From: an uncultured Gammaproteobacteria bacterium
GTDB lineage: Bacteria; Patescibacteriota; Patescibacteriia; Magasanikbacterales; UBA922
Direction: 5' to 3'
Length of the DNA: 64,000 nucleotides
NCBI GenBank assembly: GCA_964597575.1
Contig: CAZQXB010000002.1
Span: forward strand, 5,624-69,623
The translations under genes and the position numbers were made by a program. Positions 1 to 64,000 of this stretch are shown one piece after another. The notes beneath the pieces are model-generated. The model saw only the letters and a program-made list of their open reading frames with translations. It did no database searches and was not told the origin of the DNA. Numbering within the stretch: position 1 is the first letter of the stretch; each line of letters starts with the position of its first letter.

Positions 1-1003
1 TCCCCTATTTTTTCATCACCATACTCCATGGCAAGAGTGCTCAGCATCGCAAGCACTGCATCGACATCTTCATACTCCCCTTTTTCATCTTTAGAAAACC
101 GCTCATCAATCAGTTCTTGAATATGAACGTAAGAGATATGCTCTGTAATTTCTGGCATCTTTGGGGTGGGTGGGATTGGTAGTACAGGAGACTGGACCTC
201 TTTTTCTTCTCTTCGAGAAGATCGATTTTTTGATTCCCCACTCACCTCTGGCATACTATTTCCTTCCGACTTTTTTTCTGGAGTTTTGAGCGGAGGGCTG
301 TTTTGAAGTGCTTCATCAGAAAAATTCAATGCTGCTTCTTGGCGTTTGTACATAACATCTACCAAGATATTGGTAATCGCCTCGTTCTTTCTGAGAAAGT
401 CGACAAAAGAAAGAAAAGATCGAGTAATCGCCACCTTATCAACCTCTTCGGTCACTGCATGCAAGGGAGCGTTGGCAAAAAGTTCTTGCTCAATACGCGC
501 GAGCGTGGCTGAATCATCGAGCCCGACATCTTTCCGAACAACAGCACTTCTTTGCTTTATCAAATCTCGAAGCGGTAAACTTCCAGATTTTCCTGGGTTA
601 ATTGGTACGGGGCTTTCTAAAATCTCTTGGCGCATGGAGCGATAGGCCACTTCTATTTCTTTCTCCCCTACATACCTCCGATAGAGAAAAAAGAATACTT
701 GATCTTCGACAGGAAGATTCAACCGAAAGGCGGTCGGTACCTGCCACTTTAAATGGGCAAAAACCTCATTTTCTGGAAGGCGGAGAAAAATATCCCACGT
801 GAGACGAACAAATAATTCCCAGTGATGAGGATACCCACTAATACGGGCGTAGTTCCCCTGATTATCGGCAAAGAAATCTCGCCACAAACGATACAGTTCA
901 TCCACCTGACTCCGTTCAGAAAACACTACATCAAAAGCCGCGTGAAGCGCTTCAGGCTCTGTTTTGATGTTCGGAATGAATGATTGAAGAGCGTCGGGCA
1001 TAT
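1..1003 (-). CDS. hypothetical protein, 5' portion (gene runs off the window start)
   Basis: Minus-strand ATG at 1001-1003 (MPDALQSFIPNIK...) with an AAGGAG 8 nt upstream, lying inside the 3' end of the preceding gene. The frame appears open to the window edge. The ORF track shows no complete minus-strand ORF here, consistent with an edge-truncated gene. No recognisable domain. Confidence 0.45.
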
Positions 1004-1009
1004 AACGTA

Positions 1010-4000
1010 TTAACTCCTTTCTACATTATCCAAAATCTCTTCTATTTTATCTCGGGTTAGCGTAGCATCTCCAGCGGCTGATTTTATGAAAGTATCAAGA
1101 GCTTTTTGACGATAATCAACCTCTGTCTTAGACATACCACCCGAAACTGCTTCAGAAACTCTCACTTCAAGGTCTGCAACAATCTTCTTGAAAATTTCTT
1201 TAATGTCAGAATTTGCAAAATCAAAACCTGTACCATTGAAGCCCCCCTTCATTTCTGTACCACCACTTAGGACATTCATGATGGATTTCTTGATTCCACT
1301 AATGGTTGAGGCATCTGCATTTCCTAAACTTTCGATCAACCTCTGCATATCGCCATCAACGACACTCTCGGCTCGTCCATCTACATTCAGTGTAAACACG
1401 GTTGGCGCACGTTCAATACCAGAAATTCTCTGGTCGCGACGAGCATACTCTACAGATCTATCTTGAATAACAGTACCCATTTTATCAGGGTTGTTTACTG
1501 CATCCGTAATATACTTCACATTCTGCGCATTCGTTCCAATTCCCATTGCTCGCGTAAACCCGTATGCTTCCCTCAAGTCATTTTCGGTATCGAGCCCACG
1601 ACGAACCTGCCCCTTATATTGATACGATTTCGAAAGCTCCGCATTCCGATCCATTGAAGTGGCCAAATTACGAAATGACCCCTGCGCTTTTCCACCTAAA
1701 CTTCTCACCAAATCTTTTTGAGCACCATCGAGTTTCTGCATCTTTTCATCGTCAGAAACCCCTGGGTCAATTCTTTTTTCAAGAGCGCCCTGAAGCCCTA
1801 AAATGATCTGTGGAATGTCTTCGGCACTTTCTGTAATATCTTTGAACCCGATGGCTTTTTCTTCACGTAAAATATTCATGAGGTTGGTTCCCTCTCCGTT
1901 TTCAAGTGAGCTATGAATGAGAGAATCCATATTCCCCCGTGCAGCAGCTAATGCTTTTTGATCTCCCGCTGCTTTTGCCTTATCAATTTCCCTAATATTT
2001 TTTCGAATCGCATCACTTCGTTCTTGAAAATTGAACTTCGCATAGTCAGCCATGGCTTTCCGATGTGCTTCATCTTGACTGAGCATAACCTCTTTAGGAT
2101 CCTGCCCTTGGATGACTCTATCCATATCACGCATCGCTGCTAACTGCCCGACTGTCTTTCCTTCGTAGCCACCCTGCGTTCTCTTCAAAAGCGCATCTTG
2201 ATAAACACTAGCAAGCATTGGCATGCTATTGCCATTTTTTTCTAAGTACTCACCAACAAACTTCGCCCGTTGTTCATCGGTATACTTTGTCTGCCCCGGA
2301 GCAAATGTATTTCGATCCCTTTTCTCCCCTTCTGCAATTTTTTTCTCCAAAGCAGCTTTCTCACGCTCCATCTGTTGATCTCTCAAGCTATATTCCTCTT
2401 TCTTTTGTTCTGCATTTCCTCGTGCTTTTTCCGTTTCCAAAGCAACTGTCGCTCTTGATAAAGCAGAACCAGCTCCTGAGGTTCGTGACCCTCTGGCAAT
2501 ATTGGTATCTCGAACAGCTTTCGTGGTTGCCTGGTACTCAGATAAACGACCTTCAAGCTCTCCATCTTTTGCACCCAGAGTTTTATAGTACCCCTGCTTA
2601 ACCTTTTCAATTCCAACCTGTCCATAGTATTTTCCGTATTTATATGGCAGGTATCCAGTTCCAGCAATTGCACCAGCCTTAAGCGCACCCTTCGTCACTT
2701 TCTTACCGGCACTAATAATGCTTCCCGCAATATCACTTCCACGTAAGCCAATTTTTTGCACACGCTCAATACCGAGAAGAAGAAAACCGACGGCAATGAA
2801 AAACCCGGATAAATTTTCCCAGCGCGCAATAGCGTTAATACTAACTGACGGACTTTCATTCCCTTGTTCAAAAACAAGATCTGAAACTCCTTGCAGTTCT
2901 TCTGCGTTACCCACGGGCCCACCGAGCGAAGCCGAGATATCACCATTTCCAAGTGTTGCAAATGAAAGCCACAAAAAGAAAGCCATCATGGGGCCGACAA
3001 TAATATATTTAGTGAACTCTCCCCAAAATTCTTTGGCATAACTATTGGTTTGGGGCAAAGCAGACAAGACAAAAGCAAGAGGTGACAAAATAATGAGCAT
3101 CCACAGTATAAGAACACGCACCAGCATGAGAAACGCATAGGCACCAATAGTAAAGAGCGATATAATCGAAAAAATAAGCGCTGCCGCTGCACCTGCTAAA
3201 AGATCTAAGTGGATACTCTCGTTTCCTGCAGCGCTACTATTTGTAGAAATCTGCAAAATTTTATCGAGCTGGAGCATATTAATCAGATTTCCTCCGGCTG
3301 CACCCTCTACGGCATTTAAAAATGTCAGAGTTATGACATGCGAAACATCAATAAAAAGCCCTAAAATAAGCCTACTAAAATTAATGAGAATGGCCGCCAT
3401 GATGAGCTGCACCAGCGATTTTTTCCAAGCATAATTTTCAAAACCGAGCATGGTGGAAAAGGCAATAACAAGAAGCGCCACAATAAAAAACATGTTCGCC
3501 AAATCGCGCACCATAAACCACCCCACCACAACAGGAGGGGCATCGATAAATGCGTTATACGCAGCTAATTTAAGAAAATAATCGAGACAAAAAACCGTTA
3601 AACTGAGAAATAGCCGAGAGATGCCAAGAAAAACATAGGAAACCGCGGTTATAATGGCGTTCGCAACACCTTCCGGAGTAAGACTTGGCGCCGAAGCCAC
3701 AGCCTCCTTAGCAACTTCAATGCCTTTGGGCAAGAGATACGGAGCTGCGAGAGCAGCCCCTTCTACAAACTGCGCATGGACCAAAGAAAATGATACAAGA
3801 GAAGCAGCGCCGATAAGGATTAAAAAAACCCAGACTTTGGTATGTCCGATCAACAGAAACTCCTTCCATTTCTGCCAAGCGCGACCGAGGGTTATTGAGA
3901 GGTAGGCACGCATGGAAATATATACAAGGAAAATCACTCTTAACCCCTTCAGTATAGCACAATCGGGCACCCGTGCCCATGGGGATAACGGGGTATTCAT

Positions 4001-4102
4001 GTTATCCACAGTTTGGGTCAAATACTTGACAAAATGCCAAAAATAGTGTCTACTATAGGATAGTTCTCGTAGTTCTTGACAACGTGTGAGGAAGAAATCC
4101 AC
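1010..4102 (-). CDS. large polytopic membrane protein (~8-9 TM in N-terminal 470 aa) with ~550-aa charged coiled-coil C-terminal domain; hypothetical, VirB6/TrbL-like topology possible
   Basis: 1030-aa ORF. N-terminal half has many long hydrophobic segments; C-terminal half is K/E/R/Q-rich with low-complexity coiled-coil character. Start uncertain (alternatives at 4000 or 3913). Stop is 7 nt before the next minus-strand start, so operon-like. Confidence 0.6.
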   Translation of the reverse strand: MDFFLTRCQELRELSYSRHYFWHFVKYLTQTVDNMNTPLSPWARVPDCAILKGLRVIFLVYISMRAYLSITLGRAWQKWKEFLLIGHTKVWVFLILIGAASLVSFSLVHAQFVEGAALAAPYLLPKGIEVAKEAVASAPSLTPEGVANAIITAVSYVFLGISRLFLSLTVFCLDYFLKLAAYNAFIDAPPVVVGWFMVRDLANMFFIVALLVIAFSTMLGFENYAWKKSLVQLIMAAILINFSRLILGLFIDVSHVITLTFLNAVEGAAGGNLINMLQLDKILQISTNSSAAGNESIHLDLLAGAAAALIFSIISLFTIGAYAFLMLVRVLILWMLIILSPLAFVLSALPQTNSYAKEFWGEFTKYIIVGPMMAFFLWLSFATLGNGDISASLGGPVGNAEELQGVSDLVFEQGNESPSVSINAIARWENLSGFFIAVGFLLLGIERVQKIGLRGSDIAGSIISAGKKVTKGALKAGAIAGTGYLPYKYGKYYGQVGIEKVKQGYYKTLGAKDGELEGRLSEYQATTKAVRDTNIARGSRTSGAGSALSRATVALETEKARGNAEQKKEEYSLRDQQMEREKAALEKKIAEGEKRDRNTFAPGQTKYTDEQRAKFVGEYLEKNGNSMPMLASVYQDALLKRTQGGYEGKTVGQLAAMRDMDRVIQGQDPKEVMLSQDEAHRKAMADYAKFNFQERSDAIRKNIREIDKAKAAGDQKALAAARGNMDSLIHSSLENGEGTNLMNILREEKAIGFKDITESAEDIPQIILGLQGALEKRIDPGVSDDEKMQKLDGAQKDLVRSLGGKAQGSFRNLATSMDRNAELSKSYQYKGQVRRGLDTENDLREAYGFTRAMGIGTNAQNVKYITDAVNNPDKMGTVIQDRSVEYARRDQRISGIERAPTVFTLNVDGRAESVVDGDMQRLIESLGNADASTISGIKKSIMNVLSGGTEMKGGFNGTGFDFANSDIKEIFKKIVADLEVRVSEAVSGGMSKTEVDYRQKALDTFIKSAAGDATLTRDKIEEILDNVERS
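4083..4096. repeat. left arm of perfect 14-bp inverted repeat (CGTGTGAGGAAGAA) flanking GC-rich cassette
   Basis: Exact reverse complement of 4706-4719. The arms bracket the only GC-rich segment in this region. Confidence 0.75.
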
Positions 4103-4143
4103 CCCTTACCCCGCCACAGTGCGGGCTGCAGAGGAGAATCACC

Positions 4144-4656
4144 ATGAATACCCATTTCTTTGCCGCCCTTCTGGCGGCTTGCGTCTCTTTCGCCACCGCC
4201 TGCGGTGGTGACGATCCGACGGATCCGGTCAACAACCCCGACAGCGGGGTCGTGAACCCCACCGTCGACAGTGGCTACCCCCCGCCCTCCTGTGAGGGCG
4301 TGTTCTGCCCCGAGCGGCAGATGTGTCAAATCGGCGTGTGCCAGCCGATCCCATCGAGCGACTGCTCGATGTACAACTGGCTCACGGAGCAGGTGTTCAC
4401 CTGCACCCGAGACAAGACCGCGGTCTTCGTGGTTGAAAACAACATGGAGCCGTCGACGTGCGTTCTCCGACCTCCGACAGAGGAGGAGGATCCGTTGTAC
4501 GACGGACTCGACGCCGAGTTCGGCTTGAACCCCGGGGCATCCCATGGAGTAGCGCGGAACGCGCACGCAACCGTGATCGACATGAACGCGGTCGACAAGA
4601 CGTTTTCCGTGACGCACACTCCGTCCGGAAGCCGGTGGGAGTGCAGAATCCCATGA
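4144..4656 (+). CDS. GC-rich (approx 62% GC) Cys-rich putative lipoprotein, foreign-looking
   Basis: GAGGAG RBS 6 nt before the ATG. Lipoprotein-type signal peptide MNTHFFAALLAACVSFATAC with Cys at the cleavage site. CxxxxCxxxxxCxxGxC EGF-like cysteine pattern. Strong GC3 bias unlike neighbours. The antisense ORF 4018-4722 is a GC artefact. Confidence 0.6.
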   Translation: MNTHFFAALLAACVSFATACGGDDPTDPVNNPDSGVVNPTVDSGYPPPSCEGVFCPERQMCQIGVCQPIPSSDCSMYNWLTEQVFTCTRDKTAVFVVENNMEPSTCVLRPPTEEEDPLYDGLDAEFGLNPGASHGVARNAHATVIDMNAVDKTFSVTHTPSGSRWECRIP

Positions 4657-4705
4657 CGAAGTTCTCGATGAGCTTGTGTCTACAAGTTCTGGATGCTTGC
4701 GAACG

Positions 4706-4719
4706 TTCTTCCTCACACG
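4706..4719. repeat. right arm of perfect 14-bp inverted repeat (TTCTTCCTCACACG)
   Basis: Reverse complement of 4083-4096, 50 nt past the cassette stop codon. Confidence 0.75.
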
Positions 4720-4754
4720 CATCCATAGAGCATCAAAAAAATTTGATCTTCTAC

Positions 4755-4795
4755 AAATAAAACAATCTGGCTACATAGCCAGATTGTTTTATTTT
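4755..4795. terminator. bidirectional rho-independent terminator
   Basis: 10-bp stem CAATCTGGCT/AGCCAGATTG with a 4-nt loop, flanked by A-run and T-run. Serves the 3' end of the giant minus-strand gene and the plus-strand cassette gene. Confidence 0.7.
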
Positions 4796-4818
4796 ACTCG
4801 AATGATCTTGTAAACTTA

Positions 4819-7800
4819 TTACTCTTGCGATGGACGAAGTGGAATTACAATGATTTCACCCTGATATCGAGTCCAAACATTCCGCGGATTATTATCGCTT
4901 AAATCATCGCAGATGTCATCGACTATACTTTGAGTATCACTCCCATCATGAAAACCCTGCACTGATTGCACCCCGTTTTCAACCCCGTTACACCACCCCC
5001 AATTATCTTTCACCTGAACTCGGGGACGGAAGACGCATACTCGTTCATTTTCACCGAGTCCATATTCCGCACTTAAACGAACACGGGCATCTGGGTTCTG
5101 AATATCTCCCACCCGAACCGTAAATGCAGCCGGGCTGTTCGGATTCACATCTTCAACCGTACAGGTATAGTCTTTCACAAAGTTAAATGGTCGGGCTAAA
5201 CACGCACGAGGAGAGTTTCCAAATCGAGCAAATTGGTATGAATCAGAACGATCTTGATCGGTATTTGCTGCTGGCCCATAACACCGATAATTTGTTTGAG
5301 CGTTTCTTGGGTCAGTTGTCGGGCAATCCGCATGTGTACGACACGTGAACAAACTGAGGTCAGTGGCAGTAGTTCCACAAAGACCGATGGTTACAATTGC
5401 GTTGTCCGCAGAAGAACAGTAGGGCTTACGATTCTTATATAAACCCGTCTGATTCTCATTCACAATAGGGCTGTTATCACCCCAATTTACCCGTACCTGA
5501 CGAATCGGCATCTTATTGTCGTCGGCTGCCGCAAAAAATTTCATATTTACCTGGAGGTTACCAATACCGATAAGACCCCGAGGATCTGGTGCACCACTTC
5601 GATCAAGGTCTTCATCCGAAGAACCATCTTGACTCCGATCGTAGTTCCGCATCGTGCTATTTTGGCCATTAATTGTCATGTTGTTTGGCTCACCGAGGCC
5701 ACATTTTGACCGTGATTGTTCGCCCACAGTACCACCACCTGGGCAGTTTGCCGGGTTAAGCGAATAGATTTGCGGCGCAACCAAGGTGCCAATTTCTGGC
5801 ACTGGATTACTCACACCACTTCGGTCAACGGCTTGTACTAATGGATCGATGGTCGTACGACTGGTCTGTACATTTGGACGTACACTTGCGTTTTCTAAAC
5901 TAAAGGTATCGAAGGTGAGGGCAAATAAGCGACTGAGTGCGTTTTCACCTGCAGTTTGGTTTTGACCAAGAACGGCCACCTGTGCCGGAATAAGCGGACT
6001 CACGAGAGCTCTTGATTCAAGTGTTGAACAAGGGTGAGCCGTATTTCCTGTTAGATAGAGCGACCCAAACCAGCTTGCCCCGCTACATGCATATGGAACA
6101 CCATCAACTAAATCTTCCCCATGCATACCCGACTGAAATCCGTATCGACGGAGTATCTCAGCCTGTTCGTCTGAAGTGCCAAAATTCGTAATTCGGAGAG
6201 AGCCAAATGGAGAATTCCGCATACCATCTTTCGTAAAGACGCTCCCGAAAGAAGGATGGGTCATCGAACGAATCGCATTACTTACACTACTTACCGCGTT
6301 CGTGGCATACTGCCATACCCGGTTAGTCCATGCTTTATTTAATTGTTCTGTAAGCGGTGCGGAACTGTCGTGCACTTGCGCAACAGCAGTACACTGGTCT
6401 GCCATTTGAGCGATCGTTGCAAAATAGATACCGTCGCTTACATCTGTTGCCTGAAGAACAGATTCATTACACCATCTGCTTACAAAACCTAAGAATTCAC
6501 CATCTTCATTAAAGTCCATCCCAATAGCCACCCAATTTTCCGTGTCTCCATCTCCATCGGCATTCGAATCGGTTTTACACAGAACACTATCGCTAAATGG
6601 ATCACTAATTGGTGCTTGATTTCGGCCAGCGAATGATGACACAGAGGTGTCGAGTTCTTGATTCAACACAAAGGAAGGAAAACGCGATCCTCCACCACTC
6701 GTATTTCCCTGACCCCGGTCAACAAAGAAAATTGAAACATATCGTTCTTGAATACGGTTTCTGCGGCACCATTCTTCAAACTGAGGCCGGACACTGGTCG
6801 TTCCACATTCTTGATTATATTGGTTAAAAAGCCAACCTGAGCCCCCCGTGAGATCCGTATAATCGAGAGAATCAAATTCTGCCCCCTCGGCTTCAGGGCG
6901 CACATACCGAACATTTACCACTACCCCATTATTTCCCCCACCCGCAGGCTCTGCATAGTAATCTCCCTGACTTCCAGCCCCACCAAAAGAGGTTTGGCGG
7001 CCAGACGTAATAATAGGATCATTATGGGCTCTACTTCGAAGAGCAGCCACATCGAGGAAAAACCCATCGTTTAAAATCTGTGGAGCATACCCTTCAAGAC
7101 CTCCCGGAAACGCAAGAGGGACGAAGGTTACTCGAGACAAATCCGATGAGCGCATAAACGCAGTTTCAGCACGTTGCATCACCCGAAAATGACCACTCTG
7201 GATACTCCGCTCAAGTTGGGAATTTGACTGATTAAACGTATCAAGCCGATCTGGAGTCATCCCCAAGTTGTACTGACCATCTGGCGTATTTGGATTTGGA
7301 GCTGGATCAGGCACACCAAGATATGAAGTATTTACCGAAAAGTTATTCATTCGGTCACGATACATGAACACATTGGTCGTGTCTCCAGGTGGCGTTACCC
7401 CAAATTGTCGAGGAGGGTGAAGAAGGGTGCCGAAAGCCGCCACCTCTGCATCAGTTTGGTTTGAAAGAACCAAATCATCATGAACATTGTTCGCAAAAAC
7501 ACTAGGAGTGTACACCTGCAGGTCACTTGCCCGAACGGTATCGTATGTGTTTGGGTCATTACTTCCATTAAGGGAGCTCATTTCTGTGCGAAGGAGCAGA
7601 GCACTTGGACCGAAACGGCGCCATGCCCACGATTGAATGGCCGAGTAAATGTACCCCTGGTCAACCGAGTTACACATGATTCGTTCAAATTCCGTATCTG
7701 TGCTACAGTCTCCTCCGTTCGTTGGGTCCTGGCCTGCAGGAAACACCTGATCGTACACAGTGTTGCCATCCGCTACAGTACGAATGGCATTATCCGTGCC

Positions 7801-10800
7801 ACCACCAACCGGAGGCGAAATATCTGGCGCCTGAAGCCCAACACCAAGACGTGTCGAGTTAACACAGTAGGCCTGTCCTGCAATTTGTGGAGTATTTCTC
7901 AAAAGTAAGGCATCGATATCGGGTTTATACCCCGCTTCGTCATCGGCATTAAAAATATCAAATGTTGAGGCTGACACGCCAATAGGAAGCCAGGTGAGGC
8001 AGGCGTATTCCGTTGGAGAATTTATGCCGTTTACTGGACGACTTAGATCTCGCTCTAAACAGAATCCTTCAAACCCATAATAGGTATCTCTCTTTTGAAT
8101 CGGTATACATTCGTGTGGTGTTTGATTGGTTTGTGGTTGGTTTGGCGTGGCAACATTACACTGCTCAATAGCTGAACATGGGCGGCCTTGGTTTGGCCCC
8201 GTAGCACATACACGCGTTGGGATTGGTGCAGCCGCATTCGCACTTTCATATAAGTAAGGCCAATAATCCACGACTCCGTTTCGGTAGGTTACTTTCACAT
8301 ACTTACACGAACAATCTTCTCCGGTTTGGCACACATTTGCTCCTGCAAATTCATTCAACTTTGAAATAAATTCAACACGGGGAGCAGAAATTCCCAGCGC
8401 TCCAAGTATATTTCTCGCGGTTGTTTCTTGTTTCAGCACTGATTGTGGATACGGTGAAGTGGCCTCAGGGTACGCTTTACACGATGCCGCTTCAAGCACA
8501 GAAACAAGGGATTCAATTTCACGAGGACTGATATTTCCTGAAGGAATTGTACGGTCTGAAGGAAATGTACCCTTTACCGGGCGAATACACTGCCCTGAAT
8601 AACACCGGCCGAGACCACCTGACCCACACACGCGCCAATCAGTGCGCTCATTCCCCACTGGGGCACACGCGCTGTTTGCACTCCGCTGTAAATACACCGC
8701 ATACGCACGCTCTTCAAGGCGCTCAAGGCGACGAAGATCCGCAGCCGCGTCTGGGCTCTGTGGGTTGATAGCTACTTTATCTGCACTCAGATCCAAAACG
8801 ATATATGATTGATTTCCGATTTGATACTGGTTAAACAGTGAGTACCCGCTGTATTCTGGATCATTCCAACCAAGCCCTCGTTGAATATAGAGATCTTCCG
8901 TAAGTTGACGTGATGCTTCAGGGGCAAGTTCCCCTACCCAGTGCGTACAGACACCACCTGCACCCATCTGATCACACGCCTTATAGTCGTAGCAGAGCTC
9001 ACTTTGTCTTCCTTGCTCATCTTCTTGAATCACCTTTCCTTTACATGCAAGCCACTCAGCACAAACACGGTCTCGATCAACCTTAAGCACGATATTTGCA
9101 TCGTTATCAGTAACACTCCCAGCGGAACGAGGAGAAACCGGGGAAAACTCTGGGCTCGCCAAAGCACTCGCGCGGTATGTAGCATCGGTACTATACGTTT
9201 TTCTTGGGTTATCGGTTTGATCAAAGAGAATACAACCGTCAACCTGGCTTGCCCCCGTAGCACAAGCTTGGGCACGGGCGCGAATTTTATCATTGTTCTT
9301 TACATAATACGGCCGACCATTTGGGTAAGCCCCTGATACATCAACCGGGTCAATAAATTCTGTACACAAATGAGCTTCGGCCGCACACACCGCTACACGG
9401 CCCGTATATTCTGGAGAATCATTGGAGCGTACGTCGTATACCACACCGGACGAAGTTCGACGCAAGAATGTTGCGTCACAGGCTACAGCTGACGCGACAC
9501 AGGTATTACCGGCTCCACAATCACTATTATTATTTGTTCGGCAAACCATGGTAGCATCTTGGCTGCACCGACCCATACCTCTCAGAAACCAACCGTTCAC
9601 TCGCGTTTGCCCTACCGATTGGCCTTCAAGGTACTCACACACCCCAGCACCAGTAAATTCAGGGTCACGGAAATAACTCACCGTATTGTCGGAGCGAAAT
9701 TCTGCACAACCAATTTGCTCGGCTTGACAAAGGATTCCGGCGCTTTCCCCAGGGGCCGTAACGTAGTTCGCAGGGTTATTCAAAAGGTACACCTCATTAA
9801 AGGTAAAGGCTGCTGCATCTGCCCGAGGCAATACTTGCGTTTCCATAGCAACTTTCTGGCAGCCAAGTTCAGTTGAGCGGCAAGTAACATCTTTTCTATT
9901 GGTAAGAAAGAGCGGCGCCGCCACTGCCGTATCAGCAGGAATAACTACTGATGTGTTCACTACTCGAAGTGGACCAACAGGAAACACAGTGCCGGTTGGA
10001 ATAATGATCGCTTCATTGATATAACAACCTTCTTGGCCACGTGGAACCGTACATTCATAATCCACATTCGCCACACGAGCAGTACAATTCGCACTTCCAG
10101 GAGCACTGCACCAAACATTGAACGCCTGAGCAAAGGTGGAAGCTGGGGCGGCACCTAACGTATTCTGTGTATCCCATACTGGCTCACATCCAACCGCGGC
10201 TTCACGACAAATCGTTTCAAAACCAGTTGCATAGACCACACGATTCTTGCTGTCCGTATATGCACGGCATCCGAGAGCTTCACCTGGGAATATATCCGTT
10301 GGGGTGCTATCGCACTGGGTTGGAACATCCCCGCCACCGGCTACTCTCCATGAATTTCGGATCAGCGGTGTACGGTCTCGAAGTTCAATTAAACGAACAT
10401 AGTCAAGGAAATAATCCCGTGCGTTTCCTGACCGAACGAACTCAATGGCGAGAGGCTCCGCAGGATCAACACCATCAAGCGAGACTGGCCCAAACGTGAA
10501 CTCCTGCCATCCACCAGTAATACCTGCAAGGGCGGTCGGTTCGGTAAATGCACCAAATTCGACACCATTCGCATTCACTCGACTTCCGTTTTGAGTAAAG
10601 TAAATTTCGAGATTTTGTAACCCGTCAGCTCGGCCCCAGAAGGTAAGAGTGAACGTTTTTCCGACTTGCACTTGAGCCTGAGGAACCGTGCGGGCAACCC
10701 GTGCTGCGGCCGCTGGAATTCCCAAAGAATGTTCACCTACAATAACCGCTTCCCCAGCCAGACGAAGTGCTGCGTTATTTTGAACCGGAGCCCAACCAAG

Positions 10801-13800
10801 GGCCAGCGGTGCCTGAGTATCTTCAAAGTTATCATTAATAACGGTTGCAAAGACATTGCGACCTGTGTTTCCTACATACACTCGGCAATTGTTTGCCAAA
10901 GCTGGGCAAGCGCTCGATTGTCCGGCGGTGGTGAGGGCTTGGTACACACAAGCGCCATTTTCTACACGGCCTCCAGCTGCACAACGGCGGCATTCATTTT
11001 CAGCAACATCCCAACTTCCGCCCCGACCTGTACAAGCAGCACTGTTCGTTAAGACAGCATCAACATAGAGCGATGAATCTGTTTTTCGTAAACGTGAACA
11101 TTCTGCCGAGACAGCGATTGTTTCTGACAATAATCGATAGTACACTTCTCCATTCGCATCATAGAGTGCACGACAGTCAATGTCAGCGCGGTTTGGATTC
11201 ACAGGGTCATTAACACCGAGCGTATAGTTTACTTCGTTACACCGGGTTACGGCGTTTTGGAGCGCCTCACCATTATCGTTTGCATACGTTGGGCTACCAA
11301 CCGCAAAAATGGTATTGTAATTCACTCCTTGCACAGTACCTGCAGCAGTAGCCGCGCTTACCATATACGCACTATTCTGAACATCGAGAGCTACAAGAGT
11401 GTGAACCCGAAGCACATACCCTTCTCGATCCGACCCTTCCCATGAATAGTATGTTTGCCCAGGATTTACCTGCGGTCGTTCACAGCGACGAAGGTCGGTG
11501 TAGTATTCACGACCCTCTCCTCCGCGGGCAGCAACATCGATATTCGTAAATTCCGAACACCCGGCAAAGCGCTCCTGACAGCGGTCGCCTGCTGAAGGAA
11601 TAAAATGAAGGGGAAATACGGCCGGGTCAAAGGCGGTGGCTTCCTGACGGAACGTATCGTAACCAACACAAATTTGGTTACAGGTATTTCCACCGACCAT
11701 ACCTGGAATTGCTGGGGCTCCGGCACCACCAAGAGGTCGATATGATTCACACCCAACTTCTTGTGGCGCACACGCCGCAGCAAACTTACCACAGGCATTA
11801 TTCCGGGCAAAAACGGTTTGCGCTTCGGCGCTGGTTCGTGGCCAATTTACTTCCGGTGTTGCAATGTTTGTATCGTAACAACCAAGATAGTCAGGGGCTT
11901 TTTTCAAATATGCAATTTCACTCACGGGCGCTTGAATATATTGCCCGCCTGCTGTTTGTGAAAACTGACCGCTTTCAACGACGCGAAGTGCAGTAAAGAA
12001 CGCATGACAACCTTCGGCGCCTGTAGGGCATGTTTTTTCTGTACCAATTTGGTTTACAAAGAGTGCTTGATTTCGCCCGAGCGTTACTGTTTTCAAGGCA
12101 AGATTCGCCTGAGCTGTAGGAATCCACTGCCCCTGTGCATTTTGTTCGGTACTGAACGCGCGACAACCAACCGTATCTGCGGTACAGGTAGAAAAATCAA
12201 TAGTACGAGTAAGATACGAGTCAACTTCACCAGTGCTATTTCGGTACGTACGACATGTGGCATACTGTGGTGCACACACATCCCCATTCAGCTTCCAAAT
12301 ATTTTTTTCTTTTGTACAGAAACCCTGACCCATACAGCTTCCATCACTATTTGTTGCGATACAGGTTGCAATGTCAGCACACTCTTCTCCGCGTGTCGGA
12401 GATGCCGGAGTAACAAGGTTCGGCCCAACCACCCGTGCAGGGCAGCTCGCCGAGAAAGAACGGAGTACCCAATTTGGATTAATAAGGTGGCAATACGGAA
12501 ACTGAGCACTTGCACGCCCGTCTGGGGCACAGTTCTCAAAGTTATCAACCACCCTCTGGAGCGTCCAGTTTTCTTGCGGGCTATCTGGATCAGCCTTAAG
12601 CGCAGCGATTTCAAAACCAAGCGGCAAAATACGCGCCTTTCGAAGCTTCTGAATGTTTGAATAACAATACGCATTACTATAGCATTCAGAGTCTCTGTTT
12701 CCGTTTCCTCCGGCAACTTCTCGGCGCGGTGAAATAAGTGGCCAATCTCCATGCAAAAGACCAGCATTCATGGCCTCACGAATGGTCATGGGCTTATCGA
12801 GCGTACCTCGCGTAAGTGCCTGGAATAAACTTTGATCCATGACACAGTTATCAAGTTTCGGATTTTTTGGACAAGTGACAAAATTGAGTAACACGTCGTA
12901 ACTTGGAACACTTACCACCTGAGCCGTAAGTAAATCAGAAAGAACCCCAGCCGGCTCACGATTTCGATTCCCTACAGCGAAAAAATTTGGGTCAAATGCG
13001 TTCGGCTGAAAAAGCCCCTGTTCAAATGTCTGATCAAGAAGTGTAGTAACGAACGACCCTAAGAAGGTCTGTACTGCCAAAGGAATGGCCTGTGCCGCAC
13101 CCGACGCAATGGCGCCACCCAATAATTGAAAACCACCGGTCACGAAATTATCGCTTGCAATATTTTTTGTTGCTGCCTGCTCAAAAAACCTCGCTGGAGT
13201 GAGAATCGTATCAGACACTTTATCTTTCAGATCACGAAATCCATTCCCAATCGTACGTTCAAGACCAGCAGACGCAGCAGCGGTCGCACGAATGGCATCA
13301 ACCTGGGCAATTGCCCCAAAAGCCAAACCAAAGTCAGATTGTTTTACGCTGACCGCATCGCTAAACTTCTGCGGAATGAGCTTACTCGCACCCTTTCCAA
13401 ATTTCCGCTCAAACCCTTCAGCGCTCCAGTTATTTCGAAATTCTTGCAATGTACACCGTGGAGTAGGGGAACCTTGACCGTATAAGTCCCCGATACCGAT
13501 TTGCAAGAAAAGCTGTAAACGAATATCAGGAATCTGACACAAATTTAACCCGAACGGCTGTCCAATACTCACAATCGCCTCCCCTACTGCTCCACCTGCC
13601 ACATCCGCAATATAATCCCCGGCTGGCTTTTCAAAAACCAGTGATTTTTTTCCGGCGGCACTTTCACCTAAAAACTTCGCGGTATCGTAGGCTAATTTTT
13701 TCAAAAAATAACTCGCGGTATTGTAGGCGGTACCAATGGCTGCCTGAAGCACCGCTTCGGTCAAGCTAAACTTAGCTTCCTGTCTCCCTTCTGATTCCCA

Positions 13801-13947
13801 CCGGGGATAGTCGAAAGTCGTTACGTTTTGTACAGCAAACTGCGCGTATGCTGGAGTAAGTGGCTGTAAAACCACACCTCCAAGAACCAAAAATAAAAGA
13901 AAAATACCTGCCATCCGCCTCCCCTTACCTAACAAAAACCTAAACAT
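4819..13947 (-). CDS. giant (3042 aa) secreted Cys-rich surface protein
   Basis: Uninterrupted 9.1-kb ORF. Sec signal peptide (KGRR n-region, hydrophobic core, AYA-QF cleavage site). Hundreds of Cys in recurring C-x-C / C-x-x-C spacings, and Gly/Asn/Thr-rich beta-type repeats. No catalytic motifs recognised. Alternative start at 13914 has a GGAGG RBS. Confidence 0.8.
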   Translation of the reverse strand: MFRFLLGKGRRMAGIFLLFLVLGGVVLQPLTPAYAQFAVQNVTTFDYPRWESEGRQEAKFSLTEAVLQAAIGTAYNTASYFLKKLAYDTAKFLGESAAGKKSLVFEKPAGDYIADVAGGAVGEAIVSIGQPFGLNLCQIPDIRLQLFLQIGIGDLYGQGSPTPRCTLQEFRNNWSAEGFERKFGKGASKLIPQKFSDAVSVKQSDFGLAFGAIAQVDAIRATAAASAGLERTIGNGFRDLKDKVSDTILTPARFFEQAATKNIASDNFVTGGFQLLGGAIASGAAQAIPLAVQTFLGSFVTTLLDQTFEQGLFQPNAFDPNFFAVGNRNREPAGVLSDLLTAQVVSVPSYDVLLNFVTCPKNPKLDNCVMDQSLFQALTRGTLDKPMTIREAMNAGLLHGDWPLISPRREVAGGNGNRDSECYSNAYCYSNIQKLRKARILPLGFEIAALKADPDSPQENWTLQRVVDNFENCAPDGRASAQFPYCHLINPNWVLRSFSASCPARVVGPNLVTPASPTRGEECADIATCIATNSDGSCMGQGFCTKEKNIWKLNGDVCAPQYATCRTYRNSTGEVDSYLTRTIDFSTCTADTVGCRAFSTEQNAQGQWIPTAQANLALKTVTLGRNQALFVNQIGTEKTCPTGAEGCHAFFTALRVVESGQFSQTAGGQYIQAPVSEIAYLKKAPDYLGCYDTNIATPEVNWPRTSAEAQTVFARNNACGKFAAACAPQEVGCESYRPLGGAGAPAIPGMVGGNTCNQICVGYDTFRQEATAFDPAVFPLHFIPSAGDRCQERFAGCSEFTNIDVAARGGEGREYYTDLRRCERPQVNPGQTYYSWEGSDREGYVLRVHTLVALDVQNSAYMVSAATAAGTVQGVNYNTIFAVGSPTYANDNGEALQNAVTRCNEVNYTLGVNDPVNPNRADIDCRALYDANGEVYYRLLSETIAVSAECSRLRKTDSSLYVDAVLTNSAACTGRGGSWDVAENECRRCAAGGRVENGACVYQALTTAGQSSACPALANNCRVYVGNTGRNVFATVINDNFEDTQAPLALGWAPVQNNAALRLAGEAVIVGEHSLGIPAAAARVARTVPQAQVQVGKTFTLTFWGRADGLQNLEIYFTQNGSRVNANGVEFGAFTEPTALAGITGGWQEFTFGPVSLDGVDPAEPLAIEFVRSGNARDYFLDYVRLIELRDRTPLIRNSWRVAGGGDVPTQCDSTPTDIFPGEALGCRAYTDSKNRVVYATGFETICREAAVGCEPVWDTQNTLGAAPASTFAQAFNVWCSAPGSANCTARVANVDYECTVPRGQEGCYINEAIIIPTGTVFPVGPLRVVNTSVVIPADTAVAAPLFLTNRKDVTCRSTELGCQKVAMETQVLPRADAAAFTFNEVYLLNNPANYVTAPGESAGILCQAEQIGCAEFRSDNTVSYFRDPEFTGAGVCEYLEGQSVGQTRVNGWFLRGMGRCSQDATMVCRTNNNSDCGAGNTCVASAVACDATFLRRTSSGVVYDVRSNDSPEYTGRVAVCAAEAHLCTEFIDPVDVSGAYPNGRPYYVKNNDKIRARAQACATGASQVDGCILFDQTDNPRKTYSTDATYRASALASPEFSPVSPRSAGSVTDNDANIVLKVDRDRVCAEWLACKGKVIQEDEQGRQSELCYDYKACDQMGAGGVCTHWVGELAPEASRQLTEDLYIQRGLGWNDPEYSGYSLFNQYQIGNQSYIVLDLSADKVAINPQSPDAAADLRRLERLEERAYAVYLQRSANSACAPVGNERTDWRVCGSGGLGRCYSGQCIRPVKGTFPSDRTIPSGNISPREIESLVSVLEAASCKAYPEATSPYPQSVLKQETTARNILGALGISAPRVEFISKLNEFAGANVCQTGEDCSCKYVKVTYRNGVVDYWPYLYESANAAAPIPTRVCATGPNQGRPCSAIEQCNVATPNQPQTNQTPHECIPIQKRDTYYGFEGFCLERDLSRPVNGINSPTEYACLTWLPIGVSASTFDIFNADDEAGYKPDIDALLLRNTPQIAGQAYCVNSTRLGVGLQAPDISPPVGGGTDNAIRTVADGNTVYDQVFPAGQDPTNGGDCSTDTEFERIMCNSVDQGYIYSAIQSWAWRRFGPSALLLRTEMSSLNGSNDPNTYDTVRASDLQVYTPSVFANNVHDDLVLSNQTDAEVAAFGTLLHPPRQFGVTPPGDTTNVFMYRDRMNNFSVNTSYLGVPDPAPNPNTPDGQYNLGMTPDRLDTFNQSNSQLERSIQSGHFRVMQRAETAFMRSSDLSRVTFVPLAFPGGLEGYAPQILNDGFFLDVAALRSRAHNDPIITSGRQTSFGGAGSQGDYYAEPAGGGNNGVVVNVRYVRPEAEGAEFDSLDYTDLTGGSGWLFNQYNQECGTTSVRPQFEEWCRRNRIQERYVSIFFVDRGQGNTSGGGSRFPSFVLNQELDTSVSSFAGRNQAPISDPFSDSVLCKTDSNADGDGDTENWVAIGMDFNEDGEFLGFVSRWCNESVLQATDVSDGIYFATIAQMADQCTAVAQVHDSSAPLTEQLNKAWTNRVWQYATNAVSSVSNAIRSMTHPSFGSVFTKDGMRNSPFGSLRITNFGTSDEQAEILRRYGFQSGMHGEDLVDGVPYACSGASWFGSLYLTGNTAHPCSTLESRALVSPLIPAQVAVLGQNQTAGENALSRLFALTFDTFSLENASVRPNVQTSRTTIDPLVQAVDRSGVSNPVPEIGTLVAPQIYSLNPANCPGGGTVGEQSRSKCGLGEPNNMTINGQNSTMRNYDRSQDGSSDEDLDRSGAPDPRGLIGIGNLQVNMKFFAAADDNKMPIRQVRVNWGDNSPIVNENQTGLYKNRKPYCSSADNAIVTIGLCGTTATDLSLFTCRTHADCPTTDPRNAQTNYRCYGPAANTDQDRSDSYQFARFGNSPRACLARPFNFVKDYTCTVEDVNPNSPAAFTVRVGDIQNPDARVRLSAEYGLGENERVCVFRPRVQVKDNWGWCNGVENGVQSVQGFHDGSDTQSIVDDICDDLSDNNPRNVWTRYQGEIIVIPLRPSQE

Positions 13948-13959
13948 ACAGAAAAATGG

Positions 13960-14631
13960 CTAGTTATTTTGTGCACCAGGCGGTGCCTCTGCGGCAACAT
14001 TGACTAATGCTTTCGCCTGTAAAAGGAGTGCCTCATCGCTGATTGCAGATAGCTGCTCAGGGGTAATTTTTCCAGTCGACAAGAGCATCGCTCGAAGCTG
14101 AGCGGGATTGCTTAAAAGAACGGAAAGATCGGCATTTGCATCACCCGAGAGAGTTGACCCTGCTCCCACTCCGCTTAAAAATTCAGAGCCATTCGGAACA
14201 GCAGCAAACTGAGAGCCTGGGGTAGTCGTACTTCCTGGTGGAAGCGTATCAGGAGTGGCAGTGCAGGTTTGACCTTGCGGACAGGTAGGATCGCTCCCTA
14301 CAGACAATTCATCCTTATCACTTGATCCGTCGGAATCGGTATCAGGTAAGTACGGACTTGTGCTATAAAAATTAAGCTCTTCGTAATCGTTTAAGCCGTC
14401 GCGGTCAGTATCAAGTTGTTGAAGTTTTGTTTCTTCGTTAGCAAATAAGGCCGAGAGATCATTTTCCGTTGGGTCAAAACGCACGACAAAGGGAGAGTAA
14501 ATCGTATTGCGCAACTGGACAGCCCCAAGCACAACCACCAAAACAGCAAAAAACAGGAGTAAAACAAAGCCTGTCTTCTGCTCCCGAGAAAGTTGTTGAA
14601 TGCGTTCGCCTGTAAACATACGGCCATTCAT
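13960..14631 (-). CDS. membrane-anchored protein with thrombospondin type-3-like Ca-binding repeats (DTDRDGLNDYEE, DTDSDGSSDKDE)
   Basis: N-terminal TM segment, DxDxDG repeats, Thr/Pro/Gly-rich linker. Immediately upstream of the giant gene and co-oriented with it. Confidence 0.6.
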   Translation of the reverse strand: MNGRMFTGERIQQLSREQKTGFVLLLFFAVLVVVLGAVQLRNTIYSPFVVRFDPTENDLSALFANEETKLQQLDTDRDGLNDYEELNFYSTSPYLPDTDSDGSSDKDELSVGSDPTCPQGQTCTATPDTLPPGSTTTPGSQFAAVPNGSEFLSGVGAGSTLSGDANADLSVLLSNPAQLRAMLLSTGKITPEQLSAISDEALLLQAKALVNVAAEAPPGAQNN

Positions 14632-14670
14632 GGCCTTAAGTATACCAAAATAGGTCGAAAAAACAATAAT

Positions 14671-15519
14671 TTACTTGGGCTTTTGGGTGGATAAGTATGA
14701 AGAAAGCTCGTGCGCAATTTTTGTCCACTCTAAAACCGAGAGTGATTCCGCTCGAACATCGGGCCGGATACCGAGCGACTGAAGTATTGACTCCACTACT
14801 TCGGCAGACACATGGAGCCCACCCGCCACATTATTGACCAACTTTTTTCGCTTATGAGAAAAACCTGCCCGTGCCACAAGAAAAAAAAGCTCAGCTTCTG
14901 ATTTCTTTTTTGGTTGAAGCACAATCGAAACGACCGCAGAATCCACTTTAGGGCTCGGCCAAAAAGAACCCTTCGATACATTCATCACTTTTTTTACCTC
15001 TCCATAATATTGAACCCCAAGCGAAAGAAGGCTCATCTCCCCGGGTTTTGCCACCAATCGCTCGGCCACCTCCTTTTGCACCATAACCACAATGTGGGTT
15101 GGTGCTGGATCTGTTTCAACGAACAACCGAATAAGTTCCGAAGTAATATGGTACGGAACATTGGCGACCACTTTATATGGTCGGTCCTGAGGAAAGGGAT
15201 GTGTTTGCGAGGAGGTAAGGACATTTCCCCAAACAACATGCACATTCGGATACTTTTTTATCTGATCATTCCAATACCCCTCTAACGTTTTTTCTATTTC
15301 AAAAGCCGTCACTTCTTTCGCAATTTTGGCAAGTGCCAAGGTAAGAACCCCAAACCCTGGCCCCACCTCAATGACCGTATCCCCAGGCTGAATTTCTGCG
15401 GCCTTAATCATGGCCTCTATGGGGGCATCGTGAATAAGATAATTCTGGCCATAGGCTTTTGAAGGCAATAGTCCGTATTCCGCACAAAGGCGTTTAATGT
15501 CACTCGGGGTTAAAGCCAT
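14671..15519 (-). CDS. rsmA: 16S rRNA (adenine1518/1519-N6)-dimethyltransferase RsmA/KsgA
   Basis: YGQNYL, EVGPGFGVLT (SAM-binding) and ANVPYHITSE motifs. Length is typical (282 aa). Confidence 0.9.
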   Translation of the reverse strand: MALTPSDIKRLCAEYGLLPSKAYGQNYLIHDAPIEAMIKAAEIQPGDTVIEVGPGFGVLTLALAKIAKEVTAFEIEKTLEGYWNDQIKKYPNVHVVWGNVLTSSQTHPFPQDRPYKVVANVPYHITSELIRLFVETDPAPTHIVVMVQKEVAERLVAKPGEMSLLSLGVQYYGEVKKVMNVSKGSFWPSPKVDSAVVSIVLQPKKKSEAELFFLVARAGFSHKRKKLVNNVAGGLHVSAEVVESILQSLGIRPDVRAESLSVLEWTKIAHELSSYLSTQKPK

Positions 15520-15524
15520 ACCAA

Positions 15525-16709
15525 TTATCGAAGATTACTGACGGTTTTTTCTTCCTCCACCACATCCTTCTTTAACCCCGCGTCAGTATACCGATTCGCA
15601 GCGTTCCAAAGAAGCCAACCTGCGTTTGGATACTTTTCGACCATATCAATTTGCGCACGAATGTTCGCGGCTCCGTAGGTTGCCCCGAGGTTAAACGCTT
15701 GAAGCCAAGGGCGAACAGCAGCTCGCTTATCGACAAAATACGGTACACCTTTTTTCATTCCATTATCAATGACAATGCCAGGGCTGGCAGCTGGGTTCAA
15801 TAACCCAAGATGCCCCGATGGATAATGCGACGGATACATCATCGGAGAAATAAAATCAACATGGTCTACAGCATCTTCCAATCGCTGCCCAATCGACATA
15901 CCGTCGTGGCGCTCCATCACAAACCCAAATAAATCAAGAGAAATATAGGCCCCTTCACTCGCAAGCGACTCACCTAAAAATGTATAGAACTCCCGCATAG
16001 TATCGTAACGAGGTTTATCTGGTTCAGAATAGACAACAAGTGACATGTTTCCGTCGGACGGAAATCGCACGTAGTCAAAATTAATCTCATCAAACCCGAG
16101 TGCAACAGATTCTTTGGCTAGTGCAACATTGTATTCCCAGACCTCTTTTTTGGTTGGATCAACCCACGACAACCCTTTATGATCACGCCAAACTCCCCCG
16201 GCTTTACTCTTCATTGCCCACTCTGGCTTTTTTTGAGCAAGGAGTGGATCTTGAAAAACAGTCTGGCGGGCAATGACATAAATTTCCTCATCATGCAGCC
16301 GATCGATAAGTGCTTTTACATCCCCAATACGGTTGTCAGCCGCCCCAATGGATTGCGCAAGTGGAACCTCAGTCGCATAAAGTACCTTTCCGCTGTAATC
16401 TTTCGTATCGATAACCACCGCATTTAATTCTGTTCTTTTAATCAAAGCAATAATTTCATCCATTTTTTTCTTGTTCCCTGCTGAGTACGCTGTAATATAC
16501 ACCCCTTTTACCCCTTCTTCCGGCAAAGGCGGAGGTGACTCAAATACAAAACGTGGAATGTTTGTCGGTGTAGGCTCGAGGACCGCGGCAACGGTTTCAT
16601 CAATATATCTATTTGTCCCGATCCACTGCACACAAAGCGTGAGGGCTGCGAGGACACCGATCGCGATAGCTATAAACTGATGGCGGGGGTGGTGAGTGTG
16701 GAGCGTCAT
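15525..16709 (-). CDS. membrane-anchored putative glycoside hydrolase (GHL10/DUF4015-like TIM barrel)
   Basis: N-terminal TM helix. GVYITAYSAG...ELNAVVIDTKDYSGKVLY and DEINFDYVRFP segments resemble YngK-like putative glycosidases. Confidence 0.4.
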   Translation of the reverse strand: MTLHTHHPRHQFIAIAIGVLAALTLCVQWIGTNRYIDETVAAVLEPTPTNIPRFVFESPPPLPEEGVKGVYITAYSAGNKKKMDEIIALIKRTELNAVVIDTKDYSGKVLYATEVPLAQSIGAADNRIGDVKALIDRLHDEEIYVIARQTVFQDPLLAQKKPEWAMKSKAGGVWRDHKGLSWVDPTKKEVWEYNVALAKESVALGFDEINFDYVRFPSDGNMSLVVYSEPDKPRYDTMREFYTFLGESLASEGAYISLDLFGFVMERHDGMSIGQRLEDAVDHVDFISPMMYPSHYPSGHLGLLNPAASPGIVIDNGMKKGVPYFVDKRAAVRPWLQAFNLGATYGAANIRAQIDMVEKYPNAGWLLWNAANRYTDAGLKKDVVEEEKTVSNLR

Positions 16710-16715
16710 AAAAAA

Positions 16716-17822
16716 TTACAAAGAAGATTTTTTATATCGAAGGTAGGCCTCCATAAATGGTTCGAGTTCTCCCTCAAGAACCGCTTCTGGATCGGTCGAT
16801 TCGTACTTGGTTCGAACATCTTTTACGAGTTTATACGGCTGAAGTACATACGAGCGAATCTGATTACCCCATTCGGCACTTTTATACTCACCTCGAAGAG
16901 ACTGGCGTTCCTTGGCCTCTGCCTCTTCTTTCAAGCGCACTAATTTTGCCTGCAGAACACGAAGCGCTGTTTCTTTATTTTGAAGCTGTGATCGTTCATT
17001 TTGACACTGTACCGTGAGTCCAGTCGGAATGTGAACAATGCGCACCGCTGAATAGGTAGTGTTCACACTCTGCCCCCCCTTCCCTCCTGCCATGAAGGTG
17101 TCAATGCGCAGATCATTGGGATTAATTTCAATTGCGGCCGACTCGTCAATTTCAGGCAACACATCAATACCTGCAAACGACGTATGACGCATTTTTTCTG
17201 CATCAAACGGAGAAATGCGCACGAGCCGATGCGTTCCATGTTCTGACTGCAAATATCCGTAAGCATAGCGCCCTTCAATGCGAATAACCGACGACTTAAT
17301 ACCTGCAGGCTCACCTCGTGATTCATCTAAAAGAGTTACGGCCCAGCCTCGCTTCTCAGCAAAACGCATAATCATCCGCCGAAGCATTGCGGCCCAGTCT
17401 TGTGCTTCAGTACCACCGGACCCCGCATGAAACGATACGATAGCATTATTTTTGTCATGAGGAGCATCTAAAAAGACTTGAAGTTCTTTTTTCGCGAATG
17501 TTTCCGAGAGTACGGCAGTTTGTTTTACGATATCTTCACCCAAAGCCTCATTCGCTTCACCGTCGACTGATTCAGACATTTCAAGCAGATCATCCACATT
17601 TTTTTGAAGCTCATCCCAGGACGCAAGGTTTTCCCGAATCTCTTCATGCCGCTTGGAAATCTGAGCAGCTTTTTCTGGTTCACGCCAAAAATCAGGAGAC
17701 TGCATCTGTGTCTCTAATTTCGAAAGGGCCTCTCGTTCTTCGGTAAGTCGAAGCAGAGTTACCGTTTCTTGAAGGCGTTTTTTGAGTTCCAAAATCGTGT
17801 CTGTGCGGAGGGACATATGCAT
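16716..17822 (-). CDS. prfB: peptide chain release factor 2
   Basis: GGQ motif (GGKGGQSVNTT) and the RF2-specific SPF motif (RISPFD). The ORF is continuous; no programmed +1 frameshift site. Confidence 0.9.
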   Translation of the reverse strand: MHMSLRTDTILELKKRLQETVTLLRLTEEREALSKLETQMQSPDFWREPEKAAQISKRHEEIRENLASWDELQKNVDDLLEMSESVDGEANEALGEDIVKQTAVLSETFAKKELQVFLDAPHDKNNAIVSFHAGSGGTEAQDWAAMLRRMIMRFAEKRGWAVTLLDESRGEPAGIKSSVIRIEGRYAYGYLQSEHGTHRLVRISPFDAEKMRHTSFAGIDVLPEIDESAAIEINPNDLRIDTFMAGGKGGQSVNTTYSAVRIVHIPTGLTVQCQNERSQLQNKETALRVLQAKLVRLKEEAEAKERQSLRGEYKSAEWGNQIRSYVLQPYKLVKDVRTKYESTDPEAVLEGELEPFMEAYLRYKKSSL

Positions 17823-17887
17823 CTATGCTACTGAAAGACACGTGAAATTACAATGGTTTCGAGCCGCAACCCACCCCAAATACCGAG

Positions 17888-18331
17888 TTATTTCTTTATT
17901 TCTTTCCCTTGACCTTTTATCATCGGTTCAGCATAGGTCGTATCAAATTCAAAACCAGCAAAACTGGTTAAACCGACAATAAGAAGACTTGATACCAAAA
18001 ACTGCCACGAGGTGTAGAGACTAAGTAATGTTCCATACGCTTCACTAGCACTTTGCATAAATGCCGGAATAAAAGTGAGAAGGTCAAGAACAAAAGAAAT
18101 GACGAGACTAAATACCCCTAAGGCGAGCCCACCGGTAAACGTGGCTTCACTTTTCCGAAAATACCATTTTGCAAGACCAAGTGTGAGAGGGATGAGAAAA
18201 ATCCAATATACGAGCGACCGCTTCACATCTCCCCCTACCGAGACAATCGGAGCCAAGGTGGTGAGTGTATAGAGCGCAACAGAAGTCGCCCACAAGAAAA
18301 CTCCAAACAGAACTGCGCGACGATAATTCAT
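17888..18331 (-). CDS. hypothetical small membrane protein (4 TM)
   Basis: 147-aa ORF with four hydrophobic helices. Confidence 0.5.
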   Translation of the reverse strand: MNYRRAVLFGVFLWATSVALYTLTTLAPIVSVGGDVKRSLVYWIFLIPLTLGLAKWYFRKSEATFTGGLALGVFSLVISFVLDLLTFIPAFMQSASEAYGTLLSLYTSWQFLVSSLLIVGLTSFAGFEFDTTYAEPMIKGQGKEIKK

Positions 18332-18385
18332 ACAGAAAAATAAAAAGTAAGGATAGTATACGCTAAAAACATTCGTTTCAGCAAC

Positions 18386-18414
18386 AAAAATCCTCCGTTT
18401 CTGGAGGATTTTTG
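18386..18414 (-). terminator. rho-independent terminator after groEL
   Basis: Stem ATCCTCC/GGAGGAT with a 7-nt loop and a T-run on the minus strand, just past the groEL stop. Confidence 0.65.
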
Positions 18415-18436
18415 CGTATATCTAAAAGAGATACTC

Positions 18437-20077
<1,641 letters not shown>

Positions 20078-20081
20078 TCAA

Positions 20082-20372
20082 TTACTGAATAATGGCTAAA
20101 ATATCTTCCATTTTAATTATCTTGTATTCTGTGCCGTCAATTTTTACTTCATCCCCTCCCCACTTTTTAAAAAGAATTTTTTGCCCCACACTTACTTCCA
20201 TTGCCCCACGGCTCCCATTTTCAAGTAATTTTCCCGGGCCAATAGCCACCACTTCGCCCTCTTCTTTTTTTTCTTTATCAATAGTATCTGGCAACACAAT
20301 TCCTGAAGCAGTCATCTTTTCTTCTTCAAGAATCTTGACCACCACATGATCTCCCAAAGGACGGATATTCAT
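20082..20372 (-). CDS. groES: co-chaperonin GroES
   Basis: MNIRPLGDHVVVK...GEVVAIGPG...KIIKMEDILAII. Start placed at the MNIRPL ATG (20370-20372) because the CIRCE-like operator and promoter lie just upstream. The longest ORF would start at 20405. Confidence 0.9.
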   Translation of the reverse strand: MNIRPLGDHVVVKILEEEKMTASGIVLPDTIDKEKKEEGEVVAIGPGKLLENGSRGAMEVSVGQKILFKKWGGDEVKIDGTEYKIIKMEDILAIIQ

Positions 20373-20394
20373 AAAGAATAAAATTAGAATGGAA

Positions 20395-20421
20395 TTATCA
20401 CTCACTTTGTATGAGTGATAA
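20395..20421 (-). promoter_or_regulatory. CIRCE-like inverted repeat (candidate HrcA operator), variant half-sites TTATCACTC-N9-GAGTGATAA
   Basis: Perfect 9-bp inverted repeat with a 9-nt spacer matching the CIRCE consensus TTAGCACTC-N9-GAGTGCTAA at 8/9 per arm with compensatory changes. Lies between the promoter and the groES start. Confidence 0.55.
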
Positions 20422-20432
20422 TTTGTATACTC

Positions 20433-20460
20433 ATTGTACCGTTTTTTTAAATGGTGTCAA
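20433..20460 (-). promoter_or_regulatory. sigma-70 promoter of groES-groEL (TTGACA-N16-TACAAT)
   Basis: On the minus strand: TTGACA at 20455-20460, TACAAT at 20433-20438. Confidence 0.6.
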
Positions 20461-20520
20461 GGGAGGGAAATCCACATGTGCCCCGGCTCAAAAAATACAC
20501 GAAAAAATAAAAAACCCAGA

Positions 20521-20616
20521 GTAGGCAGTAAGCTCATCATGCCGTCCATATGCCACACCATGATGCCTGTCGGGATTCACGGGGTGAATGGCGAGCGCGC
20601 TGTGCCTGCTGCCTAC
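20521..20616. ncRNA. candidate structured ncRNA (cloverleaf-like, approx 96 nt), class unknown
   Basis: GC-rich patch in an AT-rich spacer. 8-bp closing stem GTAGGCAG/CTGCCTAC encloses three hairpins: CATCATG...CATGATG, ATTCAC-GGG-GTGAAT and GCGAGCGCGC. No tRNA T-loop and no SRP motif. The overlapping 82-aa ORF looks spurious. Confidence 0.3.
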
Positions 20617-20722
20617 TATAGGTTCTTCTGTATCCACCTTACGCCTAAAAATGGAAGTTGTCAAGAGGAAAAAAGATGCTAAAATATGGCTTAACAGAGC
20701 TTATTTTATACATCATTTTTTC

Positions 20723-21994
20723 TTAATTTGAAGAATAGGGATAACCCTCTTTTGCATTAAAAACGGCCAAAAAAATACTCACCAAAAGGATACCCTGATA
20801 CGTTGACCACAGATAATGGTCAAAAAAAGCAATCGGCGCAATAGCCAAAAACAAAGGTGCTTTTGTCTGCCAAAGCAGAATTGCCTCTTTGCGAAAAAAG
20901 AAAAAGATGGCGATAAAAATAGAGACGCTTCCTAACCACCCCAATTCCACGAGCATAAGGAGCGGTGTATTGTGCACCGGCTGAAGCAAGTACCCTGGCG
21001 TTTGATGTGTTTCATGAAGGTATGCCGTATAGTTACCCGGACCCACCCCAAAGGGACGATTCCAGGCAAACCCTGATAGAGCCTCTTCTATCCCGCCCAG
21101 CCGCTCTTCAATAGAACGAATTTCGGCTGCCCCCGACGAACTGGTACGAGTAAAGAAGAGGGATGGATACAGAAAAAAAGCGATACAGCATACGGCAATG
21201 ACAGGAACGATTCGCTTCCACAGAAAGGAGCGTAGGCACACAAGCCCTATCGTACCGCAGATAAGAGCAAGGTACGCACTCCGCGACCACGACACCACAA
21301 GCCCTGCTGCCGCAAGCGGAAGAAGCACACTCACGAGCACCCTGTCGACCAGGTTTCTTTTTTTATATACAAAAAGATACAGAAGTAAAAAAGCTGCGTA
21401 CCCACCAAAAATATTGGGATGCGGAAACGAACTGTATGCGCGCATATATCGTCCGCCAAATTCTTCAACCACGACTGAAGTCCCGGCCACATCTCGAGCA
21501 TGAAGCGACAAACCAAAAAGCGTTGATTCTACAGTAGTTTGATTCCCCCACTGCCAAAGCCCGAGCAAAAGTACGGGAATTGCTCCAAAAAGAATATATT
21601 GACCGATATGAGTATTCTCTTTTTTTGCAAAAGAAACAAACGCATACGCCACGAACACACTCACGAGCATACGCAAAGACTGAAACGCAATACTTTGATT
21701 CACCGCGAGAAAACTACTTACAAAGAGCACACCAGCAACAAGAAGAGCCCCCCCTCCCCCCTCTTTCCATATTTTTTTTGAAAAAGAATCCTTATTTCTG
21801 CGAAAGAGAAAAAAAGTATAGAAAAGAAAAACCATGATCCATACGAGCACCTCAGATGCGTATATTCGCTCCACCCCAAACTGCCAAACACTTCCGCGCA
21901 CCATAGGAACTGAAAAAATCCACACCGTGCCGATCGGAAAAAGCACAAGGAGTGCTCGAATCGACCAATCAAGTAAGGTTTTAAGCGGTGTCAT
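20723..21994 (-). CDS. O-antigen ligase (Wzy_C/RfaL)-family polytopic membrane protein
   Basis: About 10 TM helices and the WSRSAYLAL motif typical of O-antigen ligase-like proteins. Start taken at the internal ATG 21994, overlapping the upstream gene by 14 nt. Confidence 0.6.
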   Translation of the reverse strand: MTPLKTLLDWSIRALLVLFPIGTVWIFSVPMVRGSVWQFGVERIYASEVLVWIMVFLFYTFFLFRRNKDSFSKKIWKEGGGGALLVAGVLFVSSFLAVNQSIAFQSLRMLVSVFVAYAFVSFAKKENTHIGQYILFGAIPVLLLGLWQWGNQTTVESTLFGLSLHARDVAGTSVVVEEFGGRYMRAYSSFPHPNIFGGYAAFLLLYLFVYKKRNLVDRVLVSVLLPLAAAGLVVSWSRSAYLALICGTIGLVCLRSFLWKRIVPVIAVCCIAFFLYPSLFFTRTSSSGAAEIRSIEERLGGIEEALSGFAWNRPFGVGPGNYTAYLHETHQTPGYLLQPVHNTPLLMLVELGWLGSVSIFIAIFFFFRKEAILLWQTKAPLFLAIAPIAFFDHYLWSTYQGILLVSIFLAVFNAKEGYPYSSN

Positions 21995-22943
21995 AGGGCA
22001 AAATACCGAGTTCACGACAGCGCGTGAGCCATTCGTCTCGATACTGACCCCTTCGATCATGTTCATGAAATTTGAGCACCGTATCGGTTTCAACGACTCG
22101 CGTATCTGGCTCATGCTGAATACTTTTCTTATTCATATTCATTTTTGTCTGTTGAAGCGCCTTTGCTTGCTGTTCAATAAGCGCGCCATATCCGCCGCCC
22201 CACAGACGCTCAAACACTCCTTTTATCCGTCCGGCAAATTGATTTGTCGGCGCATACACCTCTTTCAAAGGGCGGCCAAAAGCATGAGGAAGGTACGCCT
22301 TCGCAAACGTATTTTTTCCCATAAGTGTGCGGTGGACATTTTTGGAATCATACACCGGCACAAGCAGGTCAAGCCAATACATTAAATATACATCTGGCGT
22401 AGAAATCGCGAGTGGCGCCAAATCAAGTGCAGCCTCCGTCACAAAAAAACTTAAGCAAATCTGGTTTGTAACACGGTGCTTGGTGCGGCGCATGCCGGTA
22501 AGTGTAAGAGTAAGTGTAATAAGAAGACGGGTAAACCACAAACGCCCCTCTCGGACGACAATAAACACATCAATATCGCTCTCCTTTTTTGCTGTTCCCA
22601 TACCAGCAGTGTTACAAACAAACACTGCAGAAATAAAAGGAATCCACGCCATCACCCGCATTGCTTTTCCGGCACGCAAAAACTTTTCCTCTACCACTTT
22701 CCTTGCCACCTCTCGCTTCTCTACAAAAGACGCGTGACCTGGCAAAAACCAGTAACCACCACCTTCTTCAACTTTCTTTTCTTGTTTCAGCCGGAGAAGT
22801 AGTTCCTCTACGTGGCCCGCGGTTTGTTGCGGCGGAGGGCACCACAAAAAACGGAAGAGCTCTTCAAGAGTAAGCGGGTAAGAAAAAATATCAAAATACG
22901 CGAGTGTCGCCAAAAGAGACTCTTCAAGCGAAAGGCGCTTCAT
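21981..22943 (-). CDS. hypothetical protein with minimal nucleotidyltransferase (Pol-beta-like) motif
   Basis: G-x-G-x(6)-SDIDVFIV matches the G[GS]x9-13 D-x-D nucleotidyltransferase signature. The rest is unassigned. Confidence 0.4.
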   Translation of the reverse strand: MKRLSLEESLLATLAYFDIFSYPLTLEELFRFLWCPPPQQTAGHVEELLLRLKQEKKVEEGGGYWFLPGHASFVEKREVARKVVEEKFLRAGKAMRVMAWIPFISAVFVCNTAGMGTAKKESDIDVFIVVREGRLWFTRLLITLTLTLTGMRRTKHRVTNQICLSFFVTEAALDLAPLAISTPDVYLMYWLDLLVPVYDSKNVHRTLMGKNTFAKAYLPHAFGRPLKEVYAPTNQFAGRIKGVFERLWGGGYGALIEQQAKALQQTKMNMNKKSIQHEPDTRVVETDTVLKFHEHDRRGQYRDEWLTRCRELGILPYDTA

Positions 22944-23245
22944 ACCCCTTCTTTTTCTTGCATGAATGCGGCCATATCACCAAGGGAACGTTTTGAAGCA
23001 GGGTCTGGTTTCTTTTCTTCAATCAAAATCGCTGTATCGTCTACCACAACCTGTTTTTCGGTAATCGAGAGCACCTGGGAACGATGGACAAGAAGCAACT
23101 CTTTCGAGAGTCGGGAGCGTTTCACATGGAGACACACAATCATCTCTGTTTCTGAATCAATCGTAAGATCGGAAATTTTTCCGACCGGGGTTCCGCTTTT
23201 CGTTACAACCGGCAACGTTTTTAAAGTGTGCCAATTGATCCGCAT
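22940..23245 (-). CDS. small PRC-barrel-like protein (YlmC/YmxH-like), hypothetical
   Basis: 101 aa with LPVVTKSGTPVGKISDLTIDSETE pattern like PRC-barrel proteins. Weak. Confidence 0.3.
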   Translation of the reverse strand: MRINWHTLKTLPVVTKSGTPVGKISDLTIDSETEMIVCLHVKRSRLSKELLLVHRSQVLSITEKQVVVDDTAILIEEKKPDPASKRSLGDMAAFMQEKEGV

Positions 23246-23255
23246 AGAAAAAAAC

Positions 23256-23978
23256 TTACAATTGAGGCTCTTTTTTAAAGAGAAAGTGCTGTTGAGCTGC
23301 CGTTAAAACGGTCGAGAAAAACCAATACAAGGCCAAACCTGAAGGCAGGGTATACCCAATAAAAACAGTCATGATCGGAAGAACATAGAGCATTTGTTTG
23401 TTCATCATCTCAGCCATATCATCCACCTTCGCATCGCCTGTTGCCTGTTTCGGGCGCTTGGCCATCATACTCTTTGTTTGCCACCACTGAGCAACACCGG
23501 CGAGCATGGCTAAAACAAGACTCGGAATATTTTTTCCCACACCAAGATCAACAAAACCAAAAGCAAACGGATTAATGTGTTCTGGGCGAGGAATGAATGA
23601 ATAAAGCGCATCAAGCCCCTGGCTTCCGAGCCCGTCACGAAGAACCCAGTACAGTGCCAAAAATACTGGCAACTGAATAAGAACCGGCAAGCAAGAACCG
23701 AGAGGGTTCACTTTATGCTCTTTATAAAGCTTCATGGTTTCTTCGGCCAACTTTTGTTTATCGGTCTTATGCGTATCGCGCAGCGCGGTCAACTTTGGCT
23801 GAATAGCCGTCATGGCTTTCTGTGCTCGAAGTGATTTTGCGGTAAGCGGATAAAACGCTGCTTTAATCAAAATCGTGAGGAGAATAATAGCCACACCCAC
23901 GTCTGGGATAAGAGTGTAGAGACCGACAAAAATGTTATAGATGGGTTGGTATAAAATGATGTGAAAAAGGCCAGACAT
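23256..23978 (-). CDS. yidC: membrane protein insertase YidC (short form)
   Basis: ILLTILIKAAFYPLTAKS...QKLAEETMKLYKEHKVNPLGSCLPVLIQLPVF, a canonical YidC/Oxa1 core. Start taken at the internal ATG 23978. Confidence 0.85.
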   Translation of the reverse strand: MSGLFHIILYQPIYNIFVGLYTLIPDVGVAIILLTILIKAAFYPLTAKSLRAQKAMTAIQPKLTALRDTHKTDKQKLAEETMKLYKEHKVNPLGSCLPVLIQLPVFLALYWVLRDGLGSQGLDALYSFIPRPEHINPFAFGFVDLGVGKNIPSLVLAMLAGVAQWWQTKSMMAKRPKQATGDAKVDDMAEMMNKQMLYVLPIMTVFIGYTLPSGLALYWFFSTVLTAAQQHFLFKKEPQL

Positions 23979-24096
23979 AGAGTAAAAATATATGGGGCGA
24001 GTATACCATGTGAGTATGGGCACGGCAAGGATACTAGTAAAAAAGAGACCCTGATAAAGAAAAAGAAAACCCGATCGGATGATCGGGTTTTCGGCT

Positions 24097-25341
24097 TTAC
24101 TCTGCCTTCTCTTCAGCAGGTTTTTCTTCTTCTACCCCCACTTCTTTGGTTGCGGCTTCAACTGCTTCAGGAGCATCTTCACTGCTGACCACGGCTCCAC
24201 CGCCTTCTTCAGCGACGGTAATCTTCCAACCGGTAAGCTCAGCGGCTAAGCGAACATTTTGTCCGCCACGACCGATCGCAAGTGAAAACTGATCTGGCAC
24301 AACAAAGGCTTGAGCTTCTTTCAGCGCTTCGTTTAATTCCACACGAACTACTTTAGCCGGCGAAAGAGCGTGTTTAATAAACTCAATTGCGTTTTCATTC
24401 CACTGAATAATGTCTACCTTTTCTCCACCGAGTTCCGTAATAATCGTCGTAATACGGCTGCCACGTTGACCAATACACGCACCAATCGGATCAATCGACT
24501 CATCATCCGTCGAAACAGCTACTTTAGAGCGGTTTCCTGGGTCTCGCGCAATGCCACGGATGACAACGGCTCCATCTTGAATTTCAGGAATTTCTTCACG
24601 GAAAATCGTCTCAACCATTTTTGAGCTTGAACGAGAAAGAATAATTTCTGGTCCACGTTGCCCAACACCAACAGATGCTACAAAAAAACGCATGCGGCTC
24701 CCTGGGCGATACATTTCACGGGTAATTTGTTCATTCTGAGGAAGAAGACCGGTGATACGACCGAGGTCAATAATCACATTACCACTTCGATCACGGCGTT
24801 GCACTACTCCGTTCACTACTCCCCCAGCTTGTTTTTCAAAGTCGGCCATAACCGTTGTGCGCTCAGCTTCGCGCAACTTCTGCATAATAACCTGCTTCGC
24901 GGTTTGTGCGGCCATACGACCAAAGCTTCCTGGAACTTCTTGAGGAAGCTCTAAAATATCACCGATTTTTGCTTTTGGTGCAACCAAAACAGCATCCTTC
25001 ATCATGAGCTGTGTTTTTGGATTAAAACGCACTAAATCAGCTGCCTCTTCTTCGGTCATTTCACGACCAGCCATTCGTGCGGCTTCACGTCGTTCAGCTA
25101 AGGCAACCTGAGCAGCTTCGAGCTCTGATTCTTCCACATCTTCCACCACTTCTTTAATATCCCACACTTTCATGTCGCCTGTTTCCGGATCAAACTTCAC
25201 CTTATAATTTCCTTGGCGAGAACCAAAATCCTTACGGAAGGCTGCCGCAAGTGCCGATTCAATGGCCTCCATGACCGCCTCTGGATTAAGCCCTTTTTCA
25301 TCACAGATGATCTGGATGCTTTTTGAGATTTCCGATGCCAT
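24097..25341 (-). CDS. nusA: transcription termination/antitermination factor NusA
   Basis: N-terminal NusA domain, an S1 domain, and KH domains (GACIGQRGSRI, AIGRGGQNVRLAAELTGWKI), plus an acidic C-terminal tail. Confidence 0.93.
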   Translation of the reverse strand: MASEISKSIQIICDEKGLNPEAVMEAIESALAAAFRKDFGSRQGNYKVKFDPETGDMKVWDIKEVVEDVEESELEAAQVALAERREAARMAGREMTEEEAADLVRFNPKTQLMMKDAVLVAPKAKIGDILELPQEVPGSFGRMAAQTAKQVIMQKLREAERTTVMADFEKQAGGVVNGVVQRRDRSGNVIIDLGRITGLLPQNEQITREMYRPGSRMRFFVASVGVGQRGPEIILSRSSSKMVETIFREEIPEIQDGAVVIRGIARDPGNRSKVAVSTDDESIDPIGACIGQRGSRITTIITELGGEKVDIIQWNENAIEFIKHALSPAKVVRVELNEALKEAQAFVVPDQFSLAIGRGGQNVRLAAELTGWKITVAEEGGGAVVSSEDAPEAVEAATKEVGVEEEKPAEEKAE

Positions 25342-25414
25342 ATAATAATACTTAGACTAAAATACGTAAATTTCAAGAAAAAAAGCAGCTTATATAAGCT
25401 ACTTCAATATAAAA

Positions 25415-25443
25415 AGTATAGCATAAAAATGGTTCTTTGTCAA
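25415..25443 (-). promoter_or_regulatory. sigma-70 promoter upstream of nusA (TTGACA-N17-TATACT)
   Basis: Minus strand: TTGACA at 25438-25443, TATACT at 25415-25420. Confidence 0.55.
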
Positions 25444-25451
25444 GAAATACA

Positions 25452-25835
25452 CTAATTTACCGGAATAACGTAATGGGTACAGCTCGGTTCACCGCCAGAG
25501 GCTTTATACACTCCGACATGCTCAAACTGAATAGGAGTTTTATCGATATTCATATTTTCTTCGGCCAAGTATTTTCGTGCAGCAAGCATAATATGATGCA
25601 TCTTTTTTCCGTTCGTGGCCCGCTCCGCGCTTCCTGCTTCCCCACTTCGTGTTTTTACTTCAATGAAACAAAGGGTCTTTTCTCCGCGGATATTCGGGTG
25701 CCAAGCAACAATATCGATTTCCCCTCCTCGTTTTAATACGTTCCGAGCGACAATCTCATAGCCTTTTTGGACTAAAAAACGTGCGGCAATTTCCTCGCCC
25801 CACGCGCCGATTGCTTTGGTTGTGCGCGTTATCAT
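25452..25835 (-). CDS. YraN-family (UPF0102) endonuclease
   Basis: GAWGEEIAARFL...GEIDIVAW...IEVKTR motif set. Confidence 0.8.
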   Translation of the reverse strand: MITRTTKAIGAWGEEIAARFLVQKGYEIVARNVLKRGGEIDIVAWHPNIRGEKTLCFIEVKTRSGEAGSAERATNGKKMHHIMLAARKYLAEENMNIDKTPIQFEHVGVYKASGGEPSCTHYVIPVN

Positions 25836-26392
25836 ACCGCACGATACAACACTACCCCCGCATGATGTGGCCCAGCATGAAAGGTTTCTTGTTCAACAAA
25901 CCCATGGGCTTGAGCAAGTTTTACGAGTGAGGCAAAATCAACTAAGGAATTTTTTGGTGGCGCAATCGACAAACCAGAGTCTGCCCAATCGACAATCACG
26001 AGTCGGGCTTTTGGTTTAAGTAAACGAGCGGTTTCATCCATCACTTTCAGATGCTGCTCGCGAGGAATACGGCACAAAACGTTTACAATAAAAACGCCAT
26101 CAAGGCTAGCTGCCGGGATGGCCACCCCCCCAACCTCTTCAATATCACCCCAAACCGTTCGTATCATGGAAAGCCCTTCCATCTTCGCGCGTTTACTCAA
26201 GGCATCAAGAACATCTTTCAAAATATCAACAGCAAACAGGCACCCGGTATCGCCCACAATGGACGCTGCGGGAAAAATAAGATGCCCGGTTCGACCAGAA
26301 CCCAAATCAGCAACCCGCATCCCAGTGCGAAGTTGCATCTTCTCGAAAAGAAAACTCGCGTCGATTAATTCATTCCCCGAATGATAGCTCAT
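25832..26392 (-). CDS. class I SAM-dependent methyltransferase
   Basis: VADLGSGRTG motif I. 186 aa. Overlaps the yraN start by 4 nt. Confidence 0.7.
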   Translation of the reverse strand: MSYHSGNELIDASFLFEKMQLRTGMRVADLGSGRTGHLIFPAASIVGDTGCLFAVDILKDVLDALSKRAKMEGLSMIRTVWGDIEEVGGVAIPAASLDGVFIVNVLCRIPREQHLKVMDETARLLKPKARLVIVDWADSGLSIAPPKNSLVDFASLVKLAQAHGFVEQETFHAGPHHAGVVLYRAV

Positions 26393-26397
26393 AAATA

Positions 26398-26646
26398 CTA
26401 GGCTGGACGCGGAAAAAGATTTCCAAAGATGCTGAGGACCACTTCACCCAAAAGCCCGGTGACTCCCATAAGTGCTAAGATAATTGCAGCGAGGCCAATG
26501 AGTTTATACATGAGACGCGATCCTCCTTCGGTTCCCAAATGCTGTTCTGCCCAGGCAATGGAACCAAAATTACTTAAAAACCATTCGGTTTTTGCAATAA
26601 GAATTACCCCGATCGCGATTACAACTACAGCAATAACATACGACAT
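26398..26646 (-). CDS. hypothetical small membrane protein (2 TM)
   Basis: 82 aa with two hydrophobic helices. Confidence 0.45.
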   Translation of the reverse strand: MSYVIAVVVIAIGVILIAKTEWFLSNFGSIAWAEQHLGTEGGSRLMYKLIGLAAIILALMGVTGLLGEVVLSIFGNLFPRPA

Positions 26647-26835
26647 AACAGTTCCAAATATATTTTACTTTCATCTATTAGACACGGAGCCCCATTTCTT
26701 CACAACTTTTATATAGTATAGCCTATGTGGGTAAGATGTGGAAAAAGAGATATACACAGGGAGTTTACATAGGGGGCATGGCGTGTGATACTACGATTGT
26801 TCGTAAACGAAAAAGAAAAGGGGGGGTGAACGAAC

Positions 26836-27789
26836 ATGCTCACTACAAACAAATTCTCCATGGAAAAAGCGGTGAGCCAATTCGTTCACCGTGGATATAC
26901 TTTTGTTCCTGCCGACCTATGGCGCTTTGTCAGACCACTCAACACAGGATTCACCGAATTCCTACGGTATTCAGAGCAAGAACGCCGTTCTTTTACCTCG
27001 TTCCGGCGGTTTGACCCAAATGACCCTAACCAACCCGATGATGGATATATGGCTCGGCGCGGAGCCGAAACCAAGAGCCGGAATGGCAAGCAGGGCGGGA
27101 AGACCGATATCAAGGATATTATCCACATCCGCGGAGACATCTTTGATATCTACCGCGAAGCTGGTCTAAGACTGAGCCCAAGGGAGACCAGATGGCTCCA
27201 AACCGGCGTCGATGCGCACCAGGCTGTACGCACACTACTCGATCCGTTCTATCTCCAACTCGAGAAGACGCTCACTCAGAAAAACCTCCTGAAAAAAGAG
27301 GGGTTTTACCGAATGATGCGAGACCTCTCGGTGGACCGATCGGTGCTACGCCTCAACCACTACCTGAAGATGCGCGACGACCGTCCGTCGAGTACGCGTT
27401 GGGCTCAGGTGGGTCGCAGTCACACCGACCGATGCTTTCTCACGGTGGCCTGGTTTGAGGGTCTTGCTGACGGTAACCGCGACGAGTCCTCTCGATTGCA
27501 ACGGTATTTCGGAAATTTCATCCTTCCGCAGATACCCAATTTCGTGCCGGATGAAAGCCTGAAGCTCGAGACATCTGACAAGCGCGACCGCGACCACCTC
27601 AAGTGGCGACGAGTTGCTCCACGACCAAGCTACGTTCTCATCTTCGCATCAGCCATGGCCAATCAGGAGTTCGGTATCCCCGCCATGTGGCATCGCATCT
27701 TGTCCGAGAACGGTAAGAGGGTCGCACGTCGGTCGTTCGTCCACTTCGAGCAGATGCCGATCGAATTTTTCGGGTATGGAAACCACTAA
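26836..27789 (+). CDS. GC-rich island gene: putative 2-oxoglutarate/Fe(II)-dependent oxygenase (isopenicillin-N-synthase-like superfamily)
   Basis: AAAGGGGGGG RBS. LRLNHYL (cf. LRLNYYP), HTD followed by LTV (HxD...LT), distal WH and RxS 12 aa later (WHRILSENGKRVARRS). GC ~55% against a ~45% backbone. Candidate extended -10 promoter TTTACA-N17-TGTGATACT upstream. Confidence 0.5.
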   Translation: MLTTNKFSMEKAVSQFVHRGYTFVPADLWRFVRPLNTGFTEFLRYSEQERRSFTSFRRFDPNDPNQPDDGYMARRGAETKSRNGKQGGKTDIKDIIHIRGDIFDIYREAGLRLSPRETRWLQTGVDAHQAVRTLLDPFYLQLEKTLTQKNLLKKEGFYRMMRDLSVDRSVLRLNHYLKMRDDRPSSTRWAQVGRSHTDRCFLTVAWFEGLADGNRDESSRLQRYFGNFILPQIPNFVPDESLKLETSDKRDRDHLKWRRVAPRPSYVLIFASAMANQEFGIPAMWHRILSENGKRVARRSFVHFEQMPIEFFGYGNH

Positions 27790-27860
27790 CCTAAGCCCCC
27801 GACTATGCCACCTTCAGGAGCATGCGTACCGGGGCTTTTTCAATTAAAAAAATTTTCAAA

Positions 27861-27895
27861 CAAAAAATCTGGCCAATTGACCAGATTTTTTGTTC
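27861..27895. terminator. bidirectional terminator between island-2 gene and typA
   Basis: AATCTGG-CCAATTGA-CCAGATT hairpin flanked by an A-run and a T-run. Confidence 0.65.
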
Positions 27896-27902
27896 ATTCT
27901 AT

Positions 27903-29678
27903 TTAGTTCCGTCGACGATCGGTTTCTTTCAAAAACTGTTTGCGTAAACGAATGCTCTTTGGAGTAATTTCCAAGTATTCATCATCAGTCATAATTTCAA
28001 GCCCACGCTCCAGCGTTACTTCGAGCGGTGGGGTCAAAAGAATCGCATCATCCGACCCAGAAGCTCGCATGTTGGTAAGCTGTTTCCCCTTTGTTGGGTT
28101 CACAGCCATTTCTTCACCCTTCGCTGTATTTCCGATAACCATACCCTCGTACACTTCCACATTCGGACCAATATACAAACTGCCACGTTCTTGCAGATTC
28201 CACAGAGAATACCCAAGAGCAACACCTGGAACCATTGAAATCATCGAACCAACAGCACGTTTTTCAATTGTTCCGACATGAGGACGGAAACCAATAACAC
28301 GGCTTGCCATAATACCTTCTCCACGAGTATCCATCACAAACTGTCCGCGATACCCAAGGATACCACGAGTTGGTACCTCAAAAATCATACGAGTATGCCC
28401 GTTCGCTGGCTGCATGTTAATCATCTGACCCTTGCGTTTGGAAAGTTTTTCAATAATGGTTCCCATGAACTCATCCGGAGTATCAATCGTGACTTCTTCA
28501 AACGGTTCAAGCTTCTGACCTGCTTCTTCTTTAATAATAACCTGAGGCTGTGATACTTGAAGTTCAAACCCTTCACGGCGCATGTTTTCAAGCAAAATCG
28601 CGATGTGCATTTCTCCACGGCCATACACGCGAGTGCGGTCGGCTGAAGAAAAATCGATCTTTAACCCCACGTTTACCTCGAGTTCTTTTTCTAAACGTTC
28701 TTTAATTTGGCGGCTTGTGACAAACTTTCCTTCTTTGCCGGCAAATGGAGAGCTGTTCACCATTAAATCCATCGAGATCGTTGGCTCATCAACCGTAATC
28801 GCAGGAAGAGCGGTCTGATCCATGTTTGCACAAATCGTTTCTCCAATATAGATGTCTGGGATACCTGCAACCATCACCAAGTCCCCCGCCTGAGCTTCGG
28901 CTGTTTCTACTTTTTCAAACCCTTTGAAAGAATAAATTTTGGTAATCGTTCCCGTGCGTGATTCGCCGTCGGCTTTCTTTACAACCACTTTATCGCCCTG
29001 GCGCATAATCCCCTCGTAAATACGACCGATCGCCATACGACCCAAATAATTGTCGTACGCCAAATTGAATGGTTGCATGCGGAAAGGAACCGTAATATCA
29101 GCTGGAGCTGGTTCAACAAATTCTAAAATGGTATCAAGAAGTGGATCAAGATTGGTTGACTCATCAGTGAGTTTCTTTTTTGCAATTCCCTGGCGACCAA
29201 TCGCGTAGACGGTATGAAAATTGAGCTGTGCATCGTTCGCTCCCAAATCCATGAAGAGTCCAAGAACTTCATCATGAACACGATCTGGCTCAGCCGCTGG
29301 TTTGTCGATTTTATTAATCACGACAATCGGCTTAAGACCAAGCTCCAATGACTTTTTCAAAACGAATTTCGTTTGAGGCATTGGACCTTCCTGCGCATCA
29401 ACCACAAGAACCACAGAGTCAATAGAGCGAAGCACGCGTTCTACTTCAGAACCAAAGTCCGCGTGCCCGGGAGTATCTACAATGTTAATTTTGGTATCTT
29501 TATAGAAGAGAGCCGTGTTTTTCGCGTAAATCGTAATACCACGCTCTTTTTCAAGCGTGTTTGAGTCCATACTCTGGCCTTCTTCGGTAATCATACCAGT
29601 TTGGCGAAGAAGTGAGTCGGTCAGGGTGGTTTTTCCATGGTCTACATGGGCGATAATTGCGATGTTTCGAATCTGCAT
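27903..29678 (-). CDS. typA: translational GTPase TypA/BipA
   Basis: [31 protein letters not shown]-motifs and a BipA C-terminal domain. Start at the ATG 29676-29678 (MQIRNIAI). Confidence 0.93.
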
Positions 29679-29700
29679 AAAGATGGTCAAAGATTGGCAA

Positions 29701-29729
29701 AGTATAGCAGAAAACAGTTTGTTTGTCAA
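29701..29729 (-). promoter_or_regulatory. sigma-70 promoter of typA (TTGACA-N17-TATACT)
   Basis: Minus strand: TTGACA at 29724-29729, TATACT at 29701-29706, about 20 nt from the start codon. Confidence 0.55.
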
Positions 29730-29809
29730 ACCCTGCACACAGCACTCACTTTTTACCATTTAACAAGGCTGAAGAAATGCCCTGAGGGACCCGTCTTTTT
29801 GCACCAGCC

Positions 29810-30892
29810 TTAGCCTTTGGGTTGCTCAACCACCAACTGCCCACAAGCAGCCGCAATATCATCCCCCATGGTTTTTCGCTCGGTTACGTCAATATTAAAC
29901 GAGCGGATAATCTCTTTAAAGGCTTCACGGCGGTGCTCGTCAGATCGCTCAAATGGTTTCCCTGCAACAGGGTTATACGGAATCACATTCACTTTGGTAA
30001 ACCCGGTTTTCGCTACATATTTTCCAAGTTCTCTTGCGAGTTCAGGTGTATCGTTTACCCCTGAAAGAACCGTATATTCGAACGTAATATGGTGCTTTCG
30101 GTTTCCAAGCGTTTCTTTATATTTGTGGGTCCATTCGATTAGATCAGTCAGAAAATTTGGAACCGTCGTTGGGACAATCTCTTCACGCTTTTTCTGGTTT
30201 GCACTGTGCAAGGAAATTGCGATGCGTACAGGTGGCCAATCTGGATCAGTCAGAAGTTTCGTGAGTTGTGTCAAAATACCCACCGTCGACACCGTAATTT
30301 TGGTTGACCCTAAATCAGTATACTCGAGCCAGGTATGAATGGCCTCTTTCACATTTTCATAATTAGCCATCGGTTCACCCATGCCCATGAAAACCACATT
30401 ACTAATACGACCTGGTAAATTCTTTTTCTTAATAAACCCGCGCCAAAATCGGTATTGATCAACAATTTCATCCGCGAGCAAACTTCGTTTGAGCCCCATC
30501 GTACCAGTTGCACAAAAGGTACAGCGCATGGCACAGCCAATTTGACTCGACACACAAATCGTCCACTGCCCCTTTTTATTTTGCATGAGCACGGTTTCGA
30601 ACTGCTTGTTATCAGATGACAGAAGCAGGGCCTTGTATGTGTCTTGTTTCGCACTTGTATACACTTTGTGTTCACCCACACTCATGAAGGGCACTTCTTT
30701 TTCTAACACGTCACGCATGGCTTTACCAAAGGTAGTCACCTCAGTCCAAGCAGACACCGTATCATCAAAAAGAGCTGATCTCACTTGCTTCACACGAAAA
30801 GACGGCTCATTCGGAAAGAGTTCGGCAAATCTTTTTTCTCGTGAGACGACTGGTGTCCCGGACATAATATATGTATAGAGAAGATGCCACAT
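29810..30892 (-). CDS. rlmN: 23S rRNA/tRNA m2A methyltransferase RlmN (radical SAM)
   Basis: GCAMRCTFCATG radical-SAM CxxxCxxC, GMGEPMANYENV, and a C-terminal Cys. Alternative start at 30865. Confidence 0.9.
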   Translation of the reverse strand: MWHLLYTYIMSGTPVVSREKRFAELFPNEPSFRVKQVRSALFDDTVSAWTEVTTFGKAMRDVLEKEVPFMSVGEHKVYTSAKQDTYKALLLSSDNKQFETVLMQNKKGQWTICVSSQIGCAMRCTFCATGTMGLKRSLLADEIVDQYRFWRGFIKKKNLPGRISNVVFMGMGEPMANYENVKEAIHTWLEYTDLGSTKITVSTVGILTQLTKLLTDPDWPPVRIAISLHSANQKKREEIVPTTVPNFLTDLIEWTHKYKETLGNRKHHITFEYTVLSGVNDTPELARELGKYVAKTGFTKVNVIPYNPVAGKPFERSDEHRREAFKEIIRSFNIDVTERKTMGDDIAAACGQLVVEQPKG

Positions 30893-30977
30893 ATCATACG
30901 TACATTTTTCTTACTTTGCAATCATTGTGAGGTTTTTTGTAGCAAAACCGACCATCCTATGGCATACTTACCCGTGT

Positions 30978-31544
30978 ATGATGAACAAAAAAATCAAAAT
31001 ACTATTATACGGCGCGAACCTGTGGTACCTCGGTGAAGGCATGTTTGGCCCTCTCTTTGCCGTATTTTCTGAGCGCATCGGGGGAAACATTTTAGATATT
31101 ACCTGGGCATGGGCTGTATATTTAATTGTGAGCGGCATCATGATCATGTACATTGGCCGCCTGTCAGATAAAAAATTTGATAAAACAAACCTCATGATAA
31201 TAGGGTATGCTTTAAATGCTCTCGCCACTCTCGGCTATCTTTTCGTCAGCACCCAAGCTCAATTTTTCCTCATTCAAATTATTTTAGGTGTGGCCGCGGC
31301 ACTCGCTATTCCAACCTGGAATGCGCTGTATGCCAAATATGAAGATAGAGGAGCTGAAGGAGGTGAGTGGGGGCTTGCGACAGGAGAAGCAAAAATTTTA
31401 ACTGGGGTTGCCACCATTCTCGGCGGTCTCATTGTTACGTGGTTTTCATTCACCACCCTCTTTTTTATCATGGGACTTATTCAAGTAACTGCCTGCGTCT
31501 ACCAGGCACAAATCCTCCGTCTAGAGAAAAAAAAGAGTTTATGA
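30978..31544 (+). CDS. six-TM MFS-like half-transporter membrane protein
   Basis: About 189 aa with 6 hydrophobic helices and MFS-like loop motifs. Stop overlaps the next start (ATGA). Confidence 0.45.
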   Translation: MMNKKIKILLYGANLWYLGEGMFGPLFAVFSERIGGNILDITWAWAVYLIVSGIMIMYIGRLSDKKFDKTNLMIIGYALNALATLGYLFVSTQAQFFLIQIILGVAAALAIPTWNALYAKYEDRGAEGGEWGLATGEAKILTGVATILGGLIVTWFSFTTLFFIMGLIQVTACVYQAQILRLEKKKSL

Positions 31545-32119
31545 TGCACACAGAGAAAGTAAAAAAACAACTACTAGCCACACGTACATCTTTAGGGATA
31601 GTAATTCAAAGTAGCGGAAACAGTACCTGGAATGTATCTGAAGAGGTTGGTCTTTTTCTGCGAAATCTGATTATTCAAAGAAACGCGACGCATATTCTAG
31701 AAATCGGAACATCGATTGGATACTCTGCGTTATTCTTAGCCGAGGGTGCTCTTTCAACAAACGGCCACATAACAACCATTGAATCGCATGCCGAGCGACG
31801 CACAAAAGCAAAAGAGGCATTTACTAATGCAGGAGTAACAGACATCATCACCCTTGTTGAAGGTCATGCACCTGAAATATTTTCTTCTCTCACGGGCACA
31901 TGGGATTTTATCTTTTTCGATGCCACAAAATACGAACACACTTCCTATATTGAAGCCCTTCTCCCAAAACTCAAAGAACGCGTATGTGTCGTGGCCGACA
32001 ACTGCCTTAGCCACGCAAATGCCATGGCTCCATACATGGCATTTATGGAAACCCTTCCCCATTTTACCCACGAACTTCTCGAAAAAGGTTCTGGGTTATT
32101 TGTAAGTATTCGAGGGTAA
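31541..32119 (+). CDS. class I SAM-dependent O-methyltransferase (family 3, caffeoyl-CoA OMT-like)
   Basis: ILEIGTSIGYSALFLAEG, VEGHA and FIFFDATK motifs. Start MMHTEK is translationally coupled to the upstream gene. Confidence 0.7.
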   Translation: MMHTEKVKKQLLATRTSLGIVIQSSGNSTWNVSEEVGLFLRNLIIQRNATHILEIGTSIGYSALFLAEGALSTNGHITTIESHAERRTKAKEAFTNAGVTDIITLVEGHAPEIFSSLTGTWDFIFFDATKYEHTSYIEALLPKLKERVCVVADNCLSHANAMAPYMAFMETLPHFTHELLEKGSGLFVSIRG

Positions 32120-32125
32120 GGCACT

Positions 32126-33844
32126 CTAGCCAAAGGTAAAAGTAAAAAGACGAAAACCAGAAGATTGTGGCATAAGACGAATCGTATGCTGCCCAAATAA
32201 TGGATCAGCTCCAAGAAGATAAAGATCTTCACTTGAAATGGTTGGCCCGGGTACGACGAGTCCGTCTTTCAGCACCTTCAAATCAACACTCTTTTTGAGG
32301 CCAGGACTCATCACACCAAAAATCTTTTGGGCTTCGTACTGAAAGACTACCGCGGCATTTGGGCCTGCAGCTTCAACATATTCTGCTTCCACCTTCCACG
32401 CGCCTACCAAATAAATGGTATTGGGTTCAACAACCTTAGGTTCTTCGTACACCACAACCTTGCCGGGCTCAATTAGACCATTTCCTATCCCCTCTGATCG
32501 CTCATACCCAAAGTAAGTTTCAGGGCTTTTCGAACGCACCCGCTCAGCCACCACATTTGGCTCACTCTCAAGCGGTAGATCAATATTAATACCGAAACGA
32601 TCGGCACGTTCCTGAAGCAACGATTGAATTTTCTTTTCTGTTTCCTCATAGTCCCCTTCTCCAATATGGTCGTATACGATATTACCGTCGAGGTCGATAA
32701 TATATTTTCGTGGCCAGTAGCTGTTTCCGTACGCATTCCATGTACCATAATTATTATCTAAAATAACAGGAAACGTAAGGCCGTATTTTTTCATCGCCTC
32801 CACTACATTATCTTTATTTTTTTCAAACGCAAATTCAGGAGTGTGAATACCAATAATGGTAAGGCCATTTTTGCGATATTTTTCATCCCATGCCTTTAGG
32901 TACGGAAACGTACGAATGCAATTAATGCAGCTATACGTCATAAAATCGAGCAAGATAATGTTTTTACCAATGCGTTCTTTCAAGGTAAATGGCCCACTGT
33001 TTACATATCCTGCCGGGTCTGTAATTTCTTGATACCGTGCATAATTTTTCCCCCCTGCTATACGTTCAGTATTTGTACATGTTTCATTTGTACACTGCGT
33101 ATCAAGGCTATTACCCACGCTCGTTTTTTCTTGCAAAAAATAATTTTCGAATTTCGTTACATCAAGATAACCATAGTCAAGAATAAGAGTTGAAATCTTT
33201 TTATCGATACCGAAGAAAATAAGGATACCAACCGCGATAAAAACCACACCAAGCCCGCGACGAAACAAACCGTTTGGATTAGCAAGTGCCGCCACTTTTG
33301 CCACCATCCTTCTTCCAAGAAGTCCAATAGCAAGTAGCATAAGCGCAAGCCCAAGCGCATACACAAACAAATACACCACACCCTTAAGAAAACTTACTGG
33401 GAGTATTGTAGCTAGAATGAGAAAGTACGTCGGTGAACAACTAGAAAACACTGGACCAAGTGCCGCCCCCACAAGGACATCACGCCATACCGACGTTCTT
33501 TCTCCTGCTAAATGCAGAGTTTGCTCGCTTTTACGCTGCAAACCAACCCTATTCATAACCCACGTCCAAGCTGTCGGGAAAAGAGTTGATAGACCAAGAA
33601 CAATAATAATAAGGGCAGAAATTGATTTCCACACACTTTCTGGAATATCAATAAAGAGAGTGCTCGCCTTTAGTAAAAGAGTAAAAGCAACAACGGAGAA
33701 GGTAAGGGATAGCGCAATGACATATGGGCGCAACCGGTGACCTTGGCCAATAGCTCCCCCCACAATAATGGGTAAAAGTGGCAACACACACGGTGCAAGT
33801 ACGGTTAAGACACCGGCAAAAAAAGAAGTAAATAAGAGAATCAT
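32126..33844 (-). CDS. DsbD/CcdA transmembrane domain fused to periplasmic thioredoxin-like (redoxin) domain
   Basis: LAPCVLPLLP DsbD-type TM Cys motif, multiple TM helices, a C-terminal CINC redoxin motif, and a TlpA-like fold region. Longest ORF starts at 33874. Confidence 0.7.
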   Translation of the reverse strand: MILLFTSFFAGVLTVLAPCVLPLLPIIVGGAIGQGHRLRPYVIALSLTFSVVAFTLLLKASTLFIDIPESVWKSISALIIIVLGLSTLFPTAWTWVMNRVGLQRKSEQTLHLAGERTSVWRDVLVGAALGPVFSSCSPTYFLILATILPVSFLKGVVYLFVYALGLALMLLAIGLLGRRMVAKVAALANPNGLFRRGLGVVFIAVGILIFFGIDKKISTLILDYGYLDVTKFENYFLQEKTSVGNSLDTQCTNETCTNTERIAGGKNYARYQEITDPAGYVNSGPFTLKERIGKNIILLDFMTYSCINCIRTFPYLKAWDEKYRKNGLTIIGIHTPEFAFEKNKDNVVEAMKKYGLTFPVILDNNYGTWNAYGNSYWPRKYIIDLDGNIVYDHIGEGDYEETEKKIQSLLQERADRFGINIDLPLESEPNVVAERVRSKSPETYFGYERSEGIGNGLIEPGKVVVYEEPKVVEPNTIYLVGAWKVEAEYVEAAGPNAAVVFQYEAQKIFGVMSPGLKKSVDLKVLKDGLVVPGPTISSEDLYLLGADPLFGQHTIRLMPQSSGFRLFTFTFG

Positions 33845-33904
33845 ACGTTTTAACAATGAACAGACTGTGCACATGAATCGTGTTCATGTGCACTACTGAA
33901 ACTG

Positions 33905-34507
33905 TTAACTTTTCACTTGAGCCGCAATTTCCGTGACTGTTGTTGAACCGAGCCATTTCTTTATCATGTTTCCTTCTGCGTCCACCTGTACAAACGTATG
34001 CTGACTCGTCACCCCATATTTCTTTTTTAATTCTAACGATGAGTCATAGTCAATTTTTAACACCAAAAGCCCATCGGGAATAATACTATCTGCCAAACTT
34101 TTATTAGCCGCACGGCACGTTGGACACCATGGGGCATGAAAAAAAAGTACGGCAGTACCGCCCGCTTTTGCATAAGCCAATTTTTCTTTTGCATATATTT
34201 CGTATGAGCCTTTTTGAGCCACCACCATCATCGTTTCACTTTTCATCATCGCCTCGTCTTTTACAGGCGCCGGCATTACCGTATCCACGGTTACGTTCGC
34301 TTTCGTCTCCAACATCACCGCGCTATCCTTTTCCATATTATCACCTTTCATCATTGCATCACCCCGCACTTCCATCATATCGCCACTTTCCTTTTTCATC
34401 ATTGTGCCACCTTCTGAGACGTCTTGTTGCGCTACCCGTGCACAGCCCGCACCAATAACAAGCAATCCGACGACTATCCCAAAAACGGACGATGTACGTA
34501 TATTCAT
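33905..34507 (-). CDS. thioredoxin-like lipoprotein with Met-rich linker
   Basis: Lipobox GAGC, WCPTC thioredoxin motif, and a 60-aa linker with nine MM/MxxM motifs (MMKKESGDMMEVRGDAMMKGDNM...) reminiscent of Cu(I)-binding Met motifs. Confidence 0.7.
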   Translation of the reverse strand: MNIRTSSVFGIVVGLLVIGAGCARVAQQDVSEGGTMMKKESGDMMEVRGDAMMKGDNMEKDSAVMLETKANVTVDTVMPAPVKDEAMMKSETMMVVAQKGSYEIYAKEKLAYAKAGGTAVLFFHAPWCPTCRAANKSLADSIIPDGLLVLKIDYDSSLELKKKYGVTSQHTFVQVDAEGNMIKKWLGSTTVTEIAAQVKS

Positions 34508-34527
34508 ACAAATTATTTAAAAATAAC

Positions 34528-34896
34528 CTACAGATGCTTTGCAGCATGCCAATGGCCAATCACTTTTACAAGTACTGCTATAGCTAAAATGAGAAGAAGG
34601 CGCGTATCGTACATATAGGTAAACACATCGTATGCACTGACGAGTAGGAGCCCTCCAGCACACACCAAAAATGCGATTCGATCAACTAAACGGGTATGGA
34701 AAATCGCCCGCTCATCTTGTTCATTTTCTCGCCAAAAAAATACAGTCACAACTCCAAAAAGCAAAATGGCCACACCCATGAGTATTTTTTCGACCATACT
34801 TGGCGTAGCCATACCAAATGAACGTACAAGGAAAGCAATGACACCTAAAAAACCAATTAAAGAAAAAACAGAAAAGAGGTGGACAAATTTATTCAT
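34528..34896 (-). CDS. hypothetical membrane protein (DUF2178-like partner of XRE regulator)
   Basis: 122 aa, 4 TM. Overlaps the XRE gene by 8 nt, a conserved pairing. Confidence 0.5.
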
Positions 34897-35092
34897 ATGA
34901 AAAAAGTGATTCTACCGTTACCTTAAAAAAACGTGCCAAGGAAAATGCGAGCAGTAGCGAAGGAATATAATTCCCCTTTTCGATAGCGATGATCGTCTGC
35001 CGACTAACACCAACAGCTACGGCTAAATCTTCTTGAGTCATATGACGTTTTTCTCGCCACATAAGAACTGAGTTTTTCATGGTTTTCCCCAT
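34889..35092 (-). CDS. XRE-family helix-turn-helix transcriptional regulator
   Basis: [22 protein letters not shown] is a classic Cro/C1 HTH. Confidence 0.85.
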
Positions 35093-35122
35093 ATGCTACC
35101 ACTATAGCACGCATAAAAAGTA

Positions 35123-35170
35123 ATGTAAAGTACACTTTACATTTATACAGGGTCGCTCTATTCTGTATAA
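35123..35170. promoter_or_regulatory. two palindromic operator candidates in XRE/flavodoxin divergent promoter region
   Basis: ATGTAAAGT-ac-ACTTTACAT (9-bp arms, 35123-35142) and TTATACAG-N12-CTGTATAA (35143-35170). Confidence 0.5.
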
Positions 35171-35208
35171 CTTCGAGGCCATGGGCTATGGTATACTATA
35201 TGAATAGT

Positions 35209-35670
35209 ATGACCATTCTTATTTCATACAGTACCAATTCCGGTAGTACCTATGTGGCAGCACGCACCATTGCTTCCGTATTTGCCCCAAAATACAGGGT
35301 TTTCCTAAAAAAGGCAGATGAAACCACGGTGCGAGATGTTCTCTCGGCAGATATTATTTTTTTAGGTTCTCCGAGCTGGGATTTTGAAGGGAAAGAAGGG
35401 CAGCCACACGAAACAATGATTAAATTATTAAAACGTGTTGAAGGAAACGACCTCAGCGGAAAGCAGTGTTTTGTTTTTGGTTGCGGAGATTCTTCTTATA
35501 CCCACTTTTGCGGAGCAGTTGACATACTTGAAGCTTGGACGAAAAAACATGGCGCTACCGTTCATCTCCCCTCACTTCGACTCGACGAATTTTTCTTTCA
35601 CGAAAAAGAAAATACAGAAAAAACAAAAGAATGGGCCGCGACTATCCTTAAAAACCACTTTGGCTCTTAG
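35209..35670 (+). CDS. flavodoxin
   Basis: MTILISYSTNSGSTYVAA flavodoxin N-terminal signature and GSPSW. TATACT at 35192-35197 puts the start codon about 12 nt after the -10, so near-leaderless. Confidence 0.7.
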   Translation: MTILISYSTNSGSTYVAARTIASVFAPKYRVFLKKADETTVRDVLSADIIFLGSPSWDFEGKEGQPHETMIKLLKRVEGNDLSGKQCFVFGCGDSSYTHFCGAVDILEAWTKKHGATVHLPSLRLDEFFFHEKENTEKTKEWAATILKNHFGS

Positions 35671-35685
35671 CGAATTTGCTTCAAT

Positions 35686-36417
35686 TTATTTCTGAAGTTC
35701 ATTAATAACCCTTTCCATTTCATCATAATTTTCCCGGCCCATTTCTCCCCCCTTATACCGCTTCCACGCTTCTTGTCTCATAGCTTTGCGGTCAAGACGT
35801 GTTATGTCATGTCCTGCTGTTTTGCTAAGAGCTTCCTCCTCAAGCATTTTCTCTAAAAATTGTTTATCGTCTTTTGAGAAATTATAGGCTCCTTTGTTTG
35901 CCCGATACACCCCGCTCATTCGTCTTCCCAAACGGGACAGTCCTGTTTTTCGAAAAGACTGACCGACGCCCCCAAGATGAACTTCGTACGGATCTTTTTT
36001 AGAAGTTCCTTCATGAAACTTTTCCACCTTAGCGTGTTCGTGGACGGCTTGTCGATGAGCTCTTGAAGATTGGACATCTCGACTGGTCTCGGCTGATGTT
36101 CTCGTGTCGTAAATCGAATATCGAGAATCTTCCCCATGCGCTGCGCCTTGAGAGGTTTCGGTATGATGATTCAGATCAGCAACCGAGGTAACCGGAGCAT
36201 GACCCGCTAACCCCTGCAGATCCTGAACTGAAGTTACTGCGGGATGATTAAGGGCGACGGCATCGTGAATTGACGTAACAGGGCCATGGCCCGCAAGCGT
36301 ACCAATATCATGAACAGAAGTGACCGGTGGAGTATGGTGTTCACTTGGCTGAAATGTTGGGAGTGGCGCCCTTAAAGAAAGTGCAGGGCTGCCAAGATGG
36401 CTAATAGGGGGTTCCAT
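35686..36417 (-). CDS. hypothetical protein with four tandem approx 15-aa repeats (consensus HxPVTSVxDLxxLAG)
   Basis: Repeats PVTSVHDIGTLAGHG, PVTSIHDAVALNHPA, VTSVQDLQGLAGHA, PVTSVADLNHH, followed by a basic C-terminal domain. Confidence 0.5.
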   Translation of the reverse strand: MEPPISHLGSPALSLRAPLPTFQPSEHHTPPVTSVHDIGTLAGHGPVTSIHDAVALNHPAVTSVQDLQGLAGHAPVTSVADLNHHTETSQGAAHGEDSRYSIYDTRTSAETSRDVQSSRAHRQAVHEHAKVEKFHEGTSKKDPYEVHLGGVGQSFRKTGLSRLGRRMSGVYRANKGAYNFSKDDKQFLEKMLEEEALSKTAGHDITRLDRKAMRQEAWKRYKGGEMGRENYDEMERVINELQK

Positions 36418-36475
36418 ACAAAAAAGTAAAGCATCTGAAAAGAGTATACCCCTGACTCTCCGTCGAAGCCAGAGC

Positions 36476-37336
36476 CTAGCTAAAATGATGCTCTAATGCC
36501 TTCAAATTCCGTTTATCTGCTGACTGCGCGACAAGAGTCTTCTTTTGTAAAACAGGCAACTGATCTTCGTGAGTCGGAGTCTTCACTTCATAAAAAATAC
36601 CAACAGGAATCTGCTTTTCACCCCATTCTAATGTTTTTGCAAACGCTGCCGTACGATCGGTTCGATCAAATTCTTTGGGTAGTTCGTAAATATTTTTTTG
36701 AAAAAAGATATGTGTGTATTGCTTATTAAAGGTTACACATGGTTGCAGCACTTGAATAATGGCAAAACCCTTATGCTTTGCACCCTCAATCATAAGTTCT
36801 TTTAAACGTGGCACATCCCCGGCATAGGCTCTGGCTACAAATGTGGCTCCGGCTGCGAGTGCCATACGAAGGGGGTGAAGAGGTTCATCAATATTTCCTT
36901 TGGGAGTTGATTTTGATTGATAGCCTTTCGGGGAACGGGGTGATGTTTGTCCAGTCGTAAGGCCATATACCGCATTATCATGAAGCACGACCAACATATC
37001 GTGATTGCGCCTCGCGGCATGGGCAAAGTGATTTCCCCCTTCAGCCAAAGAATCGCCGTCGCCGGTAAACACCACAATATTGAGTTTGTGGTTCGTCATA
37101 GCAATTCCCGAAGCTACCGGAAGTGCCCTTCCGTGAAGCCCTTCAAAACTAGAGAGGTTAATAAAATTCACAATATGTCCGTGACACCCAACCCCCGCAA
37201 CGACCACCGTATTTTTATTTGACCACTTTTCTTGTTCAGCCGCATCTTTAAACGCTGTCCAAATACCAAAGTCTCCACACCCTGGGCACCAAGTAGGAGT
37301 TTGCGGACTGGCCATTCGCTCTGTGGAAGATGACAT
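36476..37336 (-). CDS. 2-oxoacid:ferredoxin oxidoreductase beta subunit (TPP-binding)
   Basis: WCPGCGDFG motif and GDGD TPP-binding segment. Confidence 0.85.
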   Translation of the reverse strand: MSSSTERMASPQTPTWCPGCGDFGIWTAFKDAAEQEKWSNKNTVVVAGVGCHGHIVNFINLSSFEGLHGRALPVASGIAMTNHKLNIVVFTGDGDSLAEGGNHFAHAARRNHDMLVVLHDNAVYGLTTGQTSPRSPKGYQSKSTPKGNIDEPLHPLRMALAAGATFVARAYAGDVPRLKELMIEGAKHKGFAIIQVLQPCVTFNKQYTHIFFQKNIYELPKEFDRTDRTAAFAKTLEWGEKQIPVGIFYEVKTPTHEDQLPVLQKKTLVAQSADKRNLKALEHHFS

Positions 37337-37349
37337 ACAAAAAAGAAAT

Positions 37350-39068
37350 TTACATGGCCAACTGTTTTTTCACCGCCGCGATAATATCTTCTGGGAAAAA
37401 GGGTCGGCCCGAGTACCCAAGTAATTGGTGAGATATCCGAATCCCCGTCTGTTCAGCAATAAGGCCAGTGAGCTGTCCGCTATAATTATTTTCTACAATT
37501 AAAACTTGAGGTGCTTTGCGGATAAGTGTAGTAAGCGCGTCTTTTGGAAATGGTGACATCCAGGTCACATGAACATAGTTCACATGAGGAAGCTGTTTCA
37601 TCGCTTCGAGAATAGCCCCCTTATTACTCCCCCAAGACACAATAGTGAGTTCTGCATCTTTCGCACCATACACACTTGGCGCTTCCATATCTTCGAGCGC
37701 TACTCGCACCAGTTTGCCCATGCGCTTTTCCATTTGCGCTTCACGCATAGATATTTCCTCATTGGAATATCCAGATTCGTCATGCTCATCAGAATTAGCC
37801 ACCACACAATTCCCCACCCCTGGGATACTCCTTGGAGACACATGGTCGGGGGTAAGTGCATAGCGCTTATAGTTTTTTTCTGAGCGGTCCACAAACTTCC
37901 CACGAGAAAGGTACTCAGTGTTTTTTTTCTGTGGGAACATGGTAACATGCCCTTCGCACACATGTTTATCAACCAAAAGAACGACCGGAGTTTGATACTT
38001 ATCGGCCAAATAAAATGCCTGAGCTGTCATCCTCTGTGCTTCTTCTGCATCACCCGCAGCGAGGACGATACGAGGAAAATCTCCCTGGTGTGCATGAAGG
38101 ATAAACCGTAAATCCCCCTGTTCAGTCCAGGTGGGAAGCCCGGTCGCGGGAGCGCCTCGCATACCCTCAATAATAACAAGCGGGGTCTCAGTAATGCCCG
38201 CGAGCCCATACGCTTCGGTCATGAGGCAAAACCCTCCGCCAGAGGTGGCGACCATAGAACGCACACCGGCATATGAGGCACCGATCGCCATATTGATTCC
38301 AGAAATTTCATCTTCTGGCTGAATGCACACAAGCCCTTGCTCTTCCGCCACAGCCGCTAACGTATGAAGCACATTTGAAGTTGGAGTCATGGGGTAAATG
38401 GCCACAAACTGCACGCCGGCCTGAAGCGCACCGAGCGCAATCGCTTCGTTGCCTGTGATAACGAGCTGGGTCGGTGTTTTTGAAAGAATCTGTAAACGGC
38501 TGGTGACACACTGTTTAGCGGCAGAGAGCAGCGCCTCAAAACCTGCTTTTGCCACGGCTTTATTTTTCAAAACGATTTCTGGTTTTTTATCCCCAAATTC
38601 TTCTTCTAAAAGAGTAAACAAAAGATCAAGTGACCCACCTGTAAGTGCAACCAGTGCCCCGAGCGCAACGGTATTTTTCATGAGAATGGTTCCGCCGACG
38701 CTTTTCGCAATTTCGGCACACGGGAGACCGATACTTTCTATATGATTTGGAATTTCGGGAAGATTTTTTATGCGTGTGGAATCATAGAGCAATACTCCTT
38801 TCCGGGTAATACTTTGCACATGTCTTTTTACCGTCTCTTCGGTAAGAGCAACCAAAATGTCGACTCCTGTTTCTGTCGAAAAAACTTTTTCTTCTCCAAT
38901 AGTTAAAAAAAGCACATTGTGCCCTCCACGAATCACGGAGGGGTACTCGGTATAATCGCACACACTATACCCCGACCGACTCGCGAGCTTAGCAACCAGA
39001 AGTCCGGCTGCCATGATGCCAAACCCTGCCTCCCCACCAATAGCTAAAGTAAAACGTCCGTCGCTCAT
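37350..39068 (-). CDS. 2-oxoacid:ferredoxin oxidoreductase fused gamma-alpha subunit
   Basis: N-terminal gamma-type domain (GGEAGFGIMAAG...GYSV) followed by the alpha domain (GNEAIALGA...YPMTP). Confidence 0.85.
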   Translation of the reverse strand: MSDGRFTLAIGGEAGFGIMAAGLLVAKLASRSGYSVCDYTEYPSVIRGGHNVLFLTIGEEKVFSTETGVDILVALTEETVKRHVQSITRKGVLLYDSTRIKNLPEIPNHIESIGLPCAEIAKSVGGTILMKNTVALGALVALTGGSLDLLFTLLEEEFGDKKPEIVLKNKAVAKAGFEALLSAAKQCVTSRLQILSKTPTQLVITGNEAIALGALQAGVQFVAIYPMTPTSNVLHTLAAVAEEQGLVCIQPEDEISGINMAIGASYAGVRSMVATSGGGFCLMTEAYGLAGITETPLVIIEGMRGAPATGLPTWTEQGDLRFILHAHQGDFPRIVLAAGDAEEAQRMTAQAFYLADKYQTPVVLLVDKHVCEGHVTMFPQKKNTEYLSRGKFVDRSEKNYKRYALTPDHVSPRSIPGVGNCVVANSDEHDESGYSNEEISMREAQMEKRMGKLVRVALEDMEAPSVYGAKDAELTIVSWGSNKGAILEAMKQLPHVNYVHVTWMSPFPKDALTTLIRKAPQVLIVENNYSGQLTGLIAEQTGIRISHQLLGYSGRPFFPEDIIAAVKKQLAM

Positions 39069-41233
39069 AGACCGCGTTCTTCAGAATGTAAAATCATTTT
39101 AATATCAAGAGCAATCACACGTTGTTCTGTTACGATCATTGGGTTAATATCCAATTCTTTAATACGAGGATTTTGAGCAACAAACTCGGAGATTTTCTCG
39201 ACCACTTCATAAAAAAGTTTGCGTGCTTTTGGCGGGGCTCCACGATACCCGCGGAGGAGTGTTTCAAGCGGAGTGCTGAGGAGCGCCTCGGCCACAGTGG
39301 AGCGCATAACGGGAGCTAAAAACATTGTATGCGGTTTCATAATTTCGGTATAAATTCCCCCGCGACCAACCACAACGATCGGGCCAAATTCTCTATCGCG
39401 CTTCGCTCCGACAAAGACTTCTACCCCACCCTCAATTTTTTCTTCAATAAGAATAGAAGCACTTTTATCTCCTTCTGATTGAAGCCGACGAATAAGATCG
39501 GTGAGCATGTGCCAGGCGGCTTCCAATTGAACTTCGTTCGGAATATCAGTCACGACACCATGAATATCTGTTTTATGAAGATTCTTTATCGAAGAAATTT
39601 TAAGAACGACTTTATACTCACACTGTTTAGCAAAAAATACAGCCTCTTCAAACGTGTGGACCATGCGAGAATTAGGCACCTCAACACCGAGTTCACGAAA
39701 AATCATGCCACCTTCATACGGGGTTAAAACGGCTCTCTCTTCACGACGAAGAATATCTTCCATTTCAGAAAATCTTCTCAGGGCTTTTTTTACCCCACTC
39801 GCACTTCCAGCTAAACCTGACTTCTTTAGTTCAGTTTGTTTTGCCCACCACCACATCGCACCGAGGGCCTTTACGGCGCGTTCAGGGTAGCGAAATGAAG
39901 GAATGCCGTGGCGGTGGAGAACATGCTCCCCTTGGGCCACCCGATACCCGCCCATAAATGCACAGAAAATAGGCTTACCAAATTTCTCCCCTACTTCTCC
40001 TACCACTTCCGCTACCTGCGCAATATCGGTCATGATTTGCGGGGTTAAAATAACGAGAAGCGCATCAACCGTTGATTCTTTGGCCACAATCGTCAAAGCC
40101 TCCCGGTACCGAACCGAAGTGGCATCGCCTAAAACATCAACCGGATTGTGAATTGCTGCTGCACGGGGCAACACTTCTTCTAAACGCTCAATGGTTTTTT
40201 CTTTGAGTGGCGCCATCGTCAGACCATATTGTTCAAGTGCATCGCTCGCAATAACCGCCGGACCTCCGGCATTTGAAATCACCGCCACATTTGGCCCACG
40301 CGGCACATCTTCAAAAGAAAAAGCTTGGAGAAGATCGAACATGTCTTCTACCCCTTCTGCCCGAATAATGCCGGCTTCGTTTAGGGCAGCCGCCAGGATC
40401 GTATCTTCACCTGCCATAGCACCGGTGTGCGACAGCATAGCAGCTTTCGCGGCTTCTGTTTTTCCAGGCTTAATCAGAATAACCGGTTGTTTTTTAGCAA
40501 TAGCTTTGGCCGTTTCAATAAATGCGCGCCCATCAGTAATGGATTCTAAATAAATTCCAACCGGTTCGTGTGGCGACATGTTTTTTGGCACCTTGATTTC
40601 ACTCGGTACATTGGCCCAATACGAAAGAACATCTGCTTCATGTAAGACTGTTTTATTCCCCAAAGTGACCACCTCAGCCATACCAAGCTCTGCCGCACGG
40701 GCCATGTCAAGCAGGCTCGACACCATCGCCCCAGATTGCGATAAAAAGCGAATATTCCCCGCACGATTATTTACTTCAGCAAAGGTGGCATTGAGTTTAC
40801 TCGCTGCGTGATAGAACCCTAAACAATTTGGCCCAAGAATAGTGAGTTCATACACATCAGCGAGGGCTGCTAATTTCTGCTCAAGCGCCTCACCCTCATG
40901 ACCCGCTTCTTTAAATCCGGCAGTAAATAAAACGAGAAACTTTGTTCCTTTCTTTGCGATTTCTTCAATAACAGGAAGAACAATTCCCGCCGGAAGTGAG
41001 ATAAGGGCGAGATCAGGAACAACAGGAAGCATCGCATATGAAGGATATGCTGTGATATCTAAGATTGTGTCGGCCTCAGGGTTCACCGGGTATACCTCAC
41101 CCTCAAACCCACCCTCAAGAATGTTACGAAGAACGATGTGTCCAATTTTTTTAGGATCACGTGACGCGCCAACAACCGCCACAGATCGCGGATGGAACAT
41201 GCGGAATAATTGTTTGGCATTTACTCGATGCAT
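39065..41233 (-). CDS. acetyl-CoA synthetase (ADP-forming), fused alpha-beta
   Basis: CoA-binding N-terminus (SVAVVGASRDPKKIG), succinyl-CoA-synthetase-like ligase-CoA domain, and a C-terminal ATP-grasp. 722 aa. Overlaps the downstream OFOR gene by 4 nt. Confidence 0.85.
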   Translation of the reverse strand: MHRVNAKQLFRMFHPRSVAVVGASRDPKKIGHIVLRNILEGGFEGEVYPVNPEADTILDITAYPSYAMLPVVPDLALISLPAGIVLPVIEEIAKKGTKFLVLFTAGFKEAGHEGEALEQKLAALADVYELTILGPNCLGFYHAASKLNATFAEVNNRAGNIRFLSQSGAMVSSLLDMARAAELGMAEVVTLGNKTVLHEADVLSYWANVPSEIKVPKNMSPHEPVGIYLESITDGRAFIETAKAIAKKQPVILIKPGKTEAAKAAMLSHTGAMAGEDTILAAALNEAGIIRAEGVEDMFDLLQAFSFEDVPRGPNVAVISNAGGPAVIASDALEQYGLTMAPLKEKTIERLEEVLPRAAAIHNPVDVLGDATSVRYREALTIVAKESTVDALLVILTPQIMTDIAQVAEVVGEVGEKFGKPIFCAFMGGYRVAQGEHVLHRHGIPSFRYPERAVKALGAMWWWAKQTELKKSGLAGSASGVKKALRRFSEMEDILRREERAVLTPYEGGMIFRELGVEVPNSRMVHTFEEAVFFAKQCEYKVVLKISSIKNLHKTDIHGVVTDIPNEVQLEAAWHMLTDLIRRLQSEGDKSASILIEEKIEGGVEVFVGAKRDREFGPIVVVGRGGIYTEIMKPHTMFLAPVMRSTVAEALLSTPLETLLRGYRGAPPKARKLFYEVVEKISEFVAQNPRIKELDINPMIVTEQRVIALDIKMILHSEERGL

Positions 41234-41304
41234 AGAAGATGCACCTAGTATACCAAAATTTTTTCACTTCTCCCACTTTCAGACAGGCCCAAGGAAGGAA
41301 TAAA

Positions 41305-41338
41305 CAAAAACTCAGCCGGAAGGCTGAGTTTTTTCTTT
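41305..41338. terminator. rho-independent terminator downstream of tsf
   Basis: CTCAGCC-GGAA-GGCTGAG hairpin with a T-run on the minus strand. Confidence 0.7.
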
Positions 41339-41348
41339 CTTTTGTTGT

Positions 41349-41999
41349 TTAGGCGCCCATCTGTGCTGCGACCTCTGCCGCATAATCCACCTTCGCTTTT
41401 TCGATACCTTCACCGACAACGAAACGAGTAAAGCGACGAACAGACACCTTTTCTCCAATCTCAACGGTCTTTTGTGTTAAGAGAGCACTGATCGTTTTGT
41501 CTTCATCTTTAATAAACGGTTGATCGAGAAGGCAAATATCGCCGTAGAACTTAGACATCTTCCCTTCGATAATTTTTTCTATCATTGCCTCAGGTTTCCC
41601 TTCAACTTTGAGTTGCTCACGGTGAAAGTTCTTTTCTTTTTCTAAAACGTCAGCAGGAACTTCTTCACGAGAAAGATACTTTGGAGCAACCGCAGCCACA
41701 TGCATTGCTACATCAGTTGCAAGTGCTTTAAAACCATCCGTTTTGGCCACAAAGTCAGTTTCACAATTCATTTCAAGAAGAACTCCGATGCGTCCGCCAC
41801 CATGAAGGTATGACACGATCAATCCCTCAGCAGCCACCTTGTCTGCGCGTTTTGCTGCCTTAAGCATTCCGCGTTCACGCAAAATTTCAGCCGCACGAAC
41901 CATGTCGCCAGCGGCCTCATCAAGCGCTTTTTTACAATCAAGCATACCGGCTCCGGTTTGAGTGCGGAGTTCGGCTACCATCGAAGCTGTAATAGCCAT
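41349..41999 (-). CDS. tsf: elongation factor Ts
   Basis: MVAELRTQTGAGMLDCKKAL and LLEMNCETDFVAKT. Start at the ATG 41997-41999. Confidence 0.92.
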   Translation of the reverse strand: MAITASMVAELRTQTGAGMLDCKKALDEAAGDMVRAAEILRERGMLKAAKRADKVAAEGLIVSYLHGGGRIGVLLEMNCETDFVAKTDGFKALATDVAMHVAAVAPKYLSREEVPADVLEKEKNFHREQLKVEGKPEAMIEKIIEGKMSKFYGDICLLDQPFIKDEDKTISALLTQKTVEIGEKVSVRRFTRFVVGEGIEKAKVDYAAEVAAQMGA

Positions 42000-42096
42000 A
42001 GAAAATGTATAGAATAAATGGACAAGAACCTTCTTCACCTAGGAAGAAAACGAAATTGAGAGGCGGACTCGAAGAATATGGGTCCACTCTCTTTTT

Positions 42097-42858
42097 TTAC
42101 TGTGAAGCTACCGCTACGTCTTTCGCAATTTCCTTTTTCAGCACTTCCATTTTCTTTTCTTTCATTTGTTTTTCAAATTCCGCGCGACCTTCTTTGGCAG
42201 CTTCAGCTACGAGGGTTACAATCATCTTGATTGCGTTCACTGCGTCGTCGTTGGCTGGAATAACGTAGTCTGCTTTTTCTGGATTTGCATTCGTATCACA
42301 CACAGCAATTACCGGAACGTTCATTGATTTCGCTTCTGTGATCGTGGTTTTTTCACGCTGCATCGCAGGCACAAAAACGGCATCTGGAAGTTTATCGAGA
42401 TTCACGAGCCCAGCAAGCATTTTATCCATCTTTTCAAGTTTCTTTGCAATATCAACCTGTTCTTTCTTGGTGTAGCGTTCCAATTCACCTGAAGCCTGTT
42501 CGCCTTTTAAGCGTTTATAATTCGTAATCAACTTTTTCATTTCTGGAAAGTTGGTGAGAAGACCACCGAGCCAACGACCAACCAAAAATGGCATGCCGCA
42601 TGATTCTGCAGCTTCTTTTACGATATCAAGCGCTTGAGGCTTGGTCGTAACAAACAAAACCTGCTTCCCTTCAGCGGCCATGGCTTTAATTTGCGGAAGA
42701 ACTTCTTCCAACTGTCGGCGAGTTTCTTCTAAATGAATCACATGCACACCATTCCGTTCGGTAAAGATGTACTTTGCCATTTTTGGATGCCAACGAGAAA
42801 CCTGGTGCCCAAAATGAACACCGGCCTGCAGCATCTCCATGATTGATGGAACTTTCAT
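42097..42858 (-). CDS. rpsB: 30S ribosomal protein S2
   Basis: MLQAGVHFGHQVSRWHPKM...FVTTK...VIAVCDTNANP. Start at the MKVPS ATG 42856-42858 with an AAGGA RBS. The longer ORF up to 43038 is leader sequence. Confidence 0.93.
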   Translation of the reverse strand: MKVPSIMEMLQAGVHFGHQVSRWHPKMAKYIFTERNGVHVIHLEETRRQLEEVLPQIKAMAAEGKQVLFVTTKPQALDIVKEAAESCGMPFLVGRWLGGLLTNFPEMKKLITNYKRLKGEQASGELERYTKKEQVDIAKKLEKMDKMLAGLVNLDKLPDAVFVPAMQREKTTITEAKSMNVPVIAVCDTNANPEKADYVIPANDDAVNAIKMIVTLVAEAAKEGRAEFEKQMKEKKMEVLKKEIAKDVAVASQ

Positions 42859-42958
42859 AGATTTCCTTAAACCTCCCAGGGTTGGCTGTTCGAATGGCGA
42901 ACAGAGGAAATAGTGCCTTTTCTCAGGCGGTCCCTGGTGAGAGATGAATATGGGCCTC

Positions 42959-42987
42959 AGTGTACCGAAACTACTATAAATTGTCAA
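42959..42987 (-). promoter_or_regulatory. sigma-70 promoter of rpsB-tsf (TTGACA-N17-TACACT)
   Basis: Minus strand: TTGACA at 42982-42987, TACACT at 42959-42964. The transcript would carry a ~95-nt structured leader with the CTGTTCG-ccatt-CGAACAG hairpin. Confidence 0.55.
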
Positions 42988-43122
42988 GGCTCTTGACAAC
43001 AGAGCCAAAATGGAGTATATTTTCTGGTTGACTGCCATAGGAAAAATGCCTGGGCAGCGGCTTACCTTGGCAATTCGCCTCGGTAATTACCCCCTTCATC
43101 CGAAGGGACAAGGACACGACAA

Positions 43123-43956
43123 GTGAGCAAGCAGAAGAGCGGTTCGATGGTTCCCGGCAAGATGACCCTGGCCGAGGCGAAGCAGTGGCGCCCGGACCCA
43201 GCCAACAAGCCGACCCGCGTCATCCCGGAGCGCCTGCAGACCAAGGGGCGCATGAACGCGGTCGCCCGCTACGAGCAGGTCTTCGCCCGGCGCAAGGGCG
43301 TCGGTGGCACGAAGGATCAGATCATGGCGGGCATGAAGAACATCCGCCGTAAGAACGAGACGGTGTACGCCTGCCGGCAGGCGTACACCGCCCTGCTCGA
43401 CTGCGGGTACATCCGTGAGATCGAACTGACCGACAAGAAGGACATGGTGTTCGTCATCTTCCTCGTGGCGCCGGCCGTGCCCGAGAAGAAGACCGCGACG
43501 AAGACGACCGGGGTCAAGAAGGTCGAAGGAACCATCAAGGTCGACCGCAGCAAGATCACGGATCTCCAGCCGGTCGAGACGCGTGGGAGCGACCGCACCG
43601 AGGAGGAGCTGCTCACGCAGAGGATGGCCGAGCTCGACGCCGAGGAAGGTGCGCTCGAGGCCAACCTCCTCAACGTGCGCGACGAGAAGAAGGCCACCCA
43701 GACCAGGCTCACAGAACTTCTGGCCGCCGCGGTCGATCAGAAGGCGAGGGACTTGATCCCGAACGTCACCCACCTGGGCGAGCTGGCGTTCAGCGAGCTG
43801 GCCTTCGCGATCGAGGCCGAGAAGTTGCGCCGTCGAGGCCGTGACAGCACGGACAGCACCGACGAGAACGATGGCGCTGGAGCGACCGCCCCGGCCATGA
43901 TGGCCACTCCCGGTCTGAGCGGCACCAGTTCCGCGACCCAGATGGCCACCGCCTAG
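43123..43956 (+). CDS. GC-rich island gene: hypothetical protein with central coiled-coil and acidic Ser/Thr-rich C-terminus
   Basis: GC ~65% with extreme GC3 bias. GTG start per the ORF track, with alternative ATGs at 43147 and 43162. No recognisable catalytic motif. The antisense ORF 43096-43965 is a GC artefact. Confidence 0.55.
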   Translation: MSKQKSGSMVPGKMTLAEAKQWRPDPANKPTRVIPERLQTKGRMNAVARYEQVFARRKGVGGTKDQIMAGMKNIRRKNETVYACRQAYTALLDCGYIREIELTDKKDMVFVIFLVAPAVPEKKTATKTTGVKKVEGTIKVDRSKITDLQPVETRGSDRTEEELLTQRMAELDAEEGALEANLLNVRDEKKATQTRLTELLAAAVDQKARDLIPNVTHLGELAFSELAFAIEAEKLRRRGRDSTDSTDENDGAGATAPAMMATPGLSGTSSATQMATA

Positions 43957-43996
43957 CCACACCACTCACGTGACGTAGCAAGGCAAGGAGAAGATA

Positions 43997-44056
43997 CCCG
44001 AGTTTACGCACACATTGAAAGGAGATGTGCGCAACTCGGGTGTTTTTATTTTTTCT
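43997..44056 (+). terminator. strong rho-independent terminator after island-3 gene
   Basis: Long stem CCCGAGTT..GCGCAC / GTGCGC..AACTCGGG followed by TGTTTTTATTTTTT. Confidence 0.7.
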
Positions 44057-44064
44057 GCTATACT

Positions 44065-44832
44065 ATGTACCATATGTTTACCCCTTCTGCTCCTTGGTAT
44101 AAACATGGCGCCGGCCGTGCCTTCCTTATTTTTCTCGCTATCATCGGGCTTATTGCAGCGAGCTTCGGTACTTTGGTTGCTTATTATTTGTGGCACTATA
44201 ACCAAGGTACTTTTGCAACTGTTGAAAAAAAACTCTATGAAGGCAGGCAAAGCACCTTGACTGGAGCGGCGCAGCAACCCAAAAACCCAACCATTGCGGA
44301 CCCTACAAAACTGATCCGTGCGCACAACCCTACCATTGGCGAGACCGATGCGCCGATTACGGTCATCATGTTCATCGACTTTGAGTGTCCATTTTGCCAA
44401 GCCGATTACGCCAGCATGCAAAAAATTCGTGACCAGTACGCCGGCGTGGCGCGATTTGTATTTAAACATTTTCCCGTTGAAGCCATTCATCCCAACGCAC
44501 GCACGGCTGCCATGGCTGCCGCTTGTGCAGCAGAAGAGGGAAAATTCTGGCCGTACTACGATCATTTATTTCAAAACAAAAATCTTTCTGAACACGGTTT
44601 AGCGACCGCAGCCACAGCGCTTAACATTAAAACCCCTCGTTTCGACAGCTGTCGAAGCACGTACCGCACGGCAAAATTCATTGAAGAAGATGTAAACGAC
44701 GCTTACGCTATTGGTATTCGCGGAACACCAACGTATATCGTCAACGGCACCCGTATCGATGGGAGTATTCCAGAAAGCGAATGGCAGCGCATCATGGTTG
44801 AAGCACTCAAAACACCCGCCACAAAACCATAA
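44065..44832 (+). CDS. membrane-anchored DsbA/BdbD-like thiol:disulfide oxidoreductase
   Basis: N-terminal TM anchor, FECPFC CxxC motif, and a thioredoxin fold. TATACT -10 at 44050-44055 only ~9 nt before the ATG, suggesting a leaderless transcript; alternative ATG at 44074. Confidence 0.75.
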
Positions 44833-44881
44833 TTGACATATTCCCTTTCCTCGCGTATACTTCTCATCCGACCAATCCTCA

Positions 44882-47743
44882 ATGAATTGTATGCCCGAGT
44901 ATATCAGCATTAAAGGTGCCCGCGTCAATAATTTAAAAAACATTTCGGTTAAGATTCCTAAAAATGCCCTTACGGTTATTACCGGTCTTTCAGGTTCTGG
45001 AAAATCTTCTTTAGCTTTTGATACCATTTACGCCGAGGGTCAGCGCCGCTACGCAGAAAGCTTGAATGCCTACGCGCGACAATTCATGGAACTTCAAGAT
45101 AAACCCGATGTTGACGAGATTACCGGCCTCTCCCCGACTATTGCGATCGATCAGCGAAACACTACTCAAAACCCTCGTTCAACGGTTGGTACGACCACCG
45201 AAATTTACGATGGTCTTCGCCTTCTTTTTTCTCGTGTTGGCGTGCAGTACGACCCGGAGACTGGTGAATCGGTCAGCCATTTTACCTCCGGCCAAATTGT
45301 AGAAACGGTTCGCTCTCTCGCCCGTAAGGTCTCACCGCTTCTTATTGTGTCGCCGGTATACACCAATATTACGGTGCAATCGCGCACCCTTGTAAAACAA
45401 CTTGAACAAAGCGGGCACACTTCTGTGCGTGTGAATGGTGTACCAATGAAACTCGCACAAATAAAAACCTATCCTTTCCAGACAGAAAAAAAATATTCTA
45501 TTGATGTCGTTCTTGCAACGATTACGGATTCTAAAAAACAAGATGTCGCTGAAGCAGTACTAAAAGCCTTAGAGCTTGCGAATGGCACAGTAATTATCGC
45601 GAACGCTGAAACAGGCGAAGAGACACGGTACTCCACCTTCCCCTACGCTATTAAAAGTGATCGCCGTTTTGACCCAATCGAACCTCGTACGTTTAGTTTT
45701 AATAGCCCCTATGGCGCTTGCGCACGCTGTACTGGTCTTGGCTACACACTTGAAGTGAACCCAGAACTCGTTATCCCAAACCCCCGCCTTACCTTAGCCG
45801 AAGGCGCCATTCAGCCATGGACTCGTATTGTTGGGAACCAAAGCATGTACAGCAAGCTCGTTGAAGCAGTTGCCACTGTTCACGCTTTTTCAGTGCATAC
45901 GCCGGTAAAAGATTTATCGGGCAAAGTCATGGACATGCTCCTGTTCGGTACCGACGGACAAGAGTACGATGTGGAAGGGAAAAAAATGCGCTTTGAGGGG
46001 ATTATCCCCAACCTCACCGCTCGTCATGCTGAAACTGATTCTGAATACATCCGCAAGGAAATCCAAGAATACATGCGTGAAACACTCTGTTCTTCCTGCA
46101 AAGGAAAACGGCTGAAAGTAGAATCACTTCATGTGCGCATTGGAGACATGTCGATTGCTGACATTGTAGAGTTAAGCGTTGAAGAAGCGCTGAACCTTTT
46201 TCAGAATTATCTTCCGAACGGAAAGACCAAAAAAACTCCAACGAGTGATCCGTTTCGTTTAAGCACTCAACACGAAAAAATTACGTTTCCTATTTTAAAG
46301 GAAATGATTCGCCGTCTTGAAGATTTGCGTTCAGTTGGGTTGCACTACCTCACACTTGATCGAAGCATGGCTACATTGTCAGGAGGTGAATCACAACGTG
46401 TTCGCCTTTCAACGCAGCTTTCAACCGGACTCACGAATGTTATTTATATCTTAGATGAACCTTCCATTGGGCTTCACAGTAAAGATAACGACAAGCTCAT
46501 TGCAACCTTAAAAACTCTTCGCGATATTGGAAACACCGTCATCGTGGTTGAGCACGATGCCGCCATGATGGAATCGGCCGACTACGTCATTGATATTGGT
46601 CCAGGAGCTGGAGAATATGGTGGTGAGGTGGTGGCCGAAGGAACCCCTGCAGCCATTAAAAAGGCCAAGAAATCTCTCACCGGTCAGTATCTTTCCGGCA
46701 AAGAAGGAATTACACCGCCAAAAACACTCCACAAAGGGAATGGAAAGAGTATCGACATTGTCGGGGCGACTGCCTTCAACTTAAAAAATATTGATGTTTC
46801 TATTCCTCTTGGAAAGTTGGTCTGTGTTACTGGCGTTTCTGGTTCTGGAAAATCAACTCTTATTATTGATATTTTGAGTAAGGCCTTGAGCCAACATTTT
46901 TATCGTGCAAAAGCCGAACCAGGAGCACACAAAAACATTAAAGGGCTCACCAATATTGACAAAGTGATCTCCATTGACCAAACTCCTATCGGTCGTACCC
47001 CTCGTTCAAATCCAGCCACCTACACCGGTGTTTTCACGGCGATTCGTGACTTATTTACGAATGTCCCAGAAGCTAAAATGCGTGGCTACGATGCCGGCAT
47101 GTTCAGCTTCAATGTAAAAGGTGGTGGACGTTGCGAGGCCTGTGCCGGGGAAGGATATATTCGCATTCCAATGCAATTTTTAACCGACGTATTTGTTGAG
47201 TGTACGGAATGTGTCGGTAAACGCTACAATAAGGAAGCTCTTGAAATTCATTATCGCGGGAAACACATTGGGGATGTCCTTGAAATGACGGTTGAGGAAG
47301 CACACCGATTCTTCCGCGATATTCCGGCTATTGCAGACAAACTCGATATTTTACGCGATGTCGGCTTAAGTTATTTAAAACTTGGCCAGCCTGCAACCAC
47401 CGTTTCTGGGGGTGAGGCACAACGTATTAAATTGGCCACAGAACTTGCGCGTCGATCAACCGGAAAAACCTTATACATTTTAGACGAACCAACGACGGGT
47501 CTTCATTTTGAAGATATTAAACGCCTGCTTCATGTCTTGAACCAGCTCGTCGATAAAGGCAATACAGTTCTTATTATCGAACATAACATGGATGTCGCTG
47601 CCTCTTCAGACTGGATTATTGACCTCGGGCCAGATGGGGGTAAAAGTGGAGGTGAGCTTGTGGCTGAGGGCACACCAAAAGAAGTCGCTGCAGTGAAAAA
47701 AAGCTACACAGGTCATTATCTCAAGGATCTCGTAAAAAAATAA
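44882..47743 (+). CDS. uvrA: excinuclease ABC subunit A
   Basis: Two ABC ATPase modules ([20 protein letters not shown]), Zn-finger Cys clusters, and two LSGGE signatures. 953 aa. Confidence 0.97.
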
Positions 47744-47764
47744 AATCTTTTCTTAATTAAAGGA

Positions 47765-47800
47765 ACCCGCATCGAGAATTCGATGCGGGTCTTTGGTTCA
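47765..47800 (+). terminator. hairpin terminator after uvrA
   Basis: 11-bp stem ACCCGCATCGA / TCGATGCGGGT with loop GAAT. The T-tract (CTTTGGTT) is weak. Confidence 0.5.
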
Positions 47801-47831
47801 GGCCAGCTGCAGGATTGCAAGCGACCCACTT

Positions 47832-48230
47832 CTACATGTGGTGGACGAGCTTGACCCAGCCAACAACCGGCTCTGGTTTCGCCTCCCACTCATAACGGGA
47901 ACGGTCGCACAGGTTTCCGGTCGGCAGGCGGCAAAGCTTAGTCTCGCGGACCATGACAATCCAGCCCCGCAATAAGGTGGCACACGCCTCCACAGACGCG
48001 TCGACATGTGATATGCCGGTGTAGAACTCGAGGGTGGCTTCTCCAGCGCGAGCGTGAAACTCGCAGGAGATGAGCACTCCGTCGGCGTCTCGACTGGCGA
48101 TGATGTAGACCACTTCAGCCGGATACGACTCAGCATTCACGAAACATCCCCGCTCTCGAGTAATGACATCGATCGGGTAGATGATGAAAGCCACGAACAC
48201 GAGGAACTTGAGCCAGCTCTTGTTTTCCAT
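47832..48230 (-). CDS. GC-rich island gene: small membrane-anchored hypothetical protein (approx 131 aa)
   Basis: GGGAGAGG RBS 8 nt before the MENKSW ATG. N-terminal TM helix (WLKFLVFVAFIIYPI) then a ~100-aa Cys-containing domain. GC ~57%. Start placed by counting from the ORF end; the local sequence is ambiguous by ~2 nt. Confidence 0.5.
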   Translation of the reverse strand: MENKSWLKFLVFVAFIIYPIDVITRERGCFVNAESYPAEVVYIIASRDADGVLISCEFHARAGEATLEFYTGISHVDASVEACATLLRGWIVMVRETKLCRLPTGNLCDRSRYEWEAKPEPVVGWVKLVHHM

Positions 48231-48360
48231 TGTTTTTACCTCTCCCTGTGAACAATCTCTCATGGCAGTAGAAGCAAGGCACATGACCCTGAACCACTAC
48301 CGCCACGAAAGACTGTTCTTGCCTAATGAAAGCTAAAATAAAGCTCTATATAGACACATG

Positions 48361-48389
48361 ATTATAGCACAACATAGCACTTTTGTCAA
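48361..48389 (-). promoter_or_regulatory. perfect consensus sigma-70 promoter (TTGACA-N17-TATAAT) driving island-4 gene
   Basis: Minus strand: TTGACA at 48384-48389, TATAAT at 48361-48366, in AT-rich DNA just outside the GC-rich block. Confidence 0.6.
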
Positions 48390-48408
48390 GATTATTAGCA
48401 ACTTACCG

Positions 48409-48442
48409 ATAAAAAAGAACCCCGATATCGGGGTTCTTTTTA
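48409..48442. terminator. terminator downstream of rplS
   Basis: Palindrome GAACCCCGAT/ATCGGGGTTC flanked by AAAAAA and TTTTT. Confidence 0.7.
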
Positions 48443-48449
48443 AGAAAAT

Positions 48450-48788
48450 TTACGCTTTTTTCTCAACGGCACCAACTTCTTTGAGGCGCTTCTTTGAGGT
48501 ACGAAGATGAAGTGGCTTTGCTTGATTCACCTTCATTTGTCGAACGACATCAATCTTGTCAATGACTGGGGAATGAATTGGGAAGATACGCTCTACTCCT
48601 ACGCCGTCTGACATTTTGCGTACGGTAATCGTGGCGCCGGCTTCATGACCATGTTTCATGGAAATGATAATCCCTTCAAAAATCTGAATACGTTCTTTTT
48701 CTTCACCTTTGGTGTTGGTTTCTTTAATTTTTTGATGAACTTTTACGATCATCCCGGCTTGCAATTCTGGCAATCGTGCGTCTGACAT
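48450..48788 (-). CDS. rplS: 50S ribosomal protein L19
   Basis: IVKVHQKIKE...ERIQIFEGIIISMKHGH...RTSKKRL are typical L19 motifs. Confidence 0.92.
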   Translation of the reverse strand: MSDARLPELQAGMIVKVHQKIKETNTKGEEKERIQIFEGIIISMKHGHEAGATITVRKMSDGVGVERIFPIHSPVIDKIDVVRQMKVNQAKPLHLRTSKKRLKEVGAVEKKA

Positions 48789-48860
48789 AAAAAATCAATA
48801 GAAGCGAGAGGTTGAGAATGGACCCAACGTCGGCACATGAAGTTAAGTAATCTAGGCCAA

Positions 48861-48889
48861 AGTGTACCGTATCGAAGGAAGAATGTCAA
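48861..48889 (-). promoter_or_regulatory. sigma-70 promoter of rplS (TTGACA-N17-TACACT)
   Basis: Minus strand: TTGACA at 48884-48889, TACACT at 48861-48866. Confidence 0.55.
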
Positions 48890-48932
48890 GACCCTTTCAG
48901 CCGGCTACAAAAGAGGCTATACTTCTTCGCAT

Positions 48933-49676
48933 ATGAAGAAAATCCTCGGTATTCTTTTTCTCATTCTCGGAGCCAGCGGCCTCCTTTTTACTCACCTGTA
49001 CAAAAAGATGCTCAGGGAAGAAATAAGCCCTTCTTTACCCCAAAAAGAGGTGCCGGCGGCAGAAACACCCCCCCTCTTTATCCTCCCCATTCCTACCTCA
49101 TCCACAATTTCCTTGGGTTTCTCAACAGCAACTCCTCGTTATATTTCTGAGTGGGTAACCAGTACAACAGACATCGCACTAAATGGTGGGTATTTCCATG
49201 AGGACTACACGCCCTCGGGATATCTTGTTATAAACGGAAATCGCATTGGCTCACGGCACTTTGACGAAAATCTTACCGGACTCATCGTATTTTCTTCGAA
49301 CACTATTCGTATTCATGATTTATCTTTAACACCACTCAAAAAAATCCCCCTAGGTGGCAATAATTCAGCAATTCAAAGCTATCCTTTTCTCATAAAAAAT
49401 GGAAATCCTGCGGTCAAAGAAGATTCAGGGAAAATAGCTCGACGCACAGCAATTGGTTTAACGAACACGCATGAGCCCTACCTTATTGTTTCAAGAGAGC
49501 TCATGAGTTTATATGAACTGAGTCTTCGCCTTGCATCTTCAACACCTGCATTTGAAACCGTCCTTAATCTCGATGGCGGGCCTTCAACTGGGTTCATATA
49601 CCGCACTCCAACAACGACGGAAATACTCGATAGTATTACAAAAATTCCACAGACGATCCTTATCGATGCGTGGTAA
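48933..49676 (+). CDS. phosphodiester glycosidase-family (DUF2233/NAGPA-like) protein, membrane-anchored
   Basis: TM anchor, ALNGGYF, GYLVINGN, RTAIGLT and LNLDGGPST motifs. TATACT -10 about 10 nt before the ATG. Confidence 0.55.
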   Translation: MKKILGILFLILGASGLLFTHLYKKMLREEISPSLPQKEVPAAETPPLFILPIPTSSTISLGFSTATPRYISEWVTSTTDIALNGGYFHEDYTPSGYLVINGNRIGSRHFDENLTGLIVFSSNTIRIHDLSLTPLKKIPLGGNNSAIQSYPFLIKNGNPAVKEDSGKIARRTAIGLTNTHEPYLIVSRELMSLYELSLRLASSTPAFETVLNLDGGPSTGFIYRTPTTTEILDSITKIPQTILIDAW

Positions 49677-49685
49677 CCAAAAAAA

Positions 49686-50375
49686 CTATCCTAAAAATGT
49701 CTCTGTAAAAACTTTGGCAGCATTTTTATACGAAGCCTCGGACTCGTCTCCTGGCTTTGTAAACTGCCAATTCCAGCAAAGTTTTGAAACAACGGAAAAA
49801 CCAAAGTATTTCAGTACTTTTTTCTGTACTCGTACCACACTCGCCCCGCGCCAATTATGCCCAGTGACAATAATTCCAGCCTCAATAGTTTCAAGAATAT
49901 TTTTTTCTCCAAGGGCTGAGTGTCGATTCTCGAGCCAGGTTAATCGTTCTATGAGTTTTTGATACATCGCATTCATCTGCCCCCAACGGACTGAGCCAAA
50001 AAATACCACGGTATCTGCTACCAACAACACCTGACTCACCTTCCAAAGTTCATCATCCGCATTGTTAATGCTTGCCCAGCACCGATGAGCCCCACTTGGA
50101 TTTTTCATTTCGTCTGGAAGAAGAGCATCCTTTACCCCGCAGACATTTCCTGACTTTGTCGACACATTCCCTTCACAGGGATGAATAAGGAGAGAGGGAA
50201 TGTCAATAATATCCACATGCGTATGTGGAAGCATCGCCTTAAGGCGATGCGCAAGCTCTGTACTCTTGGCACGCTCCCCTTCTTTTTCCCCGCTCCAACG
50301 ATTTGAAGTGGTAATAAAAAGAATGCGTTTTTTATTCTTCAGATAACTCAGGGTTTTTTCTACACGAGCATGCAT
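49686..50375 (-). CDS. flavodoxin-like fold NAD(P)H-dependent oxidoreductase family protein
   Basis: KRILFITTSNRWSG phosphate-binding loop, as in FMN-reductase/MdaB-like proteins. Family assignment is tentative. Confidence 0.45.
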   Translation of the reverse strand: MHARVEKTLSYLKNKKRILFITTSNRWSGEKEGERAKSTELAHRLKAMLPHTHVDIIDIPSLLIHPCEGNVSTKSGNVCGVKDALLPDEMKNPSGAHRCWASINNADDELWKVSQVLLVADTVVFFGSVRWGQMNAMYQKLIERLTWLENRHSALGEKNILETIEAGIIVTGHNWRGASVVRVQKKVLKYFGFSVVSKLCWNWQFTKPGDESEASYKNAAKVFTETFLG

Positions 50376-50392
50376 ATAAAAAAATCATTCCT

Positions 50393-51016
50393 TTACAGAA
50401 TCGACACGCTCTCTATAATACGATTTACAAATGAATCTGGGGAAAATTCTTGCTGTTCTTTCGTACAGGCAGTTTTCTTTTCTGCATCATAATTCGCACA
50501 CTGTGGTGCCCGGAGTACAAACTCTACGGTAACCATTTTTTCACCCTCTTCCTTAGAGTACGTATACTTTGTATACACTGAGCCTGCGGCCCCTTCACTT
50601 TCTGTTCTTACACAGTATCGACTACCCTGAATCGTTCGCATGACTATCTGAATATTTGGCGCAATCGCACCTCCTGTTGCACATGCAAATACCCCGTTCC
50701 TCACGGTAACGGTTGGCGGCCATTCTGAAGGGCGAATAAACGATGTGCCGAGCACTTTCGGATAAGAAAATGATACCCCTCCTGAAGTGACAGGGGAAGC
50801 GGTCCATTCTTCCTCTGTCGAAACCCCCGAAGGGCAGGTAGCGAATTCACAGCGTGGCCCGCTACGACCCACATACGACCCATCAGGGCATAACTTTGCC
50901 TCCATGGTACACACAGCACCCTCCTCGTTCTGTTCTCCATACATTGACCACACCACAAAAATTCCCAGAGCGAGCACCGCTCCGAGCAAGATAAACCACA
51001 ACGTGTTCTTTTTCAT
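50393..51016 (-). CDS. hypothetical secreted/membrane-anchored Cys-containing protein
   Basis: Signal anchor MKKNTLWFILLGAVLALGIF and 8 Cys in the extracytoplasmic domain. Confidence 0.45.
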   Translation of the reverse strand: MKKNTLWFILLGAVLALGIFVVWSMYGEQNEEGAVCTMEAKLCPDGSYVGRSGPRCEFATCPSGVSTEEEWTASPVTSGGVSFSYPKVLGTSFIRPSEWPPTVTVRNGVFACATGGAIAPNIQIVMRTIQGSRYCVRTESEGAAGSVYTKYTYSKEEGEKMVTVEFVLRAPQCANYDAEKKTACTKEQQEFSPDSFVNRIIESVSIL

Positions 51017-51104
51017 ATATAAGAGAAATGAAATGATAACATTAGTATACTTGTTTAGAATATTGTACACCACCCACACCTTTCCTTTTCACCTTGTCGA
51101 ACAA

Positions 51105-51656
51105 TCAAAGCGAAATTCCAAAAAATCCGGCCAATATACCAGCAAATATAATAAGAAGTATAATGATACGTAAAGCTCTAAAGTACCGAGGGGATTTTCT
51201 ACACACTCTCATAAGCACTGCCAAAACCCCTGTCACTACAAGTTGTGGCCCAATCAAAAAAAGAACTACCTGCGGAATCATGAAAGGCTGAAAAGAAGAA
51301 CTGTTTTGCAAAATAAAAACGTAAAAAAATAATACCGATACCACCTGAATCAAAAAACCCCCTGCTAACAGCTTCAGAAAATCTTGAATTTTCAGTACAG
51401 GAACATATATCAAGAAAAGTGATACCCCAGACGCCACCCAAAAGGAAAATAAGGTGAAGTACCACGACGGTTCTGTCATGAACACCTGCTGAAACAGACA
51501 GAACACAATCACACCTGGACTAAGGACCCATATACTCGGGGCCAAAAAGCGTACAAAAAGAAGCCGATTCCTTCTCAGATGCTCTTCTATACTATTATTT
51601 TCTTTAGAATTCTCCATAGATGGCTCAAGTATACCGCTTCCCCGAGCATCCGCCAA
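51105..51656 (-). CDS. hypothetical membrane protein (5 TM)
   Basis: Hydrophobic helices throughout; no motif recognised. Confidence 0.45.
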   Translation of the reverse strand: MADARGSGILEPSMENSKENNSIEEHLRRNRLLFVRFLAPSIWVLSPGVIVFCLFQQVFMTEPSWYFTLFSFWVASGVSLFLIYVPVLKIQDFLKLLAGGFLIQVVSVLFFYVFILQNSSSFQPFMIPQVVLFLIGPQLVVTGVLAVLMRVCRKSPRYFRALRIIILLIIFAGILAGFFGISL

Positions 51657-51710
51657 GCCAAAAAAGCCACCCTGGAGACAGGGTGACTTTTTCTTGAAAT
51701 ACCTTTTCTC

Positions 51711-53234
51711 TTACTGGGCTTCTCTCAGAAGCATAATCGGACCACCGTTTGGCGGGGTGGGATTTTCCCGAGCATCAAGGATTTCTTTTGGCAAAGGTAC
51801 TCGCACGAACTGTTGCACATACCCTTCTGCCTCATTTGAGTTCAGCAGCGGGAACGAAAGTGCTGGAACATACAATTCCTGTGATGTTTGATTGGTATCG
51901 CTATAGATATATTGTTGTTCGTACACAATCGTCGGAGTGCCTAAACGCAACGTCTTTTTAGTGATATCCATGCCATCGTAGAAAATAGGGCCACTGCCAA
52001 TATACCCACCATTTTCTGCAAATTTTTTCAAACGAATGGCGTCAGTCTCAAGGATGTACTTTGAACTTTCATAGGTGCCACCACTAATATTCCACGCACC
52101 TTGCACTTTATTCTTCCGAATATCAACATTCACACGAATCCCGTATGGCGATGTGCCATAACTCTCCATGATTTGTTTCTCGCCCAGAACGAGTGGGTAA
52201 ATAACACTGACGGTATCTGGAATGTAACGCACTCCTTCGCCCACCGGAAAATCTTTCCAGCTCGTATCAACAATGGGGGCGCCATATAATTCACGATTAA
52301 TATCGTATTCTTCCATAAACGCATTTGCCAAACGAATCAACTCAGCATCGGCCGGAACATCACTTTCGGTAAGCGGATTCTGGTTACACGGAGTGGGCCC
52401 ACACACATCGGCTCCGTACCACTTCGTGTAATTTGGACCAATCGATACACGGGCATCATCAAAATCAACCGAAGCCGTATATCCATCCTTTTTATCTTGA
52501 ACAAAGTTAATGTTCTGAATTCTCGCATCAGCAAGAGGGCGTAAATTAATGTTTGGAAAAAGTTTTGATACGGTTCCAAACATGCTATTTCCTGAGGCAT
52601 TCAGGGCTTTATTTCTTCGAAAAACCGGCAAGTCTGCTGAAGGCACTGCAATGTCGTCTCCTTCATATACATACGTGTACATGATGGCGGGAGCGATCAT
52701 TTTATCGGCTGCCATACTTGGAGACCCACCACCAGCACCCACAAGCCCAGTCATAGCAGGTCTTGGCGAAACAGTTGGATCTACGGCCACATCACTAGTG
52801 TCGCGAGCCGAGGCACTCTCAAGAGCACCGGAGTTTCCAGATGCACCAACGAGAGAACCAAATGCTCCGGGTGAAACAGACACAAAAGCTACTCGGGTAT
52901 TTTTCTCAACACTACTTGACCCAGGGGCCTTTGCATAATACGCACCAATACCAACGACAACAACGAGCGTAGCTAAAACCGGTACCAAAACCATTGACGT
53001 TTTTTGTGTGTTCATAAAAGAAGAAAAAAATGAGTAGGAGCGCGGCTTTTCTTCCGCAAGAAGAAGTTTCGTTCGAAGCCGAGAGACAAACGCTGCATCA
53101 GGTTCGAGATCTGGCTCAAGCTGAAGCAGCACCTCAACAGCTGCCCGAACCTGTTCTCGTGATGAACGAAGTGAAGGTTCGATATGTAATATTTCTTCCA
53201 CGAGCTGATCAACCTTTGTTGTTTGGGTAATCAT
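51711..53234 (-). CDS. putative anti-sigma factor with single TM and large extracytoplasmic domain
   Basis: 4-bp overlap with the upstream ECF sigma gene. A ~70-aa cytoplasmic N-terminus, one TM (VLVPVLATLVVVVGIG), and a ~420-aa external domain. Confidence 0.5.
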   Translation of the reverse strand: MITQTTKVDQLVEEILHIEPSLRSSREQVRAAVEVLLQLEPDLEPDAAFVSRLRTKLLLAEEKPRSYSFFSSFMNTQKTSMVLVPVLATLVVVVGIGAYYAKAPGSSSVEKNTRVAFVSVSPGAFGSLVGASGNSGALESASARDTSDVAVDPTVSPRPAMTGLVGAGGGSPSMAADKMIAPAIMYTYVYEGDDIAVPSADLPVFRRNKALNASGNSMFGTVSKLFPNINLRPLADARIQNINFVQDKKDGYTASVDFDDARVSIGPNYTKWYGADVCGPTPCNQNPLTESDVPADAELIRLANAFMEEYDINRELYGAPIVDTSWKDFPVGEGVRYIPDTVSVIYPLVLGEKQIMESYGTSPYGIRVNVDIRKNKVQGAWNISGGTYESSKYILETDAIRLKKFAENGGYIGSGPIFYDGMDITKKTLRLGTPTIVYEQQYIYSDTNQTSQELYVPALSFPLLNSNEAEGYVQQFVRVPLPKEILDARENPTPPNGGPIMLLREAQ

Positions 53235-53803
53235 ACGGTTCGAGATAAAAGAAGTAAGATAATGGCCACGGCCCCGAGCGGAATGCGCGTACGAATTTTT
53301 TGAATTGCCCGGCCATAGGCAACCTTGCAGGCATCCGGGGAAGTGCCCAAGATGTCACTTATTTCCTGAAACGATAACCCTTGCCACAAACGAAGCACAA
53401 TGAGATCTCGGTCTCTTGTTGAGAGCTCCTGCATTACCATTTTTACTTTCGCGAAACGAAGAGCGGTGTCTGTGTCGCGAACGGTGTCTGTACTGTCAGG
53501 AAGATCCCAGGCATCCTCAATATCTTCATGCTTGTGAGTCGTACGGTAGTGATCAATCACAGTCCGACGAGCAATCGTAAAGAGCCAGGTGGCAAACGAT
53601 GCTTTTTTTACCTGAAATGAACCAATATGTTCAAGTGCTTTTAAAAACGTTTGACTTGTGAGGTCCTCAGCGGTGGGCGGGTGCTGGACTTTGGTGAAAA
53701 TAAATCCATATACTTGTCGCACATACCCATCATAAAGACGAGCAAACGCTTCACGATCACCAGTTTTTGCTGCCTGAATATCCGTATCCATGTGAATTGT
53801 CAT
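53231..53803 (-). CDS. ECF (sigma-70 family group IV) RNA polymerase sigma factor
   Basis: Region 2 (FARLYDGYVRQVYGFI...) and region 4 HTH (LSFQEISDILGTSPDACKVAYGRA). 190 aa. Confidence 0.85.
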   Translation of the reverse strand: MTIHMDTDIQAAKTGDREAFARLYDGYVRQVYGFIFTKVQHPPTAEDLTSQTFLKALEHIGSFQVKKASFATWLFTIARRTVIDHYRTTHKHEDIEDAWDLPDSTDTVRDTDTALRFAKVKMVMQELSTRDRDLIVLRLWQGLSFQEISDILGTSPDACKVAYGRAIQKIRTRIPLGAVAIILLLLSRTV

Positions 53804-53977
53804 AGGAGTTGATCAACGTTCCTGTACTAAGATATACGAACCGGACTGGAAAAAGGAACATAGATATACAGATAGCATAACAGAGCGGTTCTTTATATTC
53901 CACAAAGAAAGGACAGGAAGTTGTTTCACATTCTTTATAAGCGTGTTACGATACCTTTATAAAATAATAATCTCTCT

Positions 53978-54643
53978 ATGAAATCCACGACCTACGTTTC
54001 GGGAGCGATCATTATTCTTGCCGTCTTTATCATAACAGGAGCATACCTCTATCGAACACCTGAAAAAACCAATCCTCCGGCAACAATGATCCAACTTGAA
54101 GTTCCCTCAATTACTCAGGCACCCGGCGATAACTGGAATGACCCTTGGGGAAATGCCTGTGAAGAAGCAAGTGCAAGCATGGTACAGGCATTTTATGCCG
54201 AAAAAGCACTCTCACAAGACGAAGCGAATAAAACCATGCAAGCCCTGTTTGTTTGGGAAAATGAGTATTTGAAAAAGAATGCCGACACCAACGCGGTAGA
54301 AACAAAACAGATGATTGAAGCGAATACAAAAATTCGCATAACCATTAAACGAAAACCAACTCTTGAAGAAATCAAGAAAGAATTACAAGCCAAACGACCC
54401 GTAATCGCTCTTGTCAATCAATTTGCTTTATACAATGAGCCTCCGACTGGAATTAAGGGGGCCTCCTTTCATGTTTTTGTGATCACGGGATACAACGACA
54501 CAACAAATGAATTTACTGTGAACGACCCTGCAAGACCAACCATAAAAAAGTATCAGTATGCTCGCATCATGAAAGCGCTTCATGACTTAGGGGAAAGTGG
54601 CGAAGCTGAAGGAGAACCTACCGTTCTTTTTACTAAACTCTAG
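53978..54643 (+). CDS. membrane-anchored C39-like cysteine peptidase domain protein (Peptidase_C39_2/YvpB-like)
   Basis: TM anchor and NDPWGNACEEASASM, a candidate catalytic Cys in a C39_2-like context. Tentative. Confidence 0.35.
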   Translation: MKSTTYVSGAIIILAVFIITGAYLYRTPEKTNPPATMIQLEVPSITQAPGDNWNDPWGNACEEASASMVQAFYAEKALSQDEANKTMQALFVWENEYLKKNADTNAVETKQMIEANTKIRITIKRKPTLEEIKKELQAKRPVIALVNQFALYNEPPTGIKGASFHVFVITGYNDTTNEFTVNDPARPTIKKYQYARIMKALHDLGESGEAEGEPTVLFTKL

Positions 54644-54654
54644 GTTTCGACACT

Positions 54655-54694
54655 AAAAAAACCATGACTACATACAGTGTTCATGGTTTTTATT
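54655..54694. terminator. bidirectional terminator
   Basis: AAAAAACCATGA-N13-TCATGGTTTTTATT. Confidence 0.65.
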
Positions 54695-54716
54695 CCCTCC
54701 AAAGAAAGTAGGTCGC

Positions 54717-55082
54717 CTATTTTCTTCTCACCGGAAGGTTTGCTAAAAACAACGAAAGAAGTCCGGATAAAATTCCCACATCACGAACAATAATTGGACC
54801 AGAAGAAAGAAGGAATACCGTATGAAGAAGGTTCAAAAAAAGAAGCCCAGAGACAATTCCAAGTCTTACCCCCATAACAAGAAGAACCCCTCCGATAAGC
54901 TCAAAAATGCCGTGAATTCGCACAAGAGTTTCAGGAGAAGCAATACTAATTATCCAATCAGGGACCAACCCAGCCCAGTTTTCCGGCTCGGTTATACCAC
55001 TCCAACCAAAATACGCAAAAACAAAACCAAGACCCACACGAAGAACTACTGGAGCGAGGGCATGTACATGCTCTCTATTCAT
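54717..55082 (-). CDS. DoxX-family membrane protein
   Basis: LRVGLGFVFAYFGWSGIT motif and 4 TM. Confidence 0.75.
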   Translation of the reverse strand: MNREHVHALAPVVLRVGLGFVFAYFGWSGITEPENWAGLVPDWIISIASPETLVRIHGIFELIGGVLLVMGVRLGIVSGLLFLNLLHTVFLLSSGPIIVRDVGILSGLLSLFLANLPVRRK

Positions 55083-55092
55083 AAAAAATAAG

Positions 55093-55626
55093 TTAAGAGG
55101 CTAACTCAGCAATATAAAAAGAACTGAGTACAGCCTGGGCTTTAGCACTTGATCCGTGTTGCTTTAAAAATTGAGCGGTACCGTCTTTACCGCACAAGCC
55201 GATAATTTTATCTGAACCGCCTCGATGTTTATTGATAAAATCTGTAACATCGTACACCTTATCACCCATAATCGTATAACAACTACTGACATTATTATGC
55301 GTTGCCACTTCTGCTTCCGTTACGGTTTTGATTGTTACTGAAATAGGCGCAGGTGGCGTCGGAGGCACGACGACAGGTGAAGGTTTTACCGAAGGCGTTA
55401 CAGGAGTGGGAGTTGGCATAAACACTGGCTCTGGGACAGACGGTGAAGGTTCCTGAGAGGCAGCGGGCGTTGCTGAAGGTATTGGAGCAGGTGTTTCCAA
55501 AACTGACATTTCACTCTTGTTACTGAATGAAACATACGCCAATGCACCAATAATTCCCAATCCTAGAACTAAAGCAATCCATTTTGGCATATACAAAAAT
55601 AAAATTGAAAATAATAAAGGTATCAT
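55093..55626 (-). CDS. membrane-anchored cytochrome b5-like heme/steroid-binding domain protein
   Basis: TM anchor, a Pro/Thr/Ser-rich linker, and YTIMGDKVYDVTDFINKHRGG (HPGG-like). Confidence 0.55.
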   Translation of the reverse strand: MIPLLFSILFLYMPKWIALVLGLGIIGALAYVSFSNKSEMSVLETPAPIPSATPAASQEPSPSVPEPVFMPTPTPVTPSVKPSPVVVPPTPPAPISVTIKTVTEAEVATHNNVSSCYTIMGDKVYDVTDFINKHRGGSDKIIGLCGKDGTAQFLKQHGSSAKAQAVLSSFYIAELAS

Positions 55627-55654
55627 ACTCTCTTAAAAAAGAGACTGTCAAAAC

Positions 55655-55700
55655 AAAAAAGACCTTATGTCTTGGCACAAGGTCTTTTCTCTTTTTTCTA
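55655..55700 (-). terminator. terminator after ABC permease gene
   Basis: GACCTT..AAGGTC hairpin followed by a T-run on the minus strand. Confidence 0.55.
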
Positions 55701-56510
55701 TCACTGAATCGACTTTGTTCGAAACAAATATGCCGCGAGCGGAATACATACCACAATCAATCCAATACACCACAACACCGCTGCCCACGCATGGTTACCG
55801 ACTGGAGTACCGGTCATATAGGCACGAATAGCTTCGATCACGTGCGTTAATGGCTGATTCTCTGCAAAAATTCGTAAATACTTTGGCATTCCCGCGGTTG
55901 GCACAAATGTCGCACTTGCAAATGTTAGAGGAAAGACAAGAACAAACCCAATCCACTGCACTGCCTCAACACTCTTTGCAAGAAGGCCAATCACCGCAGA
56001 GAGCCACGAAAATGCGAAGGTAAACAGAAGTAAAATTCCCCAAATCGCAAACCACTCCGTAACAGATGCGACTGGCCGAAAACCGATAAGAAATGCGACC
56101 CCAATCATAATAACCGATGACATCGTATTTCTTACGAGATCGGCTACGACATGCCCAACCATCACTGCAGAACTAAGCATTGGCAAAGATTTAAACCGAT
56201 CAATGATCCCCCGCTTTAAATCGGTCGCAACGCTAAGTGAAGTGGTCTGCGCACCAAAGGCAGCATTTTGAATTAAAATACCGGCCACAAGAAAATTCAC
56301 ATAACTTACTCCACCCGTATTAATCGCTCCTCCGAAAACATACCGAAATAAAAGCATGAACATGATCGGCTGAATCGCCACCGAGAGCAGTTGATCAAGA
56401 TTCTTAAAAATATGCTTTAAACTTCGGGTAATAAGCACTCCGATATCACTGAGCGCCCACATAAAGTGATTGCCTTCTCTTTTTTTCTCTTCCTGAAATG
56501 AGGTTTGCAT
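55701..56510 (-). CDS. ABC-2 type transporter permease
   Basis: 6 TM and an ABC-2 membrane-domain pattern. Confidence 0.8.
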   Translation of the reverse strand: MQTSFQEEKKREGNHFMWALSDIGVLITRSLKHIFKNLDQLLSVAIQPIMFMLLFRYVFGGAINTGGVSYVNFLVAGILIQNAAFGAQTTSLSVATDLKRGIIDRFKSLPMLSSAVMVGHVVADLVRNTMSSVIMIGVAFLIGFRPVASVTEWFAIWGILLLFTFAFSWLSAVIGLLAKSVEAVQWIGFVLVFPLTFASATFVPTAGMPKYLRIFAENQPLTHVIEAIRAYMTGTPVGNHAWAAVLWCIGLIVVCIPLAAYLFRTKSIQ

Positions 56511-56515
56511 AGAAT

Positions 56516-57487
56516 TTATTGAGAAGAAGAAGTACTTTCAACTTCACGACCAGTCACTTTCAAAAAGACATCATCGAGCGTAGGTTTGTGCACGGACAAA
56601 TTATCAATCTCCACTCCTGCGGCATAGATCGCATCAAGAATATCTTTCAGTTCACGTACACTTCCATCCGTTCCAATACTAATCGTACGCTCTTCCTTAT
56701 TCGAGCGCACATCACTCGCCTTAATGACAGAAAGAGCTTTTTCAAAATCACTGCCTGCTTCGACGGCAAATTCGATACGTTCATTTCCAACGCTTGCCTT
56801 TAATTCGTTTGGGGTGCCGTAGGCAATTACTTTTCCATGATCAATAACTGCGATCTGATCAGCCAGCTTATCTGCTTCTTCTAAATACTGAGTGGTCAAA
56901 AGAATGGTTGCACCATTCTCCTTTAATTTTTGAATGATATTCCACATAGTAATACGACTGCGTGGATCAAGGCCCGTCGTTGGTTCATCAAGGAAGATAA
57001 TCGGAGGTGTCGCCACCAAACTTGCCGCTAAATCCAATCGACGTCGCATACCACCCGAGTACGTTTTTGCCGCGCGCTCTGCTGCCTCAAGCAAATCAAA
57101 CTCTTTTAAAAGCTCTTCGGCCCGAGCCTTGCTTTTTTCTTTTCCCAAATGGTAGAGCTGCCCCATCATAACCAAATTTTCACGACCAGTGAGATACTCG
57201 TCTACGGCTGCATACTGCCCAGTTAAACCAATAACCCCGCGCACTTTGTGAGCGTCTTTCACGATATCGAAACCATTCACCCGAACCTCCCCTTCATCCG
57301 GCTTCAAAAGGGTACTCAAAATACGCACTGTGGTTGTTTTTCCAGCTCCATTTGGCCCAAGCAGGGCAAGCATGGAACCGCGCTTTACCGTTAAATCGAC
57401 GCCCTTTAGGACATCGAGTTTTTTAAAAGACTTTGTTAAACCTTTGACCTCAATTGCATTGGGTTCGAGTGGCATAGAGAAGTTCAT
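56516..57487 (-). CDS. ABC transporter ATP-binding protein (DrrA-like)
   Basis: Walker A GPNGAGKTT, signature YSGGMRRRL, and Walker [13 protein letters not shown]. Confidence 0.92.
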   Translation of the reverse strand: MNFSMPLEPNAIEVKGLTKSFKKLDVLKGVDLTVKRGSMLALLGPNGAGKTTTVRILSTLLKPDEGEVRVNGFDIVKDAHKVRGVIGLTGQYAAVDEYLTGRENLVMMGQLYHLGKEKSKARAEELLKEFDLLEAAERAAKTYSGGMRRRLDLAASLVATPPIIFLDEPTTGLDPRSRITMWNIIQKLKENGATILLTTQYLEEADKLADQIAVIDHGKVIAYGTPNELKASVGNERIEFAVEAGSDFEKALSVIKASDVRSNKEERTISIGTDGSVRELKDILDAIYAAGVEIDNLSVHKPTLDDVFLKVTGREVESTSSSQ

Positions 57488-57558
57488 GAATGTCTGAGGA
57501 GGTTATCACAATATACCCTCTTTGACTAGAGTAGCAACCCCTCCTCGCTTTCTTTATT

Positions 57559-58023
57559 TTAGTATACCGTAATTTTCCCAAGTTCGATAAGAAGATCAGA
57601 AAATTCTCCTAATTTCTTCGCCTTTTCCGTTGGCAATAGATCTTCAGTTAGAATTTCCACACTGTCGAGAGCTTCAGTAAAACGACGTTTTCCACCCGGA
57701 GCAAGAGCCACGAAACTCACCCTGGCATCATCTTTACTCACTTCTCGCTTTACCAAACCTATCTTTTCCATAGGGAGAAGCATGCGGGTGATTCCCGAAG
57801 GGGTGAGACCGACTTTTTCAGCAAGGTCAGTACGACGAAGTTTCCCTTCTCCGGCTTGGCTCAGGTGAAAAAGAATCATAAAGTCACTAAATCCGAGCCC
57901 GTGGAAACTCAGGCGATTATCAAAGCGGCGCACAAGGACGGTTTTGACCTTAGCAAGATTTAAAAAAAATGCGAGTGAAGGTGTGATGTTTGACATATGA
58001 TTGAATAATAGTTGATTAATCAA
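57559..58023 (-). CDS. MarR-family transcriptional regulator
   Basis: Winged-helix segment LRRTDLAEKVGLTPSGITRMLLPMEKIGLVKRE. Alternative start at 57996. Confidence 0.85.
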   Translation of the reverse strand: MINQLLFNHMSNITPSLAFFLNLAKVKTVLVRRFDNRLSFHGLGFSDFMILFHLSQAGEGKLRRTDLAEKVGLTPSGITRMLLPMEKIGLVKREVSKDDARVSFVALAPGGKRRFTEALDSVEILTEDLLPTEKAKKLGEFSDLLIELGKITVY

Positions 58024-58040
58024 TCATATAGCAAATATGT
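58004..58040. promoter_or_regulatory. palindromic operator candidate (CATATGATTGA...TGATTAATCA...TCAATCATAT) overlapping marR start
   Basis: 10-bp perfect palindrome TGATTAATCA nested within an 11-bp inverted repeat. Confidence 0.5.
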
Positions 58041-58170
58041 GTTCTTGTCAAGAAGCGGGGTATTCAGAACCAAAGTTACCCCCTCTCCACAAGAGGTACT
58101 TTTACTTGTTTTCCCACACAAAAATGGACTATAGTACCCGTATTATTATTCATTCGCGCTTTTCTTTATC

Positions 58171-58671
58171 ATGCAAATTCCCTACCGCAAACCCACCAAG
58201 TTCAGTAACATTCCAATTGATCCGCTTATTACGAAGGAAAAACTTGCGGAGCTTCAGACTGAGCTCGACACTCTGAAATGGCACAAAAAACCCAAAGCCG
58301 CGGCTGAAGTCTCCCGCTTAGCAGAATTTGGCGACTTCTCGGAGAATGCCGAATATCAATTAGCCAAAGGACGACTCCGCGGAATCAATAGCGCCATTAT
58401 TCGCCTTGAAGCCCAAATCAACCAGGCAGTGATTATTGAACCACACAAAAACGGCGGGATCATTCAGATAGGCCATACGGTTACCGTTGAACAAAACGGG
58501 AAACAAAAAACCTATCAAATTCTTGGTTCCTCAGAAACCAACCCGGAACTGGGTATTATTTCGCACACGTCCCCTCTCGGATCAGCGCTCCTCGGACATA
58601 CGGTTGGCGAACAGATAATCATGCTTCTCGGAAACAAAGAAAGTCGCATCACGATTCTTCGTATTGAATAG
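58171..58671 (+). CDS. greA: transcription elongation factor GreA
   Basis: N-terminal coiled-coil with acidic tip (EFGDFSENAEY) and a C-terminal FKBP-like domain. Confidence 0.92.
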   Translation: MQIPYRKPTKFSNIPIDPLITKEKLAELQTELDTLKWHKKPKAAAEVSRLAEFGDFSENAEYQLAKGRLRGINSAIIRLEAQINQAVIIEPHKNGGIIQIGHTVTVEQNGKQKTYQILGSSETNPELGIISHTSPLGSALLGHTVGEQIIMLLGNKESRITILRIE

Positions 58672-59112
58672 GAAAGTTGAGACAGTAGCACTCTGTCGCC
58701 TCATTATTGACATAAGCCAAAAAATGAGATTTACTAGGCGACGGAAAAGGACGGTGAATATATGGGCGCATGGGAAGACTCTGTCGATGCCAACCGCCTC
58801 CTTCGGCTACCGAGCGAAACGGTTGGTTGGGCTAAGGCAGCAGATGGAAGAAGTCGATGAGTACTTCTGCGAAAGGCGGCATTTTATCGCCGACAGTCCA
58901 CGCGACTGGAAGATCCTTCGTGATCGTAAAAAGTGTTGCCAAGAAAAGAGAGTCGCGGCACCACGACAGAACCCGGAAAAAACGAGCGGGTTGCCACCTA
59001 ACTTTCAAGTCTTCACTCCGGAAGCACTCGCACGGTCAGCCAGACCCATCGCATTCATCCCTCTCAGACCTCGAAGAATCGGTGAGAAGTAGTCGCTTCA
59101 CACCAATGATCG
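58672..59112 (+). ncRNA. candidate RNase P RNA (structured GC-rich ncRNA)
   Basis: Exact 16-nt CCACGACAGAACCCGG at 58961-58976 equals the universally conserved P4 3'-strand motif of bacterial RNase P RNA. 5' region has AGACAGT...GTCGCC resembling P2 and a P3-like hairpin. Many local hairpins including a UUCG tetraloop stem. The overlapping 142-aa ORF is Arg-rich and looks spurious. The complementary CCGGG for a canonical P4 5' strand was not found. Confidence 0.4.
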
Positions 59113-59114
59113 AA

Positions 59115-59175
59115 AAAACCACCTTAGCTCACCGAGTAGAAAATTATTTTTCTTTTTGGTGAGGGTGGTTTTTTA
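59115..59175 (+). terminator. rho-independent terminator
   Basis: AAAAAACCACC..CTCACC / GGTGAG-GGTGGTTTTTT long hairpin. Confidence 0.6.
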
Positions 59176-59335
59176 TTTTCTAAAATATTTTTTAATTATT
59201 CGATCATTTTTTCTAAAAATAATTTTAAAATCCTACTTACCCACAACGCTGTAACAAAAAAATCGTTGACATGCAGTGAGTGAGAGACTAGTCTACCTGT
59301 AAGGGTTACAGCGATTTGTGTTCTGTATCAATTAT

Positions 59336-61492
59336 ATGCAAACACGGTCCGCCCCACGGGCAGCGCACACAACCGAACTCCGAAAATTTCGCACTATTCG
59401 CTGCGGTGTAAAAAGATCTCTTTCTGCACTGCGGATACTAGCCCTTGTTCTTTTTGCTCTTTTTCTTCCTGCCGCAAGTTTTTTCCTCTATCTCTTTATC
59501 ACTCTCCCAGATCCGACGCTCTACATCATGACCGCGGCTCCGAAGTCCACTCACATCCTTGACCGTCATGGAACACTGCTTTATGAAGTACATGGCGATG
59601 TAAAACGCACTCCGGTTCCTTTAGAAGACATTCCATCATACGTCAAAAATGCTACCATTGCCATTGAAGATAAAGAATTCTACTCGCATCCTGGTTTTAA
59701 AATAACCTCTATCATACGAGCCATGCTCGTTAATTTTCGTCATGGAGAAATTCGCCAAGGAGCAAGCACGATTACGCAACAAATGGCCCGCATGGCGCTC
59801 CTTGATCAAAGCCCCACGTACACCAGAAAAATAAAGGAACTTGTTTTGGCCGTAAAAATTGAACTTCGTTACACTAAGGATGAAATTTTGGAAATGTACT
59901 TGAACAATGCTCCCTACGGGGGAAATGCGTATGGTATTGAGGCTGCCAGTGATTCGTACTTTAAAAAACACGTTCACGATCTCACTCTCCTCGAATCAGC
60001 CTACTTAGCTGCACTTCCCAAAGCCCCAAGTGACTATTCACCCTACGGGCCAAATGCAGAAACCTTGAAAAAAAGAGCTCACGAAGTTCTCCGAACCATG
60101 GAGGCAGAAAAGTACATCTATTCCATTGAAAAAGAAGCTGCCCTTCGGGATGAGCCTCTGGTATTTCTTCAGCCAAAAGCGGAAATTCATGCGCCTCATT
60201 TTGTTTTTTATGTTATTGACACCCTTATCAAACGTTACGGCGAACATACGGTTCGAAACGGCGGGCTGTTTGTTCGAACCACCCTCGATCTCCCTCTTCA
60301 AGAAAAGGCAGAATCAATTATTGCTGAGCGCGGCCTTGAAAATGAAAAAAAATACGGCGCAGGAAATGCGTCTCTTGTAGCCCTCGACTCAAAAAATGGT
60401 GAGATTCTTGCAATGGTTGGCAGTCGAGATTACTTTCGAGAAGAAGATGGGGCCGTGAATGTGGCTCTTCAGCCGAGGCAGCCTGGTTCTTCTTTTAAAC
60501 CCTATGTGTATGCGACGGCCTTTATGCATGGGCAGAGTCCCGCGAGCATGATTCTTGATGTCGAAACAAACTTCGCAAGTGATAATCACGGTATTCCCTA
60601 TATCCCTCATAACTATACTGGCCGAAACTATGGCCCGGTCTCCATTCGCCAAGCCTTAGCCGGATCTTTAAATGTTCCCGCGGTCAAAGTCCTTCTTTTA
60701 TCCGGAATCAACAATGCCATCGACACCGCAGAACAACTCGGCATTACAACACTGAAAGAAAGAAAACGATTTGGACCTGCACTTGTTCTTGGGGGTGCCG
60801 AGGTAACACTTCTTGAACACACGGCCGGTATTGGTACATTTGGAACGGGTGGGAAGCGACAGCCGACCACCCCTATTCTCTCCATCACAAAGGATTCTGG
60901 TGAGATAGTCTATGAAAAACAGGAAAGCCCGGGTCTCCAAGCAATTGATCCGCAAGTAGCTTACCTTATTACTGATATTCTTTCCGACACCAATGCCCGA
61001 CAATTTATTTTCGGTCTTGGAAAAAACCTTCGTCTCCCTGATCGACCCGTGGCAGTAAAAACAGGGACGACTCAGCAATTTCGTGATGCTTGGACTGTCG
61101 GATACACCCCGAGCCTCGCTGTTGGAGTGTGGGTCGGAAACAATGACAATAGCCCTATGAAAGAAGGAGCCGACGGGTCAGTCGTTGCAGCGCCGATCTG
61201 GAACTCATTTATGGTTGCCGCCCTTGAAAACACTCCGCCAGAACCATTCGTACGTCCGGCTGGAATTGTTGAACTCACCGTTGACGCGGTTTCGGGAAAA
61301 CTACCGACCAAGTACACTCCTTTCACCAAAAAAGAAATCTTTGCTTCGTTTAATGCACCAAAAGACAGTGACGATGTTCACGTACCCTCAAATCTGGCCG
61401 ATTCTCGCGTGGTCATTATGCGACTCCGCTCCGAAAAACCAGACGACCCCCTCTGGGAGGGGGCCGTACGGCGCTGGATAGAATCCTTCTAA
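59336..61492 (+). CDS. class A penicillin-binding protein (transglycosylase + transpeptidase), PBP1A-like
   Basis: GT51 motifs (EDKEFYSHPG, RQGASTITQQ), transpeptidase SxxK-like (GSSFKP), SLN and KTGT. ORF track starts at the GTG 59318; the ATG at 59336 is preferred. Confidence 0.9.
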   Translation: MQTRSAPRAAHTTELRKFRTIRCGVKRSLSALRILALVLFALFLPAASFFLYLFITLPDPTLYIMTAAPKSTHILDRHGTLLYEVHGDVKRTPVPLEDIPSYVKNATIAIEDKEFYSHPGFKITSIIRAMLVNFRHGEIRQGASTITQQMARMALLDQSPTYTRKIKELVLAVKIELRYTKDEILEMYLNNAPYGGNAYGIEAASDSYFKKHVHDLTLLESAYLAALPKAPSDYSPYGPNAETLKKRAHEVLRTMEAEKYIYSIEKEAALRDEPLVFLQPKAEIHAPHFVFYVIDTLIKRYGEHTVRNGGLFVRTTLDLPLQEKAESIIAERGLENEKKYGAGNASLVALDSKNGEILAMVGSRDYFREEDGAVNVALQPRQPGSSFKPYVYATAFMHGQSPASMILDVETNFASDNHGIPYIPHNYTGRNYGPVSIRQALAGSLNVPAVKVLLLSGINNAIDTAEQLGITTLKERKRFGPALVLGGAEVTLLEHTAGIGTFGTGGKRQPTTPILSITKDSGEIVYEKQESPGLQAIDPQVAYLITDILSDTNARQFIFGLGKNLRLPDRPVAVKTGTTQQFRDAWTVGYTPSLAVGVWVGNNDNSPMKEGADGSVVAAPIWNSFMVAALENTPPEPFVRPAGIVELTVDAVSGKLPTKYTPFTKKEIFASFNAPKDSDDVHVPSNLADSRVVIMRLRSEKPDDPLWEGAVRRWIESF

Positions 61493-61507
61493 ACTATTTT
61501 GAGAAAA

Positions 61508-62512
61508 TTACGACACGATAAAATCTCCATGCTCGTATATTCGTTGACCGTCGGCGGTGATCGTTTCAATATCAACGAAAATATCAACATGGTAGCGTCC
61601 GTCTTTTCGATTCAACCCGGGTTTTTTGTAGACCCCGTGCTTCGCCCCAAGCGAGATGTGCATCCCCTTTTGACGTTCAAAAGCGGTAATATCGTTTACA
61701 ATATAATTTTTTCCCATCGCGGGATTAAGCCCTAAACCAAACTCTCGCACCCAAAGTTCTTCTTCGCTTTTTACTAAATCAAGAATCTTCTGAAATTCTT
61801 CTGGTGCGTCTGGTGCTGAAAAAATCCCATTCACAATAAAGGCCTTAAACGGCGGCACAATTCGCACTTTATGATCGTCGGCAGCGTACCCAAAAATCAT
61901 GGCTTCGCCATTTGTGCGTGTTAGGTCTTTTGCCTCACTAAATACCTCCCCAATCGGGTAGGTACCACCCACATTTTTCATGCCACTGTAATCGCCGATA
62001 TTCAATTTTGATTCTTCCATGCCACCGCTATAGGTAAGGGTTGTGCCGGCACAATTCACCACAATCTCGTTCGTACGATCAATCACCTTCTTTAACCCGT
62101 GACCGTACGTATGATAGTACGCTGAATCGTACGCCAAAGAATCAATGTAGCGCTCAAACTGATCTTCATTCAGACGAAGAAGATGAAGGTGCTCGATTGT
62201 TTTCAAATCACGATTAAATAACTCGATGCGTAAGCGAAACTCATTTAGGCGAAAATTTGTTGATTGAAGTACCACCACTAAGTCCTTTGGTTTTAAGGCG
62301 CTAATTCGTGCCAAAATCTCCTCGGGAGTATGAGCATGGAAATCCATAAACTCCCCTTGAGGAAGCGCGTTTCGGTACCCCGCAAGAATAATTTGAGTAA
62401 GCGGCGCATCAGTATCATAAATCACAAGAGCGTGCTCCGACGGCTCGAGGCGAATTGCTTGGCTGATAATATCTTTAAGATGTTTTGTTGCGAGAGAAAT
62501 AAGGTCAGTCAT
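61508..62512 (-). CDS. M29-family aminopeptidase (AmpS/aminopeptidase T-like)
   Basis: YPIGEVFSEA, MHISLGAKHG and YHVDIFVDIETITADG parallel the AmpT motifs EEVFTAP, SHIAFGQAY and VHVDWMIGSEEVDVDG. Confidence 0.6.
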   Translation of the reverse strand: MTDLISLATKHLKDIISQAIRLEPSEHALVIYDTDAPLTQIILAGYRNALPQGEFMDFHAHTPEEILARISALKPKDLVVVLQSTNFRLNEFRLRIELFNRDLKTIEHLHLLRLNEDQFERYIDSLAYDSAYYHTYGHGLKKVIDRTNEIVVNCAGTTLTYSGGMEESKLNIGDYSGMKNVGGTYPIGEVFSEAKDLTRTNGEAMIFGYAADDHKVRIVPPFKAFIVNGIFSAPDAPEEFQKILDLVKSEEELWVREFGLGLNPAMGKNYIVNDITAFERQKGMHISLGAKHGVYKKPGLNRKDGRYHVDIFVDIETITADGQRIYEHGDFIVS

Positions 62513-62560
62513 ATGAAAAGAGACTACCACAAAGAGCGGGAAAATCAAGAGGCATCCCTT

Positions 62561-63103
62561 TTAACGCACAAAACACATCCGGCACGTTGGCTCGTACGTA
62601 AACGTGCCATCGTCTGGGATAACCGTAGGAATCCCTTCAGTCACAGCAATCTTATTATTATAAATCTGTGTCTGTGTGGCAGAATAGCCTTTGCACAAAT
62701 GACATACGGCTCGTTTATAGCGCACCTCGCGCGGACCGAGCTCAAAGAGCTTGTGTACAATTTCAAATAAATGTCCGCGATAGTCCATGTCGAGCCCAGA
62801 AACCACGACATCTGTCCCCCGTGTAAGAAGGTCGTGAATATACACGGTATCGAGCGGATCAAACATGTGAATCTCGTCTATTCCGACAACCGACCATTTT
62901 TCATCCAAGGCTTCGCGGATTGAGGAGATCTTCTTGGCTTCAATAAATAACCCACTCCGCGATTCAATTTTCTCATCTCGTACATTCCGCTTCGGCTGAT
63001 AAAGTGCATACTTCGAAGTCGTATACTGAAGTGGCGAAAAGTAACTAATCAGGTCAAATGATTTTCCACTTTTCATGGGACCTAAAATGAGAGTGAGATT
63101 CAT
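62561..63103 (-). CDS. tdk: thymidine kinase
   Basis: GPMKSGKS P-loop, and a C-terminal Zn ribbon CHLC...CRMC. Confidence 0.9.
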   Translation of the reverse strand: MNLTLILGPMKSGKSFDLISYFSPLQYTTSKYALYQPKRNVRDEKIESRSGLFIEAKKISSIREALDEKWSVVGIDEIHMFDPLDTVYIHDLLTRGTDVVVSGLDMDYRGHLFEIVHKLFELGPREVRYKRAVCHLCKGYSATQTQIYNNKIAVTEGIPTVIPDDGTFTYEPTCRMCFVR

Positions 63104-63154
63104 ACAAGCATAAAAGAATCGCCCCAAAACTATGCCATAGATACGAAAAAGTGT

Positions 63155-63652
63155 CTATAATTTGGCATCTTTCATGATCATACTGAGCGTATCCTCTAAC
63201 GAAAATGTTTGAGGGATAATTTTTTCTCCAGCAAAATGAGTAAAATCTTTTTCTCGATACCATGTTTTCATTTCTTTCTCACCAAACTCGTGTTTATTTG
63301 GTTTTGTGGCGTGGCGTTTCAGGGTTTCTTCAAAAGAAATTTCAAAATAGTACACGTAGTGTTCCGGACACTTCTCTATTAAGAGCTGAAGCATAGGGCC
63401 GTACTGCTTCATACTTAAAATACCTTCCAAAAGCACATCGTAGCCATGAGCTAAAGCAAACTCGACAACCTGTAAAATCAACGTATCATTTATAGCACCT
63501 TCTGACACCTTTTCATTTAAAATATGTCTCCGAATAACATCTTGCTCAACAATCGCAATTTTTCGACTGCTCAGCTCACGAAGTCTTCTTACTACAGTGG
63601 TCTTGCCTGAACCAGAATTTCCTCTAATGATAATAAGTTTTGATGGATACAT
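63155..63652 (-). CDS. P-loop kinase-like protein (AAA_33-like small NTPase)
   Basis: IIRGNSGSGKTT Walker A; about 166 aa. Confidence 0.5.
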   Translation of the reverse strand: MYPSKLIIIRGNSGSGKTTVVRRLRELSSRKIAIVEQDVIRRHILNEKVSEGAINDTLILQVVEFALAHGYDVLLEGILSMKQYGPMLQLLIEKCPEHYVYYFEISFEETLKRHATKPNKHEFGEKEMKTWYREKDFTHFAGEKIIPQTFSLEDTLSMIMKDAKL

Positions 63653-63665
63653 ACCATGGAAAAAC

Positions 63666-63971
63666 TTAATACCAAATTGTTCTCGTACGATGATATGGTA
63701 GATCATCCGGGGATTTTGTCTGCCCACGGAACCAAAAAATATTATCGGCCTCTTTGGCAGTAATGTCTGGGTACACTTTTTTTAATTCCCTCGTCACAAG
63801 TTCTACAGCCCAAATTGTGTGGGCACGAATTTCCACTTCCTCTTCACTCCCACTTTGGACTTCTTTTTTTGAATCTACCTTATTTGCCAACGCTTCGCCG
63901 TACAGAAGTATGCCAGCTTTGCGCAAAAGTTGCGGCACTTTGTAATCCGCAAAGGCGGTGAGGTTTTCCAT
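63666..63971 (-). CDS. hypothetical protein (may extend beyond window end)
   Basis: 101-aa ORF. No motif recognised. Confidence 0.35.
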   Translation of the reverse strand: MENLTAFADYKVPQLLRKAGILLYGEALANKVDSKKEVQSGSEEEVEIRAHTIWAVELVTRELKKVYPDITAKEADNIFWFRGQTKSPDDLPYHRTRTIWY

Positions 63972-64000
63972 ACCTGTTACTTTTTCCCGAATTACCCCTA

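Follow-up and report, generated by a model that had tools for sequence, protein, structure and literature searches.

The window, that is the whole stretch of 64,000 nucleotides analysed, contains an uninterrupted open reading frame at 26836-27789 on the plus strand. Its product, read from the sequence, has 317 amino acids, which bears out the preliminary description. The gene is convergent with bipA/typA (27903-29678, minus strand), and rlmN, nusA and yidC are located nearby. The following features were assigned to the gene and its flanks:

26764-26792, plus strand: promoter-like site from a consensus scan, with -35 TTTACA, a 17-nt spacer and extended -10 TGtGATACT
26820-26829, plus strand: Shine-Dalgarno sequence GGGGGGGTGA, 6 nt before the ATG at 26836, read from the sequence
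26825-26890, plus strand: hairpin (inverted repeat I2) pairing the Shine-Dalgarno sequence and the start codon with codons 13-18
26836-27789, plus strand: coding sequence, 317 amino acids, predicted divergent IPNS-class Fe(II)/2-oxoglutarate (2OG) oxygenase by homology, profile and predicted fold
26836-27330, plus strand: N-terminal alpha/beta region, residues 1-165, with the motifs P-D68-D-G70-Y and D91-x-K93-x3-H97
27346-27366, plus strand: LRLNHYL, residues 171-177, aligning with ILRLLHY of thymine-7-hydroxylase (T7H); R172 and Y176 are predicted contacts of the C1- and C5-carboxylate of 2OG, respectively
27421-27432, plus strand: H196-T-D198-R199, two predicted iron ligands and a family-specific Arg, at the end of predicted strand 189-196
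27508-27603, plus strand: insertion specific to the clade, about residues 225-256, with helix 240-252, placed after the GLQV-like strand 219-224 and before core strand 257-259
27691-27693, plus strand: H286, predicted distal iron ligand, invariant in 14/14 members, first residue of predicted strand 286-291, equivalent to T7H His271
27727-27735, plus strand: R298-R-S300 (RxS), predicted site for the C5-carboxylate of 2OG, at the start of predicted strand 298-305, equivalent to T7H Arg286 and Ser288
27793-27840, plus strand: gene-specific intrinsic terminator, a GC-rich hairpin followed by a U run (-18.9 kcal/mol, z = -2.9)
27859-27894, no strand assigned: perfect palindromic hairpin with A/T-run flanks, bidirectional terminator at the convergent junction with bipA/typA

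The signals around the gene were compared with the orthologous locus L003. Both promoter hexamers and the TG are kept there, despite a highly diverged coding sequence. At the matching place L003 has the Shine-Dalgarno sequence AGGAGGTGA, and its terminator position is occupied by a hairpin of other sequence with a U run (z = -6.2). The palindromic hairpin at the bipA junction is conserved in L003 and L002. RNA folding of the start-codon hairpin gave -26.7 kcal/mol (z = -2.7); the start region of L003 also pairs, with an insignificant fold (z = -0.4). Conceivably, this hairpin damps translation. Judged from its sequence signals, the oxygenase gene forms a transcription unit by itself, with a separate promoter and terminator and a strong Shine-Dalgarno sequence. 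These signals, the conservation of the promoter in L003 and the same-locus orthologues with a conserved insertion characterize it as a real gene.

The placement of the Shine-Dalgarno sequence supports ATG 26836 as start over the internal ATG 26860. Public gene callers chose ATG 26860, resulting in the 309-aa protein P0001. On the opposite strand under the reading frame, the longest open reading frame comprises at most 84 amino acids. No RNA family was detected at the gene region by Rfam (gathering threshold and E-value mode) and tRNA/tmRNA scans; the Rfam scans yielded sub-threshold matches on the terminator palindrome and nothing else. On this basis a structured RNA was rejected as the source of the GC-rich stretch.

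The compositional anomaly is limited to one gene. A GC content of 0.54 and a GC3 of 0.625 were determined, compared with a GC content of 0.46 for the window and a mean GC3 of 0.426 (sd 0.069) for its open reading frames. The GC3 is among the top three of the 52 open reading frames in the window. The term island gene, used in the preliminary description, is justified by this anomaly of GC and GC3, but not in the sense of a recent insertion, since orthologues occupy the same slot in two related genomes.

Searches with the window protein against Pfam, NCBIfam, PHROGs and the PDB sequences gave nothing relevant even at E <= 10. This includes PF03171, PF14226 and PF02668, against which a HMMER search had been proposed as a check. 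The sole Pfam line, AAA_28 at E = 0.14, was dismissed as noise. Because the window protein itself has no Pfam match, its assignment needs intermediate sequences. An exhaustive phmmer search (1.84 billion representatives) resulted in 14 sequences including the window protein, hence 13 distant relatives. PF03171 matched 7 of the 14 family members at E <= 0.01. Its gathering cut-off of 23 bits was passed by P0011 (34.7 bits), P0004 (28.9) and P0010 (25.7), three distant relatives, with the window protein below this threshold. The miss by PF03171 is a failure of sensitivity of the model and not the absence of a structural feature.

With the family profile, matches in the PDB were found for 3oox (4.1e-14), 3on7 (4.3e-14) and thymine-7-hydroxylase (1.7e-10), followed at lower rank by JOX (6lsv), GA2ox, DAOCS, AdaV, ANS, EFE and ACCO. 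The insert-bearing clade was aligned with the short clade by hhalign over 235 columns with a probability of 99.9% (E = 7.5e-32). Apart from the query sequences, word-indexed homologue searches found next to nothing. No relative was found by searching genome contigs with the window protein, nor in metagenome contigs (by alignment, then with P0002 as query) or viral contigs. In the fold comparison, the best viral matches were "isopenicillin N synthase-like" proteins; viral AlkB- and P4H-like proteins scored at least 5 orders of magnitude poorer. The window protein had no Pfam match to TauD/TfdA (PF02668), PhyH, JmjC, AlkB or P4H, and none of these families occurred among the 60 of 66 PDB profile matches listed or the top 50 fold matches. 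Membership of the superfamily is thus supported indirectly, by transitive and profile evidence. The assignment to 2OG-Fe(II) oxygenases made in the preliminary description agrees with the transitive PF03171 homology, the profile and hhalign results and the AlphaFold2/Foldseek results given below. Its guess of a divergent family was also correct, as the family lies below Pfam detection and needs intermediates. The gene encodes a very divergent member of a well-known superfamily, for which ordinary chemistry is expected.

Four elements of the motif set had been described for the product. LRLNHYL is present, spanning residues 171-177 and not 171-176. HTD (196-198) and LTV are present too; LTV covers 202-204 and does not run to 205. 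H286 is followed 12 residues on by R298-R299-S300, and the distance from D198 to H286 is 88 positions, both as described; from H196 it is 90. The identification of HxD and RxS was substantiated by alignment with the experimentally defined ligands of T7H. In the family profile alignment R172, Y176, H196, D198, H286, R298 and S300 correspond to T7H Arg190, Tyr194, His214, Asp216, His271, Arg286 and Ser288, whose metal or 2OG binding was shown by crystallography and mutagenesis (PMC4787775). The HxD...H triad has aligned counterparts in 3oox, 3on7 and JOX as well.

All 14 aligned family members are invariant at H196, D198, H286 and R298. The same applies to R172, Y176, T203 and F304 in the 13 members covering these positions. 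Among members covering the third residue of RxS, Ser (8/13), Val (4/13) and Ala (1/13) were found. R199 is located where T7H has the substrate-contacting Tyr217; it is Arg in 12 of 13 genuine sequences and Lys in one, leaving out the row of P0005, whose Gln belongs to an out-of-frame tail. By conservation, alignment and predicted strands, the HxD/E...H triad lies at the canonical strand positions. Conservation and the correspondence to T7H likewise indicate a 2OG site consisting of RxS on the last core strand and the Tyr and Arg of LRxxxY. From strand positions and homology, we infer that H196, D198 and H286 converge on one site.

An AlphaFold2 model of good quality (pLDDT 85.6, pTM 0.88) was built on the alignment of 14 sequences, three of which contain the insertion. 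The prediction from the single sequence was unusable (pLDDT 34). Within residues 170-305 the model has eight core strands; one strand ends with HxD, and two others start with H286 and R298, respectively. A double-stranded beta-helix core is present in this predicted structure. The top 50 Foldseek matches in the PDB are all IPNS-class members of the 2OG oxygenases (probability 1.00, moderate TM-scores of 0.50-0.60, 10-17% identity), with EFE (6e-11), 3on7, His1/HSL1, DAO, ANS, GA2ox, IPNS, T6ODM, 3oox and AdaV at the top. A jelly-roll, for which an AlphaFold/Foldseek check had been suggested, is in agreement with the predicted core strands and with top-50 matches to this class only.

For the N-terminal region PF14226 (DIOX_N) gave no match with any family member. 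The family profile aligns the region with 3on7 and 3oox (GY...D-x-KE-f-H), in 3on7 from position 8. D68, G70, D91, K93 and H97 are invariant among the members covering them.

Three proteins, namely the window protein, P0002 and P0003, are the sole members with the insertion of about 32 residues, and many of its positions are invariant among them. The mean pLDDT of the block is 75-91. H-to-H spacing is 88-90 in the insert-bearing clade compared with 52-73 in the shorter relatives. The long spacing between HxD and the distal His results from this conserved insertion, which is common to two orthologues. According to alignment and model, it lies between two core strands and does not indicate another architecture. 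Residues 225-256 probably form a lid or an additional wall of the substrate pocket.

Taken together, the product is very probably a soluble cytoplasmic non-haem Fe(II)/2OG-dependent oxygenase of the IPNS/DAOCS-like class (PcbC-type, PF03171 superfamily). By homology, H196, D198 and H286 would hold Fe(II) as a 2-His-1-carboxylate facial triad. The iron would be chelated by 2OG. R298, S300 and Y176 would bind the C5-carboxylate of 2OG, and R172 would bind the C1-carboxylate. Driven by O2, 2OG would be oxidatively decarboxylated to succinate and CO2, giving an Fe(IV)=O species that would hydroxylate or otherwise oxidise the bound substrate. With R199 at a substrate-contact position of T7H, a small metabolite, anionic or strongly polar, is by analogy the most likely substrate. 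A literature search on 2OG oxygenases in Patescibacteria found nothing relevant.

In L002 and L003 the orthologues are located in the same slot convergent with bipA, and the arrangement is kept. The oxygenase shares 34-40% of its amino acids with the syntenic orthologues, in contrast to 93-96% for BipA and 92% for RlmN. It shows a dN of 0.73, the flanking dS being about 1.04; owing to saturation of dS, this rate ratio comes out too high. For lack of any tblastn match in L002-L005, the MFS-like and O-methyltransferase neighbours could not be used as rate baselines. The orthologue of L003/L004/L005 is split by a 1-nt insertion at an A9 run (frameshift). Slippage might rescue this frameshift, or it might be an error common to one population. 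Each cluster of the family is a singleton. Among 80 Patescibacteria bipA loci with BipA 70-81% identical, the family HMM detected the gene in none within 6 kb. Six further family loci have no neighbour gene in common, and the family never occurs together with a conserved partner. A hemerythrin gene was observed two genes off in one lineage only (L092/L093).

The gene was thus inherited at a single locus of a narrow Patescibacteria lineage and evolves much faster than its neighbours. Locus and rate fit an accessory enzyme of conditional use in the presence of O2 better than a core enzyme. The very fast evolution and the frameshifted orthologue are compatible with weak selection.

A more far-reaching reading, which we regard as unlikely, takes the insert-bearing clade and its sparse relatives as Patescibacteria-associated, rapidly diversifying O2-dependent oxygenases acting on a scavenged or host-derived anionic metabolite. 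By analogy to T7H or AdaV, this might be a nucleobase, a nucleotide or an amino-acid derivative. The 32-residue lid and the Arg of HxD-R would then define a new substrate class. Diversification would reflect an arms race or niche switching and not decay; its signs could be a dN of about 0.7 of the neighbour dS, shifting GC3 and on/off switching by the A9 tract. If so, a fermentative episymbiont would gain O2-dependent chemistry for salvage, detoxification or host interaction.

The same rate data could also come from a relic, acquired by the ancestor of a small CPR lineage and drifting under relaxed selection to loss, with little or no activity. The low identity next to BipA and RlmN, the high dN, the orthologue split at the A run, the atypical composition and the singleton clusters agree with such a decay. 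However, the frame of 317 codons is intact, promoter, Shine-Dalgarno sequence and terminator are retained, and all seven cofactor residues as well as many insertion residues are kept among the three orthologues, which neutral drift would have erased at such divergence. Saturation of dS inflates the rate ratio, and the A9 frameshift has the two possible explanations mentioned above. Decay is therefore decidedly unlikely.

Within the favoured reading as an oxygenase, 2OG dependence is likely and not proven, because IPNS and ACC oxidase, neither of which uses 2OG, have RxS and the Tyr as well. An IPNS- or ACC-oxidase-like oxidase with the same fold and iron site could work with O2 (and ascorbate or the substrate). 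It is very unlikely here, and just as little is to be expected that RxS and Tyr bind a substrate carboxylate in place of 2OG. IPNS and ACC oxidase do figure in the profile and fold matches and carry equivalent Arg/Ser motifs, 5 of 13 members have Val or Ala instead of Ser300, and the 64-kb window has no obvious 2OG-producing pathway. CPR bacteria often are without a TCA cycle. On the other hand, the T7H contacts to 2OG (Arg190, Tyr194, Arg286, Ser288) and the triad context are all kept in the window protein. The best sequence matches 3oox, 3on7, T7H, JOX and GA2ox are of the 2OG type, whereas ACCO matched far more weakly (E = 0.04-0.4) and IPNS was seen only by fold. The neighbourhood includes PFOR and flavodoxin genes, which are taken to indicate an O2-sensitive fermentative metabolism. 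As regards the supply of O2 and 2OG, such a metabolism counts against the predicted reaction.

The gene order suggests another function, namely hydroxylation of a macromolecule of translation (a ribosomal protein, a translation GTPase, rRNA or tRNA). The gene is convergent with bipA/typA near rlmN, nusA and yidC, also in L002 and L003. Other family members adjoin rlmH-like, spoU, cca, pheS, recA, fpg and dut genes, and with a pI of 9.95 the window protein is strongly basic. Nevertheless, this function is highly improbable. The synteny reflects close relatedness alone, as the wider family has no common neighbour, and promoter and terminator belong to the gene alone. Small genomes contain mostly housekeeping genes in any case. 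The known bacterial hydroxylases of translation factors and ribosomes belong to the PHD/P4H and JmjC classes and not to the IPNS class. The basic charge is not kept in the family, with a pI of 7.8 for P0002 and of 5.6-6.7 for other full-length relatives; nucleic-acid binding deduced from the pI was rejected for this reason.

Long accidental frames do arise from GC-rich DNA within an AT-richer genome, and the protein lacks a direct match to any database family, but a spurious frame or non-coding GC-rich element open by chance is already refuted by homology, profile and fold searches: 14 homologues keep the catalytic residues, the family profile matches solved enzymes at 4e-14, the predicted fold is confident, Rfam is empty and the other strand has no competing frame.

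If the predicted oxygenase is active, an enzyme requiring O2 and 2OG would be present in a small-genome, apparently fermentative CPR bacterium, which is relevant to the ways in which such organisms tolerate or exploit oxygen. An uncharacterised subfamily, recognisable by PDDGY, HxDR and the putative lid insertion, is added to a superfamily prized for C-H activation. Conventional chemistry is expected, and in view of the missing partner genes the finding opens no long-standing question. As regards the method, reading of motifs caught a true superfamily member overlooked by standard HMM libraries.

Among known systems, 3on7 (SO_2589, Shewanella oneidensis) and 3oox (CC_0200, Caulobacter crescentus) are the best profile matches and also top fold matches. 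Both are bacterial and single-domain like the window protein and annotated as [quoted passage not shown]. 3on7 aligns near full length, with N-terminal GY...D-x-KE-f-H, LRLLHY, HxD, distal H and RxS. In contrast to the window protein, they pass Pfam thresholds and are without PDDGY, HxDR and the 32-residue insertion; the identity is about 14-15%. As structural-genomics proteins of no assigned function, they give no clue to the substrate.

The closest biochemically characterised relative by profile is T7H of Neurospora crassa (5c3o-5c3s; E = 1.7e-10). Besides the seven corresponding metal and 2OG residues, the HTD tripeptide is identical, and Phe292 aligns with the family-invariant F304; Phe is also found at this position in 3oox and 3on7. 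Among the substrate residues of T7H (Tyr217, Asn87, Glu122, Asn294, Phe292), only Phe292 is kept. The substrate-covering Tyr217 is replaced by Arg199, and Asn87 and Glu122 have no established counterpart, as the profile aligns the C-terminal half only. Moreover, T7H is fungal, and its partner in thymidine salvage, iso-orotate decarboxylase, was not seen beside the window gene. Hence, an orthologue of T7H was rejected, and nothing points to thymine as substrate.

EFE of Pseudomonas (5v2x, 5lsq, 6vp4) is the top structural match (Foldseek 6e-11, TM 0.54-0.60). It resembles the window protein in length and in the inserts on the double-stranded beta-helix, and is likewise bacterial and of the IPNS class. 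The identity is 13-16% and the profile match is weak (E about 0.01). Nothing points to ethylene formation. Compared with the PF03171/PF14226 architecture (plant and microbial DOXC-type enzymes, IPNS, DAOCS), the window protein lies under the reporting thresholds of both models, and its HxD-to-H distance is 90 instead of about 55. Nevertheless, the N-terminal alpha/beta region, LRxxxYP, HxD, H and RxS follow each other in the same order.

The stretch 26836-27789 (+) is an open reading frame for a product of 317 aa, and the complementary strand opposite it holds short ORFs only. The public gene call (P0001, 309 aa) begins at the internal Met9. Since a Shine-Dalgarno sequence lies directly before ATG 26836, the 317-aa start is preferred. 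The motifs listed for this product in the preliminary description are all present, at positions correct to within one residue.

26820-26829 (+): G-rich Shine-Dalgarno sequence GGGGGGGTGA, 6 nt upstream of ATG 26836
Residues 171-177: LRLNHYL
Residues 196-198: H196-T-D198
Residues 202-204: LTV
Residue 286: H286
Residues 298-300: R298-R-S300, with R298 12 residues C-terminal of H286

A 19-nt inverted repeat at 26825-26890 folds into a hairpin (-26.7 kcal/mol, z = -2.7), pairing the Shine-Dalgarno sequence and start codon with codons 13-18, and may limit or regulate translation of the oxygenase. The equivalent fold at the orthologous locus L003 is not significant.

Searched against Pfam, NCBIfam, PHROGs and the PDB sequences, the window protein gave no match even with E-values up to 10; the HMMER comparison with Pfam suggested earlier thus gave no assignment. 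A word-indexed protein search returned the self-match only. An exhaustive phmmer run over 1.84 billion cluster representatives found 13 relatives.

P0002: 36% identity to the window protein, full length
P0003 and P0005: 45-46% identity, the two parts of a single frameshifted gene
Ten shorter relatives: 247-299 aa, 29-36% identity across the matched stretches

Of the 14 family members, seven match PF03171 (2OG-FeII_Oxy) at E <= 0.01, three of them above the gathering threshold. That the window protein falls below the threshold of Pfam is an issue of sensitivity, not of an absent defining feature. H196, D198, F270, H286 and R298 are invariant across the 14-sequence alignment, as are D68, G70, D91, K93, H97, R172, Y176, T203 and F304 wherever covered. 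The profile of this alignment matched the putative 2OG-Fe(II) oxygenases 3oox and 3on7 in the PDB (E = 4e-14), the thymine dioxygenase T7H (E = 1.7e-10) and then JOX, GA2ox3, DAOCS, AdaV, ANS, EFE and ACC oxidase. No entries of TauD, PhyH, JmjC, AlkB or P4H were among its PDB matches listed.

AlphaFold2 reached pLDDT 34 with the single sequence, and pLDDT 85.6 and pTM 0.88 with the 14-sequence alignment (168 residues at pLDDT >= 90). The modelled strands of the C-terminal half (170-176, 189-196, 202-210, 219-224, 257-259, 266-271, 286-291 and 298-305) form the expected core run, with HxD at a strand end and H286 and R298 each at a strand start. The top 50 Foldseek matches in the PDB were exclusively IPNS-class Fe/2OG oxygenases (probability 1.00, TM 0.50-0.60), including ethylene-forming enzyme (6e-11), 3on7, rice His1/HSL1, DAO, ANS, GA2ox3, IPNS, T6ODM, 3oox and AdaV. 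The best viral-model matches were 'isopenicillin N synthase-like' proteins from giant viruses. The structure prediction proposed earlier gave a confident model, and the reading as a divergent 2OG-Fe(II) oxygenase is borne out by this predicted fold, by the PF03171-matching relatives and by the profile matches to solved oxygenases. Placing the window protein in the IPNS class of the Fe(II)/2OG oxygenase superfamily, as a divergent member with an insertion, is supported, and the enzyme is most likely catalytically competent.

The long spacing between HxD and the distal histidine, already remarked on in the preliminary description, was confirmed: H196 and H286 are 90 residues apart, and the window protein, P0002 and P0003 have distances of 88-90 where the ten shorter relatives have 52-73. 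An insertion of ~32 residues (about 225-256) accounts for this. It follows the counterpart of the 'GLQV' strand (SRLQRY, 219-224) and precedes the next strand of the core, with a predicted helix at 240-252 and a block mean pLDDT of 75-91 in the AlphaFold2 model. Profile-profile comparison of the three insert-bearing with the ten shorter sequences gave 99.9% probability (E = 7.5e-32). D216, S219-R-L, R223-Y, G226, P231, K243, E245-T, R250-D, D253 and W257 are identical in all three insert-bearing orthologues. So many identical residues indicate that selection has kept the insertion as part of the structure, where it most plausibly serves the substrate pocket as a lid or wall.

The gene stands in a housekeeping order of yidC, nusA, yraN, methyltransferase, 82-aa membrane protein, oxygenase, convergent bipA/typA and rlmN; PFOR, flavodoxin and thioredoxin-type genes are close by. 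It is a separate transcription unit with a promoter-like site and its own terminator.

26764-26792: promoter-like TTTACA-17-TGtGATACT, conserved in L003
27793-27840: oxygenase terminator, hairpin and U run, with a hairpin of different sequence as counterpart in L003
27859-27894: separate palindromic terminator for bipA

The best BipA matches (70-81%) are in MAGs titled Magasanikbacteria, Paceibacter(ota), Falkowbacteria, Moranbacteria and Patescibacteria group, which supports a CPR/Patescibacteria origin. Many of the MAGs closest by BipA (L012, L014, L017, L018 and others) are TPA assemblies titled 'uncultured Gammaproteobacteria bacterium'; these titles appear unreliable beside bipA loci that are just as similar but are titled Magasanikbacteria, Paceibacterota or Patescibacteria.

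The two closest relatives occupy exactly the same slot, at L002 (a JGI metagenome) and at L003/L004/L005 (three runs from one study).

Divergence of the oxygenase gene and its neighbours between orthologous loci
BipA: 93-96% aa identity, dN 0.03-0.05, dS about 1.04
RlmN: 92% aa identity, dN 0.066, dS 1.14
Methyltransferase: 75% aa identity
82-aa membrane protein: 67% aa identity, dN 0.29, dS saturated (nominal 3.5)
Oxygenase: 34-40% aa identity, dN 0.73, dS saturated

At the protein level the oxygenase evolves about 20-25x as fast as BipA. Its dN relative to the dS of the neighbours is about 0.7, a value that is too high, since dS is close to saturation. Low identity in a shared slot indicates a gene that is old in the lineage and fast-evolving. 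Between the window and L003 the intergenic promoter blocks are more conserved than the oxygenase coding sequence. A ~45-nt block, ATAGTATAGCcTATGTGG...GTGGAAAAAGAGATATACACAGG (26711-26760), is near-identical at L003 (about 545-590), although synonymous divergence is saturated, and overlaps a promoter-like site on the - strand (26744-26715) of the divergent membrane-protein, methyltransferase and yraN genes. Downstream of rlmN an MFS-like ORF (30927-31544) has no tblastn match in L003, where an unrelated 196-aa gene (L003:4800-5390) takes this slot, a second variable position beside the conserved bipA-rlmN pair.

In the L003 orthologue one extra nucleotide in an A run (A9, L003:969-977), identical in L003, L004 and L005, splits the gene into two ORFs that overlap, P0005 (138 aa) and P0003 (177 aa). 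Deletion of one A restores the frame matching P0002. The split gene may be a pseudogene, a phase-variable switch or a site at which transcriptional slippage restores the frame, or it may stem from an assembly error common to all three. Members of the family are scarce and scattered: none of 80 species-representative Patescibacteria bipA loci had a member within 6 kb, and each of the ten 90%-identity clusters checked (from 15 family proteins) had a single member.

With GC 0.54 and GC3 0.625 the gene stands out from the window (GC 0.46; mean GC3 of 52 long ORFs 0.426, sd 0.069) and its immediate neighbours (GC3 0.37-0.44); Rfam and tRNA scans found no RNA gene explaining the GC-rich stretch. GC3 of the orthologues is 0.44 at L002 and 0.59-0.67 at L003. 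Three of the four other family genes examined are 5-9 points GC-richer than their contigs, the fourth (L011) 1 point. Four small GC-rich single-gene anomalies, the oxygenase included, lie among the AT-richer housekeeping genes of the 64-kb window.

43096-43965: most GC-rich stretch (GC 0.654), between rpsB and a DsbA-like gene, with long ORFs on both strands (+, 43123-43956, 277 aa, protein-like; -, 289 aa, G/L/R-rich), neither with a significant Pfam/PHROG match (sub-threshold DUF2249 only, E = 0.007)
47832-48284 (-): GC3 0.67, ORFan without Pfam/PHROG match
4018-4722 (-) / 4144-4656 (+): GC3 0.55, ORFan without Pfam/PHROG match

The genes next to other family members are housekeeping genes unrelated to one another: adk with an rlmH-like gene; recA with folD; spoU with fpg and holA; pheS with cca and dut; or hemerythrin with an LPG-synthase-like gene. 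A partner gene is not conserved across the family loci examined, and genomic context therefore yields no substrate. On two related contigs the hemerythrin-domain gene (L092:6369-6818, L093:3183-3632) lies two genes upstream of P0015 and P0013, respectively, a possible O2-related neighbourhood in one lineage only. Nucleic-acid binding, considered for the basic pI of 9.95, was rejected, as this pI is not common to the relatives; it tracks the Arg-rich, GC-rich composition. Three features are of mild interest: a predicted O2- and 2OG-dependent enzyme in a CPR genome that looks fermentative, its very fast divergence within an unchanging slot, and its atypical GC content.

For comparison with T7H, of which the residue roles are known from crystallography and mutagenesis (PMC4787775), the printed profile alignments were renumbered to that paper. 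R172 corresponds to Arg190 (2OG C1-carboxylate and substrate), Y176 to Tyr194 (2OG C5-carboxylate), H196, D198 and H286 to the metal ligands His214, Asp216 and His271, and R298 and S300 to Arg286 and Ser288 (2OG C5-carboxylate). The substrate residues of T7H are not kept. Tyr217, a residue that lies over the T7H substrate and forms a hydrogen bond with it (PMC4787775), is replaced by R199 (HxD-R), Arg in 12 and Lys in one of 13 genuine sequences; by analogy, this suggests an anionic or strongly polar substrate. The window oxygenase is outside every characterised functional family and represents a new member, or subfamily, of an already known enzyme class.
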